DNA of 64,000 nucleotides, from NCBI RefSeq assembly GCF_003334355.1, contig NZ_QOWP01000005.1; one strand, given 5' to 3'. This document shows positions 1 to 64,000 of the stretch, piece by piece. The notes beneath the pieces are model-generated. The model did not search any database. It was not told where the DNA came from and worked only from the letters and a program-made list of their open reading frames with translations. The DNA comes from Escherichia coli (GTDB taxonomy: Bacteria > Pseudomonadota > Gammaproteobacteria > Enterobacterales > Enterobacteriaceae). Positions within the stretch are counted from its first letter, which is position 1. The number at the start of each line of letters is the position of its first letter. A program made the translations under genes and the position numbers.

Positions 1-843
1 ATAGCTGTGGATGCTGATCATCAACACGACCGCCCAGAGCAGCGAAATCAGCTTATAACCATAGCGCATCGCTCCCCACATCATCAGGGGCAGCAATAAT
101 GACAAGGTATAATTGGTGCTAAAAATTGTGCTTTTTTCATTTAACGGCATGCATAACAGCAACAATAAAGCACCTAATGCCAGTAGCCAGAGCGCGAACT
201 CTTTTTTGGTGACTTTGGCATCAACCTGCTGTTTTAATTGCGAATAATAGCTACGTAAATAAAATGGATTTCGCACTACCCGAATGATGAAGTAGCACAG
301 CGGGACACCGATCAGATTACCCACCAGTAAGGCCTGATAATTGATTAAAGTCCCGAGGTTAAAAGGCATGACACCGACCAGATTTTCTCTGCTCGCCAGT
401 AATCCTACAAATGCAGCAAACTGGAAAAGTATCAGAAACAGCGTTGCAGGAAACACAATCTGCCAGAATATACGCTGGGAAATTAAACGGGTATCACCAT
501 GTGAAACGTTGTTACGCCGGGGAGTAAAGACCCTGTAACCGCCCCAACAGAGAATGATAATGATAATAAAATTAGCCGTTAATGATAGCGTTTCGTAAAA
601 ACCCAGCTCTGCATATTTGCGGACAAAAATCCCTAAGGCGATCCCTGGCAATGCCGCCCAGCTGAAAAACATCATCATGCTGATCATCAGTGCCAGAGGC
701 AGATAAAAGAGAAAAACCTCACCGGAAGAAATATGCGCGAAAGTATTAATGTGGGCGAAAATGGGCAAGATTAAAGAAGGCAGGAACAGCGGAAGCCCCC
801 ACCATTTATCACGTATTTTTATATAAGTTGCATTCAGTTTCAT
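1..843 (-). CDS. pdeF: c-di-GMP phosphodiesterase PdeF (YfgF), N-terminal membrane (MASE1) part only; gene continues past window start
   Basis: ATG at 843..841, open frame to position 1 (281 codons); translation MKLNATYIKIRDKWWGLPLFLP... strongly hydrophobic; absent from ORF track because no stop lies in the window. Confidence 0.8.
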   Translation of the reverse strand, partial: MKLNATYIKIRDKWWGLPLFLPSLILPIFAHINTFAHISSGEVFLFYLPLALMISMMMFFSWAALPGIALGIFVRKYAELGFYETLSLTANFIIIIILCWGGYRVFTPRRNNVSHGDTRLISQRIFWQIVFPATLFLILFQFAAFVGLLASRENLVGVMPFNLGTLINYQALLVGNLIGVPLCYFIIRVVRNPFYLRSYYSQLKQQVDAKVTKKEFALWLLALGALLLLLCMPLNEKSTIFSTNYTLSLLLPLMMWGAMRYGYKLISLLWAVVLMISIHSY

Positions 844-1194
844 AGATGCTCAGCAGAATCCCCCACATCCTGAAGGAGGTGTATTCAGACAGGCATCCCA
901 CCTGACTTCGAATGATGATTATTCATCACTATAGAGAGCATTGATTCTAAGTGTCATATGAAAGTACCAATTGATATATATCAAACAAAATAACCCTGAT
1001 TAATGAATTATTACGTTTATCATGTTAATTCATCATTATTACATCATCATTGTAAATAATTAAATTAACTTCCATAACATTAAAATATGTATCCACTGAC
1101 GCTTTTTTACATAACGAAGAATTGACCATTTTGTCCTGTTGTGCCTTAATGTAAGTACCGTCCACAGCGTGGGACATACTTCAAGGAACCTTTT

Positions 1195-1386
1195 GTGAGT
1201 CAGGCAACCAGTATGCGAAAACGACACCGATTTAACAGTCGCATGACCCGTATCGTACTGCTCATCAGCTTTATCTTCTTCTTTGGCCGTTTTATCTACT
1301 CGTCCGTCGGTGCCTGGCAGCACCATCAGAGCAAAAAAGAAGCTCAGCAATCCACACTCTCCGTCGAATCACCGGTACAACGTTAG
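1195..1386 (+). CDS. yfgG: small protein YfgG (63 aa)
   Basis: ORF track 63 aa; GTG start with AAGGA 8 nt upstream; hydrophobic central segment. Confidence 0.8.
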   Translation: MSQATSMRKRHRFNSRMTRIVLLISFIFFFGRFIYSSVGAWQHHQSKKEAQQSTLSVESPVQR

Positions 1387-1697
1387 CGGTTACCTTCTCC
1401 ACTTTCACAGAACATAACGGCACTTCGCTGTCGGATGCTTTTGCTCTTTGGGATTATCAAAGCGGCAGATATTCTTTCATCTTAAATTTTACGTCTTTGT
1501 CCTGACTGATGTTTATCCTGTTTGGCTGCGAAATAAATATAAATTAATATATATATGTTGTAATGATATATTTTTATAAATTATTCCCTGCGTGAATTTT
1601 AATAAATTTAATCTATCCCTTTATACGCAATACATTTACTTTCCTCTTTTGATGATCTTAAATGTCTTATTTTTCGTAATGTGTATAACAAGGAATA

Positions 1698-2216
1698 GTG
1701 ATGAAATTTAAAAAATGTCTTCTGCCTGTAGCAATGTTAGCGTCATTCACTCTGGCAGGATGCCAGTCAAATGCTGACGATCATGCCGCCGATGTTTATC
1801 AAACCGATCAACTGAATACCAAACAAGAAACTAAAACCGTTAATATTATTTCCATTCTTCCCGCAAAAGTTGCCGTAGACAACTCCCAAAATAAACGGAA
1901 CGCACAAGCCTTCGGCGCGCTTATTGGCGCAGTCGCTGGCGGTGTTATCGGCCACAACGTCGGTTCTGGCAGCAATTCCGGAACGACGGCAGGGGCAGTT
2001 GGCGGCGGAGCTGTAGGCGCGGCAGCGGGTTCTATGGTGAATGATAAAACCTTAGTGGAAGGTGTTTCTTTAACGTATAAGGAAGGCACCAAAGTGTATA
2101 CCTCCACCCAGGTGGGTAAAGAGTGCCAGTTTACGACAGGTTTAGCCGTTGTTATTACCACGACGTATAACGAAACGCGTATTCAGCCAAATACCAAATG
2201 TCCTGAAAAGAGCTAA
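1698..2216 (+). CDS. yfgH: outer-membrane lipoprotein YfgH (Gly-rich / glycine-zipper)
   Basis: ORF track 172 aa; lipobox LAGC after signal peptide; Gly/Ala-rich core; AAGGA SD. Confidence 0.9.
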   Translation: MMKFKKCLLPVAMLASFTLAGCQSNADDHAADVYQTDQLNTKQETKTVNIISILPAKVAVDNSQNKRNAQAFGALIGAVAGGVIGHNVGSGSNSGTTAGAVGGGAVGAAAGSMVNDKTLVEGVSLTYKEGTKVYTSTQVGKECQFTTGLAVVITTTYNETRIQPNTKCPEKS

Positions 2217-2231
2217 TAATCAGGAGGAGTC

Positions 2232-2771
2232 ATGAAGAAAGTTTTTCTTTGCGCCATCTTGGCCTCCTTAAGCTATCCGGCTATCGCCTCATCATTGCAG
2301 GATCAACTCTCGGCTGTCGCAGAAGCGGAACAGCAAGGTAAAAATGAAGAGCAAAAGCAGCATGATGAATGGGTCGCGGAGCGCAACAGGGAAATCCAGC
2401 AAGAGAAGCAACGTCGCGCAAATGCCCAGGCCGCCGCTAACAAAAGAGCGGCAACGGCAGCAGCAAATAAGAAAGCTCGTCAGGATAAACTGGACGCCGA
2501 AGCCTCTGCGGACAAAAAACGCGATCAAAGTTATGAAGATAAGCTACGCAGCTTAGAGATTCAGAAACAAAAACTGGCGCTGGCAAAAGAAGAAGCCCGC
2601 GTTAAGCGAGAAAACGAATTTATCGATCAGGAACTGAAGCACAAAGCTGCGCAAACCGATGTGGTGCAATCTGAAGCTGACGCCAACAGAAATATGACTG
2701 AAGGCGGTCGCGATCTGATGAAAAGCGTGGGCAAAGCAGAAGAGAACAAATCGGACAGCTGGTTTAATTAA
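2232..2771 (+). CDS. yfgI: periplasmic protein YfgI
   Basis: ORF track 179 aa; signal peptide then Lys/Glu/Ala-rich coiled-coil-like sequence; AGGAGG-like SD. Confidence 0.85.
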   Translation: MKKVFLCAILASLSYPAIASSLQDQLSAVAEAEQQGKNEEQKQHDEWVAERNREIQQEKQRRANAQAAANKRAATAAANKKARQDKLDAEASADKKRDQSYEDKLRSLEIQKQKLALAKEEARVKRENEFIDQELKHKAAQTDVVQSEADANRNMTEGGRDLMKSVGKAEENKSDSWFN

Positions 2772-2810
2772 TCGATGTTAGTAACTTCAAGCCTATGATT
2801 CTTGAAGATA

Positions 2811-2839
2811 AAAAACCCTCTGTAGTAACAGAGGGTTTT
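2811..2839. terminator. bidirectional intrinsic terminator between convergent yfgI and guaA
   Basis: A-run, stem CCCTCTG / CAGAGGG with 6-nt loop, then T-run. Confidence 0.7.
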
Positions 2840-2865
2840 GTTCATTCATAGTGCAGGGATTAAAA

Positions 2866-4443
2866 TCATTCCCACTCAATGGTAGCTGGCGGCTTGCCGC
2901 TGATGTCATACACCACGCGGGAAATACCGTTCACTTCATTGATAATGCGGTTGGAAACGCGACCGAGGAAATCGTACGGCAGATGCGCCCAGTGTGCGGT
3001 CATAAAGTCGATGGTTTCGACAGCACGCAGAGAGACAACCCAGTCATACTTACGACCATCGCCCATTACGCCAACGGAACGTACCGGCAGGAACACAGTG
3101 AACGCCTGGCTGACTTTGTCGTACAGGTCCGCTTTACGCAGTTCTTCAATGAAGATGGCGTCAGCACGGCGCAGCAGGTCACAGTACTCTTTCTTCACTT
3201 CACCCAGCACACGAACGCCAAGGCCTGGTCCCGGGAATGGGTGACGGTACAACATGTCGTACGGCAGGCCCAGCTCCAGACCAATCTTACGCACTTCGTC
3301 TTTGAACAGCTCTTTCAGCGGTTCAACCAGGTCCATCTTCATCTCTTTCGGCAGGCCGCCCACGTTGTGGTGAGATTTGATGACGTGTGCTTTACCGGTT
3401 GCAGACGCCGCAGATTCGATAACGTCAGGGTAGATGGTGCCCTGCGCCAGCCACTTCACGTCTTCCAGTTTCAGCGCTTCTTCATCGAATACTTCAACGA
3501 AAACGCGACCGATGATTTTACGTTTTGCTTCCGGATCGTTTTCGCCAGCCAGCGCTGACAGGAAGCGATCTTCTGCCGGAACGTGAACAATGTTCAGACC
3601 AAAGTGATCGCCAAACATATCCAGAACCTGCTCTGCTTCGTTGAGACGCAGCAGGCCGTTGTCGACGAATACGCAAGTCAGGTTTTTACCGATAGCGCGG
3701 TGCAGTAGCATTGCGGTTACGGAGGAATCCACGCCACCAGAGAGGCCGAGGATGACTTTATCGTCGCCTACCTGCTCACGGATGCGGGCTACAGCATCGT
3801 CGATAATTTTCGCTGGCGTCCACAGGGCTTCACACTGGCAGATATCACGCACAAAACGCTCCAGCATGCGCATACCCTGGCGGGTGTGAGTCACTTCCGG
3901 GTGGAACTGTACGCCATAGAAGCGTTTTTCTTCGTTAGCCATAATGGCAAACGGGCAGCTTTCGGTGCTGGCTACGGTGACGAAGTCGGACGGGATAGCG
4001 GTAACTTTATCGCCGTGGCTCATCCAGACATCGAGCAGCGGTTTACCGTCTGCGGTCAGCGCATCTTCGATACCGCGAACCAGTGCGCTGTCGTTTACGA
4101 CTTCAACCTGCGCGTAGCCAAATTCACGTTCGTTAGAGGCTTCAACGTGACCGCCCAACTGCATCGCCATGGTCTGCATACCATAGCAAACGCCGAATAC
4201 CGGTACGCCTGCTTCAAAGACATACTGCGGCGCACGCGGACTGTTTTCTTCAGTAGTACTTTCCGGGCCGCCGGAAAGAATAATGCCGCTTGGATTGAAG
4301 TCACGAATTTGTGCTTCTGTCACATCCCACGCCCACAGTTCGCAGTAAACGCCCAGCTCACGCACGCGGCGCGCAACCAGTTGAGTATACTGGGAACCGA
4401 AGTCCAGAATGAGGATGCGATGCTTATGAATGTTTTCCGTCAT
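2866..4443 (-). CDS. guaA: GMP synthase (glutamine-hydrolysing)
   Basis: ORF track 525 aa, [36 protein letters not shown]..., ends ...PPATIEWE. Confidence 0.97.
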
Positions 4444-4511
4444 TGACGCTTATTCCGAGGCAAGTGAAACAGATAATATAAATCGCCCGACATGAAGTCG
4501 GGCGAAGAGAA

Positions 4512-5978
4512 TCAGGAGCCCAGACGGTAGTTCGGGGACTCTTTAGTAATGGTCACGTCGTGAACGTGGCTTTCCTGAATGCCCGCACCGCTGATACGTA
4601 CAAACTCCGCTTTAGTACGCAGTTCGTCGATAGTACCACAGCCGGTCAGGCCCATACAGGAGCGCAGGCCACCCATCTGCTGGTGAATGATCTCTTTCAG
4701 GCGACCTTTATAAGCTACGCGACCTTCGATACCTTCCGGCACCAGTTTGTCGGCAGCGTTATCGCTCTGGAAATAACGGTCAGAGGAACCTTTGGACATC
4801 GCGCCCAGGGAACCCATACCACGGTAAGATTTGTAAGAACGGCCCTGGTAGAGTTCGATTTCACCCGGAGATTCTTCAGTACCCGCCAGCATGGAACCCA
4901 CCATTACCGCGCTTGCGCCAGCGGCGATAGCTTTGGCGATGTCGCCGGAGAAGCGAATACCACCATCTGCGATAACCGGAATACCTGTGCCTTCCAGCGC
5001 TTCAACTGCGTCAGCAACGGCAGTGATCTGCGGAACACCTACGCCAGTCACGATACGAGTCGTACAGATAGAGCCAGGGCCGATACCGACTTTAACCGCG
5101 CTGCAACCAGCTTCTGCCAGAGCGCGTGCACCTGCAGCTGTTGCCACGTTGCCGCCGATGATTTGCAGATCAGGATATTTAGCACGGGTTTCACGGATAC
5201 GCTGCAGAACGCCTTCAGAGTGACCGTGAGAGGAGTCGATCAGCAGAACATCAACACCTGCGGCAACCAGCGCATCAACACGCTCTTCGTTACCCGCACC
5301 TGCGCCAACCGCTGCACCAACACGCAGACGGCCTTGCTCGTCTTTACAGGCGTTCGGTTTACGTTCCGCTTTCTGGAAATCTTTCACGGTGATCATGCCG
5401 ATCAGGTGGAATTCGTCATCAACCACCAGCGCTTTTTCAACGCGTTTTTCGTGCATTTTTGCCAGCACCACTTCACGGGCTTCACCTTCACGCACGGTGA
5501 CCAGACGCTCTTTCGGCGTCATGTAAACGCTAACCGGCTGGTTCAGGTCGGTAACAAAACGCACGTCACGACCGGTGATAATACCCACCAGCTCGTTTTC
5601 TTCGGTAACGACCGGATAGCCCGCAAAACCGTTACGCTCGGTCAGTTCTTTCACTTCGCGCAGCGTCGTGGTTGGCAGAACAGTCTGCGGATCAGTCACC
5701 ACACCAGATTCGTGTTTTTTCACACGGCGAACTTCTTCTGCCTGGCGTTCAATGGACATGTTTTTGTGGATAAAGCCGATACCGCCTTCCTGAGCCAGAG
5801 CAATAGCCAGGCGCGCTTCCGTTACGGTATCCATTGCTGCGGAAAGCATAGGGATATTCAGACGAATAGTTTTCGTCAGCTGGGTGCTGAGGTCAGCAGT
5901 ATTCGGCAGAACGGTAGAATGAGCAGGAACGAGGAGAACGTCGTCAAACGTCAGAGCTTCTTTAGCGATACGTAGCAT
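4512..5978 (-). CDS. guaB: IMP dehydrogenase
   Basis: ORF track frame; start trimmed to internal ATG ([23 protein letters not shown]...) giving 488 aa; the 23-aa N-terminal extension in the track is not supported. Confidence 0.95.
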
Positions 5979-7722
<1,744 letters not shown>

Positions 7723-7790
7723 ATGAATTCCTCCGGTAGCCACCCCTCTACATTCATAGAGGGAATGGCAGATAAAATACTTACGGATAA

Positions 7791-9263
7791 TTATTTATTT
7801 TTCTTGATGTGCTTCATCAGACGCTTACGTTTACGCATCTGGGTTGGCGTCAGGGTGTTACGCTTGTTCGCATACGGGTTTTCCCCTTCTTTGAACTGAA
7901 TACGAATCGGCGATCCCATTACGTCCAGCGATTTGCGGAAGTAGTTCATCAAGTAACGCTTGTAGGAATCAGGCAGGTCTTTCACCTGATTACCGTGAAT
8001 CACCACAATCGGCGGGTTATAACCACCGGCGTGGGCATATTTCAGCTTCACACGACGACCGCGTACAAGCGGCGGTTGGTGATCTTCAACAGCCATCGTC
8101 ATGATGCGCGTCAGCATAGAGGTCCCCACACGACGGGTGGAGCTGTCATACGCTTCACGTACTGATTCAAACAAGTTACCAACACCACTGCCGTGCAAGG
8201 CAGAGATAAAGTGCACACGAGCAAAATCGATAAAGCCCAGACGGAAGTCCAGCGTTTCTTTCACCTGCTCTTTCACTTCCTGACTCAGGCCATCCCACTT
8301 ATTCACCACAATGACAAGTGAGCGCCCACTATTGAGAATAAAGCCTAGCAGCGAGAGATCCTGATCGGAAATACCTTCGCGCGCATCAATCACCAACATC
8401 ACCACGTTGGCATCTTCAATGGCCTGCAACGTTTTGATTACGGAGAATTTCTCTACAGCATCGGTGATTTTACCGCGTTTACGTACGCCAGCGGTGTCAA
8501 TGAGCACATACTCACGTCCATCGCGTTCCATTGGAATGTAGATACTGTCACGCGTCGTACCAGGCATGTCATAAACAACAACGCGCTCTTCACCAAGAAT
8601 ACGGTTAGTGAGTGTAGACTTACCGACGTTCGGGCGCCCGACAATCGCCAGTTTGATTGGCAGGCTTTGTAGGTCGAAGTCGTCTTCCTCTTCTTCTTCG
8701 CCGTTTTCTTCTGCTTCAAATTGCGCCCAGTATTCTGCGTCTTCGTCCACTTCTTCTTGCGGCGCGAGATCTTCCATCCACGGCAGCAGCACGTGCTCCA
8801 GCAGACTTAATACGCCACGACCGTGAGACGCGGCGATCGGGTAGATTTCACCTAAACCAAGCGAGTAGAAATCAACCACTGCCTGATCGGGATCCAGACC
8901 GTCAGTTTTGTTTGCCACCAGGAAGGTCGGTTTTTCACGGGAGCGCAGATGTTTGGCAATCGCTTCATCTGCCGGCATCAGGCCCGCACGCGCATCCACC
9001 ATAAACAGTACGACGTCCGCTTCTTCAATCGCCAGCAGCGACTGTTCCGCCATGCGGGTTTCTACACCGTCTTCTGTGCCATCAATCCCGCCGGTATCAA
9101 TACAGATAAACTCACGGCCTTCAATTTCCGCACGACCGTACTTACGGTCACGAGTCAGACCCGGGAAATCCGCAACCAGCGCATCTCGGGTGCGAGTTAG
9201 ACGGTTAAATAACGTGGATTTTCCTACGTTAGGGCGCCCGACAAGCGCGACCACAGGTACCAT
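7791..9263 (-). CDS. der: ribosome-associated GTPase Der (EngA), tandem GTP-binding domains
   Basis: ORF track frame; start trimmed to [22 protein letters not shown] (490 aa); two G1 motifs GRPNVGKS. Confidence 0.95.
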
Positions 9264-9380
9264 GTTTAAAGCCTCATTTTTATAAATCATCAGACAACGC
9301 ACGCTATATTCGCGTCGTTGTTAAAAACAGGAAAACGGCCCCTGTCCAGGAGCCGTTTTCAAAGTGAACGACAGAGACGA

Positions 9381-10559
9381 TTAACGTGTAATAGAGTACA
9401 CGGTTCCGTCTTTTGCCTGGATCAGCAGTTTGCCGTCAGCGGCAACCGGTTCAGTCTGGAAACCGGAACTATCAACTTTTTGCTGGGCAACGAAACGACC
9501 ATCTTCGACGTTAATCCAGTGCAAATAACCTTCACTGTCACCTACCACCAGGTTGCTATTATACAGCACCGGAGAAGTCAGCAGGCGATGCAACAGATCG
9601 CTTTGTGTCCACAGCGTAACGCCGCCATCAATGGTCAACGCCATCACCCGGTCATTTTGATCGACCAGATAGATGCGATTGCCGTCGACGATGAAATCAT
9701 TCACCGAACCCAGTTCGCGTTTCCACATAATCTGACCACTGCGCAGATCAAGCGCCGTCAGGTTACCATTATAGGCCAGCGCGAAAACAACGCCGTTAAC
9801 AACGACTGGAGTCGTGTCAACATCGCTCAGACGGTCAATTTCGGTAGAACCGGTCGCCTGGGAAATACGCTGCTGCCAAATCATCTGGCCCTGTTCCATC
9901 AGCACTGCGCTGACGCGACCATTATCGCCACCCACGACGGCCGCACCAAAAGCCGTTGCCGGCGCAGACTCGCCACGCAAAGAGAGCGAAGGCATATCGA
10001 GGTTAACTGTCCATTTGACAGCGCCGTCAGCTTCGTTCAGCGCTTGTAACTGACCGTTACTGGTGTGGATTAACACCAGACCGTCGCTGACCACCGGGCG
10101 CGAAAGTGCTTCACCCGCGACTTTAGTTTGCCATGCCACAGTACCATCGCTGGTATTCAGCGCGTAAACCTGCGCCTTTTCGCTGCCAATGTAGACATGC
10201 CCACCAGACACGGTCACACCGCCAGAAAGTAATGCAGGCTCTTTAGAGAACCAGCCATCTTTCTCGGCCAGGCTGACAGACCAGATTTCTTTGCCATCAT
10301 CCGCATTCAGCGCTTTTACTAAACCAGCGCGGTCCGCTGCATAGACAACGTTGTCCGCCAGTGCCGGATGAAGATTGGAATAGAAGTTGCCAATACCGCT
10401 ACCAACGGAAGTGCTCCACGCCGTGGTCGGCGTAAACTGGTTTTCAACGGTTGGCAATGGGGACATCTTTACCACATCTTCTTCGCTGTTAAACAGCGAA
10501 CAGCCGCTTAAAAGGGTAACGGAAAGCAGTCCTGGCAGCAGTAATTTACGCAATTGCAT
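9381..10559 (-). CDS. bamB: outer-membrane protein assembly lipoprotein BamB
   Basis: ORF track 392 aa; lipobox LLSGC; repetitive beta-propeller-like sequence. Confidence 0.95.
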   Translation of the reverse strand: MQLRKLLLPGLLSVTLLSGCSLFNSEEDVVKMSPLPTVENQFTPTTAWSTSVGSGIGNFYSNLHPALADNVVYAADRAGLVKALNADDGKEIWSVSLAEKDGWFSKEPALLSGGVTVSGGHVYIGSEKAQVYALNTSDGTVAWQTKVAGEALSRPVVSDGLVLIHTSNGQLQALNEADGAVKWTVNLDMPSLSLRGESAPATAFGAAVVGGDNGRVSAVLMEQGQMIWQQRISQATGSTEIDRLSDVDTTPVVVNGVVFALAYNGNLTALDLRSGQIMWKRELGSVNDFIVDGNRIYLVDQNDRVMALTIDGGVTLWTQSDLLHRLLTSPVLYNSNLVVGDSEGYLHWINVEDGRFVAQQKVDSSGFQTEPVAADGKLLIQAKDGTVYSITR

Positions 10560-10569
10560 CGGGTCCCTC

Positions 10570-11190
10570 TCAGATGGACAAATTATTAATTTTCATCTGC
10601 ATCATTTCGCTCAGTGCCGGAGTAACATCGCTTTTCACGCCTGCTTCCCATGCACTACGCGCACCTTGCTTATCACCTTTGCTCAGCAATGCTTCACCAC
10701 GCAGGTCGGCAACAATGGCAGCCCACCCTTCACCTTTGATGGTATCAAGGGTTTTCAGCGCGGCATCAGCCTGCTTGAGCTGTACCTGAACGCGAGCAAG
10801 ACGCAGATTTATCACGGCTTTGAGATTTTCATCGCTCGTGTCTGCCAGCCCCTGTTGTAACTGGGCGGCAGCTTTCTCTAGTTCATTTTTGTCAACAAAT
10901 TGCTGCGCAAGTTCCAAAGAAGCCAGCGCACCATAAGTATTTTTATTTTCAGCAGCAAATTTTTCCGCCGCCGGGATGCTATCCGGTTTGCCTTCGCTCA
11001 CTGCGGTAACCGCATTTTGATAGGCAAGAGAAGCGGAGCGTGCAGAATCAACCTGATGGCTGTTCCAGTAGCGCCAGCCAATCAGTGCGCCAACGCCCAA
11101 AATCACCCCAACAGCCAGTGCTTTGCCATTTTCAGCAAAAAAGCGTTTAACCGCTTCTACCTGGTCGTTTTCGTTCTCGTAAATTTCCAC
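10570..11190 (-). CDS. yfgM: membrane-anchored periplasmic protein YfgM
   Basis: ORF track 206 aa; single N-terminal TM segment then Ala-rich TPR-like region. Confidence 0.9.
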   Translation of the reverse strand: MEIYENENDQVEAVKRFFAENGKALAVGVILGVGALIGWRYWNSHQVDSARSASLAYQNAVTAVSEGKPDSIPAAEKFAAENKNTYGALASLELAQQFVDKNELEKAAAQLQQGLADTSDENLKAVINLRLARVQVQLKQADAALKTLDTIKGEGWAAIVADLRGEALLSKGDKQGARSAWEAGVKSDVTPALSEMMQMKINNLSI

Positions 11191-11207
11191 GCTGTCCTTC
11201 TCCTTCC

Positions 11208-12482
11208 TTAACCCAGTAACGTGCGCAAATGCGCGGCTACGCTATCCTGCGCAACTGCCGTTTGCTCACCAGAGCGCAAATCCTTCACTACTGCTGTGCC
11301 GTTAGCCACTTCAGACTCACCCAGCACCACAGCAACGCGGGCACCCCATTTATCAGCACGGGCAAACTGTTTCTTAAAGTTGCCGCCGCCGTGGTTGGTC
11401 ATCAATTTCACGCCCGGTAATTCATCACGCAGATGCTCAGCTAATGCCATAGCCGCAGATTGTGTATCAGCACCTGAAGCCACCAGGTATATATCGACAA
11501 CAGGATCGGCTTTAAATTCCGGATTAACGGCCTGTACTAACAATACAAGACGTTCGAGGCCCATCGCAAAACCGACAGCCGGCGTTGCACGACCGCCCAG
11601 TTGTTCCACAAGACCGTCATAACGACCGCCTGCACACACGGTGCCCTGGGAGCCGAGACTGTTAGTCACCCACTCGAAAACGGTACGGTTATAGTAATCC
11701 AGACCACGCACCAGACGCTGGTTTACGGTGTAAGCGATCCCCGCGCTCTCAAGCAGTTTGCACAGACCGGCAAAATGCTCACGAGATTCCTCGTCCAGAT
11801 AATCGCCTAATGCCGGAGCGTCGTTGAGAAGCGCCTGCACTTCTGGATTTTTTGAATCCAGCACGCGCAGCGGGTTAGTGTACATGCGGCGTTTGCAGTC
11901 TTCGTCCAGCTTTTCTTTATGCTGCTCAAGGAATGCCACCAGCGCATCGCGGTAATTGGCGCGTGCTTCCAGCGAACCGATAGAGTTCAGCTCAAGAGTT
12001 ACGTGCTCGGAAATACCCAGCGCGCGCCACCAGCGGGCAGTGAGCATAATCAGTTCAGCGTCGATATCCGGACCTTGCAGACCGAAAACTTCGCAGCCCA
12101 ACTGATGGAACTGACGATAACGCCCTTTCTGCGGACGCTCGTGACGGAACATCGGCCCGATATACCACAGACGCTGTTCCTGATTGTACAGAAGACCATG
12201 CTCGATGCCGGCGCGTACACAGCCCGCCGTCCCTTCAGGGCGCAGAGTCAGGCTGTCGCCATTGCGATCCTCAAAGGTGTACATCTCTTTTTCAACCACG
12301 TCGGTGACTTCACCAATCGCACGTTTGAATAGCGGGGTCTGCTCTACAATCGGCAAGCGGATTTCACTGTAACCGTAGCTGCCGAGCACGTTTTTCAGTG
12401 TGCCTTCAATGCGCTGCCAGATGGCCGTTTCGCCAGGCAGGTAATCGTTCATGCCGCGAATGGCTTGAATGTTTTTTGCCAC
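11208..12482 (-). CDS. hisS: histidine--tRNA ligase
   Basis: ORF track 424 aa (GTG start), [30 protein letters not shown]... Confidence 0.97.
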
Positions 12483-12501
12483 GTTTATTCTCTTTCTGAA
12501 T

Positions 12502-12592
12502 ATAAAAATGAACCCTCAACGCTTCCCTCAATGTTTCGGGAGCTATGCGGGTTCAATCATACACGGGAAGCGAGGCGCTTCCCATCACGTTA
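12502..12592 (-). ncRNA. sroE: SroE-type sRNA / ispG 3'-UTR element
   Basis: 110-bp ispG-hisS spacer on the minus strand contains a long hairpin (GAACCC...GGGTTC, about 12510..12554) followed by a U-run; SroE is recalled to map to the gcpE(ispG)-hisS spacer; exact ends not determinable here. Confidence 0.5.
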
Positions 12593-13711
12593 TTATTTTT
12601 CAACCTGCTGAACGTCAATTCGACGCGCTTCGTCCAGCTGACTGGCTTTCGCACGAATGCGTGCTTCCAGCTGGTCGATCATATCGTTGTTGTCCAGACG
12701 GTCTTTGCGCACGCCATCTTCATAGAGGCCGCTTTTCTTGTTGCCGCCGGTGACGCCGAGTGTAGAAACCAGCGCCTCACCTGGGCCATTCACCACGCAG
12801 CCGATAATCGAAACGTCCATCGGAGTGATGATATCTTCCAGGCGTTGCTCCAGCGCGTTAACCGTACCGATAACATCAAATTCCTGACGCGAACAGGTCG
12901 GGCAGGCGATGAAGTTGATCCCGCGCGAACGGATACGCAGCGATTTCAAAATATCGAAACCGACTTTGATCTCTTCGACCGGATCGGCCGCCAGTGATAC
13001 GCGCAGCGTGTCGCCGATGCCTTCAGACAGCAGCAGACCTAAACCAATGGCGGATTTTACTGCCCCGCTGCGTGCACCACCGGCTTCGGTGATCCCCAGA
13101 TGCAGCGGCTGATCGATCTGTTTTGCCAGCAAACGATAAGACTCAACAGCGAGGAAGACGTCAGACGCTTTCACGCTGACTTTGAACTGATCGAAGTTCA
13201 GGCGATCGAGATGATCAACATGGCGCATGGCGGATTCCAGCAACGCCTGCGGCGTCGGTTCGCCATACTTTTCTTGCAGATCTTTTTCCAGCGATCCGGC
13301 GTTAACGCCAATACGGATCGGAATGTTTTTATCGCGCGCACAGTCAACCACCATGCGAATACGCTCTTCATTACCGATATTGCCAGGGTTAATACGCAGA
13401 CAATCGACGCCGTATTCCGCTACTTTCAGTGCAATGCGATAGTCGAAGTGGATGTCAGCCACCAGCGGCACGTTAACCTGCTGTTTGATGAGTTTGAACG
13501 CTTCTGCCGCGTCCATCGTCGGTACGGATACACGGACGATATCAGCGCCAACGCGTTCCAGCGCCTTGATTTGATTGACCGTTGCTTCGACGTCTGTCGT
13601 ACGCGTATTGGTCATGGACTGTACGGCGATGGGAGCACCATCGCCAATCGGCACATTCCCAACGTAAATACGTGTTGATTTTCTACGTTGAATTGGAGCC
13701 TGGTTATGCAT
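12593..13711 (-). CDS. ispG: 4-hydroxy-3-methylbut-2-enyl diphosphate synthase (IspG/GcpE)
   Basis: ORF track 372 aa, [36 protein letters not shown]... Confidence 0.97.
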
Positions 13712-13737
13712 GAAAAATCTCCCGCGTTACCCGTCTG

Positions 13738-25397: not shown

Positions 25398-25587
25398 GCA
25401 AAAGAGAGTAATTATTGTTTATTTAGCGTATTATCGACACCGGCCCTTTCCGCCGTGTTCGGTAATAAAATAACCTGGCTTATTAGTCCGAATTCAGACA
25501 AATATAAACAAATCCTGCTCAAAATTAAAAATTCTAACCGGTAAAAGATATTACTTAAACATGTAAATTCACTTTCCTTTAAAAAAC

Positions 25588-25616
25588 AAAAAACCGCCAA
25601 AATCAGGCGGTTTTTT
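25588..25616. terminator. bidirectional intrinsic terminator (second copy)
   Basis: AAAAAACCGCCAAAATCAGGCGGTTTTTT. Confidence 0.75.
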
Positions 25617-25684
25617 GTTGCTGGTCCGGTTCGCGGCCTTTCCAGCAGGTTGTATTACCGTAGTAATGCAAGCGCGTCTCAGCG
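25588..25684 (-). ncRNA. candidate ~100-nt sRNA, copy 2 (TimR-like antitoxin candidate), divergent from the ryfA-like transcript
   Basis: minus-strand TTGACA-N17-GAGTAT promoter (25691..25719), terminator at 25588..25616; contains GGAAAGGCCGC. Confidence 0.4.
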
Positions 25685-25690
25685 GAGACA

Positions 25691-25719
25691 ATACTCGCCA
25701 GTAACTCTCTTTTTGTCAA
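25691..25719 (-). promoter_or_regulatory. putative sigma70 promoter for sRNA copy 2
   Basis: TTGACA (25714..25719 complement), 17-bp spacer, GAGTAT (25691..25696 complement). Confidence 0.35.
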
Positions 25720-25808
25720 GCAAAAGAGAGTTATTATTGTTCTGTTAGTGTATTATCCACTGCGGCCCTTTCCGCCGTCTCGCAAACGGGCGCTGGCTTT
25801 AGGAAAGG

Positions 25809-25883
25809 ATGTTCCGTGGCCGTAAATGCAGGTGTTTCACAGCGCTTGCTATCGCGGCAATATCGCCAGTGGTGCTGTCGTGA
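25809..25883 (+). CDS. small ORF 1, 24 aa (MFRGRKCRCFTALAIAAISPVVLS), hypothetical membrane peptide
   Basis: AGGAAAGG directly upstream of ATG; hydrophobic; below ORF-track size cutoff; an upstream CCCTTTCC could sequester the SD. Confidence 0.3.
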   Translation: MFRGRKCRCFTALAIAAISPVVLS

Positions 25884-25907
25884 TGCGGTCTTCGCATGGA
25901 CCGCACA

Positions 25908-26033
25908 ATGAAGATACGGTGCTTTTGTATCGTACTTATTGTTTCTGGTGCGCTGTTAACCGAGGTAAATAATAACCGGAGTCTCTCCGGCGATAATTTA
26001 CTGGTGGTTAACAACCTTCAGAGCAGCAAGTAA
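25908..26033 (+). CDS. small ORF 2, 41 aa (MKIRCFCIVLIVSGALLTEVNNNRSLSGDNLLVVNNLQSSK), candidate type I toxin-like peptide
   Basis: same frame as ORF 1, separated by a TGA and 4 codons; alternative ATG at 25896 gives 45 aa; about 15-residue hydrophobic N-terminal segment; no strong SD. Confidence 0.4.
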   Translation: MKIRCFCIVLIVSGALLTEVNNNRSLSGDNLLVVNNLQSSK

Positions 26034-26063
26034 GCCCGAATGCCGCCCTTTGGGCGGCATATT

Positions 26064-26840
26064 TTAGATTATCCGATTCTGTTTAAAGTCACGCAAAAAA
26101 CCACCCCAGCGACGTTCATAGAATGGCGCAATATGTTCGGTAATAAAGTGGCTAATTCCTTTTTCCCCTTTTTTCACCTGACAAATATCGATTGGTTCAT
26201 CGCCAGGTAATGTATCGGTCGCTACACTTCCCGTCGCCTGAATAATTTCTTCGATATCACCATCGGCTTCAATGCCAATAAGTAAATTAGGCTGTGCCTC
26301 TTCGTTCTCTTTAATTGAACAAATAAAAGCACGCTTCACCGGCTTAATGGTTTTAAATAAGGTGGTGAGTGAATCAATCATTTGTGCTGGCGGCTCTGCG
26401 ACTTCCGATAATATCAGCGATTCACCGCCTTCCAGGATTTCCTGGCTGCTCAGCGGATTTCCCTCTTCACCAATCAACAAACTGATTTCACGCGGCATAA
26501 ATTCTTTACCGGTTGGCAGTTTGGCATTAAGGAAGAGCGTTTCGCCAAGTGTCATCTCAAACAGCGTGCGAACGGGCATTACGACAAATGCCTGTTCGTC
26601 TTCAACCGCCTGTTGAAGTGCTTCTAACGAGGTGAAAAAAGGAATGACGCTGGTGCCGTCTTCTTTTTCCCAGTGCTGTAAATCAAGCGCGCTATCTTCA
26701 ACCACAGCCTCGCCCTGCGCCGCCGTACCAGGCACCCAGACGGTGGATTCCAGTAGAGTACGGAAAAAGGCCGGGCGGTGCGCCGGTTCAGTTGCTGCTT
26801 TTTCCAGCAGGTCTTCAAGTTCGTTTTTTGTTTCGGACAT
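26064..26840 (-). CDS. sseB: SseB (enhanced serine sensitivity protein)
   Basis: ORF track frame; ATG at 26840 (MSETKNELEDLLEKAATEPAHRPAFF...); ORF-track start at 26849 is a GTG 3 codons upstream. Confidence 0.88.
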   Translation of the reverse strand: MSETKNELEDLLEKAATEPAHRPAFFRTLLESTVWVPGTAAQGEAVVEDSALDLQHWEKEDGTSVIPFFTSLEALQQAVEDEQAFVVMPVRTLFEMTLGETLFLNAKLPTGKEFMPREISLLIGEEGNPLSSQEILEGGESLILSEVAEPPAQMIDSLTTLFKTIKPVKRAFICSIKENEEAQPNLLIGIEADGDIEEIIQATGSVATDTLPGDEPIDICQVKKGEKGISHFITEHIAPFYERRWGGFLRDFKQNRII

Positions 26841-26876
26841 AAGAACCACAATTCATTCAACGTTCGGGGCGCAAAT

Positions 26877-26973
<97 letters not shown>

Positions 26974-26981
26974 ATATTAGT

Positions 26982-28265
26982 TTACGCCGTTAACAGATTA
27001 GCTATCGTGCGCACACCAAGTCCCGTAGCGCCCGCAGACCACTGTTCAACCGGCGCTTTACGGTAAGTCGCCGAGCAGTCGATATGCAGCCAGCCTTGCT
27101 GATAGTTCTCAACAAAGTGCGACAGGAAGCCCGCCGCCGTGCTCGCGCCTGCCGGATACGCCGCGCTTCCGGTATTGTTCAGTTCGGCAAAGTTAGACGG
27201 CAGCTGGCTGCGGTGGAACTCCGCCAGCGGCAGACGCCAGAACGGTTCGTTCTCCTGCGCGGCACTCGCCAGCAAGCGACCGGCCAGCGCATCGTCAAAA
27301 CTGAACAGCGCGTGATAATCATTACCCAGCGCAGTTTTCGCCGCCCCGGTGAGGGTCGCCGCATCAATGATCATTTCCGGTTTCTGCGCACTGGCATCAA
27401 TCAGACCATCGGCAAGCACCAGACGCCCTTCGGCATCAGTGTTCATCACTTCAACTTTTTTACCGTTGCGATAGGTGATGATATCGCCCAGCTTGAACGC
27501 ATTGCCGCTAATCAGGTTATCCGCACAGCAGAGGAACAGCTTCACGCGCTTGTTCAGTCCGCGCGTAATGGCAAATGCCAGCGCCCCGGTAACCGTTGCC
27601 GCGCCGCCCATGTCCGACTTCATCGAGTCCATAAACGCAGTCTGTTTGATGCTGTAGCCGCCGGAGTCAAAAGTGATACCTTTACCTACCAGGCACGCGT
27701 ACACTGGCGCTTCTTTATCGCCAGTTGGGTTGCAATCCAGCGCCAGCAATACCGGAGAACGTTCTGAACCGCGTCCGACGGTGTGCAGCCCCATATAACC
27801 TTGCTCACGCAGATCTTCGCCTTTGGTGATCCGATAAGTCACACGATCGCCCGCGACGTTGCTGATCAGATCAACAGCACGCTGTGCCAGTTGCGATGGT
27901 CCCAATTCTTCTGCCGGTGCGTTGATGGTGTCACGCACCCAGTCGATGATCATCAGGCGGTTATCCAGTTCCTGGCGCTGGGCATCGTCCAGATCCGGCC
28001 ACTCCACTTTACGCGTGCCTTTCGGGGCTTTGTAACCTTGCCAGAATGCCCAGCAGCGATCCGCATCCCAACCTTCACCGCTTAACTGAACATGCTTGAT
28101 GCCCAGACCGTCAATCTTGCGGGCCGCACGCTGGATCAGCCCCAGATCGTCTGCCCCGTTCAAATGCAGGGTAATGCCATCATTATTAATGCTGTAAGTT
28201 GCTTTTTCTCCCCAGCGCGCGTCGGCAGGTTGGGTAGAGAGGGTAATTTTCATCGCTTCTGTCAT
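26982..28265 (-). CDS. pepB: aminopeptidase B (peptidase M17 family)
   Basis: ORF track 427 aa, [30 protein letters not shown]... Confidence 0.95.
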
Positions 28266-28322
28266 TTTAGTTATCCTTATTCGTTTAACAGCAAAACGGG
28301 CTACCCCAGGCAGCCCGTTTAT

Positions 28323-28523
28323 TCATTCGGCCTCGTCCAGCCAGACTAACAAAATCGCTTCGAGGATTTTCTCGTTGGATGCCTGCGGGTCGTCGTCGAA
28401 ATCTTCCAGATCGCAAATCCACTGATGCATATCGGTGAATCGAACCGTTTTCGGATCAAGATCGGGATACGCATCGTACAGTGCTTCGCCAATTTCGCGG
28501 CTATCGGTCCACTTAAGTCCCAT
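28323..28523 (-). CDS. iscX: Fe-S assembly protein IscX
   Basis: ORF track 66 aa, acidic, [24 protein letters not shown]... Confidence 0.93.
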
Positions 28524-28534
28524 ACTAACCTCTG

Positions 28535-28870
28535 TTAATGCTCACGCGCATGGTTGATAGTGTAACGCGGGATTTCGACTACTAAATCTTCGTCGGTAAC
28601 GCGCGCCTGGCAGCTTAAACGGCTTTCCGGCTCCAGTCCCCAGGCTTTGTCCAGCATGTCGTCTTCCTGCTCTGAGCTTTCCGGCAGTGAGTCAAAACCT
28701 TCACGAACGATGCAGTGGCAGGTGGTGCAAGCACAGGATTTTTCACAGGCGTGTTCAATCTCGATACCGTTACGCAGAGCTGCGTCGAGAATGGTTTCAC
28801 CGCTATTAGCTTCCAGAACAGCGCCATCAGGGCAGAGATCCTGATGAGGCAAAATAACAATCTTTGGCAT
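28535..28870 (-). CDS. fdx: [2Fe-2S] ferredoxin
   Basis: ORF track 111 aa; cysteine ligand pattern C-x5-C-x2-C...C. Confidence 0.95.
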
Positions 28871-28871
28871 A

Positions 28872-30722
28872 TTAAACCTCGTCCACGAAATGGCCTTTCA
28901 GCGCACGACGAACCGACTGGTCCATGCGGCGAGCGGCGAAATCCTGGGTTTGTTTGTCTACGTTTTTAATCGCTTGTTCGATGGCGTCAACATCATCGCC
29001 CTGCGCCACTTCACTCAGGTGAGCGGCAGCATCGTCAATGACCTGACGTTCTGCGGCGCTTAACAGCGCGGCATCAGCAGCCAGCGCGCCGTGCAGACTT
29101 TCCAGCACACGCGCCGCTTCTACTTTTTGTTCTGCCAGCATTCGGGCTTTTACGTCCTGCTCGGCATAGCTCATTGAGTCTTTGATCATCGAAGCGATTT
29201 CGCTATCGGTCAGACCGTAAGACGGTTTGACCTGAATAGACGCCTCAACGCCGGTGGATTTCTCCATCGCCGTCACGCTCAAAAGACCGTCGGCATCGAC
29301 CTGGAACGTCACGCGAATATGCGCACCGCCAGCCGGTAGCGCCGGAATACCACGCAGCGCAAAACGCGCCAGTGAGCGGCAGTCCTGCACCAGTTCGCGC
29401 TCACCCTGCATTACATGGATAGACATCGCCGTCTGACCATCTTTAAAGGTGGTGAAATCCTGAGCGCGGGCCACCGGAATAGTGGTATTACGCGGAATCA
29501 CTTTCTCCACCAGGCCGCCCATCGTTTCGAGGCCCAGCGACAGTGGGATCACATCAAGCAACAGCATTTCGCTGTCTGGCTTGTTACCCACCAGAATATC
29601 CGCCTGAATCGCCGCGCCAATAGCGACGACTTTATCCGGGTCGATGGAAGTCAGCGGTGGACGACCGAAAAATTCGCCTACCCGTTCACGCACCAGCGGC
29701 ACGCGAGTAGAACCGCCCACCATCACCACTTCCAGCACTTCATCAGCTTCTACACCCGCGTCTTTCAGCGCGCGACGACAAGCCAGTAAGGTTCGTTTTA
29801 CCAGTGGCGCGATCAGTTCATTGAATTGTTCACGGCTGATTTCGCCCTGCCAGCCCGCAACGTTAACGGTCACGGAGTCCGCATCGCTCAGCGCGATTTT
29901 GGCTGCAATGGCGGCATCCAGCAGTTCACGCTGAACGCGGTTATCGCTACGATCAGGAATGCCCGCCTGCTCGCGAATGTAATCCGCCAGCAGATGGTCG
30001 AAATCATCGCCGCCGAGCGCGGAATCACCGCCGGTTGCCAGCACTTCAAACACGCCGCGACTTAAGCGCAGAATGGAAATATCAAACGTCCCGCCACCGA
30101 GGTCATAAACGGCGATCACGCCTTCCTGACCGGAATCCAGCCCGTAGGCGATAGCCGCAGCGGTCGGTTCGTTAAGTAAGCGCAGGACGTGAAGGCCCGC
30201 CAGACGCGCCGCGTCTTTGGTGCCCTGACGCTGGGCATCGTCAAAGTACGCCGGAACAGTGATAACTACACCATCCAGCTCGCCTGCCAGGGCTTCAGTT
30301 GCCCGCGCCGCCAGTGCTTTGAGGATGTCCGCAGAAACGCGCACCGGGTTCAGCAGCCCCGCCGCCGTTTCAATCATCGGCAGGCCGTTTTCGCTGGCCT
30401 GGAATTGATAAGGCAGATGCGGATAGCGTTGCTGGATATCAGCCAGCGAGCGTCCCATCAGGCGTTTAACAGAACTAATTGTGTTGGCGGTATCGAGCGC
30501 TGCATTAGTACGCGCGTCATAACCCACCGAATGCCCTTGCTGTTGATAGTGAACAACAGATGGCAGCAGGTGACGGCCTTCATGATCGGCTAACGTTTCG
30601 GCCTGACCGCTGCGCACTGTCGCCACCAGCGAGTTGGTTGTGCCCAGGTCAATACCAGCCGCCAGACGACGCTGATGCGGCGCAGCACTCAAACCAGGTT
30701 CACTAATTTGTAATAAGGCCAT
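28872..30722 (-). CDS. hscA: Fe-S cluster assembly Hsp70-type chaperone HscA
   Basis: ORF track frame; start trimmed to [31 protein letters not shown] (616 aa); Hsp70 ATPase motifs. Confidence 0.95.
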
Positions 30723-30738
30723 GTTTAGCTTCCAGAAA

Positions 30739-31254
30739 TTAAAAATCGAGCAGTTTTTCTTCGAGTTGTTCGGCACTGCTTCGCAGTTTATCGAGAAAAC
30801 GCAGCTTACGCACGGTATCCGCCGCCGCGTCCCACGTCTCGTTGTCTAACTGTTCAACCATCAACTGATGGCGGGTATCAAACATCTTTTTCACACGTTT
30901 GATAAAGCTTTCCAGCCGCGCTTCATCTTTCGCCTGTTCGATCTCGTCCAGCTCTTCGCGCAGCTCCAACTGTTCCATCAGGAACGCGGTGTCGCGCACA
31001 GTATGCTGCTCGCTGGCGAGATCAAAGCCGTGCAAAGAAAGCAAATATTCCGCGCGCATTAACGGATGACGCAGCGTTTGCCAGGCCTGGTTAATGGTTG
31101 CAGATTGCTGTACGGCGGCGAGTTGTTCCGCCTGGCTTCCGCTGGCGAATTTATCAGGATGATACTGACGTTGTAGATCCTGAAAACGCAGGCTCAGCGC
31201 CTGGGTATCGAGTTGATAGCGGGCAGGCAAGCCAAAGAGGGTGAAGTAATCCAT
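30739..31254 (-). CDS. hscB: J-type co-chaperone HscB
   Basis: ORF track 171 aa; J-domain HPD motif (YHPDKF). Confidence 0.95.
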
Positions 31255-31349
31255 AACATTCTCAGGGCTGCGATCCGCCGCGATAACGGCGAATCAGGTA
31301 AAACAAACCCCACGCGCAGGCGACCACGGTGGGGTTATCGGTATGCGCA

Positions 31350-31673
31350 TCAAACGTGGAAGCTTTCGCCGCAACCACACTCATCTTTGACATTCGGGTT
31401 GGTGAATTTAAACCCTTCGTTCAGGCCTTCTTTTACGAAGTCCAGCTGCGTACCGTCCAGAAATTGCAGGCTCTTGCCATCGACCACGACTTTCACGCCT
31501 TTGTCTTCAAACACGATGTCTTCCGGCGTCGGTTCGTCAACAAATTCCAGTACATAAGCCATACCTGAACACCCGGAGGTTCTCACGCCCAGACGCAGGC
31601 CAAACCCTTTACCGCGGTTAGCCAGAAAGGTATTTACTCGCGCTGCTGCACTGTCGCTCAGTGTAATCGACAT
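31350..31673 (-). CDS. iscA: Fe-S cluster insertion protein IscA
   Basis: ORF track frame; ATG at 31673 ([13 protein letters not shown]..., 107 aa); C-terminal CGCGESF. Confidence 0.95.
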
Positions 31674-31689
31674 AACCAAACCTCAACTC

Positions 31690-32076
31690 TTATTTTGCTT
31701 CACGTTTGCTTTTATAGTCCGCAATGGCGGCTTTGATCGCGTCTTCTGCCAGAATAGAACAGTGAATTTTCACCGGCGGCAGTTCAAGTTCTTCAGCAAT
31801 ATCGGTGTTTTTGATCGCCTGCGCTTCGTCGAGAGACTTCCCTTTCACCCATTCGGTGACCAGGGAGCTGGAAGCGATAGCGGAACCGCAGCCGTAAGTT
31901 TTAAAACGCGCGTCTTCAATGATACCTTCATCGTTGACTTTAATCTGCAACTTCATCACGTCGCCACAGGCCGGTGCACCCACCATGCCGCTGCCGACGT
32001 TCTCGTCGTTGTTGTCAAAGGAACCCACGTTACGCGGATTCTCGTAATGGTCGATAACTTTTTCGCTGTAAGCCAT
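31690..32076 (-). CDS. iscU: Fe-S cluster scaffold IscU
   Basis: ORF track 128 aa; conserved Cys residues and LPPVK motif. Confidence 0.97.
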   Translation of the reverse strand: MAYSEKVIDHYENPRNVGSFDNNDENVGSGMVGAPACGDVMKLQIKVNDEGIIEDARFKTYGCGSAIASSSLVTEWVKGKSLDEAQAIKNTDIAEELELPPVKIHCSILAEDAIKAAIADYKSKREAK

Positions 32077-32103
32077 TATAAATTCTCCTGATTCCGATAC
32101 CGA

Positions 32104-33318
32104 TTAATGATGAGCCCATTCGATGCTGTTCAGATCCACGCCCTGCTTGTACATTTCCCACAGCGGAGAAAGGTCACGCAGACGACCGATGGATTTACGA
32201 ACTAACTCGATGGTGTAGTCGATCTCTTCTTCAGTAGTAAAACGACCTAAAGAGAAACGGATAGAGCTATGTGCCAGCTCGTCGTTCAGCCCCAGCGCGC
32301 GCAGCACGTAGGACGGTTCGAGGCTTGCTGACGTACAGGCGGAACCGGAAGAAACCGCGAGGTCTTTCAGCGCCATAATCAGCGACTCACCTTCAACGTA
32401 GTTGAAGCTGACGTTGAGAATGTTCGGCGCACCGTGTTCCAGGTCACCGTTCAGGTAAACTTCTTCGATATCTTTGATGCCGTTCCACAGACGGTTACGC
32501 AGTCCGCGCAGACGTTCCATCTCGGTCGCCATCTCTTCTTTTGCGATGCGATAGGCTTCGCCCATTCCGACGATCTGGTGAACAGGCAGAGTGCCGGAAC
32601 GCATACCGCGTTCGTGACCGCCGCCGTGCATTTGCGCTTCGATGCGTACGCGCGGTTTACGACGCACATACAGCGCACCAATACCTTTCGGGCCATAGAT
32701 TTTGTGACCGGAGAAAGACATCAGGTCAACTTTCAACTGGCTCAGATCGATAGGCAGTTTGCCCACGCTCTGGGTTGCATCAACGTGATAGATAATGCCA
32801 CGAGCACGGCACATTTCGCCGATAGCCGCGATATCCTGTACCACGCCGATTTCGTTATTCACGTGCATGATAGAAACGAGGATGGTGTCGTCACGCATCG
32901 CTGCTTCAAGTTCTTTCAGGTCGATAATGCCGTTACGCTGCGGTGCCAGGTAGGTGACTTCAAAACCTTCGCGCTCCAGCTGACGGCAGGTATCCAGTAC
33001 CGCTTTGTGTTCAGTTTTGCTGGTGATGATGTGCTTGCCTTTTTTCTGATAAAAGTTGGCTGCACCTTTGATCGCCAGGTTGTCAGATTCGGTTGCACCA
33101 GAGGTAAAGACGATTTCACGCGGATCAGCGCCGACCAGATCGGCAATCTGATTACGGGCGATATCTACCGCTTCTTCAGCCTGCCAGCCGAAACGGTGAG
33201 AACGGGAGGCCGGGTTACCAAAGGTTCCGTCCATCGTCATAAACTGCATCATTTTCTCGGCAACACGCGGGTCCACCGGCGTGGTTGCGGAGTAGTCGAG
33301 ATAAATCGGTAATTTCAT
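32104..33318 (-). CDS. iscS: cysteine desulfurase IscS
   Basis: ORF track frame; start trimmed to [19 protein letters not shown] (404 aa); PLP-lysine context [12 protein letters not shown]; active-site SSGSACTS. Confidence 0.95.
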
Positions 33319-33558
33319 TGCTCTATAAACTCCGTACATCACTCAATGCAAGGAATCAGGCTACCGGCTGGATGTACGACCGTGTTTACGGAACGCGATA
33401 CGCCCCGGCCTGATTCTAATATCTTGTTATCTTTAACCTAACTGTTTCGGGTTTCAGCAAGTTGACAAACTTACGAATCTCCGGGAGCTTACATAAGTAA
33501 GTGACCGGAGTGAGTATGTGCAGTCAACGCAGATGCAACACGAAACAGGACGGTTAAA

Positions 33559-34047
33559 TTAAGCGCGTAACTTAACGTCGATCGCGTCTTGTATGCGGGT
33601 GCGTGGCGCGTCGTGAGTATGCTGACGACCAGACACATCCAGCACTTCCTGGTTATTAACCAGTTCGCCTAAAGTAATGTTGTTGAGAAAACCGGTGAGA
33701 CGGTCGCTCAAATCACGCCACAGCGCGTGGGTCAGGCATTTATCACCGCCCTGGCAGCCGCCTTTACCCTGACAACGAGTAGCATCTACAGATTCGTCAA
33801 CGGCGCTAATCACTTCGCCAACGGCGATGCTGCTGGCATCTTTGCCTAACAGATAACCACCGCCTGGTCCACGTACGCTGGAAACCAGACCATTTTTACG
33901 CAGACGGGAAAACAGTTGTTCCAGATAAGAAAGGGAAATTCCCTGACGTTCGGAAATATCAGCCAACGGTACCGGGCCCGCTTCAGAGTTGAGCGCAACG
34001 TCAAGCATTGCGGTCACGGCATAGCGCCCTTTAGATGTCAGTCTCAT
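33559..34047 (-). CDS. iscR: Fe-S-sensing transcriptional regulator IscR (Rrf2 family)
   Basis: ORF track 162 aa; cluster-ligand cysteines C-x5-C-x5-C. Confidence 0.97.
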
Positions 34048-34129
34048 GTCTTACTTCACCTCAAACTCGCCCCTGCCCGGGGTTTTTTATTGTAAAAGTG
34101 GGGGTATTGCATAGCAGGGTCAAGTCTGA

Positions 34130-34180
34130 CATTCCCGAGTAAATTGGTCAACTATTTACTTGACTGATTTAGTCGGGTAT
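34130..34180 (-). promoter_or_regulatory. two overlapping IscR type-1 operator-like sites upstream of iscR
   Basis: minus-strand ATACCCGACTAAATCAGTCAAGTAA (34154..34180) fits the type-1 pattern ATASYYGACTRwwwYAGTCRRSTAT; a second related site at 34130..34156. Confidence 0.6.
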
Positions 34181-34223
34181 TTAACCTTCAGTGCCATTTT
34201 TTTATCGTGGTGTTTGTACCTGT

Positions 34224-34398
<175 letters not shown>

Positions 34399-34407
34399 CA
34401 ACGGCTG

Positions 34408-35148
34408 TTATTCGGCCTTGTTACCTTTATTCTGCTGCTCAATAGAAGCCAGAATCCCGCGCAGGATATTCAACTCCTGGCTTTCCGGGCGCGCACGGGT
34501 AAACAGACGGCGCAATTTATTCATCACCTGCCCCGGATGGTTTTCACGGATAAAACCGGTTGCCAGCAGCGTTTGTTCCAGATGACCATAAAAACGCTCC
34601 AGATCATCGACCAGCGGATACGGCGTCTCTTCATGCTCGACCTGCTCGCCATTTTCCTGAGTTGCCAGCCAGGCCATGCGCACTTCATAGGCAATAACCT
34701 GAACCGCCATCGCCAGGTTCAGCGAGCTGTATTCCGGGTTAGCCGCAATCGCGACATGATAATGGCATTTCTGCAACTCTTCATTGGTCAGGCCGACACG
34801 TTCGCGACCAAAAACCAGCGCCACCGGGGTATTTGCCGCTTCAGCAACGCTTTTCAAACCGCATTCGCGCGGGTCGAGCATCGGCCACGGCAGCGTGCGG
34901 GAACGTGCGCTGGTGCCCACCACCAGGCTACAACCGGCTAACGCTTCGTCGAGCGTATCGACGATGTGAGCATTACCAATCACATCGCTGGCCCCCGCCG
35001 CCAGGGCAATCGCCTGGGAGTCAGGTTTCACCAGTGGATTAACCAGCCACAGATTGGTTAATCCCATTGTTTTCATGGCACGGGCAACAGAACCCATATT
35101 GCCGGTGTGTGACGTCTCCACCAGCACAATTCGAATATTTTGCAGCAT
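34408..35148 (-). CDS. trmJ: tRNA (cytidine/uridine-2'-O)-methyltransferase TrmJ
   Basis: ORF track 246 aa, [30 protein letters not shown]... Confidence 0.93.
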
Positions 35149-35266
35149 TGTCTTTCTTCGTCTAAAGATTATTCGCGCATCTTATCATAAAACGAAGACA
35201 GATGCCGATCTCGCTGCTATACTCTGCGCCGTTTTCCCGTTCTTTAACATCTAGTGAGAGAGACCG

Positions 35267-36070
35267 ATGCATCCGATGCTGAACATCGCCGTGCGCGCAG
35301 CGCGCAAGGCGGGTAATTTAATTGCCAAAAACTATGAAACCCCGGACGCTGTAGAAGCGAGCCAGAAAGGCAGTAACGATTTCGTGACCAACGTAGATAA
35401 AGCTGCCGAAGCGGTGATTATCGACACGATTCGTAAATCTTACCCACAGCACACCATCATCACCGAAGAAAGCGGTGAACTTGAAGGTACTGATCAGGAT
35501 GTTCAATGGGTTATTGATCCACTGGATGGCACTACCAACTTTATCAAACGTCTGCCGCACTTCGCGGTATCTATCGCTGTTCGTATCAAAGGCCGCACCG
35601 AAGTTGCTGTGGTATACGATCCTATGCGTAACGAATTGTTCACCGCCACTCGCGGTCAGGGCGCACAGCTGAACGGCTACCGTCTGCGCGGCAGCACCGC
35701 TCGCGATCTCGACGGTACTATTCTGGCGACCGGCTTCCCGTTCAAAGCAAAACAGTATGCCACTACCTACATCAACATCGTCGGCAAACTGTTCAACGAA
35801 TGTGCAGACTTCCGTCGTACCGGTTCTGCGGCGCTGGATCTGGCTTACGTCGCTGCGGGTCGTGTTGACGGTTTCTTTGAAATCGGTCTGCGCCCGTGGG
35901 ACTTCGCTGCAGGCGAGCTGCTGGTTCGTGAAGCGGGCGGCATCGTCAGCGACTTCACCGGTGGTCATAACTATATGCTGACCGGTAACATCGTTGCTGG
36001 TAACCCGCGCGTTGTTAAAGCCATGCTGGCGAACATGCGTGACGAGTTAAGCGACGCTCTGAAGCGTTAA
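35267..36070 (+). CDS. suhB: inositol monophosphatase family protein SuhB
   Basis: ORF track 267 aa; IMPase motifs DPLDGT and WDFAAG. Confidence 0.95.
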   Translation: MHPMLNIAVRAARKAGNLIAKNYETPDAVEASQKGSNDFVTNVDKAAEAVIIDTIRKSYPQHTIITEESGELEGTDQDVQWVIDPLDGTTNFIKRLPHFAVSIAVRIKGRTEVAVVYDPMRNELFTATRGQGAQLNGYRLRGSTARDLDGTILATGFPFKAKQYATTYINIVGKLFNECADFRRTGSAALDLAYVAAGRVDGFFEIGLRPWDFAAGELLVREAGGIVSDFTGGHNYMLTGNIVAGNPRVVKAMLANMRDELSDALKR

Positions 36071-36214
36071 TGACTCAGGCGGGTGATATCACTCACCCGC
36101 CCTCGCCTTTCAGGCGCTATTCCGAAATACTTCCTCACTGCTTTACTTTCTTTCGTCACTCTCCCACCATCTTTCCCCGATTAATGGATGATAAAGAAGT
36201 CGCAAGGAAAGGTT

Positions 36215-37069
36215 ATGGCACTGCCAGTGAACAAACGCGTTCTCAAAATTCTGTTTATTCTCTTTGTTGTTGCCTTCTGCGTTTATTTAGTGCCGCGCGT
36301 TGCCATCAACTTCTTCTATTATCCCGACGATAAAATTTACGGTCCCGATCCCTGGTCGGCGGAATCCGTCGAATTTACGGCTAAGGACGGTACTCGTCTG
36401 CAAGGCTGGTTTATCCCTTCTTCGACGGGCCCTGCTGACAACGCCATCGCAACCATCATTCATGCTCACGGCAATGCCGGAAATATGTCCGCCCACTGGC
36501 CGCTGGTCAGTTGGTTACCCGAGCGTAATTTCAACGTTTTTATGTTTGATTATCGCGGGTTTGGTAAATCAAAAGGCACGCCGTCCCAGGCCGGATTGCT
36601 GGACGATACGCAAAGCGCCATCAATGTGGTGCGCCATCGCAGTGATGTAAACCCACAACGGCTGGTGCTGTTCGGGCAGAGTATTGGCGGGGCGAATATT
36701 CTTGCTGTTATTGGTCAGGGTGATCGTGAAGGCATACGTGCGGTGATCCTCGACTCCACATTTGCCTCTTATGCAACCATCGCCAACCAGATGATCCCCG
36801 GCAGTGGCTACTTACTTGATGAGAGTTACAGCGGCGAAAATTACATCGCCAGCGTCAGCCCGATCCCGCTTTTACTCATTCACGGTAAAGCCGATCAGGT
36901 TATCCCATGGCAGCACAGCGAAAAGTTGTATAGCCTGGCAAAAGAGCCAAAACGGTTGATCCTAATCCCGGATGGCGAACACATTGATGCTTTTTCCGAT
37001 CGTCACGGCGATGTTTATCGCGAACAGATGGTGGACTTTATCCTTAGCGCGTTGAATCCGCAGAACTAA
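36215..37069 (+). CDS. yfhR: alpha/beta-hydrolase family protein YfhR
   Basis: ORF track frame; ATG at 36215 preceded by AAGGAAAGG (284 aa); ORF-track start 36188 lacks an SD; N-terminal TM segment; GQSIGG nucleophile elbow. Confidence 0.85.
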   Translation: MALPVNKRVLKILFILFVVAFCVYLVPRVAINFFYYPDDKIYGPDPWSAESVEFTAKDGTRLQGWFIPSSTGPADNAIATIIHAHGNAGNMSAHWPLVSWLPERNFNVFMFDYRGFGKSKGTPSQAGLLDDTQSAINVVRHRSDVNPQRLVLFGQSIGGANILAVIGQGDREGIRAVILDSTFASYATIANQMIPGSGYLLDESYSGENYIASVSPIPLLLIHGKADQVIPWQHSEKLYSLAKEPKRLILIPDGEHIDAFSDRHGDVYREQMVDFILSALNPQN

Positions 37070-37259
37070 CCCATGATCGCTAGCACGATAATCATTCACA
37101 AAACCACCTTAAGACATGCTAATCCACTGGTCAGAACAGTTTAAGATGAGAAAAATTCTGTGACGCTTGCCAACATTTCTGATGATTAGCATTCCCTTCG
37201 TCATTTCCCTGAGCAAACTTTAGCTATTCTTATCAATTATGCTTATGGGAGATCTACAG

Positions 37260-38540
37260 ATGATGCCTACGCTTGCTCCACCATCTGTCCTTTCGGCTCC
37301 CCAGCGCCGCTGCCAGATCTTGCTGACGCTCTTTCAGCCGGGGTTGACCGCCACCATGGCAACCTTCAGCGAGCTTAATGGTGTGGATGATGATATTGCC
37401 AGTCTTGATATCAGCGAAACAGGACGGGAGATCCTGCGCTATCATCAACTCACACTGACGACTGGTTATGACGGTAGCTACCGGGTTGAAGGTACAGTGC
37501 TTAACCAACGTTTGTGTTTATTTCACTGGCTACGACGTGGTTTCCGTCTGTGTCCGTCATTTATTACCAGCCAATTCACCCCCGCCCTGAAGAGTGAATT
37601 GAAGCGGCGCGGAATTGCGCGTAACTTTTACGACGATACCAATCTACAAGCGTTAGTGAATCTCTGCTCCCGACGGCTGCAAAAACGCTTTGAATCGCGC
37701 GATATTCATTTCCTGTGTCTGTATCTGCAATATTGTTTGCTGCAGCACCACGCTGGAATGACGCCTCAGTTTAATCCGCTCCAACGTCGCTGGGCGGAAT
37801 CCTGCCTTGAATTTCAGGTAGCGCAGGAAATTGGACGCCACTGGCAGCGTCGGGCGCTCCAGCCTGTACCGCCTGATGAGCCACTGTTTATGGCACTACT
37901 TTTTTCCATGTTGCGGGTTCCCGATCCACTGCGGGATGCGCATCAGCGAGACAGACAATTGCGTCAGTCTATCAAACGTCTGGTAAACCATTTTCGTGAG
38001 CTGGGAAATGTTCGTTTTTATGATGAACAGGGGTTATGTGATCAGCTTTATACCCACCTCGCCCAGGCGTTAAATCGCAGTTTGTTTGCCATCGGTATTG
38101 ATAATACCCTGCCGGAAGAGTTCGCCAGACTGTACCCACGCCTGGTGCGCACCACCCGCGCGGCGCTGGCCGGATTTGAAAGTGAATACGGCGTCCATCT
38201 TTCTGATGAGGAAAGTGGTCTGGTCGCGGTGATTTTCGGTGCCTGGCTAATGCAGGAAAACGATCTGCATGAAAAACAGATTATTCTACTGACCGGGAAT
38301 GATAGCGAGCGAGAAGCGCAGATTGAGCAGCAGTTACGCGAACTAACGTTACTGCCGCTCAACATTAAGCATATGTCGGTAAAGGCATTTTTGCAGACAG
38401 GCGCTCCGCGTGGCGCGGCACTGATTATTGCGCCTTATACCATGCCATTACCGCTCTTTTCACCACCGCTGATCTATACGGACCTGACGCTGACAACACA
38501 TCAACAGGAGCAGATCCGCAAAATGCTCGAATCAGCATGA
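37260..38540 (+). CDS. csiE: stationary-phase inducible protein CsiE
   Basis: ORF track frame; start at MMPTLAPPSVLSAPQRR (426 aa). Confidence 0.88.
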   Translation: MMPTLAPPSVLSAPQRRCQILLTLFQPGLTATMATFSELNGVDDDIASLDISETGREILRYHQLTLTTGYDGSYRVEGTVLNQRLCLFHWLRRGFRLCPSFITSQFTPALKSELKRRGIARNFYDDTNLQALVNLCSRRLQKRFESRDIHFLCLYLQYCLLQHHAGMTPQFNPLQRRWAESCLEFQVAQEIGRHWQRRALQPVPPDEPLFMALLFSMLRVPDPLRDAHQRDRQLRQSIKRLVNHFRELGNVRFYDEQGLCDQLYTHLAQALNRSLFAIGIDNTLPEEFARLYPRLVRTTRAALAGFESEYGVHLSDEESGLVAVIFGAWLMQENDLHEKQIILLTGNDSEREAQIEQQLRELTLLPLNIKHMSVKAFLQTGAPRGAALIIAPYTMPLPLFSPPLIYTDLTLTTHQQEQIRKMLESA

Positions 38541-39671
38541 GGGAACAACTTTCGGGCGCAAAAACATTGCCGGCAGCGCCACCAGCGCCATTACCCAGAA
38601 CACGCCGTGGCCCAGATATTGATACAGGAAACCGGCGAAAACGGTCATGATAGCGATACTGCCGCCCATCGCGACGGCAGAGTAAACCGCCTGTAAACGG
38701 ATGACTTCGCTACCCTGGCGAGCAGCAATATAACGCATGGCGGCCAGGTGGCAGACCGTGAAGGTGCCGCAATGCAGAATTTGCACCACTATCAACCACG
38801 GCAACGCCGTAGTTGCTCCCATAATGCCCCAGCGCACTACGCCGCAAATCGCCGAGATCAACAGCATATCGCGTGCACTACAACGGCGGAAAAGTTTATT
38901 ACTCAGCGCAAAGATAATGACTTCCGCCACCACGCCCAGCGACCACAAATACCCCACCGCCGAGGCCGAGTAGCCAGCTGCCTGCCAGTAAATGGCGCTA
39001 AAACCGTAATAGGCCGCATGTGCCCCCTGCAATAAACAAACGCAGGCCAGAAAGCGCCAGTTCTGGCGAACCAGCGCCAACCACGCTGACCAACCGGTGC
39101 TCTCCTGCTGGCGGCTTGCCCCTTGTGGCTGAATCGTCGGACGGATGAGAAAGCCGAGCAGCATGGATGCCACGCCCAACGTCAACAGCGCGAGGATCAC
39201 CCGATAATCAAACATAGTGACCAGTTTGCCCGTCAGCGCCGAGCCAATGACAAACGCCACCGAGCCCCACAGTCGCACTTTGCCGTAATCAAGCGGGAAC
39301 TGCTTTTGCCACGTATTCGCCAGTGCATCGGTCAACGGTACCAGCGGTGAGAAAAAGAGGTTAAAGCCAATCATCACCAGCATCAGCCACGCTACGTGCG
39401 CCCCCGCCCAGAAGGCGACAGCAAAGAGAAGTGTCAGCAGTGCCAGCACGCGCAAGGCGAAAATCAGGCGGGAAGGATCGCTGACGCGGGGCGCGATGAG
39501 CAAACTCCCGAGAAAACGGGCAACCAGACCTGCCCCCAATAACAGGCCGATGGTTTCTGGCGTTAAACCAATCCCTTTAAGCCAGACGCTCCAGAAAGGT
39601 AGAAAAATGCCGTAACTAAAAAAGTATGTGAAATAGCCGAGCGCCAACCAGCGCGTGGATTGCAAAACCAT
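38532..39671 (-). CDS. hcaT: MFS transporter HcaT (probable 3-phenylpropionate uptake)
   Basis: ORF track 379 aa, polytopic membrane protein; 9-bp convergent overlap with csiE. Confidence 0.9.
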   Translation of the reverse strand: MVLQSTRWLALGYFTYFFSYGIFLPFWSVWLKGIGLTPETIGLLLGAGLVARFLGSLLIAPRVSDPSRLIFALRVLALLTLLFAVAFWAGAHVAWLMLVMIGFNLFFSPLVPLTDALANTWQKQFPLDYGKVRLWGSVAFVIGSALTGKLVTMFDYRVILALLTLGVASMLLGFLIRPTIQPQGASRQQESTGWSAWLALVRQNWRFLACVCLLQGAHAAYYGFSAIYWQAAGYSASAVGYLWSLGVVAEVIIFALSNKLFRRCSARDMLLISAICGVVRWGIMGATTALPWLIVVQILHCGTFTVCHLAAMRYIAARQGSEVIRLQAVYSAVAMGGSIAIMTVFAGFLYQYLGHGVFWVMALVALPAMFLRPKVVPSC

Positions 39672-39830
39672 GAGTCCCTCCCGTCAGGAGGCGTTAGTCT
39701 GGGGTTAATCGAATGTTGGTGCAAGTTGAAAAATAAGAATATTCGAGCCTGCTTCCCGATGTCTGTAACGCCAGTTCACAAGCACTAAAAAACTGAGATC
39801 CGCGACGCATGTTGCAAAAATAATGCGTAA

Positions 39831-40721
39831 TTATGCCGTTACGCTTGCCAAACGTTCCTGCACAATGGCGATGAAATCGCGTAATGCCGGCTTCATCTCC
39901 CCTTTCTTCCACGCCATCAGTAAAGCAATGGAAGGCACATTTCCGGCAATGGGACGAAAAACAACCTGCCCGGTATTAAAATTATTCATATAACCGGGTA
40001 TCAAAGTGACGCCCAGCCCCATGCCCACCAGATTCATGGTCACCAGAATATTCGTTGCCACCTGGACGATATTTGGCTGGCTGTTTTCTTGCGCAAACCA
40101 CGCTTTAACGATCGGCGCAAGCGAACCGGAATACGCCGGATCGGTACTGACGAAATTCACGCCATCCAGTTGCGCGGCGGTGATCTCTTTTTCATGTGCT
40201 AAAGGGTGATCAACCGGTAACACCACCACTAATGGTTCGTCAAAAAGCTCCAGATAATCAATCTCCGGGCTATAAACAGGATGGCGCATTAAGCCGACGT
40301 CGAGTTCACCACGGCGAATTTTTTCCTCCTGTTGCGTGGTGATTAAACTCACCAGCTCAATCAAGGTGTCTGGCTGTCTGAGACGAAACATCGGTAATAC
40401 TTTTGGCAATAAATTCACTTCCGCCGATGGCACAAAGCCAATGGTTAATTGTCTGTCTTCCTGAACAATTTTCCGCGCCCGTAATTTGGCATTTTCCGCT
40501 TGTTCGAGGATTGCCAGCGCGTCCTGGAGAAAACATTCTCCCGCCGCCGTCAACGCGACTTTGCGCTTATCCCTCACCAGTAACGGAACACCGACACAGT
40601 TTTCAAGATCGCGGATCTGGCTGCTTAACGAAGGCTGTGAGGTATGCAGTTTTTCCGCCGCACGGGTAAAGTTCAGTGCCTGCGCCACTGCGACGAAATA
40701 GCGTAAATGCCGTAGTTCCAT
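39831..40721 (-). CDS. hcaR: LysR-type regulator HcaR
   Basis: ORF track frame; start at MELRHLRYFVAVAQALNFTRAAE with AGGAG SD (296 aa); the 31-aa track extension is not supported. Confidence 0.92.
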   Translation of the reverse strand: MELRHLRYFVAVAQALNFTRAAEKLHTSQPSLSSQIRDLENCVGVPLLVRDKRKVALTAAGECFLQDALAILEQAENAKLRARKIVQEDRQLTIGFVPSAEVNLLPKVLPMFRLRQPDTLIELVSLITTQQEEKIRRGELDVGLMRHPVYSPEIDYLELFDEPLVVVLPVDHPLAHEKEITAAQLDGVNFVSTDPAYSGSLAPIVKAWFAQENSQPNIVQVATNILVTMNLVGMGLGVTLIPGYMNNFNTGQVVFRPIAGNVPSIALLMAWKKGEMKPALRDFIAIVQERLASVTA

Positions 40722-40820
40722 CACCTTCTCCTTGTTATCGAAAAAACGTCTCAGCTGGTAGAAATTAACTATTTCACATATTAGCAACCAACCAGCAACA
40801 TCCTTATGGCACAAAAATAG

Positions 40821-42732
<1,912 letters not shown>

Positions 42733-42733
<1 letters not shown>

Positions 42734-43053
42734 TGAATCGAATTTATGCGTGTCCCGTTGCGGATGTGCCGGAGGGTGAGGCTCTCCGGATCGATACCTC
42801 GCCCGTCATCGCCCTGTTCAACGTTGGCGGCGAGTTTTATGCCATTAACGATCGTTGCAGCCATGGTAATGCGTCAATGTCAGAAGGGTATCTGGAAGAT
42901 GACGCCACGGTGGAGTGCCCGCTACACGCCGCCAGTTTTTGCCTGAAAACGGGGAAAGCGTTATGCCTGCCCGCCACCGATCCGCTCACCACTTATCCAG
43001 TACACGTTGAAGGTGGTGACATTTTCATCGACTTACCGGAGGCGCAGCCATGA
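42733..43053 (+). CDS. hcaC: Rieske-type ferredoxin
   Basis: ORF track 106 aa; CSHG...CPLH; TGATG overlap with hcaF. Confidence 0.93.
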
Positions 43054-43862
43054 GCGATCTGCATAACGAGTCCATTTTTATTACCGGCGGCGGATCGGGA
43101 TTAGGGCTGGCGCTGGTCGAGCGATTTATCGAAGAAGGCGCGCAGGTTGCCACGCTGGAACTGTCGGCGGCAAAAGTCGCCAGTCTGCGTCAGCGATTTG
43201 GCGAACATATTCTGGCGGTGGAAGGTAACGTGACCTGTTATGCCGATTATCAACGCGCGGTCGATCAGATCCTGACTCGTTCCGGCAAGCTGGATTGTTT
43301 TATCGGCAATGCAGGCATCTGGGATCACAATGCCTCACTGGTTAATACTCCCGCAGAGACGCTCGAAACCGGCTTCCACGAGCTGTTTAACGTCAACGTA
43401 CTCGGTTACCTGCTGGGCGCAAAAGCCTGCGCTCCGGCGTTAATCGCCAGTGAAGGCAGCATGATTTTCACACTGTCAAATGCCGCCTGGTATCCTGGCG
43501 GCGGTGGCCCGCTGTACACCGCCAGTAAACATGCCGCAACCGGACTTATTCGCCAACTGGCTTATGAACTGGCACCGAAAGTGCGGGTGAATGGCGTCGG
43601 CCCGTGTGGTATGGCCAGCGACCTGCGCGGCCCACAGGCGCTCGGGCAAAGTGAAACCTCGATAATGCAGTCTCTGACGCCGGAGAAAATTGCCGCCATT
43701 TTACCGCTGCAATTTTTCCCGCAACCGGCGGATTTTACGGGGCCGTATGTGATGTTGGCATCGCGGCGCAATAATCGCGCATTAAGCGGTGTGATGATCA
43801 ACGCTGATGCGGGTTTAGCGATTCGCGGCATTCGCCACGTAGCGGCTGGGCTGGATCTTTAA
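43050..43862 (+). CDS. hcaB: cis-dihydrodiol dehydrogenase (SDR family)
   Basis: ORF track 270 aa; [11 protein letters not shown]-binding motif. Confidence 0.93.
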
Positions 43863-45074
<1,212 letters not shown>

Positions 45075-45170
45075 CCAGGATAATTAGCGAATATCTCAAT
45101 GCCTGGGGCGTGGCGAGGTGCAAGAGTGTGTATTACGTTTAAATCACATTATCTTGCAAAGGGATTGGTT

Positions 45171-45593
45171 ATGAACACACTACGTTATTTTGATTTTGGA
45201 GCTGCCCGCCCCGTTTTGTTATTAATTGCCCGTATCGCCGTGGTCTTAATTTTCATTATTTTTGGTTTTCCCAAAATGATGGGCTTTGACGGTACGGTCC
45301 AATATATGGCCTCGTTGGGCGCGCCAATGCCGATGCTGGCAGCGATTATTGCGGTAGTTATGGAAGTGCCCGCCGCGATATTAATCGTGCTTGGCTTTTT
45401 CACCCGTCCGCTGGCGGTGCTGTTTATTTTCTACACGCTGGGTACGGCGGTGATTGGTCACCATTACTGGGATATGACCGGCGATGCGGTTGGGCCAAAT
45501 ATGATTAATTTCTGGAAGAATGTCAGTATCGCTGGCGCGTTCTTGCTATTGGCAATTACCGGGCCGGGGGCAATTTCTCTCGATCGGCGTTAG
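45171..45593 (+). CDS. yphA: DoxX-family inner-membrane protein YphA
   Basis: ORF track frame; ATG 45171 ([26 protein letters not shown]..., 140 aa). Confidence 0.85.
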
Positions 45594-45597
45594 GAAA

Positions 45598-45632
45598 GAT
45601 GCCGGATGCGGCGTGAACGCCTTATCCGGCAT
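45598..45632. repeat. single REP element
   Basis: GATGCCGGATGCGGCGTGAACGCCTTATCCGGCAT between convergent yphA and yphB. Confidence 0.85.
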
Positions 45633-45640
45633 TTAATAAA

Positions 45641-46513
45641 TTACAGCCACTCTACCCGCAACGACATCTCTGAAGTTGTTGATTCCCCTGGTGCTAGCGC
45701 AATGAGATCACCCCCTTCCGGGCGATGATGATCATCCGGCGCATGGCTCATCGGTTCCAGACAGAAGAAATCAAACGCATATCCTTTATCAAACGCAGGG
45801 TCGGAAACAAAGATGAAATAACACGGTGCAGGTGGCGTCGTTTCCATGATGATGGCATAACCTTCCTGCGGCTGCTCGATGCGGGCCTGACCATTCCATC
45901 CGGCAAAACCATTGTTCACCCACTGGCGCGGCAACGGCGCGGGCTGGTTAAAATCCAGTTCCTGCGGTAGCTGCTCGCAAAACTCACCCGCCAGCCACTG
46001 CTCCCGCTCCAGCCAGTAACCGCTCGCCTGTGCCTGAATCCGCGTTTGCGGCGACAACGGAAAATAAGGATGCCAGCCGGTACCAAATGGCAGCGTCTCT
46101 GCCCCTTGATTGGTGACAGAGAGCGTCACCGTCAGCGTATCCGCCGTTAAATGAAACGCCTGACTTACCCGATAGTGATAGACACCGCTGCGATGTTCAT
46201 ACACCAGACACAAACTATCATCGCTGTGCGAGACACATTGCCACTCGCCCAGCCAGCCATCGCCGTGTAGATAGTGCGCATCCCACTCAACATTCGGTTG
46301 CAGTTGATACTCACGCCCCTGCCAGACAAAACGATTGCCGCTCACCCGGTTTGCAAATGGCACCAGCGGAAAACATGAGGCATCGGTTGCCACACCGCTT
46401 TTTTTACCAGGACGTAAGAGCGGCGTCGTATCGCGCCAGAAGCCTTCGATTACGCCGCCCTGGTCAGAAACGTCCAGCTTTAGCGACCCGTGGGATAAGG
46501 TATAGATGGTCAT
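45641..46513 (-). CDS. yphB: aldose 1-epimerase-family protein YphB
   Basis: ORF track 290 aa. Confidence 0.88.
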   Translation of the reverse strand: MTIYTLSHGSLKLDVSDQGGVIEGFWRDTTPLLRPGKKSGVATDASCFPLVPFANRVSGNRFVWQGREYQLQPNVEWDAHYLHGDGWLGEWQCVSHSDDSLCLVYEHRSGVYHYRVSQAFHLTADTLTVTLSVTNQGAETLPFGTGWHPYFPLSPQTRIQAQASGYWLEREQWLAGEFCEQLPQELDFNQPAPLPRQWVNNGFAGWNGQARIEQPQEGYAIIMETTPPAPCYFIFVSDPAFDKGYAFDFFCLEPMSHAPDDHHRPEGGDLIALAPGESTTSEMSLRVEWL

Positions 46514-46524
46514 CCGCTAACTCC

Positions 46525-47586
46525 TTAATCCGGGAAGTTAATCACAACTTTCCCGCATTTGCCGCTCGCCATCAGCGCATAGGCATCACCTGCCTGTTCC
46601 AGCGAGAAGCGATGGGTAATGGCGTTACGCGGCCACAGCTTCCAGTCCGTCAGATCATGGGCGCATTTTTCCATATGGAACAGACTGGTCACCCAGGAGC
46701 CGATAATCCGCCGTTGATGGTGCATCAGATCGGCGCTGACCTCGAATTCCACTTCTCCGGTTTCACCAATGTAAACCACCCGTCCCCAGTCAGCGGTGGA
46801 TTGCAGTGCCAGCAAGCGACCTGCGGCATTACCGGAACAATCGAGCGCAACATCCGCGCCACCGTGGGTGAGTTCGGCGATAATCTGCGGCAGACCTTCG
46901 GTGGTTGCTAAATAGCCGTGATCCATCACCCCTAACTGTTTTGCCATCGCCAGACGTTCCGGCAGCATATCAACGCCGATGATCCGTTTTGCACCGCGAC
47001 CTTTCGCCAGCATCATCGCCATCATGCCGACCGGCCCCAGACCGACCACCAGCACGTTATCGCTGCCGGAAACTTCGCCGCGCAAAATCCCTTCATAGGC
47101 CGTGCCAACGCCGCAACTGATAAACGCACCATCTTCGTAGCTCAGCGCATCCGGCAGGAGGATCAGATCTTTTTCTTCCGCCAGCAGATATTCGGCATGA
47201 CCGCCGTCACGCTGCCAGCCGTAAGCCGCTTTTCCTTTGCCAGTACAAGAGATAGGAAAGCCGCGGCGGCAGTTCGGGCAAAAACCACAGCCAGAAATGT
47301 GATACACCAGCACGCGGTCGCCCTCTTTAAAATGGCGGCAGCCTTGCCCCATCGCCACAATCTGCCCGCACGGTTCATGACCGTTGATAAATCCTTGGTA
47401 TAACGGTTTGTCGGGTGCCGCTGCCGTAGCGCGGTGCTGGTGGTAGATATAGTGGACATCGCTTCCGCAAATTCCGGAAGATTTCATTTTGATCAGTACC
47501 TGGTTAATCCCTGGTGTCGGCACCGCAACTTCCCGTAGATCGACGGTCGAATTTCCTGGTAAATAAGCTGCCAGCATCGTTTTCAT
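46525..47586 (-). CDS. yphC: Zn-dependent alcohol/polyol dehydrogenase-family protein YphC
   Basis: ORF track frame; start at MKTMLAAYLPG (353 aa); GHEPCG Zn-site and GLGPVG NAD-site motifs. Confidence 0.88.
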   Translation of the reverse strand: MKTMLAAYLPGNSTVDLREVAVPTPGINQVLIKMKSSGICGSDVHYIYHQHRATAAAPDKPLYQGFINGHEPCGQIVAMGQGCRHFKEGDRVLVYHISGCGFCPNCRRGFPISCTGKGKAAYGWQRDGGHAEYLLAEEKDLILLPDALSYEDGAFISCGVGTAYEGILRGEVSGSDNVLVVGLGPVGMMAMMLAKGRGAKRIIGVDMLPERLAMAKQLGVMDHGYLATTEGLPQIIAELTHGGADVALDCSGNAAGRLLALQSTADWGRVVYIGETGEVEFEVSADLMHHQRRIIGSWVTSLFHMEKCAHDLTDWKLWPRNAITHRFSLEQAGDAYALMASGKCGKVVINFPD

Positions 47587-47651
47587 AAATCCCTCATTAA
47601 CAATACGATTAATTTTCATCCCTGCCGCACCCGCGCCAGGGGCGTTAAGGT

Positions 47652-48650
47652 TTAGCGTTTCGCTTTACTGCTTCGCTGGGTCAGCAAGATATTCGCCAGC
47701 ACCGCCACCACGATGATGACGCCGCGTACCACCTGCTGGAAAAAGGAGTTAATACCGAGCAGCACCAGACCGTTACCGATTAGCGTAATCACCAGCACAC
47801 CAAGCAATGTACCGAACAGGGAACCGCGACCGCCGGAAAGTGCCGTACCGCCGACCACGACCGCGGCGATGACGTCAAACTCCAGACCGTTTGCGGCACC
47901 TGCGTTACCAGAACCGAGGCGCGCCGCCAACAAAATGCCGGTCACCGCCGCTAATAATCCCGAAAGGGTAAAGATAAGAATGCGCACCCGACGAACGTTG
48001 ATGCCGCACAACTGCGCCGCCGTAGCATTACCGCCAACGGCAAAAACCGAGCGCCCGAAGGCGGTTTTGCGGCTGATGAACACAAACAGCGCAAACAACA
48101 CAATCATGATCAGCGCGGATACCGGCACACCGAGAAATTGTCCGCCCAGCCAGTCCAGCACCTCGTTTTCGTCAATCGGCACTGGCAGGGCGTTCGTCAT
48201 AAACAGCCCCATTCAGCGCAGGGCGCTCCACAGCCCCAGTGTGGCAACGAAACTTGGTACGTTAAACACGCCGCGCAGCACCCCGGCGAGCGTTCCCATC
48301 AGCGCGCCTAACAGCAACACCAGCAGACAAGCAATCGCCAACGGAACTTCAAATTGCAGCAAAAATGCCAGGCACACCGAGACAAAAGCCACCATCGGCC
48401 CAACGCTGACATCAATCTCACCGGAGATAATAATCAGCGTCATCGCCCAGGCGGCAATCCCAATGGTGGCGGCATCGCGCAGCACGTTCATCTGGTTATT
48501 CAATGAGATAAAGCCAGGCGCGTTCAGGGAGAAGACCAGATAAAGAATGGCAATCACCACCAGCAAACCGATCTCATTAATATGGCGACTGACAAATTGT
48601 TTGAGCGAGACGCTCTTGCCCTGCGGCAATGGTAATGACGAAGCAGACAT
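47652..48650 (-). pseudogene. yphD: ABC transporter permease YphD interrupted by an in-frame TGA (codon 146); TGA immediately followed by ATG
   Basis: ORF track gives two contiguous same-frame ORFs (48213..48650, 145 aa; 47652..48212, 186 aa); 145+1+186 = 332 codons, the length expected for an intact permease; by alignment to RbsC the stop sits where a Gly is expected. Confidence 0.6.
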
Positions 48651-48674
48651 CTTCAGGTTCCTCGGTAAAATTCA

Positions 48675-50186
48675 TCAGTGCACAGACAGAATGGCGGACA
48701 TCAGCTCATCCACATTGACCGGCGAGTGAAACTCCTGCGAGAACGTGCCGTGCTGTAATAACAGGATGCGGTCACACACCAGCGGCAACTCCTCCACTTC
48801 ACTGGAGATAAACACCACGCTTTTTCCTTCGGCAGCCAGCTCACGGACAATACGGTAAATCTGCTGTTTGGCTTCGATATCGACGCCGCGCGTTGGCTCG
48901 TCGAGCAACAAAATCTGGCTGGCGGCATAGACCCAACGACCGATCACTACTTTTTGCTGATTGCCGCCAGAAAGCGTGCCGATGGGCGTTTCGCTACTGG
49001 CGGCCTTGACCGTCATCCGCTGCATCACTTCTTCGGTCAGGCGGCGGATGGTGGACCATTGCAGCACTCCGTTGGCGCTGATTTTTTGCCGATTGGTCAG
49101 CACTGTATTTTCGTCAACGCCCAACCAGGGAATGATCCCCGCTTCTTTGCGGTTTTCTGGCGTATAGCCAATGCCGCGTTTCAGCATGTCGCCGTAATCG
49201 GGGCGCGTGATTTTCTCGCCGTTGATAACAATTTCGCCCTGTTCATACTCCTCCAGCCCAACAATCGCCTTCAGCAATTCACTGCGCCCTGCCCCCAGCA
49301 GACCAGCAATGCCGAGCACTTCGCCACGACGTAGCGTAAAACTGATATCCTCCAGCTTGGGCTTATGGCGTAACGCACGGACTTCCAGTACGGCCTGATC
49401 CACAATTTCCTGAGGGGCAACCGGCGCAATATCAACGTGATCGCGCCCGAGCATCAGCGACACAATATGATGCGTGGAGGTGTTTTCGAGCATCACATCG
49501 CCCGCCACCTGACCATCGCGCATAACGGTGGCACAGGAGGCAATGCGGCGAATTTCTTCCATCCGGTGGCTGACATAAATTACCGCCACGCCCAGTGCCG
49601 ACATCTTTTTCACCGCGCTGATCACCAGTTCAACTTCCGCACTGGCAAGCGAACTGGTAGGTTCATCAAGAATGACCACGCGCGGCTCGCCCTTCATCAC
49701 CCGCGCAATTTCCACCAGCTGCTTTTGCGCCGGGCTTAGTGTTGAAACAAGTTGTTCAGGACTAACGTCAACGCCCAACGCCTGTAAGCAACGTTGGGCA
49801 TCCTGCGCCATTTGCAGGTAATCAATCATGCCGTTGCGGCGGGGCCACTGACCGAGGCAGAAGTTTTCCGCCACCGTCAGCCCTTCCACCAGACTTAACT
49901 CCTGATAAACCGCGCGTACCCCCAGTTCAGCGGCACGGCGAGTCAGCGTAGCTTCGTCGCCTTCCAGTCGCGTCTCGCCAATCCAGATATCACCGCTATC
50001 CGGACGTTCGCTACCGGTAAGCATTCGAATGAGGGTCGATTTGCCCGCGCCGTTTTTGCCTAACAGCGCACGAACTTCGCCTTTATTGAGCGTGAAGTTA
50101 ACGTTATCCAACGCAACGACGCCGGGATAACGCTTATTTCCTGCCACCACTTTTGCTACCGGGACTGCCTCTGTTGCCGTGAACAT
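48675..50186 (-). CDS. yphE: ABC transporter ATPase with duplicated ATP-binding domains, YphE
   Basis: ORF track 503 aa; two Walker A motifs (GKNGAGKST; GLLGAGRS) and LSGG signatures. Confidence 0.92.
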   Translation of the reverse strand: MFTATEAVPVAKVVAGNKRYPGVVALDNVNFTLNKGEVRALLGKNGAGKSTLIRMLTGSERPDSGDIWIGETRLEGDEATLTRRAAELGVRAVYQELSLVEGLTVAENFCLGQWPRRNGMIDYLQMAQDAQRCLQALGVDVSPEQLVSTLSPAQKQLVEIARVMKGEPRVVILDEPTSSLASAEVELVISAVKKMSALGVAVIYVSHRMEEIRRIASCATVMRDGQVAGDVMLENTSTHHIVSLMLGRDHVDIAPVAPQEIVDQAVLEVRALRHKPKLEDISFTLRRGEVLGIAGLLGAGRSELLKAIVGLEEYEQGEIVINGEKITRPDYGDMLKRGIGYTPENRKEAGIIPWLGVDENTVLTNRQKISANGVLQWSTIRRLTEEVMQRMTVKAASSETPIGTLSGGNQQKVVIGRWVYAASQILLLDEPTRGVDIEAKQQIYRIVRELAAEGKSVVFISSEVEELPLVCDRILLLQHGTFSQEFHSPVNVDELMSAILSVH

Positions 50187-50208
50187 AGGGACCTCTGCGA
50201 ATCAGCGA

Positions 50209-51192
50209 TTAGGGCAGACCATCAACGTGCGTTGCCAGCCACTGTTTACCGTCTTCCGTTTTGGTATAGAGATCGATAGGCACCTGAATCACTTTTTCAC
50301 CGTCGGCTTGTTTATTGATAACCTTCAATGTTTGCGCGAAAACAGCATTGCCCATTTTCTTACCGGAAATATCCACTACCGCTTTCAGCACCTGATTGTT
50401 TTCCAGCTCCTGAGCAATTTCGGTTGTCATATCCGAACCGAAAACAGCAATTTTTCCGGCCTGATTTTGATTACGTACCGCTTTTACCGCGCCGAGTGTC
50501 GCACCGCCCGATTCCCCCATAATGGCGTTGAGATCCGGCGTGGAGATAATCAGTTTTTCACCAACGGAAATCGCTTTATCTAAAACAGTCCCTTCCTGAT
50601 TAGCGACAATTTGCGCGCCGGGAACGCGGGCTTTTAATACTTCTTCAAACCCTTTACGTCGTTGCACACAAACTTCAAAGGCTTCGCAATTGATGACGGC
50701 AATTTTCGGCTGGTCAATTTTATTGGCAATAAAATAATCGGCGGCAGCGTTACCCAGTTTTTTACCAAATTCCAGTGGATCGCCGACCAGATACGCCGAG
50801 ACATATTTATCGACACCCTTTTGATTAATACAGGTGTTGTAGCAAATCACCGGAATACCCGCTTCACTGGCGCGACGAACGGTACGGCTACTGCCATTTT
50901 CAGACACTGCCGATAAAATAATGGCATCGACATTACGCGCCACGAGGGTATCAACAAAGGTACTTTCTTTCGAAATATCACCCTGGGCGTTAGTTTCAAT
51001 TAACTGTACCTGTACTGAAGAATCTTTTGCCGCATCCTGAACGCCCTGACGCACTCCAGCGTAATATCCCTGGGTATCAAGGTATATTGCACCAATGGTC
51101 ATTTCTTTATCCGCAGCCCTGGCAAATAGTGCGCTACCTAATAGCGTAGCCATTAATAATAGATTACGGGTTGTTCTCATTTTTTTAGGCAT
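50209..51192 (-). CDS. yphF: periplasmic sugar-binding protein YphF
   Basis: ORF track 327 aa; signal peptide; periplasmic-binding-protein fold-like composition. Confidence 0.9.
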   Translation of the reverse strand: MPKKMRTTRNLLLMATLLGSALFARAADKEMTIGAIYLDTQGYYAGVRQGVQDAAKDSSVQVQLIETNAQGDISKESTFVDTLVARNVDAIILSAVSENGSSRTVRRASEAGIPVICYNTCINQKGVDKYVSAYLVGDPLEFGKKLGNAAADYFIANKIDQPKIAVINCEAFEVCVQRRKGFEEVLKARVPGAQIVANQEGTVLDKAISVGEKLIISTPDLNAIMGESGGATLGAVKAVRNQNQAGKIAVFGSDMTTEIAQELENNQVLKAVVDISGKKMGNAVFAQTLKVINKQADGEKVIQVPIDLYTKTEDGKQWLATHVDGLP

Positions 51193-51288
51193 AGTACCTC
51201 CTGTAGGGTTTTTATTAACAACGGCTTATTCTAATTATTTTGTGATGAGCGGCAGCGCATGCCGCTCAAATATTACAGTTAATAGGGT

Positions 51289-54200
51289 TTAGTGAACGTA
51301 GTTAAAAATAAAAGGCATCACGGTGGTGAATAATGCCGCTTTCGGCCAGGCCGGATTAATCGCCGTCAATTCAGCGCGAGCAGATTCATATTGCGCAACC
51401 TCCCCGAGTCCCGCGGACGCCAGCATCGCCACCATCAGGCATTTTTCTTTATGCTGCTGTTGTAAATCGCCATACAGCGACAACAGGTCAGGTTGTGAAA
51501 CAGCAAAGAAATCCGCCTCAATACTGGTTTTCGCCATCTCTTGCGCCCACTGTTTCATTTCACTAAACAGTTGCTGTGCGGTTTGCTGTTCACCCAGCAG
51601 TCGCAGCGCCATTCCTTGCCAGAAGAGATAATCAACCGGCTGATCGTTGTAATAACTGTGGATGTTAATGGTGCGATCGCCGGTCGCCGCCAGACGTAAA
51701 CAACGCATCGCTTCAGTTTCATCGCCCTGCGCGTTGGCGCATATCGCCTGCCAGAACCAGATGTCGTTATCAGTTTGCCCCGGTAAACGGCCTTCGCTTA
51801 AATTCTCCGGATAATGCAGCGCGGCATGAAGCAGTTCGCTGGCCTGCTGCGGCTCTCTGGCATCAAGATGCTGCCAGGCGCGTAATAACTGGTTGAGGAT
51901 AAACTGACTGGTGACCTTCCCTTCCCCGCCTTCCCACGGGTGGAATTTACGCGTGGCGAGAATGTCCGCCGCTTTGTCTGCCTGACCCGTGAGATGCCAC
52001 AAATTGAGCAGTTCTGCGGTCATGTCGTCGCGTTTCAGCGCAATTTCCTGATTATTTTCCAGACGCGCCAGTCGTTTCTCCGGTGTGGCTCCACTTAACT
52101 TATCAAGCAAATCCCGTTCGAAAAGCAGACGTGCATCCTGCGGCGCAAGCTGATAAGCATTATCAAGATAACGCGCGGCCAGCTCATAATCGTGTTGCTT
52201 ATTCCACGCATGGATCGCTAACCCGCGCCAGCCGTCGGCAAACTCCGGCGACATCTCTACGCAACGTTGCCATAAGGCAATGGCTTTGTTGTAGCTACGT
52301 TTGTTATAGTAGAAGCAGGCCAGTAAATGGCGAGCAAACCAGCACTCTTCAATACTCTCCAGCGCCGCCACTTCTTCCAGCGTATTCGGGAAACGGACAA
52401 ACTGCGGGAAGACATCAATGGCTTTTGCGACCAGTTCGCCACGTTCGGCTTTCGGCAGCAAGCTGGCTTGCAGGTAAAGCGGCAGCGTGCGCTGGCAGTC
52501 CAGTGCGTTCAGCATCTCTGCCGCCAGGGTGGGCATTCCCCAGTTAATCAGTTGCCCGGCGGTCATCAGAGCGTTAACGTCGCGTCCCTGACACAGACCG
52601 CGCCACTGCGCGAGGGCTGATTCGCTACGACCATCGAACCAGTTCAGCCACCACAGAGTGGCGTTCAGCGGATAATCGCGCAGCAGTTTCTCGCGCTGCA
52701 AACGCGCGTTGTCCTGACGACCACTTAACACCAGCAGCAGGTTATGCAGGCAAAGCACTTCCTGATTGGTTGGGCAGGCGCGAAGACTTTGTTGGCAAAA
52801 ATCCAGACCCGCATCGAAGTTACCATTACGCGCAGCCAGTCGTGCCAGGCCATAATAGCCACCGGCTTTGCTGTTGCCGCTCCAGACCGCCCGCCAGAAA
52901 TCCTCTTCGGCTTGTTGATATTGTCCCTGACGTTCGTAAGCACTGGCGCGAATCAAACTCGCCTGTCCGCACTGCGGATTTTTGTTCAGCGCATGTGCGC
53001 GTTTCAGAGCCTGAGTGGCATACGCCACCGCTTGCGGGAAATCGGCACGGTTATATTCCAGCATCGCCAGCGCCAGGTTACAGCGGTAATCCAGCGGATC
53101 CAGCGCCACGCCGCGTAGGTAGTAATCGAACGGTGAACGGCTGGCGTGATGATATTGCTCCAGATGCTGACCGATAAACCAGGCTTCATCTGTACTGGTA
53201 ATGTCTTGTGCTGCCAGTGGCGCTTTGGCGACGTCCGGCAACGGCAACTCTTGCGGCTGATGTTCCTGATAACTCAGTACAATATTGCCGTCGGCATCGG
53301 AGAGCTCAATGGTCAGCCTTTCAGGATTGATACCGTGCAACACGCCCTGGATGGCGGTCGCAGGCATCAGTGCCACGGCATCATCAAGTAACGCGTTGCA
53401 TTTGCCGATTTCGCGGATCGCCAGGCGGTATCCGTTCAACGGAGAGATGGCATACAGCCCCCACTCAATCCCCCGCTCACTACGCTGGAGTTTTATCACC
53501 GCATCGCGGGAGGCATTTTGCACCATGCCCAAAGAATGATAAGGCAGGAAATACTGCTCAAAACGCTTCTCTTCGTAAGCATCAAGCCAGGTAAAATCAG
53601 GCTGGTTATCGGCAAAAATACCGGTCATCAGTTCGATATACGGGCCGTTATTGTCGGTCAGACTCTTATCCCACGCCTGGCCAAATTCACTGTGTCCCCA
53701 GCTCCACTGCTTTTTACCTGGCGCAATATGGTGGTTGGCAACGTGTAGCAAACCACCATCTTCATCGTGACACCACGCGCCAACAAAATCGTACTGTGAT
53801 TTTTCAGCCATATATGAGGTTGGAACGGGCACATTTTTATAGCGAGAAATGTCCACTCCAGCGGAGTAGTCCACTTTGTAGTAAGTGCCGGTGGCGATGG
53901 GGAAAGCGGAGACGGCCCGTTTGCCGTGATCAAACACCGCAGTCACATCCGGCGGGAAAACGCTCTGATGCCCTTCCCCCCCTTTCACTGCCGGGTTGGC
54001 CCACCACAAGAAATGACGCGGCGTGGCGTTGCCGTTATAGACGCGGCTGGCGATTTCCAGCGCCGCCCGGTCAGGGCGCAGGGTGAAACCTGTCATCACC
54101 TGTAAACCATGCATCGGCTCCGTTTCGCCGACCCACACCGTCTGTGCGCCGTCTTCATGGGCTTCGAGGGTGAAATCAACGGGCATAAAGGTGGTCGGGC

Positions 54201-54570
54201 GATGGTGTTGCGGCCAGTTAAACTCAATCCCGCCAGAGATCCACGGTCCCAGCAGCCCCACCAGCGCAGGTTTAATGACTTCATTGTGATAGACAAAATC
54301 GCGCTGTTTCACTTTATCCCATGCGCGATGCACCCGACCGCCCAGTTCCGGCAGGATCATCACTTTGATGTAGTCGTTTTCCAGCCACACCGCCTGCCAG
54401 GATTTCAGGGTTTTCTGTTCACTCAGCGTATCGGTCACGCCGTAGGGATAAACCGCGCCGGACGATCCCTGATAAACGCGATTTTCCAGGAACATGGGAT
54501 GTATATCCTGCGGCCCGGTTTCATAGGTCGGGATCTCAACGCGCTCTTGCCACACTTTTACTGGAGTCAT
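51289..54570 (-). CDS. yphG: large uncharacterized protein YphG (TPR-like repeats in the C-terminal half)
   Basis: ORF track frame; ATG 54570 with GAGGG SD gives 1093 aa; the track's TTG start at 54663 would leave only about 20 bp for divergent promoters. Confidence 0.85.
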   Translation of the reverse strand: MTPVKVWQERVEIPTYETGPQDIHPMFLENRVYQGSSGAVYPYGVTDTLSEQKTLKSWQAVWLENDYIKVMILPELGGRVHRAWDKVKQRDFVYHNEVIKPALVGLLGPWISGGIEFNWPQHHRPTTFMPVDFTLEAHEDGAQTVWVGETEPMHGLQVMTGFTLRPDRAALEIASRVYNGNATPRHFLWWANPAVKGGEGHQSVFPPDVTAVFDHGKRAVSAFPIATGTYYKVDYSAGVDISRYKNVPVPTSYMAEKSQYDFVGAWCHDEDGGLLHVANHHIAPGKKQWSWGHSEFGQAWDKSLTDNNGPYIELMTGIFADNQPDFTWLDAYEEKRFEQYFLPYHSLGMVQNASRDAVIKLQRSERGIEWGLYAISPLNGYRLAIREIGKCNALLDDAVALMPATAIQGVLHGINPERLTIELSDADGNIVLSYQEHQPQELPLPDVAKAPLAAQDITSTDEAWFIGQHLEQYHHASRSPFDYYLRGVALDPLDYRCNLALAMLEYNRADFPQAVAYATQALKRAHALNKNPQCGQASLIRASAYERQGQYQQAEEDFWRAVWSGNSKAGGYYGLARLAARNGNFDAGLDFCQQSLRACPTNQEVLCLHNLLLVLSGRQDNARLQREKLLRDYPLNATLWWLNWFDGRSESALAQWRGLCQGRDVNALMTAGQLINWGMPTLAAEMLNALDCQRTLPLYLQASLLPKAERGELVAKAIDVFPQFVRFPNTLEEVAALESIEECWFARHLLACFYYNKRSYNKAIALWQRCVEMSPEFADGWRGLAIHAWNKQHDYELAARYLDNAYQLAPQDARLLFERDLLDKLSGATPEKRLARLENNQEIALKRDDMTAELLNLWHLTGQADKAADILATRKFHPWEGGEGKVTSQFILNQLLRAWQHLDAREPQQASELLHAALHYPENLSEGRLPGQTDNDIWFWQAICANAQGDETEAMRCLRLAATGDRTINIHSYYNDQPVDYLFWQGMALRLLGEQQTAQQLFSEMKQWAQEMAKTSIEADFFAVSQPDLLSLYGDLQQQHKEKCLMVAMLASAGLGEVAQYESARAELTAINPAWPKAALFTTVMPFIFNYVH

Positions 54571-54687
54571 GGTGCCCTCAATATTAACAAGACATACTGA
54601 ATTAAAAGATTTGTGGCAGTGTATTGAACAATCTGGCAATGTTTTCGCGGAATAATCACGCAATTAACTAAACAAGGTTTAGTGAAG

Positions 54688-55881
54688 ATGAGAGCCTGCA
54701 TTAACAACCAACAGATTCGCCACCATAACAAATGCGTGATTCTGGAACTGCTGTACCGGCAAAAGCGCGCCAATAAATCAACGCTGGCCCGGCTGGCGCA
54801 AATTTCGATTCCGGCAGTCAGTAATATTTTGCAGGAACTGGAAAGCGAAAAACGGGTGGTGAATATCGACGATGAAAGCCAGACGCGCGGGCATAGTAGC
54901 GGTACATGGCTGATTGCGCCGGAAGGTGACTGGACGCTGTGTCTGAACGTGACGCCCACCAGTATTGAGTGTCAGGTTGCTAATGCTTGTTTAAGTCCGA
55001 AAGGTGAATTTGAGTATTTACAGATTGATGCACCGACGCCGCAGGCGCTGCTGTCCGAAATCGAAAAATGCTGGCATCGCCACCGTAAATTGTGGCCGGA
55101 CCGCACCATCAATCTGGCGCTGGCAATCCACGGTCAGGTTGATCCGGTGACCGGCGTATCGCAAACCATGCCGCAAGCGCCGTGGACAACGCCGGTTGAG
55201 GTGAAGTATCTGCTGGAAGAGAAGCTGGGCATTCGGGTGATGGTCGATAATGACTGCGTGATGCTGGCGCTGGCGGAGAAATGGCAAAATAATTCGCAGG
55301 AACGGGATTTCTGCGTGATCAACGTTGATTACGGCATTGGCTCGTCGTTCGTGATTAACGAGCAAATTTATCGCGGCAGTTTGTATGGTAGCGGACAGAT
55401 TGGTCACACCATCGTTAATCCGGATGGCGTCGTCTGCGACTGTGGACGTTACGGCTGCCTGGAAACCGTCGCCTCGTTAAGTGCATTAAAAAAACAGGCG
55501 CGGGTATGGCTAAAATCACAACCGGTTAATACTCAGCTTGATCCTGAAAAACTGACAACCGCGCAGTTAATCGCTGCCTGGCAGAGTGGAGAACCGTGGA
55601 TCACCAGCTGGGTTGATCGCTCTGCCAATGCCATTGGTTTGAGTCTGTATAACTTCCTCAACATCCTCAATATTAATCAGATTTGGTTGTACGGTCGCAG
55701 TTGTGCCTTTGGTGAGAACTGGCTTAATACTATTATTCGCCAGACAGGATTTAACCCGTTCGACCGCGACGAAGGACCGAGCGTGAAAGCGACGCAAATT
55801 GGCTTTGGGCAATTAAGCCGCGCACAACAGGTGCTGGGAATTGGCTATTTGTATGTTGAGGCGCAGTTACGACAGATTTGA
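54688..55881 (+). CDS. yphH: ROK-family (NagC/XylR-like) transcriptional regulator YphH
   Basis: ORF track frame; ATG 54688 (397 aa); N-terminal HTH; ROK Cys motif C-x-C-G-x2-G-C. Confidence 0.85.
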   Translation: MRACINNQQIRHHNKCVILELLYRQKRANKSTLARLAQISIPAVSNILQELESEKRVVNIDDESQTRGHSSGTWLIAPEGDWTLCLNVTPTSIECQVANACLSPKGEFEYLQIDAPTPQALLSEIEKCWHRHRKLWPDRTINLALAIHGQVDPVTGVSQTMPQAPWTTPVEVKYLLEEKLGIRVMVDNDCVMLALAEKWQNNSQERDFCVINVDYGIGSSFVINEQIYRGSLYGSGQIGHTIVNPDGVVCDCGRYGCLETVASLSALKKQARVWLKSQPVNTQLDPEKLTTAQLIAAWQSGEPWITSWVDRSANAIGLSLYNFLNILNINQIWLYGRSCAFGENWLNTIIRQTGFNPFDRDEGPSVKATQIGFGQLSRAQQVLGIGYLYVEAQLRQI

Positions 55882-55940
55882 TGGCGCGATAACGTAGAAA
55901 GGCTTCCCGAAGGAAGCCTTGATGATCATAAACGAAAAAT

Positions 55941-56036
55941 TGCCTGATGCGCTACGCTTATCAGGCCTACACGGAGATTGCAATATATTGAATTTGCAAG
56001 ATTTTGTAGGCCTGAGAAGGTGTTCATGCCGCATCC
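55941..56036. repeat. BIME: two inverted REP elements flanking an AT-rich core
   Basis: GCCTGATGCGCTACGCTTATCAGGCCTAC ... GTAGGCCTGAGAAGGTGTTCATGCCGCATCC; core ATTGCAATATATTGAATTTGCAAG; a separate stem-loop lies at 55900..55919. Confidence 0.85.
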
Positions 56037-56078
56037 AACATGAACAACGAGCACATTGTCAGCAAATCACCGTTTCGC

Positions 56079-57332
56079 TTATGCGTAAACCGGGTAACGT
56101 GCGCAGATGTCGAGAACTTTACCTTTGATGCGCTCGATAACGGCTTCATCATTGATGCTGTCCAGCACGTCACACATCCAGCCAGCCAGTTCTTTCGCTT
56201 CGGCTTCTTTGAAGCCGCGACGCGTAATTGCCGGAGTACCCACGCGAATACCGGAGGTCACAAACGGGCTCTTCGGATCGTTCGGTACGCTGTTTTTGTT
56301 GACGGTGATGTTAGCACGGCCCAGAGCGGCGTCTGCTTCTTTACCGGTCAGGTTTTTATCAACCAGATCAACCAGGAACAGGTGGTTATCAGTGCCGCCG
56401 GAAACGACTTTGTAGCCGCGCTCGAGGAACACTTCTACCATCGCTTTAGCGTTTTTCGCGACCTGCTGCTGGTAAGTTTTGAACTCAGGCTCCATCGCTT
56501 CTTTCAGAGCAACCGCTTTACCGGCGATTACGTGCATCAACGGACCGCCCTGACCACCAGGGAAAACGGCAGAGTTCAGTTTTTTGTACAGCTCTTCGCT
56601 ACCACCTTTCGCCAGGATCAGGCCGCCGCGCGGACCCGCCAGGGTTTTGTGAGTGGTGGTAGTAACAACGTGAGCATGAGGAACCGGGTTCGGGTAGACG
56701 CCAGCAGCAACCAGGCCCGCAACGTGCGCCATATCAACGAACAGGTAAGCACCGATGCTGTCAGCGATTTCACGCATTTTCGCCCAGTCAACCACGCCGG
56801 AATATGCAGAGAAGCCACCGATAATCATTTTCGGCTTGTGTTCTTTGGCTTGTTTTTCCAGATCGGCGTAGTCGATATGACCGGTAGCATCGATACCGTA
56901 AGGAACGATGTTGTACAGTTTACCGGAGAAGTTAACCGGAGAACCGTGAGTCAGGTGACCGCCATGCGCCAGGTTCATACCCAGAACGGTATCACCTGGT
57001 TCCAGCAGCGCGGTGTAGACCGCAAAGTTAGCCTGGGAGCCGGAGTGCGGCTGGACGTTAGCGTAGTCAGCGCCGAACAGTTCTTTCGCACGATCGATCG
57101 CCAGTTGTTCAACGATATCAACATACTCGCAACCGCCGTAGTAGCGTTTGCCCGGATAACCTTCAGCATATTTGTTGGTCAGCTGAGAACCCTGCGCCTG
57201 CATTACGCGCGGGCTGGTGTAGTTTTCGGAGGCGATCAGTTCGATGTGCTCTTCCTGACGTACTTTTTCCTGCTTCATAGCCTGCCACAGTTCGGCATCA
57301 TAATCGGCAATGTTCATTTCACGCTTTAACAT
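56079..57332 (-). CDS. glyA: serine hydroxymethyltransferase
   Basis: ORF track frame; start at [19 protein letters not shown] (417 aa); PLP-Lys context [14 protein letters not shown]. Confidence 0.97.
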
Positions 57333-57610
57333 CCGCATCTCCTGACTCAGCTAACAATAAAATTTTTGGCCTTTATAGGCGGTCCTGTTGGACAACGGCG
57401 AACAGTATAACCGAATCATTGTGCGATAACAGGTCTTGACAAAGGAATTTACGCAAACGATTACCTTCAGGCTACGCAAGGCTTTGGAGAATAAAGAGCT
57501 TGCAACCGGAAACGGATTTCTTTTCAGGTTTGTGATGCAAATTTTTCACTTCATCACATTCTTTCTGAAAAACACCAAAGAACCATTTACATTGCAGGGC
57601 TATTTTTTAT

Positions 57611-57633
57611 AAGATGCATTTGAGATACATCAA
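57611..57633 (+). promoter_or_regulatory. NsrR-type operator-like inverted repeat in the hmp promoter
   Basis: AAGATGCATTTGAGATACATCAA about 30 bp upstream of the hmp ATG; left half AAGATGCATTT matches the recalled NsrR half-site. Confidence 0.55.
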
Positions 57634-57659
57634 TTAAGATGCAAAAAAAGGAAGACCAT

Positions 57660-58850
57660 ATGCTTGACGCTCAAACCATCGCTACAGTAAAAGCCACCAT
57701 CCCTTTACTGGTGGAAACGGGGCCAAAGTTAACCGCCCATTTCTACGACCGTATGTTTACTCATAACCCAGAACTCAAAGAAATTTTTAACATGAGTAAC
57801 CAGCGTAATGGCGATCAACGTGAAGCCCTGTTTAACGCTATTGCCGCCTACGCCAGTAATATTGAAAACCTGCCTGCGCTGCTGCCAGCGGTAGAAAAAA
57901 TCGCGCAGAAGCACACCAGTTTCCAGATCAAACCGGAACAGTACAACATCGTCGGCGAACACCTGTTGGCAACGCTGGACGAAATGTTCAGCCCGGGGCA
58001 GGAAGTGCTGGACGCGTGGGGTAAAGCCTATGGTGTACTGGCTAATGTATTTATCAATCGCGAGGCGGAAATCTATAACGAAAACGCCAGCAAAGCCGGT
58101 GGTTGGGAAGGTACTCGCGATTTCCGCATTGTGGCTAAAACACCGCGCAGCGCGCTTATCACCAGCTTCGAACTGGAGCCGGTCGACGGTGGCGCAGTGG
58201 CAGAATACCGTCCGGGGCAATATCTCGGCGTCTGGCTGAAGCCGGAAGGTTTCCCGCATCAGGAAATTCGTCAGTACTCTTTGACTCGCAAACCGGATGG
58301 CAAAGGCTATCGTATTGCGGTGAAACGCGAAGAGGGTGGGCAGGTATCCAACTGGTTGCACAATCACGCCAATGTTGGCGATGTCGTGAAACTGGTCGCT
58401 CCGGCAGGTGATTTCTTTATGGCTGTCGCAGATGACACACCAGTGACGTTAATCTCTGCCGGTGTTGGTCAAACGCCAATGCTGGCAATGCTCGACACGC
58501 TGGCAAAAGCAGGCCACACAGCACAAGTGAACTGGTTCCATGCGGCAGAAAATGGCGATGTTCACGCCTTTGCCGATGAAGTTAAGGAACTGGGGCAGTC
58601 ACTGCCGCGCTTTACCGCGCACACCTGGTATCGTCAGCCGAGCGAAGCCGATCGCGCTAAAGGTCAGTTTGATAGCGAAGGTCTGATGGATTTGAGCAAA
58701 CTGGAAGGTGCGTTCAGCGATCCGACAATGCAGTTCTATCTCTGCGGCCCGGTTGGCTTCATGCAGTTTACCGCGAAACAGTTAGTGGATCTGGGCGTGA
58801 AGCAGGAAAACATTCATTACGAATGCTTTGGCCCGCATAAGGTGCTGTAA
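57660..58850 (+). CDS. hmp: flavohemoglobin (nitric oxide dioxygenase)
   Basis: ORF track frame; ATG 57660 with AAGGAAG SD ([17 protein letters not shown]..., 396 aa). Confidence 0.97.
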
Positions 58851-58856
58851 TTTGAT

Positions 58857-58882
58857 GTTGCCGGATGGAAACATCCGGCAAC
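58857..58882. terminator. stem-loop between convergent hmp and glnB (probable terminator)
   Basis: GTTGCCGGATG-GAAA-CATCCGGCAAC perfect hairpin; flanking U-tracts weak on both strands. Confidence 0.5.
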
Positions 58883-58894
58883 CCTTGACGCGGT

Positions 58895-59269
<375 letters not shown>

Positions 59270-59293
59270 CTAAACGTAACACATAACGCCAAT

Positions 59294-64000: not shown

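Follow-up and report, generated by a model that had tools for sequence, protein, structure and literature searches.

The SroE locus between ispG and hisS

The window analysed here is a 64,000-nt stretch of Escherichia coli DNA in which ispG is followed by hisS on the minus strand. All features of the spacer described below are on this strand and, except where coordinates of K-12 or of an individual locus are stated, positions are those of the window. According to the ORF list, ispG ends with a TAA stop codon at 12593-12595, hisS begins with a GTG codon at 12480-12482, and 12483-12592 is exactly the 110-nt gap from stop to start. A cmscan search matched the 92 nt at 12502-12593 to the Rfam family sroE (RF00371) with 114.6 bits and an E-value of 6.9e-28, covering model positions 1-92 of 92; the gathering score of this family is 51 bits. 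In the curated K-12 record NC_000913.3, the ncRNA sroE (b4761) is annotated at 2640595-2640686 between hisS and ispG. SroE is annotated to begin at the last base of the ispG TAA (12593), and the two genes overlap at 2640686. Both in the window ORFs and in the K-12 annotation the element is flanked by ispG (gcpE) and hisS on the same strand. The spacer of the window differs from that of K-12 by one base, and the stretch was found in 5426 of 5426 complete E. coli genomes; records annotated by PGAP leave the sroE locus blank. The ispG-hisS spacer is the known, catalogued SroE locus of E. coli. SroE was reportedly discovered in a 2003 RNomics screen by Vogel and colleagues.

A reading of this DNA from sequence only had called the spacer SroE-type, which is borne out by the full-length RF00371 match and by b4761 at the homologous K-12 position. 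It had also let the element overlap the translation initiation region of hisS. This does not hold, as SroE ends at 12502 and both the Shine-Dalgarno-like AAGAGA of hisS (12489-12494) and the GTG codon lie 3′ of that end. A 41-aa ORF with a TTG start at 12406-12531 was rejected as a gene, since it overlaps hisS out of frame. Elsewhere in the window, Rfam matches above the gathering score were ryfA (25762-26065, plus strand), IS128 (25422-25630, plus strand), GlmY (63018-63165, minus strand), the iscRS stability element (33320-33429, minus strand) and naRNA4 (34275-34346, minus strand).

Two hairpins and a U-run

Folded as a 113-nt RNA, the spacer reached -42.3 kcal/mol, compared with -23.1 ± 3.6 kcal/mol for 200 dinucleotide shuffles, none of which folded as well (0/200, z = -5.28). 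Two hairpins account for the fold, and the same two are present in the consensus structure of RF00371. Hairpin 1, GGGAAGCG-CCU-CGCUUCCC (12565-12583), starts 9 nt past the ispG stop codon. Hairpin 2 (12509-12555) has an outer stem UGAACCC/GGGUUCA, with arms at 12555-12549 and 12515-12509, that encloses an inner hairpin differing by lineage. Flush 3′ of hairpin 2 is the U-run UUUUUAU (12502-12508), in which the annotated 3′ end of SroE falls at 12502; from there to the hisS GTG it is 19 nt. A G+C-containing stem followed directly by a U-run is the geometry of an intrinsic terminator, and it is kept in 25 of 26 species. A consensus promoter and terminator scan of the spacer called none at threshold; hairpin 2 was missed because the simple terminator scan accepted only loops of 3-8 nt.

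The sequence-only reading had described a structured 110-bp spacer that contains an ispG 3′ UTR and terminator. Its coordinates were exact, the structure is confirmed by the shuffle test, and the terminator reading agrees with an annotated SroE 3′ end in a U-run 3′ of a terminator-type hairpin. It had also placed one long hairpin and a U-run about 20 nt before the GTG; the hairpin with its U-run and the distance stand, but there are two hairpins rather than one.

Two other explanations of hairpin 1 were considered. A dispersed REP element, as tabulated by RepRanger, was rejected, since hairpin 1 has no second copy in the 64-kb window. A 10-codon ORF on the minus strand at 12553-12585 (ATG GGA AGC GCC TCG CTT CCC GTG TAT GAT TGA) runs over hairpin 1 and is probably no gene; many genera have CTG, TTG or another triplet in place of its ATG.

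A hisS promoter within SroE

Supplementary Data 2 of the SMRT-Cappable-seq study lists a hisS-yfgM-bamB transcript with the coordinate 2640641 on the reverse strand (PMC6131387). We read this coordinate column as the transcript start because the rodZ entries in it fall 81-160 nt upstream of rodZ. Using another 5′-triphosphate enrichment, Kim 2012 reported a start at 2638663 (v2 coordinates), filed under 'sroE' and lying 45 nt inside it, for which the upstream sequence ends in ...GTGTATGATTGAACCCG / ...CGTGTATGATTGAACCCG (PMC3415461). The two coordinates denote the same G, because their offset of 1978 equals the offset of the sroE annotation between the two genome versions. Mapped from K-12 to the window, this start lies at 12548, 7 nt past a TATGAT hexamer and directly past the 5′ arm of hairpin 2. 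The hexamer (12556-12561) is in the linker between hairpins 1 and 2 and shows no variation among the 25 aligned SroE-type spacers (columns T35-T40). A 5′-triphosphate start with a -10 hexamer 5-9 nt upstream is what is expected of a sigma-70 promoter. Our own promoter scan placed a candidate -35, TGGGAA (12579-12584), inside the 5′ arm of hairpin 1 and 17 nt from the -10. This candidate matches the consensus at only 3/6 positions and falls below the threshold of the consensus scan, which is why that scan calls no promoter. The hisS 5′ UTR that starts from the spacer promoter is 66 nt long (12483-12548) and does not contain the 5′ arm of hairpin 2. The start was mapped experimentally in E. coli K-12, and its positions in other genera are extrapolated from there.

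Further transcripts reach hisS from upstream. Read-through transcripts ispG-hisS-yfgM and rodZ-ispG-hisS are listed in the SMRT-Cappable-seq data (PMC6131387), and Kim 2012 assigned to hisS a start that lies within ispG, 377 nt before hisS (PMC3415461); the v2 coordinate of the latter, 2638974, corresponds to about 12859 in the window. The earlier suggestion that hisS depends on read-through or on a promoter inside ispG was right in that both routes exist, but it overlooked the start at 12548 within SroE. The TSS tables hold the starts at 12548 and within ispG and none at the SroE 5′ end (12593), and SroE is treated in the literature as processed from a longer transcript (PMC8313858).

A single stretch of DNA serves ispG as 3′ UTR and probably as partial terminator, is the source of SroE, and provides hisS with a promoter and leader.

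Read-through and promoter-started transcripts

How efficiently RNA from ispG ends at hairpin 2 can be judged from the published RNA ends. The SMRT-Cappable-seq transcript table contains no transcript that ends 3′ of ispG (PMC6131387). The Term-seq tables of Adams 2021 contain no 3′ end within 2640580-2640619; the 3′ ends that they give nearby are 2640283 and 2640434 (within hisS) and 2641247 (within ispG). Taken together, the two tables indicate that termination at hairpin 2 was at best partial under those conditions, and in vivo it looks inefficient. SroE could accordingly be only a minor product of the locus, or a leftover of decay that has been trimmed. The two 3′ ends within hisS are strong ones, 141 nt (2640434, about 12341 in the window) and 292 nt (2640283, about 12190) past the hisS start. 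The former was scored as not Rho-dependent by Term-seq, and the sequence upstream of it shows nothing that resembles a terminator.

The position of the promoter start relative to hairpin 2 bears on what the two kinds of RNA can form. In each of the 26 SroE-type spacers we placed a start at the position homologous to that of E. coli and compared the RNA beginning there with the read-through RNA. A stem flush to the U-run was formed in 25 of the 26 read-through RNAs, whereas only 2 of the 26 RNAs from the homologous start formed one; the mean folding energies were -18.6 and -8.2 kcal/mol, respectively. For RNA started at 12548, the residual inner hairpin ends at least 8 nt short of the U-run. 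The leader together with the start region of hisS (12548-12440, 109 nt) folded to -21.4 kcal/mol (z = -0.83), no more structured than its shuffles. Sequestration of the hisS Shine-Dalgarno sequence in the mapped-start leader was rejected, as the fold is no better than shuffles. The spacing from TATGAT to (T)GA(A/G)CCC differs by no more than 1 base among the spacers, and the interior of hairpin 2 ranges from 7 to 36 nt.

We propose the following model. In RNA from the ispG side, hairpin 1 would form after the stop codon, and hairpin 2 with the U-run would act as an intrinsic, partial terminator; such RNA has both arms of hairpin 2 and can terminate. Transcripts ending at hairpin 2 would then lose their 5′ part up to about the stop codon, leaving the 92-nt SroE. 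Read as DNA, the element would form the hisS promoter, with the putative -35 TGGGAA in hairpin 1, the -10 TATGAT in the linker and the start at G12548. RNA begun at 12548 should be unable to form the stem that abuts the U-run, and polymerase should run on into hisS-yfgM-bamB. The start position may thereby let hisS transcripts escape termination, as the folding predictions suggest. That the sroE locus plays this dual role, ispG 3′ UTR, partial terminator and source of SroE on the one hand and hisS promoter on the other, is the reading that we prefer, with a probability of roughly 0.7.

A stronger version of the model may be considered. SroE and the hisS mRNA share 47 nt (12548-12502), which means that SroE could act as a decoy of the hisS leader. 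The notion that the promoter inside the terminator is a selected insulation device, and that SroE could in addition be a decoy for factors that bind the hisS leader, is speculative, and we regard it as improbable. If true, a decoy SroE would couple ispG transcription to hisS expression.

Conservation among relatives

The comparative set consisted of 80 loci, one genome per species, from Enterobacterales, Vibrionales, Aeromonadales and Alteromonadales. ispG is directly upstream of hisS in all 80, and hisS starts with GTG in 78 of the 80 gamma-proteobacterial loci, from Escherichia to Aeromonas and the Alteromonadales. In the numbering of the individual loci (L003-L082) this codon is at 1201-1203. 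The retention of GTG points to long-standing selection on a weak or regulated initiation of hisS. Spacer lengths run from 13 to 437 nt. At 24-50 nt, most spacers of Vibrio are too short for an SroE-like element; several of them are only 24-26 nt (L065, L071, L081 and L082 among these), implying that ispG and hisS are co-transcribed there. At the other end, spacers of 215-437 nt are found in three Yersinia loci (L035, L039, L042), Plesiomonas (L061) and Photorhabdus caribbeanensis (L066), and presumably arose through insertions; one of the Yersinia spacers (L039, 862-1055) has a weak match to Vibrio RNA AS5 (26 bits, E = 0.25).

Of the 80 loci, 26 gave an Rfam sroE match, and 22 of these scored no lower than the gathering score; all 26 belong to the Enterobacteriaceae sensu stricto, and the remaining 54 loci had no match to sroE. 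In the alignment of 25 SroE-type spacers (A1), the invariant blocks are TGGGAAGC, GCTTCC-CGTGTATGAT(T)GAACCC, GGGTT..TTTTT.TA and AGAGA..AACGTG. The U-run columns T88-T92 are invariant in A1, and the AGAGA of the Shine-Dalgarno region is nearly invariant in both alignments A1 and A2. The sequence of hairpin 1 is nearly invariant across the Enterobacteriaceae as well, whereas the interior of hairpin 2 is free in sequence and is only a 5-nt loop in Enterobacter. Two Pseudocitrobacter spacers of 184-185 nt (L006, 1016-1200; L009, 1017-1200) carry an insertion of about 75 nt in the loop of hairpin 1 with a long hairpin of its own. The Rfam score is down to 34-37 bits in these spacers and TGGGAA is shifted away from TATGAT; the insertion may be a small mobile repeat.

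Whether the structure itself is under selection was approached from the stems and from the hairpin-2 interiors. All 7 pairs of hairpin 1 are 100% paired in the 25 sequences, with one compensatory change from G-C to U-A, and the outer stem of hairpin 2 is 94.7% paired. This one compensatory pair was equalled by 21 of 500 shuffles. Since the outer stems hardly vary, covariation is uninformative there, and conservation of structure is inseparable from conservation at the DNA level for the outer stems. The variable interiors of hairpin 2 fold better than their own shuffles, with a mean z of -1.67 and 12 of 24 at z < -1.64. This shuffle test provides moderate evidence that the long hairpin is under selection.

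Origin of the element

Outside the SroE-type spacers, a near-consensus promoter TTGAAN-18-TATAAT or a close variant is found in Serratia, Rahnella, Yersinia, Pectobacterium, Brenneria, Dickeya, Hafnia and Edwardsiella, and also in Photorhabdus, Xenorhabdus, Morganella and Aeromonas. In most of them its -10 ends 34-40 nt before hisS, and it is farther away in Dickeya and in the Yersinia loci with long spacers. Start positions in these non-SroE genera are predictions. The alignment brings out a block, (C)GGGTTCATTTTT...AGAGAA...ACGTG, that is common to the SroE-type spacers and to those with TTGAAN-18-TATAAT. Just upstream of the block the non-SroE genera have CTATAATC, and the Enterobacteriaceae have GCGTTGAG, CCCTGAG, TTCTTT and the like instead. 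This replacement suggests that the proximal promoter was lost in the Enterobacteriaceae and that the hisS promoter is now about 40 nt farther upstream. With the shift the leader would have grown longer, and what had been the start region would now form the 3′ arm of hairpin 2 together with the U-run. On this comparison, the SroE family would have arisen in the Enterobacteriaceae together with the upstream shift of the hisS promoter.

The arrangement of a promoter within a hairpin has predicted counterparts among the relatives. Among 24 non-SroE spacers of other Enterobacterales, 13 have the -10 within a terminator-like hairpin and the predicted start past its 5′ arm (Serratia plymuthica, Rahnella, Pectobacterium, Brenneria and the Pantoea group). 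The rest of these 24 spacers lack a hairpin adjoining the T-run, which suggests that the T-run is conserved independently of a hairpin, as a component of the hisS start region. Erwinia and Rosenbergiella (L044, L054, L056-L058) have spacers of 53-62 nt that have kept only a GC-rich hairpin after ispG, and in Rosenbergiella the promoter scan gave only a weak promoter-like match, TGGGCA/TAGCAT.

Function of SroE and alternative readings

A stable SroE transcript of about 90 nt has been reported in K-12, as relayed by a paper that cites the original screen (PMC3632133). SroE was detected in all conditions of a later study, with a level that was flat across nutrient conditions (PMC12266141). Mihailovic et al. 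called it uncharacterised; nine of ten predicted targets showed no binding in EMSA, and one, ligB, bound weakly (PMC6172242). Its overexpression caused no phenotype in biofilm, motility or fimbriae (98 ± 10%; PMC4606813). These papers give no demonstrated base-pairing target of SroE, with nine candidates negative and one weak.

The alternative that survives best takes the species of about 90 nt for a functionless, nuclease-resistant remnant of ispG mRNA decay that is retained between the two stable hairpins; transcription would then not terminate at hairpin 2. The lack of a listed Term-seq 3′ end at the U-run, the dominance of read-through in the long-read table and the lack of a known phenotype or validated target all agree with it. 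The annotated 3′ end, however, lies within a U-run that directly follows a 7-bp G+C-containing stem, an arrangement that fits intrinsic termination and not 3′ trimming, and the stem and U-run are kept in 25 of 26 species though the interior varies freely. We consider a mere decay remnant unlikely.

According to a second alternative, SroE is mainly a trans-acting, Hfq-associated sRNA derived from the 3′ UTR, with the invariant, single-stranded linker GUGUAUGAUU as its seed and only a chance overlap with the promoter. A terminator hairpin with a U-tail is typical of Hfq ligands, the conserved unpaired linker resembles a seed, ligB provides one weak partner in vitro, and SroE was among the Hfq-associated sRNAs of nitrogen-starved E. 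coli (PMC12539622). But the level of SroE changes merely 1.75-fold in a Klebsiella delta-hfq strain and stays the same across nutrient conditions, and neither the EMSA results nor the overexpression experiments speak for regulation in trans. The invariance of the linker, moreover, is fully accounted for by a -10 hexamer with a mapped start 7 nt downstream. We infer that the linker is so strongly conserved on account of the promoter and not as the seed of an sRNA, and a primarily trans-acting role is, in our judgement, quite unlikely.

In Salmonella, SroE was scored as 'required' by TraDIS, and a T-box-like leader of hisS was put forward as a guess (Barquist et al. 2013, PMC3632133). A sensory leader or attenuator acting in cis on hisS, be it T-box-like or an autoregulatory operator, that adjusts read-through into hisS to the charging of tRNA-His, as those authors hypothesised, would suit the constant association of the region with the 5′ side of the essential hisS, its 'required' status and the terminator-like hairpin upstream of hisS, but is very unlikely: a T-box or riboswitch leader was rejected because sroE is the sole Rfam match at E ≤ 10 and no T-box, leader or riboswitch family appears; the interior of hairpin 2, where a specifier site would have to be, is hypervariable and shrinks to the 5-nt loop in Enterobacter; transcripts from the mapped start are without the terminator stem, hence there is nothing to attenuate; the leader from that start is not significantly structured (z = -0.83); and A1 contains no conserved leader ORF.

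For the preferred reading, in which the sroE locus serves both ispG and hisS, the meaning is chiefly one of annotation. SroE is counted as an orphan sRNA, yet its most conserved, seed-like stretch is the -10 hexamer of the essential hisS. A promoter inside SroE would explain both the conservation and the 'required' status in TraDIS without any function of the RNA. As the element was already known, what we add is the modest point that the hisS -10 is its most conserved segment and that the family probably arose along with a promoter shift in the Enterobacteriaceae.

Comparison with known systems

The element is SroE itself (RF00371, b4761), with the same locus, the 92-nt length, the two-hairpin structure and the flanking ispG and hisS, differing by one base from K-12. 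The database entry treats it as an sRNA gene, and the internal hisS start is listed under 'sroE' in the TSS tables. The T-box leaders of Gram-positive aminoacyl-tRNA synthetase genes resemble it as structured RNAs with a terminator hairpin before a synthetase gene; unlike them, SroE gives no T-box match, has neither a conserved specifier nor a conserved antiterminator, varies in its interior, and carries the promoter inside the element and not upstream of it.

CpxQ and SroC, processed (type II) sRNAs from 3′ UTRs, have defined targets and seeds. Like them, SroE forms the 3′-terminal part of an mRNA and has the terminator in common with it, and likewise no start is listed at its 5′ end and it is described as processed (PMC8313858). 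Unlike CpxQ and SroC, SroE is without a validated target, and it also contains the promoter of the downstream gene.

The rpsU-dnaG-rpoD operon, with an internal terminator and promoters, is an example of promoters in or shortly before the intergenic terminators of compact operons. The ispG-hisS spacer is like it in combining partial termination between two genes with an internal promoter for the downstream one. It is unlike rpsU-dnaG-rpoD in that the start is directly past the 5′ arm of the terminator stem, and we know of no explicit description of such a layout for ispG-hisS. With the start in this position, one and the same U-run would be a terminator for RNA coming from ispG and plain leader for hisS RNA, which would make the SroE locus a compact case of a terminator for upstream transcripts that becomes ordinary leader for a promoter nested within it.

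Follow-up and report, generated by a model that had tools for sequence, protein, structure and literature searches.

In Escherichia coli, an 11-nucleotide complementarity between TimR and the timP leader is real in sequence but most likely not regulatory

The bases under study lie in a 64-kb stretch of E. coli DNA, called here the window at its full length, with the local gene order yfhM-sseA-[timR/timP]-sseB-pepB. An Rfam scan matched the ryfA family (RF00126) over its full length (model 1-296) at 25762-26065 on the plus strand, with 314.2 bits (E = 8.6e-88) for a gathering score of 80, and an NCBIfam scan matched the TimP family (NF040796) at 25908-26030, with 86.8 bits for a cut-off of 45. 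The timP coding sequence is annotated by RefSeq at identical loci, and a terminator-like hairpin at 26040-26060 stands at the 3' end of the timP mRNA. The bases flagged in a preliminary description of this DNA are part of the 5' leader of that mRNA, which encodes the toxin of the type I toxin-antitoxin system timPR, so that the general suggestion of type I antitoxin control was borne out. The system has been described earlier (Andresen 2020, PMC7667032; Eleftheraki & Holmqvist 2024, PMC11228461; Eleftheraki 2026, PMC13000454), bears the names RyfA/RyfB in Shigella (Fris 2017, PMC5333039), and its timP mRNA was formerly taken for an sRNA, RyfA. The locus, the SL1 hairpin and the true target of TimR are all already known and carry little weight as a discovery. 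The toxicity of TimP and its translational repression by TimR have been demonstrated in Salmonella only; studies of ryfA in E. coli reported RNA-level phenotypes, and the peptide was not detected. Further downstream, in the sseB-pepB gap, REP-like palindromes (26898-26987) gave sub-threshold Rfam matches to naRNA4 and ES036. The coordinates of the features are presented in Table 1.

Table 1. Features of the timPR locus in the window, with the evidence on which each one rests or a remark.
Feature	Coordinates	Strand	Evidence or remark
TimR-A, distal copy adjoining sseA, with the same core motif at 25307-25317	25263..25361	-	Better match to the timP leader
Truncated second copy of the timP promoter and first ~16 leader bases	25442..25621	+	Direct repeat D1, Rfam IS128
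TimR-B, copy adjoining timP (the sRNA of the preliminary description)	25589..25682	-	5' end inferred by homology to Salmonella TimR +1
"sRNA core" GGAAAGGCCGC of the preliminary description, in TimR-B	25633..25643	-	Top of hairpin 2 stem and loop
timP mRNA (= ryfA RNA)	25764..26065	+	Rfam RF00126 and Salmonella +1; annotated/Rfam start 25762
SL1 lower stem, 5' strand, CCCUUUCC region, leader +4..+10 ("leader segment" of the preliminary description)	25767..25773	+	Rfam consensus, minimum-energy fold, covariation
SL1 lower stem, 3' strand GGAAAGG, leader +39..+45 ("Shine-Dalgarno of ORF 1")	25802..25808	+	Rfam consensus, minimum-energy fold, covariation
ORF 1 of the preliminary description, 24 codons, AUG at leader +46	25809..25883	+	Not conserved
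Second upstream ORF, 31 codons from a GUG at leader +53	25816..25911	+	Start homologous to that of the published Salmonella uORF
Canonical TimR-binding site in SL2, leader +62..+80	25825..25843	+	Direct repeats, hybrid energy, covariation, Salmonella validation
SL4, hairpin sequestering the timP Shine-Dalgarno (GGA 25898-25900)	25885..25904	+	Minimum-energy fold
timP CDS, toxic inner-membrane protein of 41 aa	25908..26033	+	RefSeq annotation, NF040796

The numbering of the leader follows that of Salmonella. Since the Salmonella timP ORF occupies +145..+261 and the authors' in vitro transcription primer gives a T7 template that begins GGCCCTTTCC, the Salmonella +1 is the first G of GGCCCUUUCC. 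The timP AUG stands at +145 in both E. coli and Salmonella, and positions -2..+92 of the leader could be aligned without a gap across all of the 11 modules compared (see below); the E. coli +1 was therefore placed by homology at 25764, against 25762 in the K-12 annotation of ryfA and in Rfam. Bases 25762-25763 may thus lie outside the transcript. All four stem-loops, SL1 to SL4, were present in the minimum-energy fold of the window leader. The positions in SL4 matched the Salmonella numbering one-to-one (for instance G125/C138 and the loop base G131), and reading the sequence alone, the bases at the published site positions G33/C34, C57-G59, G102/C103 and G125/C138 were identical or equivalent.

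Upstream of timP, we observed two copies of a divergent sRNA gene of about 95-100 nt, each with an intrinsic terminator and a 5' end complementary to SL2 (the 5' end of Salmonella TimR was taken from the published primer). The distal copy, TimR-A, forms a continuous duplex with the SL2 site at -32.8 to -35.9 kcal/mol, and TimR-B, adjacent to timP, forms one with two mismatches and three G-U pairs at -24.8 to -29.1 kcal/mol. E. whittamii and E. coli LF82 have a leader type that the TimR-B seed matches perfectly, with both in a single module; a search of the window for another target of this seed returned nothing but its own gene. The two-copy layout was found, at 80% or more of the query, in 4758 of the 5426 complete E. 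coli genomes (about 88%). The sRNA gene beside timP is then not the best match to SL2 in the majority of complete E. coli genomes, a point that bears on the design and interpretation of "timR" deletions. In S. dysenteriae, RyfB1 lowered RyfA1 and not RyfA2, which is 95% identical, and this indicates that small differences in the SL2 site confer specificity. Rfam matches of the timR copies to the rimP leader, ohsC, AgrB, OrzO-P and RNAI were discarded, as their scores were below gathering and came mostly from the terminator hairpin.

The two copies belong to two direct-repeat units, each made of a terminator, a timR body, a divergent promoter region and ~16 bases from the start of the leader; the repeat D1 (25366-25456 and 25688-25778) is 90% identical between the units. 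The unit next to sseA has no leader and runs into IS128 (RF00125), matched by Rfam at 25422-25630 on the plus strand with 262 bits. IS128 opens with the second copy of the timP promoter and about 16 leader bases (GGCCCTTTCCGCCGT), continues with AT-rich divergent sequence, and its 3' end is a hairpin shared with the TimR-B terminator. By its sequence, IS128 appears to be what is left of a second timP gene.

A consensus fold of 16 TimR sequences comprised a single-stranded 5' seed, hairpin 1, hairpin 2 and the terminator. Hairpin 2 has the stem GCUGG/CCAGC, which shows a single compensatory change, and a loop of 17 nt, AAAGGCCGCGAACCGGA. This loop was invariant in 13 of the 16 sequences and is the most conserved part of TimR. 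The sRNA motif of the preliminary description, GGAAAGGCCGC on the minus strand at 25643-25633 (GCGGCCTTTCC on the plus strand), with a second copy at 25307-25317, consists of the top two G's of this stem and the 5' half of this loop.

For comparison, timPR modules were gathered from 80 sseB loci of other Enterobacteriaceae and from contigs encoding TimP homologues. A protein search with E. coli TimP reached Escherichia and Shigella only, a profile reached Salmonella and Citrobacter, and three small proteins, more distant still, came from a HMMER scan of representatives. The covariation alignment comprised 11 modules, each as a gap-free concatenate of the 5' end and motif region of TimR with leader positions -2..+92. 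It spans Escherichia, Salmonella, Citrobacter, Superficieibacter and three further loci; homologues described in the literature for Serratia, Rahnella and Hafnia were not recovered. A "TimP" match in S. bongori (L084), directly after sseA and with no recognisable leader, was left out.

Several loci of this collection were rearranged. Recurrent deletions fuse the timR body to the timP leader at the canonical 19-nt repeat, with loss of both promoters and of SL1, in C. amalonaticus (L016), S. arizonae (L020), E. marmotae (L092/L093) and one C. farmeri (L090); the E. marmotae fusion is also without the timR terminator, and timP is still annotated there. At L095 (contig DAXQHA010000014.1), all parts of a divergent timPR module are present outside sseA-sseB, near hha-like and umuC/IMS-family genes and with a 20/20 match of TimR seed and leader, which suggests that the timPR module may be able to move. 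Among the proteins annotated as TimP, a 38-aa entry from E. coli (P0068, nr) joins the TimP N-terminus MKIRCFCIVLIVSGALLTEV to the C-terminus RQYRQWCCRDAVFAWTAQ of the 31-codon upstream ORF, which would imply a rearranged or duplicated locus in some strain.

The preliminary description had proposed that the 5' segment of the leader folds back onto the Shine-Dalgarno-like run AGGAAAGG at 25801-25808, as an anti-Shine-Dalgarno for ORF 1. The fold-back itself was confirmed: both the Rfam consensus structure and the minimum-energy folds, RNA folding having been suggested as a check, pair CCUUUCC (25767-25773) with GGAAAGG (25802-25808). In the published model of the timP leader, with its four stem-loops, this helix is the SL1 lower stem (PMC11228461). 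In the 11-module alignment, its 7 pairs were paired in 97.4% of cells and 2 of them were compensated (C-G to U-A and U-A to C-G), and the divergent locus L095 carries a further, independent change of C9-G40 to U-A. In Salmonella, mutants M7 and M7' make a full swap of these 7+7 nt, from CCUUUCC to GGAGAGG and from GGAGAGG to CCUUUCC (PMC11228461, supplement). M7 alone nearly abolished translation and M7+M7' fully restored it (PMC11228461). Since a strand swap that turns GGAGAGG into CCUUUCC restores translation, it is the helix that matters and not the Shine-Dalgarno-like sequence.

The anti-Shine-Dalgarno role given to this fold-back presupposes a functional ORF 1. The ATG at 25809 follows directly after AGGAAAGG with no spacer, and a different start, the GUG at 25816, lies 7 nt downstream of the run. 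When ORF 1 was scored at fixed positions in 14 modules (L095 was left out for a 1-nt insertion in SL1), its AUG was absent from 5, S. enterica among them, which reads AUA; in E. whittamii, ORF 1 has 5 codons only. The fold-back is therefore better described as the SL1 lower stem. The GUG of the second upstream ORF aligns with the Salmonella uORF AUG at +53..55. In the window, the UGA stop of this 31-codon ORF overlaps the timP AUG (AUGA), a classic coupling layout. It is polymorphic: of 15 modules, 9 have all 31 codons, two (S. enterica and Citrobacter MGH106) have only 8, and E. whittamii and E. coli LF82 lack the start. Neither upstream ORF matched an NCBIfam protein family. The non-conservation of the upstream ORF had already been remarked by the Salmonella authors, and the change of AUG53-55 to AAG left timP translation unaffected in Salmonella (PMC11228461). 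A conserved upstream ORF with a Shine-Dalgarno at a functional distance, of the hok/mok kind, was not found here.

The site at which TimR is known to act lies elsewhere in the leader, about 60 nt downstream of the flagged bases. The SL2 segment 25825-25843 is a direct repeat of 25344-25362 (17/19 identical) and of 25665-25683 (14/19). Over the 11 modules, the intermolecular helix between TimR and SL2 counted 19 pairs, 11 of them with compensatory changes, and 95% of cells were paired; these values were reached by 0 of 500 shuffles. Its sequence is hypervariable, and the two sides co-evolve module by module; in L095, the timR gene and the leader are identical at 20/20 bases of the site. The compensatory M6 mutants of Salmonella validated an uninterrupted 18-nt pairing of the leader with the 5' end of TimR; this duplex sits in SL2 (PMC11228461). 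The validated target of TimR is thus this SL2 site, with 11 of 19 pairs co-varying, and not the 5' segment of the leader, to which the preliminary description had assigned it.

As for the 11-nt complementarity itself, the strings are where they were said to be: the leader carries GCGGCCCTTTCC at 25762-25773, its single occurrence in the window, and the duplex of 11 bp with one bulge has an energy of -17.5 kcal/mol for the bare motif and -20.8 kcal/mol with its flanks. With +1 at 25764, 2 of the 11 pairs would fall upstream of the transcript, and the remainder, 9 bp with the bulge, has -15.0 kcal/mol. When the sRNA body was shuffled by dinucleotides, a bulged helix of 11 bp appeared in 1.7% of cases and an energy at least as good in 6.7%; for the 9-bp version these fractions rose to 18% and 47%. 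The complementarity as such stood, and its length and rarity were weakened by the probable position of +1 and by these shuffles.

None of the 11 pairs of this patch was changed on both sides in the 11 modules, and all covariation measures were identical to those of shuffles. The terminal pair was present in only 3 of 11 modules, and nine pairs were retained in 10 of 11. The missing covariation is weak negative evidence, both partners being strongly conserved. Every change on the TimR side weakens the pairing: an A to G change in S. diarizonae and in Citrobacter MGH106, and GGGUAGG in L095. In S. diarizonae, GGGAAGG on the TimR side faces the leader CCACCUCC with two A-C mismatches; the patch of Citrobacter MGH106 has two G-U pairs, and that of L095 one U-U mismatch and two G-U pairs. 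In contrast, the changes on the leader side were compensated within SL1.

We evaluated the energetics with windowed duplexes and exact opening energies, as RNAduplex on whole molecules gave uninformative full-length duplexes. Opening costs 6.7-9.0 kcal/mol at the TimR motif and 6.7-7.6 kcal/mol at the 5' strand of the leader. The net energy of the patch was between -1.5 and +0.5 kcal/mol for 9 bp and between -4.2 and -6.5 kcal/mol for 11 bp, compared to about -13 kcal/mol at the canonical site. In the dimer ensemble, the probability that leader nucleotides 4-10 pair with TimR did not exceed 0.09 for the window and was 0.00 for S. enterica. The predicted TimR-leader dimers of both formed the canonical duplex and retained the SL1 lower stem at 0.90-1.00. 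Duplex prediction, the other computational check that had been suggested, thus left the 9-bp patch near zero net energy once opening was paid for, and unpopulated in the ensemble. Neither compensatory changes nor a net energy favourable against the intramolecular structure was observed. In Salmonella, the TimR-induced probing changes were located in SL2, with minor ones at 57-58, 142-144 and ~165, and not at the base of SL1 (PMC11228461), and TimR-M6, changed only in its 5' seed and with the patch intact, gave no rescue and was called binding-incompetent.

These results bear directly on the switch of the preliminary description, in which the sRNA core would pair with the 5' segment of the leader and free, or compete with, the ORF 1 Shine-Dalgarno AGGAAAGG, the translation of ORF 1 controlling the toxin. 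Its two ingredients, the complementarity and the fold-back, both exist, and coupling to an upstream ORF is known in type I systems (hok/mok, cited in PMC11228461). However, the patch is thermodynamically uncompetitive and without covariation, ORF 1 is neither properly spaced from its Shine-Dalgarno nor conserved, and the published strand swap, uORF start mutation and probing already contradict such a switch for Salmonella. A competition between sRNA and Shine-Dalgarno for the leader segment found no support in covariation, energetics, or published mutational or probing data. The proposed switch is not supported, and we consider it extremely improbable.

A weaker role for the same bases would be an auxiliary contact, in which TimR, once tethered at SL2, touches the 5' end of the leader, or a GGCC-type site 1 or site 2, with the loop of hairpin 2, and so helps to dismantle SL1 and the pseudoknot or locks the inactive form. 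The near-invariance of the hairpin 2 loop is the main reason why we do not wholly dismiss a secondary role of the patch. The retention of nine patch pairs in nearly all modules points the same way. The patch is also co-linear with the canonical duplex, and one suboptimal duplex joins both blocks. The Salmonella authors leave open how TimR at SL2 destabilises the SL1-SL3 pseudoknot, and site 2 was reported to be protected upon TimR binding. Some predicted dimers showed alternative pairings of the loop with the site 1 or site 2 regions, but these were inconsistent between species. With no compensatory change, a loss of pairing at each TimR-side change, a low predicted occupancy and no reported probing change at the base of SL1, such a contact appears very unlikely. 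Another pairing, of the TimR loop GGCCGCGAAC with the leader GUUCCGUGGCC at 25811-25822 (10 bp with a bulge), which overlaps site 2, was rejected for lack of conservation, being confined to this leader type of E. coli; the E. coli representative in the alignment has GACC at the stretch complementary to GGCCGCGAAC.

It is likewise very unlikely that the near-invariant 17-nt loop serves as a second functional contact surface or as a seed for other targets. If true, the first of these roles would explain how TimR at SL2 dismantles the SL1-SL3 pseudoknot; the second would agree with a reported deleterious effect, in avian pathogenic E. coli, of TimR on its own when RyfA is absent.

The patch could also be a relic. 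On this reading, timR would be an antisense-transcribed partial copy of the timP leader, and the patch one functionless co-linear block of that copy. The plus strand of the timR region and the leader do share GCGGCC(C)TTTCC followed by the 19-nt canonical block, in the same order and orientation, and the repeats are recombinogenic, as the timR-leader fusions at the canonical block in several independent lineages indicate. Outside the canonical block, however, the gapped alignment of timR (plus strand) with the leader was no better than shuffles in 4 of 5 species, where the fraction of shuffles at least as good was 0.11-0.25, compared to 0.01 in Superficieibacter. Without a function, moreover, one would expect the TimR side of the block to vary from genus to genus. 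We regard this origin as unlikely.

Taken together, these results argue with high probability for a known timPR system in which the flagged bases form the lower helix of SL1, TimR acts at SL2 and the patch is not regulatory. Identity, structures, covariation and energetics were computed here, and the mechanism of translation control comes from published Salmonella experiments. As every landmark position maps one-to-one, we infer that this mechanism would be transferable to E. coli. SL1 would act as a scaffold, with 25767-25773 and 25802-25808 as its lower helix, and its upper part would form with SL3 a pseudoknot required for translation of the toxin at 25908. The inactive form of the leader would correspond to the pairing of site 1 with site 2, and the pseudoknot to that of sites 1 and 3; a contact between site 2 and site 4, also required, would open SL4, which sequesters the Shine-Dalgarno. 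Repression would follow from pairing of the single-stranded 5' end of TimR with SL2 at 25825-25843, the 5' end of the leader not being a target. The patch would then join two independently conserved motifs, its leader side locked in an intramolecular helix that out-competes it. The complementarity of the hairpin 2 loop in TimR to the start of the leader is real in sequence and is most likely not a regulatory interaction.

Compared to known systems, the locus shares with timPR of Salmonella, E. coli and Shigella its place between sseA and sseB, its RNA family and its toxin family, a leader predicted to fold into four stem-loops, with every landmark equally far from +1, and a divergent, terminator-ended sRNA with a 5' end complementary to SL2. 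Unlike the published timPR, the window contains a pair of TimR paralogues and, in IS128, a second leader that is truncated, and the adjacent TimR-B fits SL2 less well than the distal TimR-A. The homologous uORF has 31 codons here and ends on the timP AUG, whereas that of Salmonella has 8 codons.

With hok/mok/sok and CopA/tap/repA, timPR has in common a structured toxin or target leader, a hairpin that masks the Shine-Dalgarno, antisense binding at a long distance upstream of the RBS under control, and an upstream ORF with a stop overlapping the downstream start. It differs from them in that the upstream ORFs are not conserved here, and in Salmonella the uORF is dispensable, the mRNA is unprocessed and the antisense RNA is not aimed at the RBS of the uORF. 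With tisB/istR-1, zorO/orzO, shoB/ohsC and dinQ/agrB, it shares a divergent, non-overlapping antitoxin gene and a short (~18-20 nt) leader complementarity far from the RBS, and the timR copies gave weak Rfam matches, all below gathering scores, to the ohsC, AgrB and OrzO models. In contrast to these four systems, timP needs no ribonucleolytic processing; as for tisB, its translation depends on a pseudoknot.

Follow-up and report, generated by a model that had tools for sequence, protein, structure and literature searches.

The closest described system is timP/TimR of Salmonella enterica (PMC7667032, PMC11228461, PMC13000454), and it is for Salmonella only that the toxicity of TimP on expression and the translational repression by TimR have been demonstrated (PMC7667032). 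The Salmonella leader has been dissected into four stem-loops, SL1 to SL4, with the Shine-Dalgarno (SD) sequence sequestered by SL4, SL2 bound by TimR, and a pseudoknot, essential for timP translation, that joins site 1 in SL1 to site 3 in the SL3 loop (PMC11228461). A contact between sites 2 and 4 frees the SD, and a contact between sites 1 and 2 locks the inactive form (PMC13000454). The Salmonella mRNA is translated efficiently both in vitro, in a purified system, and in vivo; deletion of SL2 is neutral for translation, destabilisation of SL1 abolishes it, restoration of SL1 rescues it, and a mutant of a putative upstream ORF (AUG 53-55, stop 77-79) leaves it unaffected (PMC11228461). Studies in UPEC and APEC found no TimP-dependent phenotype (PMC8205139, PMC13188913).

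We analysed a window of 64,000 nucleotides of an Escherichia coli genome (RefSeq assembly GCF_003334355.1, contig NZ_QOWP01000005.1), that is, the whole stretch of DNA to which the coordinates given here refer. The first-pass annotation had pointed to two small ORFs lying in one frame inside a ryfA-like transcript and parted by a TGA and four codons, and the letters are as it described them. In the ORF listing, ORF 1 (25809..25883, plus strand) runs from an ATG to a TGA and encodes 24 aa (MFRGRKCRCFTALAIAAISPVVLS), and ORF 2 (25896..26033, plus strand) starts with an ATG and encodes 45 aa (MDRTMKIRCFCIVLIV...), with an internal ATG at 25908 that gives a 41-aa form. The two frames are the same (25896-25809 = 87 = 29x3), the spacer consists of the TGA (25881-25883) and the codons TGC GGT CTT CGC, and a hypothetical read-through from ORF 1 into ORF 2 would yield 24+1+4+45 = 74 aa. 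A complete ATG ORF of at least 24 codons occurs in 16% of dinucleotide shuffles of the 144-nt leader, the two strands of the window hold 418 ATG ORFs of at least 24 aa, and the prior for sharing the frame of the next ORF is 1/3. The arrangement of ORF 1 and ORF 2 is statistically unremarkable.

The transcript that carries both ORFs comprises the following features.

25762..26065, plus strand: timP mRNA, formerly the sRNA RyfA (Rfam RF00126 ryfA, 314.2 bits, model positions 1-296 of 296, E 1e-87)
25908..26033, plus strand: timP coding sequence, 41 aa, small toxic inner membrane protein (NCBIfam NF040796, RefSeq and the alignment)
26040..26065, plus strand: intrinsic terminator of the timP mRNA (9-bp stem with 7 GC pairs and a T tail; 3' helix of the Rfam model)

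The full-length match to RF00126, whose gathering score is 80 bits, assigns the window RNA to the ryfA family and encloses both ORFs. The flanking genes sseA, sseB and pepB identify the E. coli sseA-ryfA-sseB intergenic region, and the 901 bases around the locus are 99.8-100% identical to phylogroup-A and K-12-like genomes. The locus is present in all 5426 complete E. coli genomes, and timP is annotated in essentially every one of them. A hairpin at 25915-25934 directly follows the timP start codon (TACGGTGC-TTTT-GTATCGTA); the Rfam model includes it, and the terminator scan picked it up. Between sseB and pepB, a REP-like sequence at 26943-26987 partially matches naRNA4 (RF02564) with 40 bits, below the gathering score.

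The profile of a small membrane toxin had been read from ORF 2, and this reading is borne out. The 45-aa form scores 86.4 bits against the NCBIfam TimP family NF040796 (cut-off 45) and, because positions 1-40 of the profile align to its residues 5-44, the TimP family begins at MKIRCF. RefSeq annotates timP at exactly 25908-26033 and leaves ORF 1 unannotated; ORF 1 alone gave no match to protein families. The ATG at 25896, with which the 45-aa form used in one UPEC paper begins (PMC8205139), lies within the SL4 loop (25896-25898), where it overlaps the SD, and its position reads AAG in Rahnella, Erwinia and Salmonella in our alignment. In Salmonella, where the ortholog has been characterised, an ATG-to-AAG mutation proved the start that corresponds to 25908 (PMC7667032), and PMC7667032 reports significance for +145..+261 only. 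On these sequence grounds ORF 2 is timP, with 25908 as its true start and a product of 41 aa, and thereby the toxin gene of the type I toxin-antitoxin system timP/TimR. The locus is an already known one, annotated in RefSeq and with its mechanism dissected in three papers from 2020 to 2026.

We then placed ORF 1 on the leader. The numbering was transferred from the Salmonella locus (L045) and PMC7667032; by homology with the Salmonella +1, the transcription start lies at about 25764, so that the timP AUG falls at +145 and the ORF 1 AUG at +46. The leader elements, in order, are the following.

25768..25807, plus strand: SL1 (pair counts and MFE fold; structure as in PMC11228461)
25791-25797, plus strand: pseudoknot site 1, CGCUGGC, in SL1
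25809..25883, plus strand: ORF 1, leader +46..+120, covering the nucleotide after SL1, site 2, SL2 and SL3
25818..25823, plus strand: site 2, GGCCGU, which pairs with site 4; ORF 1 codons 4-5
about 25825-25843, plus strand: TimR target, hypervariable; ORF 1 codons 6-12 and location of the TAG in most E. coli
25828..25849, plus strand: SL2 (helix 3, paired 97.3%)
25851..25884, plus strand: SL3 (helix 4, paired 92.5%); ORF 1 codons 15-24
25865-25871, plus strand: pseudoknot site 3, GCCAGUG, in the SL3 loop, which pairs with site 1
25885..25904, plus strand: SL4, which sequesters the timP Shine-Dalgarno UGGA, 25897-25900 (PMC11228461)
25885-25890, plus strand: site 4, the 5' flank of SL4 and partner of site 2

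About 51 of the 75 nt of ORF 1 lie within helices or the pseudoknot, and the SL2 loop adds the TimR target. The lower stem of SL1 pairs CCUUUCC with GGAAAGG (25768-25773 with 25802-25807), and this GGAAAGG, the sole SD-like sequence ahead of the ORF 1 AUG, is hence sequestered as the 3' strand of the stem; an AGGA stands 4 nt upstream of the AUG. At the other end, the UGA of ORF 1 (25881-25883) is part of the base of the SL3 stem, 1-2 nt from SL4, 13 nt from the SD and 24 nt from the timP AUG (25908).

The conservation of this structure was examined across relatives. One genome per species was scanned with the SL4 pattern, which gave 35 loci, 20 of which Rfam assigns to ryfA (Escherichia, Citrobacter, Superficieibacter, Yersinia, Rahnella, Erwinia and Pantoea); loci of Salmonella, C. 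freundii, C. farmeri and E. marmotae were brought in via their TimP proteins. In a 21-sequence alignment the cells of the SL1-SL4 helices are 96.2% paired compared with 37-49% when the partners are slid, the invariance of SL4 being in part built in, as SL4 served as the search pattern, and 7 pairs show changes on both sides. In SL1, helix 1 is paired in 96.8% of cells and helix 2 in 100%. In the site 1-site 3 pseudoknot and the site 2-site 4 contact every cell is paired (100%), and 3 pairs have changed on both sides; all 6 positions of site 2-site 4 are paired in 21/21 sequences. Slid-partner controls over helices and long-range contacts gave 29-68%. The seemingly synonymous changes in the "SPVV" stretch of ORF 1 (TCG/TCA/TCT, CCA/CCG) are pseudoknot covariation with site 1. 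The window has the complete leader architecture, namely SL1-SL4, the SD within SL4 and the site 1-site 3 and site 2-site 4 contacts. By homology with Salmonella, SL4 would hide the timP SD in the E. coli leader, the pseudoknot together with the site 2-site 4 contact would open it, and the binding of TimR to SL2 would block this opening. We infer that the E. coli timP leader probably works as an RNA switch.

The region is very probably the timP/TimR locus, in which ORF 2 is timP and ORF 1 is a fortuitous frame in a structured 5'UTR and not a gene. The variation by codon position in ORF 1 gave entropies of 0.668/0.595/0.478 for positions 1/2/3, the third being the least variable, whereas the timP control gave 0.603/0.365/0.817, the third being the most variable. 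The in-frame pN/pS was 1.15 for ORF 1 versus 0.49 for timP (off-frame, 0.65 and 0.71 for ORF 1, 0.89 and 0.91 for timP), and the bootstrapped values were 1.09 (CI 0.72-1.85) and 0.56 (CI 0.44-0.71), respectively. When only the intact alleles bearing the ATG were considered, the ORF 1 frame gave 1.06, the highest of the three frames (0.52 and 0.70 for the others). Neither a synonymous excess nor third positions more variable than the others was found for ORF 1, whereas the timP control displays the coding pattern; the synonymous-site check of the relatives speaks against conservation of ORF 1 as a reading frame.

The alleles of ORF 1 lead to the same view. At least 2898 of the 5426 complete E. 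coli genomes (~53-55%), which share an identical 48-mer, have a TAG at codon 6: the ST131-type allele (1094 genomes by 48-mer count) and the B1-type allele (1887 genomes) read ATG TTC CGC GAC CGT TAG. The window-type allele is found in 1972 genomes. All 24 codons are kept, without the Cys-Phe motif, in the O157-type allele (350 genomes, RKYRHPTV) and in a further allele (193 genomes, RKCRHPTV). Among 30 unique sequences, 16 have the ATG, its bearers being E. coli, a rare Salmonella allele, C. freundii, C. farmeri, Superficieibacter, Pantoea and four Rahnella. Sequences with the ATG mostly keep the frame open over all 24 codons; in C. farmeri a 1-nt indel in SL2 shifts it. In mainstream S. enterica (TimP P0111, at least 1000 contigs) and S. 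salamae the start position reads ATA; Yersinia has AGT, ATA or ATT there, Erwinia has AAT, and two Citrobacter have ACA or TCG. With the TAG in ~55% of E. coli, the ATG missing in several genera and a pN/pS of 1.09, ORF 1 does not qualify as a gene.

The frame of ORF 1 is free of stops in 20/23 sequences, compared with 14/23 and 5/23 for the other two frames. This openness is read as passive, because most of the codons lie in near-invariant helices and the frame is open even without a start codon. Likewise, ORF 1 and timP stay in one frame because indels are hardly tolerated in the helices, and not because a protein is read.

Two genes upstream of the transcript, on the opposite strand, are candidates for the antitoxin.

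25263..25362, minus strand: distal timR-like antisense sRNA gene, with inferred ends (gene organisation as in PMC7667032)
25589..25684, minus strand: proximal timR-like antisense sRNA gene, with inferred ends (recognition 17-mer 25668-25684, of the ST131/B1 allele type)

Inverted repeats that resemble terminators (25258-25295 and 25585-25619) go with these genes, and the window has what is expected of an antisense sRNA, a divergent neighbour with a terminator that is complementary to timP SL2. The 5' recognition 16-mer of the distal gene, GCAGGTGCTTCACAGC (25347-25362), matches the window SL2 GCAGGTGTTTCACAGC (25828-25843) with one G.U. The proximal recognition sequence (25668-25684) is identical to SL2 of the ST131/B1-type timP alleles and not to the window SL2; the neighbouring antitoxin is not the best-matched one, because the proximal timR fits the ST131/B1 SL2 and the distal timR fits that of the window. 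In the ST131 and O157 loci, 16-17 nt of SL2 are repeated exactly in the upstream antisense gene. A remnant of a second timP 5' end lies at 25422-25630 on the plus strand (Rfam IS128, RF00125, 262 bits).

The TimR-target region (25825-25849) falls into at least 5 discrete E. coli allele classes (1972, 1094, 1887, 350 and 193 genomes), which, where checked (loci L003, L004, L008 and L009), have an exact mirror in their own upstream antisense gene. These classes look like a co-diversification of toxin-antitoxin RNA specificity within one species. From the sequence comparisons, the codon-6 stop in most E. coli and the loss of Cys-Phe elsewhere are predicted side-effects of this co-variation of toxin and antitoxin RNA. 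Recurrent deletions were also observed, which fuse the timR recognition sequence to the identical SL2 stretch (a direct repeat on the plus strand) with loss of both promoters and of SL1; they occur in E. marmotae (L055/L056), C. farmeri (L057), C. amalonaticus (L023) and Y. aleksiciae (L038), and in the E. marmotae and C. farmeri deletion loci the promoter-less timP coding sequence is still annotated as TimP. Yersinia pekkanenii has at least 3 ryfA/timP copies in one genome (L027, L028 and L029), whose SL2 sequences differ.

It had also been proposed that the two ORFs arose by an internal duplication, or that they once formed a single protein of about 74 aa which the TGA later split. Such an origin would agree with their common frame and with the fact that both begin with a basic-Cys-Phe motif followed by a hydrophobic run; the resemblance of RKCRCF (ORF 1) to KIRCFC (ORF 2) gave p ~0.03 in protein local alignment, a value that is post hoc and uncorrected. 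Between the nucleotide sequences of the two ORFs, on the other hand, no similarity was found (p ~0.9). The Cys-Phe motif is missing from other ORF 1 alleles (RKYRHP, RKRRHV, RQRRRN), and the shared RCF is confined to the window-type E. coli allele, because the TimP of genera other than Escherichia and Salmonella has MKRY[FIL]C or MKIRY[FV]C, with Tyr instead of Cys. The proposed duplication does not hold on these data.

As for a formerly longer protein, the TGA is kept in 29/30 unique sequences, over 8 genera. The one exception is a C. freundii allele annotated as a 71-aa TimP (P0067, MSHGRISKRTSVLAITALSPVVLSWCGLRMDRAMKIRYF..., locus L050 1201-1416), in which a TGG in place of the TGA makes the ORF continuous and retains the SL3 base pair as G.U. 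The suggestion that the TGA may be a sense codon elsewhere stands for this allele and fails for the other sequences. P0067 is found on 3 contigs versus 174 and 177 for the normal C. freundii alleles (38 or 42 aa) and, because it is rare and nested inside these normal alleles, the TGG is derived; P0067 is a rare derived allele where the gene caller took the longest ORF. With the 74-aa query, no ORF 1-TimP fusion was found among the E. coli proteins returned from a collection of 5.8 billion sequences, a profile search with the TimP alignment retrieved one such fusion, C. freundii P0067, and a TimP search of protein representatives, which did not reach Salmonella, gave only 5 close E. coli forms. 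Considering also a pN/pS of ~1 upstream of the TGA, a descent of the two ORFs from one duplicated or longer coding unit is highly improbable, and the phylogenetic distribution already contradicts it.

In two other joined proteins, P0006 (E. coli) and P0071 (E. albertii), small deletions in the region of SL4 and the start codon have linked a +1-frame upstream ORF (MTVNAGTPQCLLSRQYRQWCCRDAV...) to the body of TimP. They look like degenerate timP alleles called as hypothetical proteins.

The stable hairpin directly after the UGA raises the question of whether the codon is decoded, by readthrough or as selenocysteine, with SL4 as the downstream element and an N-terminally extended TimP as the product. 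SL4 is nevertheless accounted for as the helix that sequesters the SD (PMC11228461), neither SECIS-type nor recoding families turned up in a permissive Rfam scan of 24000-28000, and in most lineages the upstream frame is broken or lacks a start. We regard decoding of the TGA as extremely improbable.

The remaining alternative is that ORF 1 is a translated, mok-like leader ORF in K-12-type and O157-type E. coli, Rahnella, Pantoea and C. freundii. Ribosomes moving through SL2-SL3 to the UGA would then unwind either the pseudoknot or the 5' half of SL4, which would adjust timP initiation or the access of TimR. Coupling by uORFs is known in type I systems (hok/mok, PMC11228461), and the ATG in 16/30 unique sequences with its AGGA 4 nt upstream, the stop lying 1-2 nt before SL4 and 24 nt before the timP AUG, and the stop-free frame in 20/23 sequences would all suit such a role. 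Yet the frame ends at codon 6, ahead of SL2, in ~55% of E. coli, and the mainstream Salmonella timP, which is without the ATG, is translated in the purified system (PMC11228461). The Salmonella mutants point in the same direction, since Delta-SL2 is without effect and the destabilisation of SL1, which would expose the SD of ORF 1, abolishes translation (PMC11228461). Moreover, SL1 pairing occupies the SD-like GGAAAGG in 96.8% of cells, and the peptide is without purifying selection. A translated leader ORF is thus unlikely, with only a small probability left to it.

The published uORF beginning at AUG 53-55 corresponds to the CCAUGGCC start, and its knockout in Salmonella is no direct test of ORF 1 because this AUG lies in the +1 frame relative to ORF 1; in the window, the +1 frame has a GTG at 25816. 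The Salmonella data are nevertheless strong as indirect evidence: the mainstream alleles that fit the published numbering have AUA at +46, and PMC11228461 mentions no start other than that of the AUG 53-55 uORF. The study of Fris 2017 (PMC5333039) was considered as a test of ORF 1 and set aside: its GFP fusion concerns a different ORF, of 30 aa. No ribosome profiling of the locus was found in the literature, and ryfA/timP is absent from the PIRT-Seq and Ribo-RET preprint supplements.

Some E. coli, Rahnella, Pantoea and C. freundii are the lineages that keep both AUG(+46) and the full 24 codons. In the AUG(+46)-keeping lineages, occasional translation of ORF 1 might provide a lineage-specific, mok- or attenuator-like input to the timP switch, which we hold to be decidedly unlikely. 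If it were true, this layer would be missing from the Salmonella model strain and the codon-6 TAG alleles would be natural knock-outs.

Returning to the preferred reading, ORF 1 as a fortuitous frame in the timP leader, the finding is an ordinary one, because ORF 2 is the known timP and ORF 1 is a chance frame in a folded leader. Its value is mostly one of annotation hygiene: the 24-codon upstream frame should stay out of small-protein catalogues, and it explains over-long "TimP" calls by gene callers, such as the 71-aa C. freundii form. The apparent conservation of the ORF 1 peptide is a by-product of RNA helices, pseudoknot and antisense target, which makes ORF 1 a cautionary case for the discovery of small ORFs in structured leaders.

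In comparison with known systems, the window agrees with timP/TimR of Salmonella enterica (PMC7667032, PMC11228461, PMC13000454) in its synteny (sseA ... timR/timP ... sseB), its RNA family and the AUG at +145, as well as in SL1-SL4, the site 1-3 pseudoknot, the site 2-4 contact and a divergent antisense sRNA complementary to SL2; the two TimP proteins are the same at the N-terminus MKIRCFC. It differs in that the E. coli TimP has 41 aa and another C-terminal half, that the leader has AUG and not AUA at +46, opening the 24-codon ORF 1, and that two timR-like genes and the remnant second timP 5' end (IS128) are present.

Like hok/mok/sok, the window has a type I toxin mRNA with a sequestered toxin SD and a short ORF upstream, the RBS of which is itself structured. 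However, mok overlaps hok and is needed for hok translation, whereas ORF 1 ends 24 nt before timP, its stop lying 13 nt before the SD and outside the toxin RBS and start. A conserved start with an intact ORF, as in the mok type, is not what the relatives show either (ATG in 16/30, TAG at codon 6, frameshift in C. farmeri): ORF 1 is truncated or start-less in most lineages, and the Salmonella timP is translated without it. Finally, tisB/IstR-1 and zorO/OrzO, which have structured 5'UTRs and initiate by way of standby sites or with the help of a pseudoknot, resemble timP in that translation needs a leader structure far upstream of the RBS and the antitoxin binds the leader instead of the RBS; the tisB and zorO mRNAs need 5' processing, whereas the timP mRNA switches conformation without cleavage (PMC11228461).

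Follow-up and report, generated by a model that had tools for sequence, protein, structure and literature searches.

The yphB–yphH locus of Escherichia coli and YphG, a mutarotase-fold TPR protein and most likely a novel sugar-converting enzyme

Within the window, the 64,000-nucleotide stretch of Escherichia coli DNA analyzed here, positions 45641–55881 carry yphB, yphC, yphD, yphE, yphF and yphG, all on the minus strand, and the divergent yphH on the plus strand, flanked by hcaD-yphA and glyA-hmpA. All seven genes had been listed by a first-pass annotation, with which open reading frames and annotation concur. The first minus-strand gene, yphG (51289–54570), encodes a cytoplasmic protein of 1093 aa; it is followed by yphF (50209–51192; 327 aa), a periplasmic sugar-binding protein with a signal peptide, yphE (48675–50186; 503 aa), a fused double ABC ATPase of the CUT2 type, yphD (47652–48650), a CUT2 ABC permease of 332 aa when intact but interrupted in the present strain, yphC (46525–47619; 364 aa), a Zn-dependent medium-chain (polyol-type) dehydrogenase, and lastly yphB (45641–46513; 290 aa), a cytoplasmic protein with an aldose-1-epimerase fold. 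On the plus strand, yphH (54688–55881; 397 aa) encodes a ROK-family transcription regulator. Genes between yphF and yphB lie 11–32 bp apart and a gap of 96 bp follows yphG, promoter and terminator scans of the locus remained at chance level, and gene order suggests that yphG-F-E-D-C-B form one operon. The families initially proposed (a mutarotase-like YphB, a Zn dehydrogenase for YphC, a sugar ABC importer for YphDEF, TPR repeats in YphG and a ROK regulator in YphH) are confirmed by profile and structure matches. The locus had also been described as uncharacterized, and indeed the literature searched assigns no function to it, and holds no biochemical or genetic data and no phenotype for any yph gene.

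The 10,241-bp region is matched in 5,426 of 5,426 complete E. coli genomes, with at least 80% of it covered at one place in 5,371. The Klebsiella locus keeps the order yphH | yphG-F-E-D-C-B, with a YphG identity of 74%, and comparison with strain 81 reveals six differences in 10.2 kb, including a stop codon in yphD, all other reading frames being full length. This stop (48213–48215, minus strand) changes GGA (Gly146) into TGA, directly next to the native ATG of Met147, and splits yphD into open reading frames of 145 and 186 aa. Among the complete E. coli genomes that could be scored, namely those with a match to the 56-mer spanning the site and free of additional SNPs inside it, 2,233 contain the exact wild-type 56-mer and none contains that of the window. 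The same stop allele is nevertheless found on another contig (L092, run ERR4578542, in 6 samples) that matches the window without a difference along 6,010 bp; its presence in this other sequenced isolate shows that the stop is no sequencing error but a real, if rare, lineage allele. The suggestion that the stop may signal a decaying module thus stands only in part: the stop is real, but it is a single recent and rare nonsense mutation in a locus otherwise intact and present in nearly all E. coli, and not general decay. Since the permease is affected, this strain is predicted to take up the sugar poorly or not at all.

Does the cluster form one functional unit at all? The gene yphG could be unrelated to a generic sugar ABC operon beside which it lies by chance, in a locus that is a non-functional relic in E. 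coli. The broken permease of the present strain, the lack of any phenotype in the literature searched, and the gap after yphG, which exceeds the others and contains a hairpin, would fit such a view. It is highly improbable in our estimation, considering the conserved Klebsiella gene order, the near-universal presence of the locus in E. coli, the few differences and intact remaining frames relative to strain 81, and the sugar transporters that accompany YphG relatives across phyla, as detailed below.

The intact yphD allele scores 227 bits against RbsC and 222 bits against AraH (NCBIfam), both under cut-off, as are the best matches of YphE, AraG (454 bits), XylG and AlsA; the identical YphE product encoded on L092 shows two ABC_tran domains. 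YphF, whose N-terminus reads MPKKMRTTRNLLLMATLLGSALFARA, weakly matches allose, galactose, AI-2, rhizopine and ribose binding proteins (NCBIfam), its nearest structure being 5hsg. YphC harbors the full set of Zn ligands, both catalytic (Cys51, His81, Glu82) and structural (C111-x2-C-x2-C-x7-C125), and a Rossmann motif of the GxGxxG type (GLGPVG); its best NCBIfam matches (Tdh, IolM, GatD) are all far under their cut-offs, and its best PDB matches are alcohol, xylitol and sorbitol dehydrogenases. YphB matches PDB 3nre (E 5e-210), and its family alignment holds the mutarotase motifs ANRV..NRF, LHGD, WHPYF and CLEP. The E. coli monosaccharide operons of the CUT2 class (rbs, ara, xyl, als, mgl and ytf) resemble yph in having a Peripla_BP_4 binding protein, a fused double ATPase, a BPD_transp_2 permease, a dedicated repressor and adjacent catabolic enzymes. 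However, all Yph components score far under the equivalog cut-offs of these systems, and yph has no kinase or isomerase of known type, YphG standing in their place. The NCBIfam model nearest to YphB is PRK15172 (41 bits for a cut-off of 251; an equivalog named aldose-1-epimerase), which we take to be the YihR model. In the sulfoquinovose locus yihO-yihW, the mutarotase YihR is encoded beside the glycosidase YihQ, and both loci thus associate a dedicated mutarotase-fold enzyme with a sugar-liberating or sugar-converting one, although yph lacks a GH31 glycosidase, an isomerase, a kinase and an aldolase.

YphH, described as the third, uncharacterized ROK repressor of E. coli (PMC4288165), shares with NagC and Mlc an N-terminal helix-turn-helix, a ROK domain and the zinc motif (GHx9CDCGRYGCLE), but scores only 112 bits with the NagC model (cut-off 650) and 109 bits with that of Mlc (cut-off 530). 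Unlike them, it falls in a small and divergent ROK cluster of its own, in which the linker is atypical and devoid of the Gly-Arg motif that most of the other clusters conserve (PMC4288165). On contig L006 and in the loci of Klebsiella, Serratia and Aeromonas, the YphG gene diverges from a ROK gene and is also adjoined by that of a YphB relative (31–64% identity). The candidate YphH operator is an exact palindrome, ACTAAAC-N3-GTTTAGT (54667–54683), located 4 nt upstream of the yphH start codon, the sole exact match in the window and kept in E. coli, Klebsiella, Serratia and Aeromonas; short and AT-rich (17 bp, or 23 bp with flanking bases), it is of the general NagC/Mlc type. Next to it, a box ATCACGCAAT (ATTGCGTGAT in yphG orientation; 54655–54664), kept in the four genera, is possibly a CRP half-site, as judged from its similarity to TGTGA, or else a promoter element. 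The level of YphF, together with those of XylF, MalE and MglA, is higher when cells grow on levoglucosan than when they grow on fructose (PMC8753852), which fits catabolite control. Finally, the 96-bp yphG-yphF gap contains a GC-rich stem-loop, GAGCGGCA-TGCGC-TGCCGCTC, without a T-run (51247–51267, minus strand), that forms when the gap is folded at minimum free energy (z = -2.2), and whose stem is maintained in Klebsiella and on L019; it may act as an intercistronic mRNA stabilizer or a partial attenuator.

YphG itself, said in the first-pass annotation to have no obvious catalytic motif, turns out to possess a mutarotase-fold domain with near-invariant His and Glu residues. Pfam recognizes DUF5107 at residues 39–324 as well as TPR repeats, and structure prediction (AlphaFold2, pLDDT 94.7, pTM 0.92) and fold search, both advocated earlier, resolve an aldose-1-epimerase (mutarotase) fold at residues 1–345 (53536–54570, minus strand) and a TPR superhelix of about 30 helices at residues about 455–1093 (51292–53208, minus strand). 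A representative search retrieves 5,774 relatives with E < 1e-3, among which the full-length architecture is maintained to about 27–30% identity; a signal peptide was not found in YphG or its relatives at about 40% identity. A cluster of invariant or near-invariant polar residues occupies the N-terminal domain in the alignments. Conservation across the family peaks in WISGGIEFNWPQHHRP (codons 110–125; 54196–54243, minus strand; alignments A2 and A3), a motif that served as search pattern for the metagenome scan. Glu313 (53632–53634, minus strand), a candidate catalytic base in a YIELM strand, is invariant in 121 and 66 sequences; by motif order, and not by superposition, it lies at the relative position of the glutamate of the mutarotase C(L/I)EP motif, and by the same criterion the position equivalent to the mutarotase general-acid His may be Asn192. 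Within the TPR region, alignments and model delineate a conserved non-helical loop, FHPWEGGEG (codons 876–884; 51919–51945, minus strand), with F876, E880, G881 and G882 at least 90% conserved, and which, we infer, contacts the sugar site.

The closest structures are true mutarotases, not glycosidases. A profile comparison of DUF5107 with aldose epimerases detected no sequence homology, which, like the possible Asn at the general-acid position, weighs against a mutarotase-type enzyme. With stand-alone aldose 1-epimerases (GalM 1l7j, Bacillus subtilis YoxA 3mwx, YeaD 2hta, yeast hexose-6-phosphate mutarotase 2ciq and YphB 3nre), YphG shares 8–15% identity, but it is three times their size, with an extra beta-sandwich and the TPR helices. 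PDB 5cd6 (BDI_1685 of Parabacteroides distasonis, a structural genomics entry whose molecule name, 'TPR-domain containing protein', gives no function) has 580 residues against 1093 and 21% identity; H123, W190, N192, H215 and E313 are retained, whereas the WISGGIEFNWPQHHRP and DNQPD motifs are changed.

The genomic neighborhood of YphG relatives was surveyed within 5 kb of 39 non-redundant, well-flanked loci, mostly from one clade at about 40% identity to YphG. A sugar transporter is found in 31 loci, and is adjacent on the same strand in 22; it is an XylE-like MFS protein in 27 (a sugar porter, with XylE closest) and a CUT2 ABC system in 3. Co-occurrence of yphG with yphDEF, which it had been proposed to check, is therefore rare in its narrow form (CUT2 ABC, 3/39) but widespread when any sugar transporter is considered (31/39, mostly a directly adjacent XylE-like MFS protein). 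A sugar-type regulator is present in 28 loci (AraC in 24, ROK in 4), LacI and two-component regulators as well as CUT1 transporters also occurring, and an aldose epimerase in 14, while a YphC-like gene is encountered in only 2. The core maintained in evolution thus comprises YphG, a sugar regulator and a sugar transporter whose class may differ, frequently joined by a mutarotase; YphC is accessory and belongs to the version found in E. coli and Klebsiella. The complete uptake-plus-catabolism module initially envisaged keeps its genes for sugar uptake and conversion, but with an accessory YphC and with yphDEF as an unusual partner of YphG. The GalM-type neighbors display all canonical GalM motifs, so YphG is not merely the mutarotase of its locus, and since a canonical mutarotase is often encoded beside it, its reaction is probably not plain mutarotation. 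In Bacteroidota, the neighbors include an exo-beta-1,4-galactosidase, an alpha-galactosidase and a beta-L-arabinopyranosidase-like protein, pointing to sugars of galactose or arabinose configuration.

Against an enzymatic reading, a TPR solenoid such as this one, of 630 residues, more typically serves protein-protein interaction than it does catalysis. YphG could instead be a non-catalytic sugar sensor or adaptor, whose mutarotase-fold domain binds sugar and whose solenoid binds YphH or the transporter, coupling sugar availability to expression or transport; the ROK repressor Mlc, for one, is sequestered by PtsG and by MtfA. In favor of this view, TPR solenoids are well known as protein-interaction modules, a mutarotase fold need not be enzymatic (9grx), yphG is always the first gene of the operon and adjoins the regulator gene in Enterobacterales and Aeromonas, and the divergent ROK cluster and atypical linker of YphH could reflect such a partnership. 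A dedicated anti-repressor should nonetheless co-vary with its target, whereas YphG remains constant while regulator (ROK, AraC, LacI, two-component) and transporter (CUT2, CUT1, MFS) classes vary freely, which fits an enzyme better than a partner-specific adaptor. Moreover, the residues most strongly conserved are polar ones (His, Glu, Asp, Arg) in the sugar-site domain, the invariant Glu among them, and certain distant relatives are secreted and so could not have a cytoplasmic regulator as partner. A non-catalytic role of this kind therefore appears unlikely.

On balance, it is somewhat probable that yphH | yphGFEDCB is an operon under repressor control that serves to take up a small carbohydrate, of about monosaccharide size, and to begin its conversion, with YphG as the cytoplasmic core enzyme acting at the anomeric carbon. 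The sugar would be imported by YphF, YphE and YphD, and YphG would catalyze the committed cytoplasmic step using mutarotase-type acid/base residues (His122/123, His215, Glu313), in a site covered by the TPR solenoid that would supply further conserved residues (FHPWEGGEG loop, Arg782). This step could consist of ring opening and re-closure to another ring form or isomer, or of release of a small aglycone. YphB would next equilibrate the anomers of the free aldose, and YphC would add a polyol/ketose redox step in the E. coli/Klebsiella version. As long as the sugar or a product is absent, YphH would sit on the palindrome and repress the operon, and CRP may contribute catabolite control.

A sharper version of this explanation, overlapping it, makes YphG a cytoplasmic glycoside hydrolase or lyase of a novel type. 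The enzyme would act on small glycosides, such as a short galactoside or a galactosyl- or arabinosyl-polyol, and cleave them into a free aldose, anomerized by YphB or GalM, and an aglycone polyol, oxidized by YphC in E. coli. This version would give a role to every E. coli yph gene and draws on several observations: BT4151-like GH2 exo-beta-1,4-galactosidases beside YphG relatives in 18 of 72 clusters, some of which, in Gram-positive-like loci, lack a signal peptide; a GH97-type alpha-galactosidase, a GH92 family hydrolase and SusC/SusD in the vicinity; many conserved carboxylates (E64, D85, E116, D306, E313, D321, D325, E333, E818, D848, E880); the existence of secreted relatives; and the presence of DUF5107 among ortholog groups marking phagotrophic stramenopiles, several of which are digestive enzymes (PMC8163842). 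This version is rather unlikely, as the structural resemblance is to mutarotases, neither a known catalytic glycoside hydrolase domain nor an (alpha/alpha)6 barrel was found in YphG, the transporters are of monosaccharide type (XylE-like MFS, CUT2), and the neighboring glycosidases of Bacteroidota are periplasmic, so that free monosaccharide should be what enters the cytoplasm. Taken together, a mutarotase-type domain capped by a helical repeat, with a sugar transporter near about four fifths of the relatives sampled, makes YphG most likely a new kind of sugar-converting enzyme.

The yph locus is an already known, uncharacterised piece of the Escherichia coli genome, and the 10,241-bp region is matched in all 5,426 complete E. 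coli genomes, a single place covering at least 80% of it in 5,371. In the reference annotation of strain 81, hcaD and yphA are followed by yphB to yphG, with the yph genes on one strand, then by the divergent yphH, glyA and hmpA. The ORFs of the window agree with this annotation, which bears out the gene set proposed by the first-pass annotation: yphB (45641-46513), yphC (46525-47619), yphE (48675-50186), yphF (50209-51192) and yphG (51289-54570, encoding 1093 aa) on the minus strand, together with yphD (47652-48650, minus strand), which is split by a stop, and yphH (54688-55881) on the plus strand. The gaps among the minus-strand genes, from yphB to yphG, measure 11, 32, 24, 22 and 96 bp, and yphG lies 117 bp from its divergent neighbour yphH. 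The start of yphC is ambiguous, as RefSeq gives a protein of 364 aa in strain 81, and the calls in the Klebsiella locus (L005) and in the ERR4578542 contig (L092) begin at an internal Met12 (353 aa). In H1, the best-matching complete E. coli genome (NZ_CM136169.1 1424362-1435379), the 10,241-bp query aligns in two segments that together extend over 11,018 bp, the yph region there being interrupted by about 0.8 kb of inserted sequence, probably an IS element. Downstream, a 429-aa ORF (56040-57329, plus strand) antisense to glyA (56079-57332, minus strand) is a shadow ORF and no gene.

In the window, yphD is broken into ORFs of 145 and 186 aa by a TGA that replaces GGA (Gly146) at 48215-48213, immediately followed by the native ATG of Met147. 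No complete E. coli genome holds an exact copy of the window's 56-mer spanning this stop, and 2,233 hold the wild-type 56-mer, a score that covers exact matches only, genomes with an extra SNP or no match lying outside it. Both truncated products are present in public collections, and the ERR4578542 contig (6 samples) agrees with the window at every position over 6,010 bp, TGA included. A sequencing error is ruled out by this independent assembly, and selenocysteine incorporation or programmed readthrough can be set aside because the ancestral codon encodes glycine and the allele is rare. The contigs of five other independent assemblies (L093-L097) stop exactly at the G/T site of codon 146, as though the assembly graph had broken at the variant, and the spurious "145-aa" partial proteins that result have the same sequence as the genuine truncated YphD. 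Given the identical independent contig, the few differences from strain 81 and the intactness of the other frames, the stop is a genuine allele of recent origin and low frequency. Loss of permease function is the predicted consequence, a point relevant to anyone phenotyping this strain. The suggestion that the module may be decaying does not hold more broadly, since the locus is otherwise intact, with just 6 positions differing from strain 81 over its whole length and every frame except yphD preserved.

The other components fall into recognisable families, but each scores below the models of characterised systems. YphB matches PDB 3nre, an entry named "Aldose 1-epimerase", and has both the fold and the Arg/His/His/Glu motifs (ANRV, LHGD, WHPYF, CLEP) of aldose 1-epimerases (PF01263), a domain also carried by its orthologue in the ERR4578542 contig; its score against the aldose-1-epimerase equivalog PRK15172, which we take to be the YihR sulfoquinovose mutarotase model, is 40.8 bits for a cut-off of 251. 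YphC is a zinc-dependent medium-chain dehydrogenase (MDR), with catalytic C51/H81/E82, structural C111/114/117/125 and a GLGPVG nucleotide-fold motif, and resembles threonine, inosose, galactitol-phosphate, xylitol and sorbitol dehydrogenases, although it remains under the equivalog cut-offs (in brackets) of Tdh (172 bits; 380), IolM (169; 450), GatD (108; 550) and IdnD (90; 469). YphDEF has the composition of a CUT2 importer, namely a Peripla_BP_4 binding protein with a signal peptide (YphF), a fused double ATPase of about 500 aa (YphE) and a BPD_transp_2 permease (YphD). YphE is nearest to AraG, XylG and AlsA, YphD to RbsC and AraH, and YphF is weakly similar to allose, galactose, AI-2 and ribose binders; compared with the rbs, ara, xyl, als, mgl, ytf and lsr systems, every component lies under the equivalog cut-off, the best equivalog score of YphF being 64 bits. 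YphH combines an N-terminal helix-turn-helix, a ROK domain (PF00480 in its orthologues) and a CxCGxxGC zinc motif, as expected of ROK regulators, and scores 112 bits against NagC (cut-off 650) and 109 bits against Mlc (cut-off 530).

YphH has been described as uncharacterised (PMC4288165), and no paper assigning a function to the yph genes was found in the literature searched. Full-text searches for DUF5107, PF17128, DUF4380 and the yph genes yielded no functional study, and a search for BT4150-BT4152 returned nothing useful. In the literature YphF is raised on levoglucosan, but XylF, MalE and MglA rise together with it, so that the effect is read as catabolite derepression and levoglucosan was rejected as a clue to the substrate.

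Regarding regulation, positions 54667-54683, 4 nt upstream of the yphH start, form the exact palindrome ACTAAAC-N3-GTTTAGT, which adjoins a box, ATCACGCAAT, both being kept from E. coli to Aeromonas. The palindrome is a candidate YphH operator, and the ATCACGCAAT box is perhaps a CRP half-site. A copy with three mismatches at 51277-51293 overlaps the yphG stop codon; lying between yphG and yphF, it is suggestively placed, but with 1.6 such copies expected by chance it was not retained as a second operator. The gap between yphG and yphF also contains, on the minus strand, a GC-rich stem-loop without a T-run (GAGCGGCA-TGCGC-TGCCGCTC, 51247-51267), which is kept in Klebsiella and in L019, a relative of 75% identity, and which may help to set the expression of the genes relative to one another. 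The Klebsiella gap has a second, additional hairpin. Within the final 16 codons of yphG lies a terminator-like hairpin with a T-run (51314-51337, minus strand); the terminator scan of the region was at chance level (15 found, 13.4 expected), as was a generic promoter scan.

The least explained component was YphG, in which no signal peptide was found. Pfam assigns it DUF5107 (PF17128) at residues 39-324 (E 3.1e-55) and TPR repeats, without a match to Aldose_epim, and its relatives form 5,774 representative clusters at E < 1e-3, 1,159 of them at E < 1e-30, the architecture of about 1,100 residues being retained down to about 27-30% identity. An AlphaFold2 model built from 66 sequences (pLDDT 94.7, pTM 0.92) has three parts: a beta domain (residues 1-345) with the beta-supersandwich fold of mutarotases, a second beta-sandwich (about 357-435) and some 30 helices (460-1092) forming tandem helix-turn-helix repeats that match TPR proteins in profile and structure. 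A GH15/GH65-like (alpha/alpha)6 barrel was rejected for these helices, which match TPR solenoids, and no recognised catalytic domain of glycoside hydrolases or polysaccharide lyases (TIM barrel, (alpha/alpha)6 barrel, beta-helix and others) was found in the protein. A fold search of AFDB50 returned nothing but unnamed DUF5107 and TPR proteins, and, TPR proteins apart, the one sequence relative with a solved structure is 5cd6, which structural genomics deposited without annotation (BDI_1685 of Parabacteroides distasonis, 21% identical).

In the family alignments, conservation is concentrated in the sugar-site domain, with R79, D85, K86, N179, W190, N192, H215 and D306, a motif at residues 110-125 (WISGGIEFNWPQHHRP), an invariant E313 and a conserved DNQPD (321-325); H123, W190, N192, H215 and E313 are retained even in 5cd6. 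In the solenoid, R782 is invariant among the 66 aligned sequences, and residues 876-884 (FHPWEGGEG), which form a non-helical loop, are strongly conserved. The order of the conserved residues along the chain agrees with the Arg/His/His/Asp/Glu of mutarotases, and H122/H123, H215 and E313 occur in the right order for the His96/His170/Glu304 set of GalM, with N192 located, by chain order, where His170 might be. As the comparison was made by order rather than by superposition, and profile comparison of this domain gave no sequence homology to PF01263-type epimerases (hhalign probability at most 0.1 against YphB-type and GalM-type alignments), we infer these equivalences, and consider H123, H215 and E313 as candidate catalytic residues. 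In several relatives at 30% identity or less in the family alignment, the N-terminus is a clear signal peptide, and part of the family is thus exported.

What accompanies YphG elsewhere? The Klebsiella locus has the same arrangement as E. coli; those of Aeromonas and Serratia comprise a divergent ROK gene, YphG, an MFS sugar porter and a YphB-like gene, without ABC system or dehydrogenase, and more distant relatives are paired with AraC and a CUT2 ABC system, AraC and MFS, LacI and CUT1, or a two-component system and CUT1. A metagenome scan added 80 loci, and clustering at 90% identity gave 72 non-E. coli clusters, of which the 39 with at least 3 kb on either side were counted, without taxon labels, for features within 5 kb of the YphG homologue. 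A sugar transporter of any class was found in 31 of these 39 loci (adjoining and on the same strand in 22), generally a XylE-like MFS protein (27 loci), more rarely a CUT2 (3) or CUT1 (1) ABC system. AraC regulators occurred in 24 loci, ROK regulators in 4, aldose epimerases in 14 and YphC-like dehydrogenases in 2. The co-occurrence of yphG with yphDEF, put forward as a check of the proposed module, thus fails for the ABC importer as such and stands for sugar transporters in general. The MFS partner is a sugar porter that scores 410-420 bits against the XylE model, under the cut-off of 608, and is better conserved between loci (47-61% identity) than YphG itself.

A constant association of YphG with a sugar transporter, in which transporter and regulator classes are interchangeable, is the pattern expected of an enzyme handling the imported sugar. 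YphG could also be a sensor or adaptor, a possible role given its TPR repeats, but this pattern speaks against a partner dedicated to a single regulator. Canonical GalM is frequently encoded beside YphG relatives, and the reaction is therefore probably beyond simple mutarotation, producing or consuming a free aldose at C1. On balance we lean towards YphG being a cytoplasmic enzyme that would act at the anomeric carbon, by His/Glu acid-base chemistry beneath a TPR lid; YphB would then anomerise the aldose, and YphC would provide an accessory redox step in the E. coli/Klebsiella version.

As for the substrate, many YphG loci contain SusC/SusD and glycosidases, including a BT4151-like GH2 exo-beta-1,4-galactosidase, a GH97-type alpha-galactosidase, a beta-L-arabinopyranosidase-like protein and GH92, and in Bacteroidota the polysaccharide-utilisation loci often place genes for galactosidases and arabinopyranosidases close to the YphG relative. 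These neighbours weakly suggest galactose- or arabinose-configured sugars. Most neighbouring glycosidases have signal peptides, which are absent from the YphG relatives and GalM-type neighbours. In five loci that look Gram-positive (L026, L043, L053, L061, L073), the YphG homologue adjoins a BT4151-like GH2 galactosidase without signal peptide; in the SusC/SusD loci the corresponding genes mostly have one. Another setting, represented by L054 (3278-18694) and shared with L079, looks like a rare-sugar or polyol context: the neighbours of a YphG homologue of 41% identity are a genuine D-psicose 3-epimerase (473 bits against a cut-off of 300), a YphC-like dehydrogenase of 48% identity, an SDR, a ROK protein, a PfkB sugar kinase and a HAD phosphatase. 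In a sharper version of the anomeric-carbon model, YphG would hydrolyse a small glycosyl-polyol, which would account for all the E. coli yph genes but conflicts with the monosaccharide-type transporters.

Taken together, a mutarotase-type site, a usual transporter neighbour and the nearby galactosidase and arabinopyranosidase genes of Bacteroidota make a testable enzyme hypothesis for YphG. A bolder and rather doubtful proposal, which we offer tentatively and as a whole, is that YphG founds a new enzyme class, with a mutarotase-fold site enclosed by a TPR solenoid, for a sugar conversion currently without an assigned gene (candidates being hydrolysis of small galactosyl or arabinosyl glycosides, pyranose/furanose interconversion or aldose/ketose isomerisation), and that the MFS-YphG pair might represent a widespread, overlooked cytoplasmic step after pectin or arabinogalactan breakdown in gut Bacteroidota, operating also in Enterobacterales. 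The observation behind the first-pass annotation is thus confirmed and its interpretation partly supported; what is new is the fold of YphG with its candidate active site, a redefined set of conserved partners for it, and the nature of the stop in yphD. The yph genes, present in nearly every E. coli, have long ranked among the unknowns of the K-12 genome; if the hypothesis on YphG is confirmed, it would add a missing step in gut carbohydrate metabolism, and seven E. coli genes of unknown function would gain an assignment.

Follow-up and report, generated by a model that had tools for sequence, protein, structure and literature searches.

Does the yphD locus of this Escherichia coli strain carry a broken permease gene, or does it encode a permease in two pieces? 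In the window, by which we mean the whole stretch of 64,000 nucleotides that was analyzed, the minus-strand reading frame of yphD contains an in-frame TGA codon, and the next codon is ATG. The first-pass annotation, made from the letters alone, left two options for the TGA, a nonsense allele that inactivates the YphDEF transporter or a sequence error, and regarded termination–reinitiation at the adjacent ATG as conceivable. In the literature, YphDEF is described only as a putative sugar transporter (PMC8753852).

The in-frame stop codon of yphD

The features of the interrupted gene are listed below from its 5′ end (window coordinates).

48216..48650, minus strand: yphD 5′ fragment of 145 codons (residues 1–145) from the list of open reading frames, matching the first halves of the RbsC, AraH, and YjfF profiles
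48226..48229, minus strand: GGAG inside the coding sequence, 13 nt 5′ of ATG147, a weak and mis-spaced Shine–Dalgarno (SD)-like match
48213..48215, minus strand: premature TGA at codon 146; the ancestral codon is GGA (Gly146), and the change is G436T in the gene (window position 48215)
48210..48212, minus strand: ATG directly 3′ of the stop, the native Met147 codon (RGMGLF in the intact protein, R*MGLF in the window)
48189, minus strand: A462C, the second difference from the nearest alleles in a base-by-base comparison, synonymous at Ala154 (GCA to GCC)
47652..48212, minus strand: yphD 3′ fragment of 186 codons plus the natural stop (residues 147–332) from the list of open reading frames, matching the second halves of the RbsC, AraH, and YjfF profiles

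Read from the window sequence, the frame at the site is ...WSALR-TGA-ATG-GGG..., and every detail of the earlier description of a TGA splitting yphD in front of an ATG agreed with the sequence and with the open reading frames. The 145 codons of the 5′ fragment, the stop, and the 186 codons of the 3′ fragment make 332 codons. This had been given as the length expected for the permease, and it equals that of intact YphD in K-12 and in the nearest alleles, in which the 999-nt gene is colinear with the window without insertions or deletions. The window gene and the nearest allele are identical at 997 of 999 positions, the two differences being G436T and A462C. At the site of the stop, the nearest allele (WCHEC020031, L001) and K-12 MG1655 (L002) both have GGA (Gly146), as do all the orthologues compared at this codon, a comparison that the first-pass annotation had proposed. 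The single transversion from GGA to TGA that it had suspected is G436T.

As judged from these alignments, the TGA–ATG pattern reflects a single-base departure from the sequence of thousands of orthologues and is not a chance pattern. The ATG is not a newly created start. It is the gene's own Met147 codon, and therefore the adjacency of stop and ATG is accidental.

YphD protein and the effect of the truncation

Intact YphD consists of a single BPD_transp_2 domain (PF02653; residues 55–316, E = 1.7e-36). Its best NCBIfam matches were RbsC (226.6 bits; cut-off, 398) and AraH (222.3 bits; cut-off, 378), and with these two profiles the equivalog cut-off of a named permease was not reached. Since the scores are far below every equivalog cut-off, YphD is classified here, by profile comparison, as a CUT2-type sugar permease paralogue with no named specificity and no assigned substrate. 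Like the CUT2 permeases RbsC, AraH, YjfF, and MglC, it has one BPD_transp_2 domain, with RbsC and AraH as its top matches, and is encoded beside a two-domain ATPase and a periplasmic binding protein. It differs from them in scoring below all the equivalog cut-offs, and its open reading frame is interrupted in the window. Each of the two window fragments matched only its own half of the RbsC and AraH profiles.

The first-pass annotation had placed a conserved glycine at the stop. In our alignment of 81 homologues (32–56% identity), G146 is indeed kept in at least 90% of the sequences. The AlphaFold model of YphD built from this alignment had a mean pLDDT of 95.3 and a pTM of 0.92. In the model, residue 146 is located not in a loop but inside a predicted helix (residues 133–152), which is the fifth long helix of a permease of about 10 helices, and the 5′ fragment stops two-thirds of the way through it. 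A sequence search for solved structures found none among the relatives of YphD, and the closest solved folds found by structure were the type II importers BtuC, HI1471, and PsaC, with TM-scores of only 0.45–0.49. Beyond these distant folds, no solved structure was found onto which to map the split. According to the alignment and the model, a stop in the middle of the domain, in the middle of a helix, and at a conserved glycine would take out parts that YphD needs.

Readthrough of the UGA codon

Some full-length protein could still be formed if the stop were leaky. Here, tRNA-Trp would read through the UGA at a low rate, and a little YphD(G146W) would leave the transporter partly functional. 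UGA is the leakiest stop codon of E. coli, and UGA followed by A, as in yphD, is not among the strongest termination contexts. In addition, yphD has no other lesion. Against this, readthrough is typically ~1% or less, and Trp would replace, in a packed helix, the Gly that at least 90% of the homologues have. Neither a recoding signal nor a tRNA gene accompanies the codon. We consider a partly functional transporter of this kind very unlikely.

The search for recoding signals gave neither a SECIS-like element nor any other Rfam family at the site (two matches were far below the threshold), and the fold of the 76 nt around and 3′ of the stop was no better than that of shuffled sequence (z = −1.2). 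Selenocysteine insertion or another recoding RNA was rejected, as there was no Rfam match above noise and no fold beyond shuffled. The locus shares with selenocysteine recoding an in-frame UGA within a coding region. It differs in that it has no SECIS-like hairpin or Rfam match, the orthologues have Gly and not Sec or Cys, and the UGA is rare and derived. The 64-kb window contains no tRNA genes, which rules out a nearby suppressor tRNA.

Reinitiation at ATG147

Reinitiation after nonsense mutations is known from lacI and T4 rIIB, and some membrane transporters, such as LacY, work as two fragments when they are split in loops. The yphD locus could be read in the same way: ribosomes would reinitiate at AUG147, and the halves of 145 and 186 amino acids would assemble into working YphD. 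The stop and start codons abut at a distance of 0 nt (UGA-AUG), a geometry at which ribosomes restart efficiently in E. coli reporters (PMC10666635, PMC6728339), and the C-terminal half may well be produced. Efficient termination–reinitiation in such reporters was limited to overlapping or very closely spaced stop and start codons (PMC10666635). Upstream lies a weak GGAG, and all the partner genes of yphD are intact, both of which would suit such a permease.

The GGAG had been reported 13 nt 5′ of the ATG and is present there (48229..48226). Its best duplex with the anti-SD sequence is −5.6 kcal/mol, at a spacing of 12–13 nt; an SD match at least as good lies upstream of 26% of all ATG triplets on the sense strand of the operon. 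No SD motif was found at functional spacing before ATG147; the GGAG is at background level and too far away. Removal of the SD sequence cut reinitiation by 60–90% in three of five E. coli gene pairs and abolished it in one, so that its loss hurt four of the five (PMC6728339). Given that stop and start abut (0 nt), some reinitiation at ATG147, giving residues 147–332, is plausible even with the poor SD match.

A working two-piece permease is unlikely, because the split lies within a helix and the conserved Gly, which is nearly invariant, is lost. The arrangement is accidental, derived, and rare, and its start would be the native Met147 codon. It is not conserved among relatives, being found in none of 3,119 genomes and none of 74 metagenome contigs. 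A natural two-gene version was not found either. The search for naturally split homologues, i.e., half-size genes among the relatives, gave a single candidate, P0143 (190 aa, starting near residue 143), which was dismissed because it is a fragment at the edge of a contig and its frame stays open further upstream. Moreover, a lineage of another haplotype with the same stop has also lost yphB, which looks like operon decay. Taken with the mis-spaced SD-like element, these points make a functional split permease very improbable indeed.

Comparison with the coupled gene pairs of E. coli (PMC6728339, PMC10666635) leads in the same direction. The window shares with them the abutting stop and start at a distance of 0. 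Native coupled pairs show conservation, mostly come with an SD sequence in the proper place, and encode separate self-folding proteins, whereas in the window the junction interrupts a single domain, the SD-like motif, of background strength, is 13 nt away, and the arrangement is present in rare alleles only. No feature suggests that the junction is anything beyond an accident. That the TGA–ATG serves as an accidental coupling site, with the halves 1–145 and 147–332 co-assembling into working YphD, is scarcely conceivable; if true, it would be a naturally split ABC importer permease observed at its very origin, the split having arisen on two haplotypes. Of the first suggestion of termination–reinitiation, the statement that it is conceivable stands, given the favorable distance of 0 nt. 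The native Met147 codon, the distant and unexceptional GGAG, and the break in the middle of a helix speak against two half-permeases.

Hairpin downstream of the stop

The fold prediction gave one local structure 3′ of the stop.

48186..48210, minus strand: predicted local mRNA hairpin (gene nt 441–465), beginning at the last base of ATG147, with ATG151 in the loop

A stop-proximal hairpin at this place in yphD resembled the "ribosome termination structure" (PMC7518266). Its predicted energy is about −3 to −4.5 kcal/mol with A462 and about −9 to −10 kcal/mol with C462. On the T436 background, A462C is the most stabilizing (~4–6 kcal/mol) of the 43 possible synonymous changes in nt 421–480. Of 78 loci in which yphD is intact, however, 36 have C462; these are B2/D-like haplotypes, in which it is always paired with T463, and the combination of C462 with C463 occurs in the window and in one read-assembled contig (L004, described below) only. 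The hairpin is thus a normal part of many intact alleles, is not specific to the stop allele, and shows no sign of adaptation to the stop. Co-adaptation of the hairpin and the stop was ruled out on this basis. As a separate observation, hairpin strength differs between E. coli haplotypes with nt 462.

Rarity and authenticity of the allele

A full-length match to yphD was present in 5,377 of 5,426 complete E. coli genomes, the best being identical at 997 of 999 positions. A 61-mer centered on the stop was used to read gene nt 436, and T was found in 0 of the 3,119 complete E. coli genomes that had a comparable 61-mer. The best 61-mer match among these 3,119 was 59/61, with the mismatches exactly at the G436T and A462C sites. 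When metagenome contigs were scanned with a G/T-degenerate pattern, all 74 hits had G and none had T.

Both half-proteins were found verbatim in public collections. Most of the exact matches to the 145-aa fragment (L005–L013 and a Shigella sonnei record) come from genes that run off the end of their contig at codon 145 and have G at nt 436. Such matches arise from querying with an exact 145-aa string and are no evidence on the stop. The "Shigella sonnei" lead, which came from the NCBI name of the exact 145-aa fragment, was discarded for the same reason: the gene in that record is likewise truncated where its contig stops, at codon 145, and nt 436 is G.

A Logan contig (ERR4578542, L004) matches the window base for base across 6,050 nt (100% identity), with both the TGA and C462 present. 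It was assembled by Logan directly from reads and was seen in six samples or runs, which are possibly close relatives or one and the same isolate. A sequencing or assembly error, with an intact gene and a true G at window position 48215 (gene nt 436), would agree with the absence of T from all the matched complete genomes and metagenome contigs, but it is barely credible, given this independent read-based contig from six runs, a site at nt 436 that is not a homopolymer, ~55 genes elsewhere in the 64-kb window without a frameshift or stop, and the occurrence of G436T on another haplotype in several NCBI and ENA assemblies. Since an independent read-based assembly reproduces the TGA exactly, a sequence error is unlikely, and we take the stop to be a genuine, rare, lineage-specific allele. 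Thus, of the two options first offered, the nonsense allele is upheld by the GGA of the orthologues and the TGA of the Logan reads, and the same Logan assembly speaks against the error.

Other yphD lesions in E. coli

G436T also occurs on a K-12-like haplotype (L014, L016, L020, and L021; locus positions about 2998–3000). This haplotype differs from the window at nine other yphD sites and does not have C462. The sites that tell the two haplotypes apart flank nt 436 on both sides (390 and 462/480), and a shared origin of the change would imply gene conversion over a tract of less than about 90 nt. Independent recurrence, as judged by these flanking sites, therefore appears more likely than a shared origin. 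Such recurrence is unsurprising given the number of sequenced E. coli genomes.

In two of these assemblies from NCBI (L016 and L020), yphB is split into open reading frames of 105 and 162 aa (locus 4700–5572), pointing to decay of the entire yph operon in this lineage.

Frameshifts were also found in yphD. Two are +1 (nt 373 in L017 and nt 383 in L015), and two are −1 (nt 426 in L022 and nt 428 in L018). Gene callers call the same 186-aa open reading frame downstream of these different, independent yphD lesions. The gene seems to have been inactivated repeatedly, to go by the four frameshift assemblies just 5′ of codon 146, a count without a denominator.

The yph operon and the rest of the window

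The other genes of the operon are the following.

50209..51192, minus strand: yphF, periplasmic sugar-binding protein (Peripla_BP_4), intact
48675..50186, minus strand: yphE, ATPase subunit with two ABC domains (ABC_tran twice), intact
46525..47619, minus strand: yphC, zinc-dependent dehydrogenase, immediately downstream of yphD, intact
45641..46513, minus strand: yphB, aldose 1-epimerase (mutarotase), final operon gene, intact in the window

Their intactness fits either a very recent inactivation of yphD or a retained function. A stretch of 561 nt follows the stop, and if ribosomes leave it untranslated, the genes further downstream could be adversely affected. On the sense strand 3′ of the stop, G accounts for 33% and C for 25%, and there is no 78-nt window in which C exceeds G. 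With such a G-rich strand, a strong Rho loading site 3′ of the stop, and hence strong polarity, is not predicted by this heuristic. An internal promoter or terminator made by the change was rejected, because the counts in a scan of the operon equaled those in shuffled sequence.

yphD is the only broken gene among ~55 in the window. Comparison with AR_0369 (L003), the nearest complete genome, gave 47 SNPs over 40 kb, and among the 37 genes compared, an internal stop was present in yphD alone and there were no frameshifts. The left 24 kb was compared with strain 81, and 17 genes and yfhM had no internal stops or frameshifts. General genome decay and a poor assembly were ruled out, yphD being the sole broken gene.

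Two side observations came from the comparison with AR_0369. Between window positions 23909 and 64000, 16 of the 30 coding differences change the protein, including glyA E20K, qseE W4C, pepB Y178C, and hscA S612F (differences given without direction). Such a high non-synonymous share is often seen between very close relatives. In the spacer between iscR and trmJ (34224–34408), a 91-bp REP/BIME-like unit is present in two tandem copies (94% matching), of which AR_0369 has one.

Discussion

We conclude that the TGA is in all probability a recently derived nonsense allele of yphD, G146*, which most likely inactivates YphDEF in one lineage. The mutation and its rarity were observed here, and from the position of the break we infer the loss of transport. 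Here, we propose the following course of events. In one E. coli lineage, G436T would have turned the GGA of Gly146 into TGA. Translation would then end with residue 145, partway along the fifth long helix of the single-domain permease. With no full-length permease made, the YphDEF transporter would be inactive, despite intact yphF, yphE, yphC, and yphB. Some ribosomes may restart at ATG147, and a small fraction may read the UGA, but neither would be expected to restore meaningful function. Loss of yphD is evidently tolerated, since a ΔyphD mutant of K-12 is viable; lower starvation-induced antibiotic tolerance was reported for it (PMC8597633).

The allele resembles the pseudogenes that nonsense mutations have produced in single lineages of E. 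coli and Shigella among accessory genes for transport and catabolism. As in those cases, the lesion is a single-base nonsense change in a non-essential gene; the allele is derived, occurs rarely, and has intact neighbors, and independent lesions of the gene are present in other lineages. There is no substantive difference from such pseudogenes, and the window around yphD is free of general genome decay. yphD G146* is an ordinary pseudogene of a known kind and is already present in public assemblies.

In public databases, the locus is mis-annotated by gene callers as two ABC permease genes. The proper label is a yphD pseudogene (G146*), not two permeases, which matters little beyond annotation. 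The clean natural UGA-AUG junction is a possible test case for reinitiation after a nonsense codon. For strains of this lineage, no YphDEF transport should be assumed, which would become relevant if a substrate is assigned to the transporter or if the starvation-tolerance phenotype of ΔyphD is pursued.

Follow-up and report, generated by a model that had tools for sequence, protein, structure and literature searches.

The 23 bp at positions 57611 to 57633 of the analysed DNA, a stretch of 64 kb that we call the window, are almost certainly the operator through which an NsrR dimer keeps the sigma-70 promoter of hmp repressed. The element is not new: it has been described before as the NsrR operator of this gene, and it overlaps a known FNR site. 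As a textbook switch of hmp control it holds no new biology, and what is mildly new is comparative, namely that in Escherichia the operator is unusually weak as an NsrR site, serves as an FNR site at the same time and is accompanied by a lineage-specific auxiliary half-site. Enterobacteria detoxify NO under aerobic conditions mainly with the hmp product, which aids survival in macrophages and in the urinary tract, and NsrR is a winged-helix repressor of the Rrf2 family with an NO-sensitive iron-sulfur cluster. Hmp makes superoxide in the absence of NO (PMC2884951), which is why tight repression of the gene matters.

Identity and location of the operator

The window is part of an Escherichia coli chromosome; the 341 nt at 57330-57670 were matched, with 95-100% identity, in every one of 5426 complete E. 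coli genomes, and the matches are annotated as glyA and hmpA in those genomes. A sequence-only reading of this DNA had pointed to an NsrR-type inverted repeat within 57540-57659, about 30 bp upstream of the hmp ATG in a 327-bp divergent glyA-hmp control region, and its description of the place holds. The 23-mer AAGATGCATTTGAGATACATCAA occurs once in the window, inside that span and on the plus strand. It is followed by 26 nt and then by the hmp ATG (57660), and its centre lies 38 nt upstream of the ATG, so that "about 30 bp" is a fair summary. On the other side, 57332 is the last position of the glyA start codon, and the coordinates of the two coding sequences confirm an intergenic region of 327 bp. 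The features are collected in Table 1. The sequence-only reading had left out three of them, namely the FNR box within these same bases, the overlap of the site with the -10 hexamer and the predicted start of transcription, and the auxiliary half-site.

Table 1. Features of the glyA-hmp region, with positions in the window.
Feature	Position	Strand	Basis
glyA CDS, serine hydroxymethyltransferase, divergent neighbour	56079-57332	-	ORF list; RefSeq annotation of identical DNA
Predicted -35 hexamer TTTACA, hmp promoter	57586-57591	+	Promoter scan; 100% conserved in 21 Enterobacteriaceae, recognisable throughout the order
Predicted -10 hexamer TAAGAT, 18-nt spacer	57610-57615	+	Promoter scan; 90-100% conserved
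NsrR operator, 11-1-11 type	57611-57633	.	Exact match, PWM, ChIP-seq listing, conservation
Left arm AAGATGCATTT	57611-57621		Part of NsrR operator
Spacer G	57622		Part of NsrR operator
Right arm AGATACATCAA	57623-57633		Part of NsrR operator
FNR box TTGAG-ATAC-ATCAA (TTGAGATACATCAA)	57620-57633	.	9/10 to TTGAT-N4-ATCAA
Auxiliary NsrR half-site AAGATGCAAAA	57636-57646	+	8/11 to half-site consensus
Shine-Dalgarno region AAGGAAG, hmp	57648-57654	+	Read from sequence; aaggaag conserved in Enterobacteriaceae
hmp (hmpA) CDS, NO-inducible flavohaemoprotein, 396 aa	57660-58850	+	ORF list; RefSeq annotation of identical DNA

Motif score and symmetry

The sequence-only reading had proposed a scan with an NsrR position weight matrix (PWM) as its check, and named a poor score relative to validated sites as the result that would speak against it. 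Our matrix, a symmetrised log-odds matrix, was built from the 11-1-11 sites in Table 4 of Mehta et al. 2015 (PMC5320621), that is from the ChIP-seq-positive sites together with yeaR, ygbA and tehA, 18 published NsrR sites in all with hmp left out. The hmp operator scores 18.76 bits and ranks 9th of 19 validated NsrR sites, all scored leave-one-out, so the score is not a poor one. It is the top-scoring 23-mer in the window. Among dinucleotide shuffles, 3 of 200 made from the window and 3 of 2000 made from the glyA-hmp intergenic region reach its score. The runner-up at 13.69 bits, TCGTTGACTTTAATCTGCAACTT (31931-31953), lies inside the iscU coding sequence and is probably a chance match, because the best hit of a shuffled window averages 13.7 bits. 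Also in the window are the isc operon and the nsrR paralogue iscR.

The claim of an inverted repeat holds for the layout of the site but is weak as plain symmetry. The two arms are those of an NsrR-type 11-1-11 site, in which the left arm agrees with the NsrR half-site consensus AAGATGCATTT at 11 of 11 positions and the right arm, degenerate and in the correct register, at 7 of 11. The plain symmetry of the element, by contrast, is at chance level: the arms are self-complementary at 7 of 11 positions, which is equalled by six intergenic 23-mers and by 1% of all 23-mers in the window. A repeat search of the glyA-hmp intergenic region from 6-nt seeds returned no inverted repeat, a symmetry of 7/11 being too weak. 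It is by its agreement with the NsrR motif that the element rises above chance, not by the palindrome alone.

The departures from the NsrR optimum are G14, A22 and A23, at a joint cost of about 11.7 bits. The matrix gives roughly 18 bits to the E. coli operator, about 24 after a change of A22A23 to TT, about 24 after a change of G14 to A, and about 30 to the full consensus AAGATGCATTTAAAATACATCTT.

The published evidence agrees with this identification. The site was predicted by comparative genomics (Rodionov et al. 2005), and its reverse complement, TTGATGTATCTCAAATGCATCTT, is listed upstream of hmp in strain CFT073 as ChIP-seq-positive with ln P -18.22 (PMC5320621 Table 4). The CFT073 peak has its summit 34 bp from the start codon and half-sites at 44 and 19 bp (PMC5320621), which correspond to 57616 and 57641 in the window. 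NsrR enrichment at hmp in CFT073 was a modest 3.8-fold, against 9.7 at ytfE and 12 at hcp (PMC5320621), and this fits the weak score of the operator. NsrR is the main repressor of hmp, and FNR, MetR and, weakly, Fur also act on the gene (PMC2884951, PMC6950321). NO-responsive repression of hmp by NsrR, as first suggested, is thus supported by the matrix, by the ChIP-seq listing (PMC5320621), by the literature and by the conservation described below.

Promoter overlap and proposed mechanism

The -10 hexamer of the hmp promoter can also be read as TATAAG at 57608-57613 with a 16-nt spacer, and under either reading it overlaps the left arm of the operator. From the promoter scan we infer that transcription starts near 57622, which would make the operator span roughly -11 to +12. 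The element is therefore placed over the predicted core promoter of an NO-responsive gene, with the start point taken from this inference.

A dimer of NsrR on the operator would cover the inside of the -10 hexamer and the predicted start, up to about +12. Since the operator overlaps both of these, bound NsrR would be expected to block RNA polymerase. Once the iron-sulfur cluster of NsrR is nitrosylated by NO, the protein comes off the DNA, hmp is transcribed, and its product turns NO into nitrate. The release of NsrR by nitrosylation of its cluster is described in the literature (PMC6950321, PMC10783083).

Conservation across Enterobacterales

The hmp loci were searched for in one genome per species, using a degenerate pattern for the first 13 Hmp codons only. 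The search returned 120 loci, every one of which (120/120) encodes an Hmp-like N-terminus, and at each of them the 250 nt upstream of the hmp ATG were scored with the matrix from which hmp had been excluded. In all 101 scorable loci of Enterobacterales the best upstream match was an NsrR-type site, with scores from 18.1 to 31.7 bits and a median of 26.3, compared with -12 to +12 bits in control coding sequence of equal length. In 94 of the 101, the distance from the end of the site to the ATG is 15-45 nt. The hmp loci of Firmicutes and Helicobacter gave low scores with the NsrR matrix.

The lowest scores among the 101 Enterobacterales belong to E. coli and E. albertii, and the reason is the departures at G14, A22 and A23. 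In an alignment of the intergenic regions of 21 Enterobacteriaceae, TTTACA is invariant and the block ATAAGATGCATT is 90-100% conserved, with the conservation continuing into the right arm.

Two side observations came out of this survey. At some loci (L059, L100, L120 (Providencia), also L002, L011, L079 and L118) 70-158 nt separate the NsrR site from the hmp ATG, which implies a long leader or another arrangement of the promoter. A contig of a planctomycete, a Phycisphaeraceae MAG (L005), carries a 22-bit NsrR site of the enterobacterial type, AAGATGTATATAAAATACAACAA, 22 nt upstream of an hmp-like gene for a divergent Hmp, which reflects either a broad conservation of the motif or a mis-binned contig.

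The overlapping FNR box and other explanations of the element

The FNR box TTGAGATACATCAA makes up the rightmost 14 bp of the NsrR operator, and A22 and A23 are the bases that complete its half-site ATCAA. Because the right arm doubles as an FNR box, the operator is a composite of NsrR and FNR sites. It offers sites to two NO-sensitive repressors, and simultaneous occupancy by NsrR and FNR seems unlikely. Under anaerobic conditions the [4Fe-4S] regulator FNR could repress hmp from the overlapping bases; we take its position on the hmp promoter to be +5.5. Repression of hmp by FNR is described in the literature (PMC2884951, PMC6950321).

One could therefore ask if the element is primarily an FNR operator (57620-57633) for anaerobic repression of hmp, with a likeness to NsrR sites that is secondary. 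The match of 9/10 to the consensus and the published regulation by FNR (PMC2884951, PMC6950321) speak for it, and so does one E. coli strain, 2017.10.01CC, in which a single change makes the box perfect. We nevertheless consider it very improbable. There are 6 FNR-like boxes with at most one mismatch in the window where 2.3 would be expected, and a box alone is therefore weak evidence. A right arm that is FNR-like (at least 8/10) occurs chiefly in Escherichia and Citrobacter, besides a few others, and the usual NsrR right arm reaches 4-6/10, whereas the NsrR-type site is universal among the Enterobacterales sampled. Rodionov et al. 2005 agree that the FNR-like form is restricted and that the NsrR-type site is general upstream of hmp. 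The perfectly conserved left arm, AAGATGCA, also lies outside the FNR box. The FNR function complements the assignment to NsrR and does not replace it.

A perfect FNR box, TTGATATATATCAA, lies elsewhere in the window (971-984), in the pdeF(yfgF)-yfgG intergenic region and inside a small annotated hypothetical ORF; pdeF is presumably FNR-activated.

That the NsrR match is only a by-product of an A+T-rich core promoter, with a conservation that stems from the -10 hexamer and the start region, is an explanation to which we give hardly any credence. It would account for the overlap of the left arm with the predicted -10, for the symmetry of only 7/11 and for a match in a region of 38% G+C, but the shuffles of that same region reach the score in only 3 of 2000 cases, and across 101 species GCATTT and the right arm A-ATRCA, well past the -10 hexamer, are conserved too. 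The ChIP-seq peak of NsrR published for the sequence (PMC5320621) and the gel-shift data argue against it as well. Finally, a Fur box for iron- and NO-dependent repression can practically be dismissed, for although weak repression of hmp by Fur has been reported (PMC2884951), the original claim for Salmonella hmp was retracted (PMC2884951), and the best match to the 19-bp consensus GATAATGATAATCATTATC in 57540-57680 is 10/19, which is background (about 1.2% of window positions reach it), with none centred on the operator.

Auxiliary half-site and variation within E. coli

A 9-nt direct repeat, TAAGATGCA, begins at 57610 and again at 57635, 25 nt apart, and its second copy supplies the auxiliary half-site AAGATGCAAAA. 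This half-site lies 25 bp downstream, is poorly conserved outside Escherichia, and appears as the "hmp (19)" motif in the published ChIP-seq study (PMC5320621).

The exact 53 nt of 57596-57648 are present in 5119 of 5426 complete E. coli genomes, and the 77 nt of 57586-57662 differ from the window in 1787 of 5419 matched genomes. Three variants were seen outside the 23-bp operator: a run of seven or eight A (A7/A8) before the ribosome-binding site and, in the auxiliary half-site, two single changes. The A-run, at 57643-57649, reaches from the auxiliary half-site to the Shine-Dalgarno region and is polymorphic, with A8 in the inspected examples against A7 in the window.

Strain 2017.10.01CC (L129) has G14 replaced by T (57624), which makes its FNR box perfect (TTGATATACATCAA) and improves the match to NsrR sites; the T-run in its promoter spacer is 1 nt shorter. 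In 5 of the 5426 genomes (L122, H23-H27) there is a 29-bp tandem duplication between the TAAGATGCA repeats, at 57619-57647, which doubles the FNR box, or NsrR right arm, together with the auxiliary half-site and makes the hmp leader longer.

In Escherichia, the strength of the NsrR site has apparently been traded for the FNR box. We can also imagine, as a rather speculative scenario, that an ancestral strong and near-palindromic operator was remodelled in Escherichia to the weakest site sampled when A22 and A23 provided the FNR half-site, that the auxiliary half-site partly compensates by recruiting a second NsrR, and that the repeat drives the 29-bp duplications. The overlap of the NsrR and FNR sites is already known, but the quantitative weakening and the idea of a compensation have, as far as we know, not been described.

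Other features of the region

Two further blocks of the intergenic region carry likely regulator sites. The sequence ACGCAAACGATTACCT (57451-57466), within a block that is nearly invariant in 21 Enterobacteriaceae, agrees with the PurR box consensus at 13 of 16 positions and adjoins a predicted glyA promoter, TTGTCA-16-AATGAT, on the minus strand at 57442-57415; this is probably the PurR operator that is known for glyA. A second block, GGATTTCTTTTCAGGTTTGTGATGCAAATTTTTCAC (57513-57548), is strongly conserved and holds matches to the MetR-like pattern TGAA-N5-TTCA at 57536-57548 (7/8) and at 57514-57526 (6/8), which are probably the published MetR sites common to glyA and hmp.

No RNA family of Rfam was found in the glyA-hmp region. 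Matches at the gathering level lie elsewhere in the window, at 12502-12593, 25422-26065, 33320-33429, 34275-34346 and 63018-63165 (sroE, IS128, ryfA, iscRS stability element, naRNA4, GlmY).

Relation to known systems

The element agrees in sequence, gene and position with the NsrR site of E. coli hmp (Rodionov 2005; Bodenmiller & Spiro 2006; Partridge 2009; Mehta 2015), from which it does not differ in any respect; only the E. coli genome is another one. Salmonella Typhimurium has the site AAGATGCATTTGATATACATCAT at the orthologous position, which shares 21 of 23 bases and also has an FNR-like right arm, TTGAT-ATAC-ATCAT, but differs by T for G at position 14 and T for A at position 23. The Salmonella site binds NsrR in a gel shift, and NO lowers the binding (PMC10783083).

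The ytfE operator AAGATGCATTTAAAATGCATCTT can serve as a near-perfect reference, since it has the same 11-1-11 layout and a left arm identical to that of hmp. It is a perfect palindrome of about 31 bits leave-one-out, while the hmp operator with its degenerate right arm reaches 18.8 bits. The FNR operator of hmp (Poole et al. 1996; Cruz-Ramos et al. 2002) shares 57620-57633 with the NsrR operator, but its regulator belongs to the CRP/FNR family and not, as NsrR, to Rrf2, and it is found mainly in Escherichia and the Citrobacter relatives.
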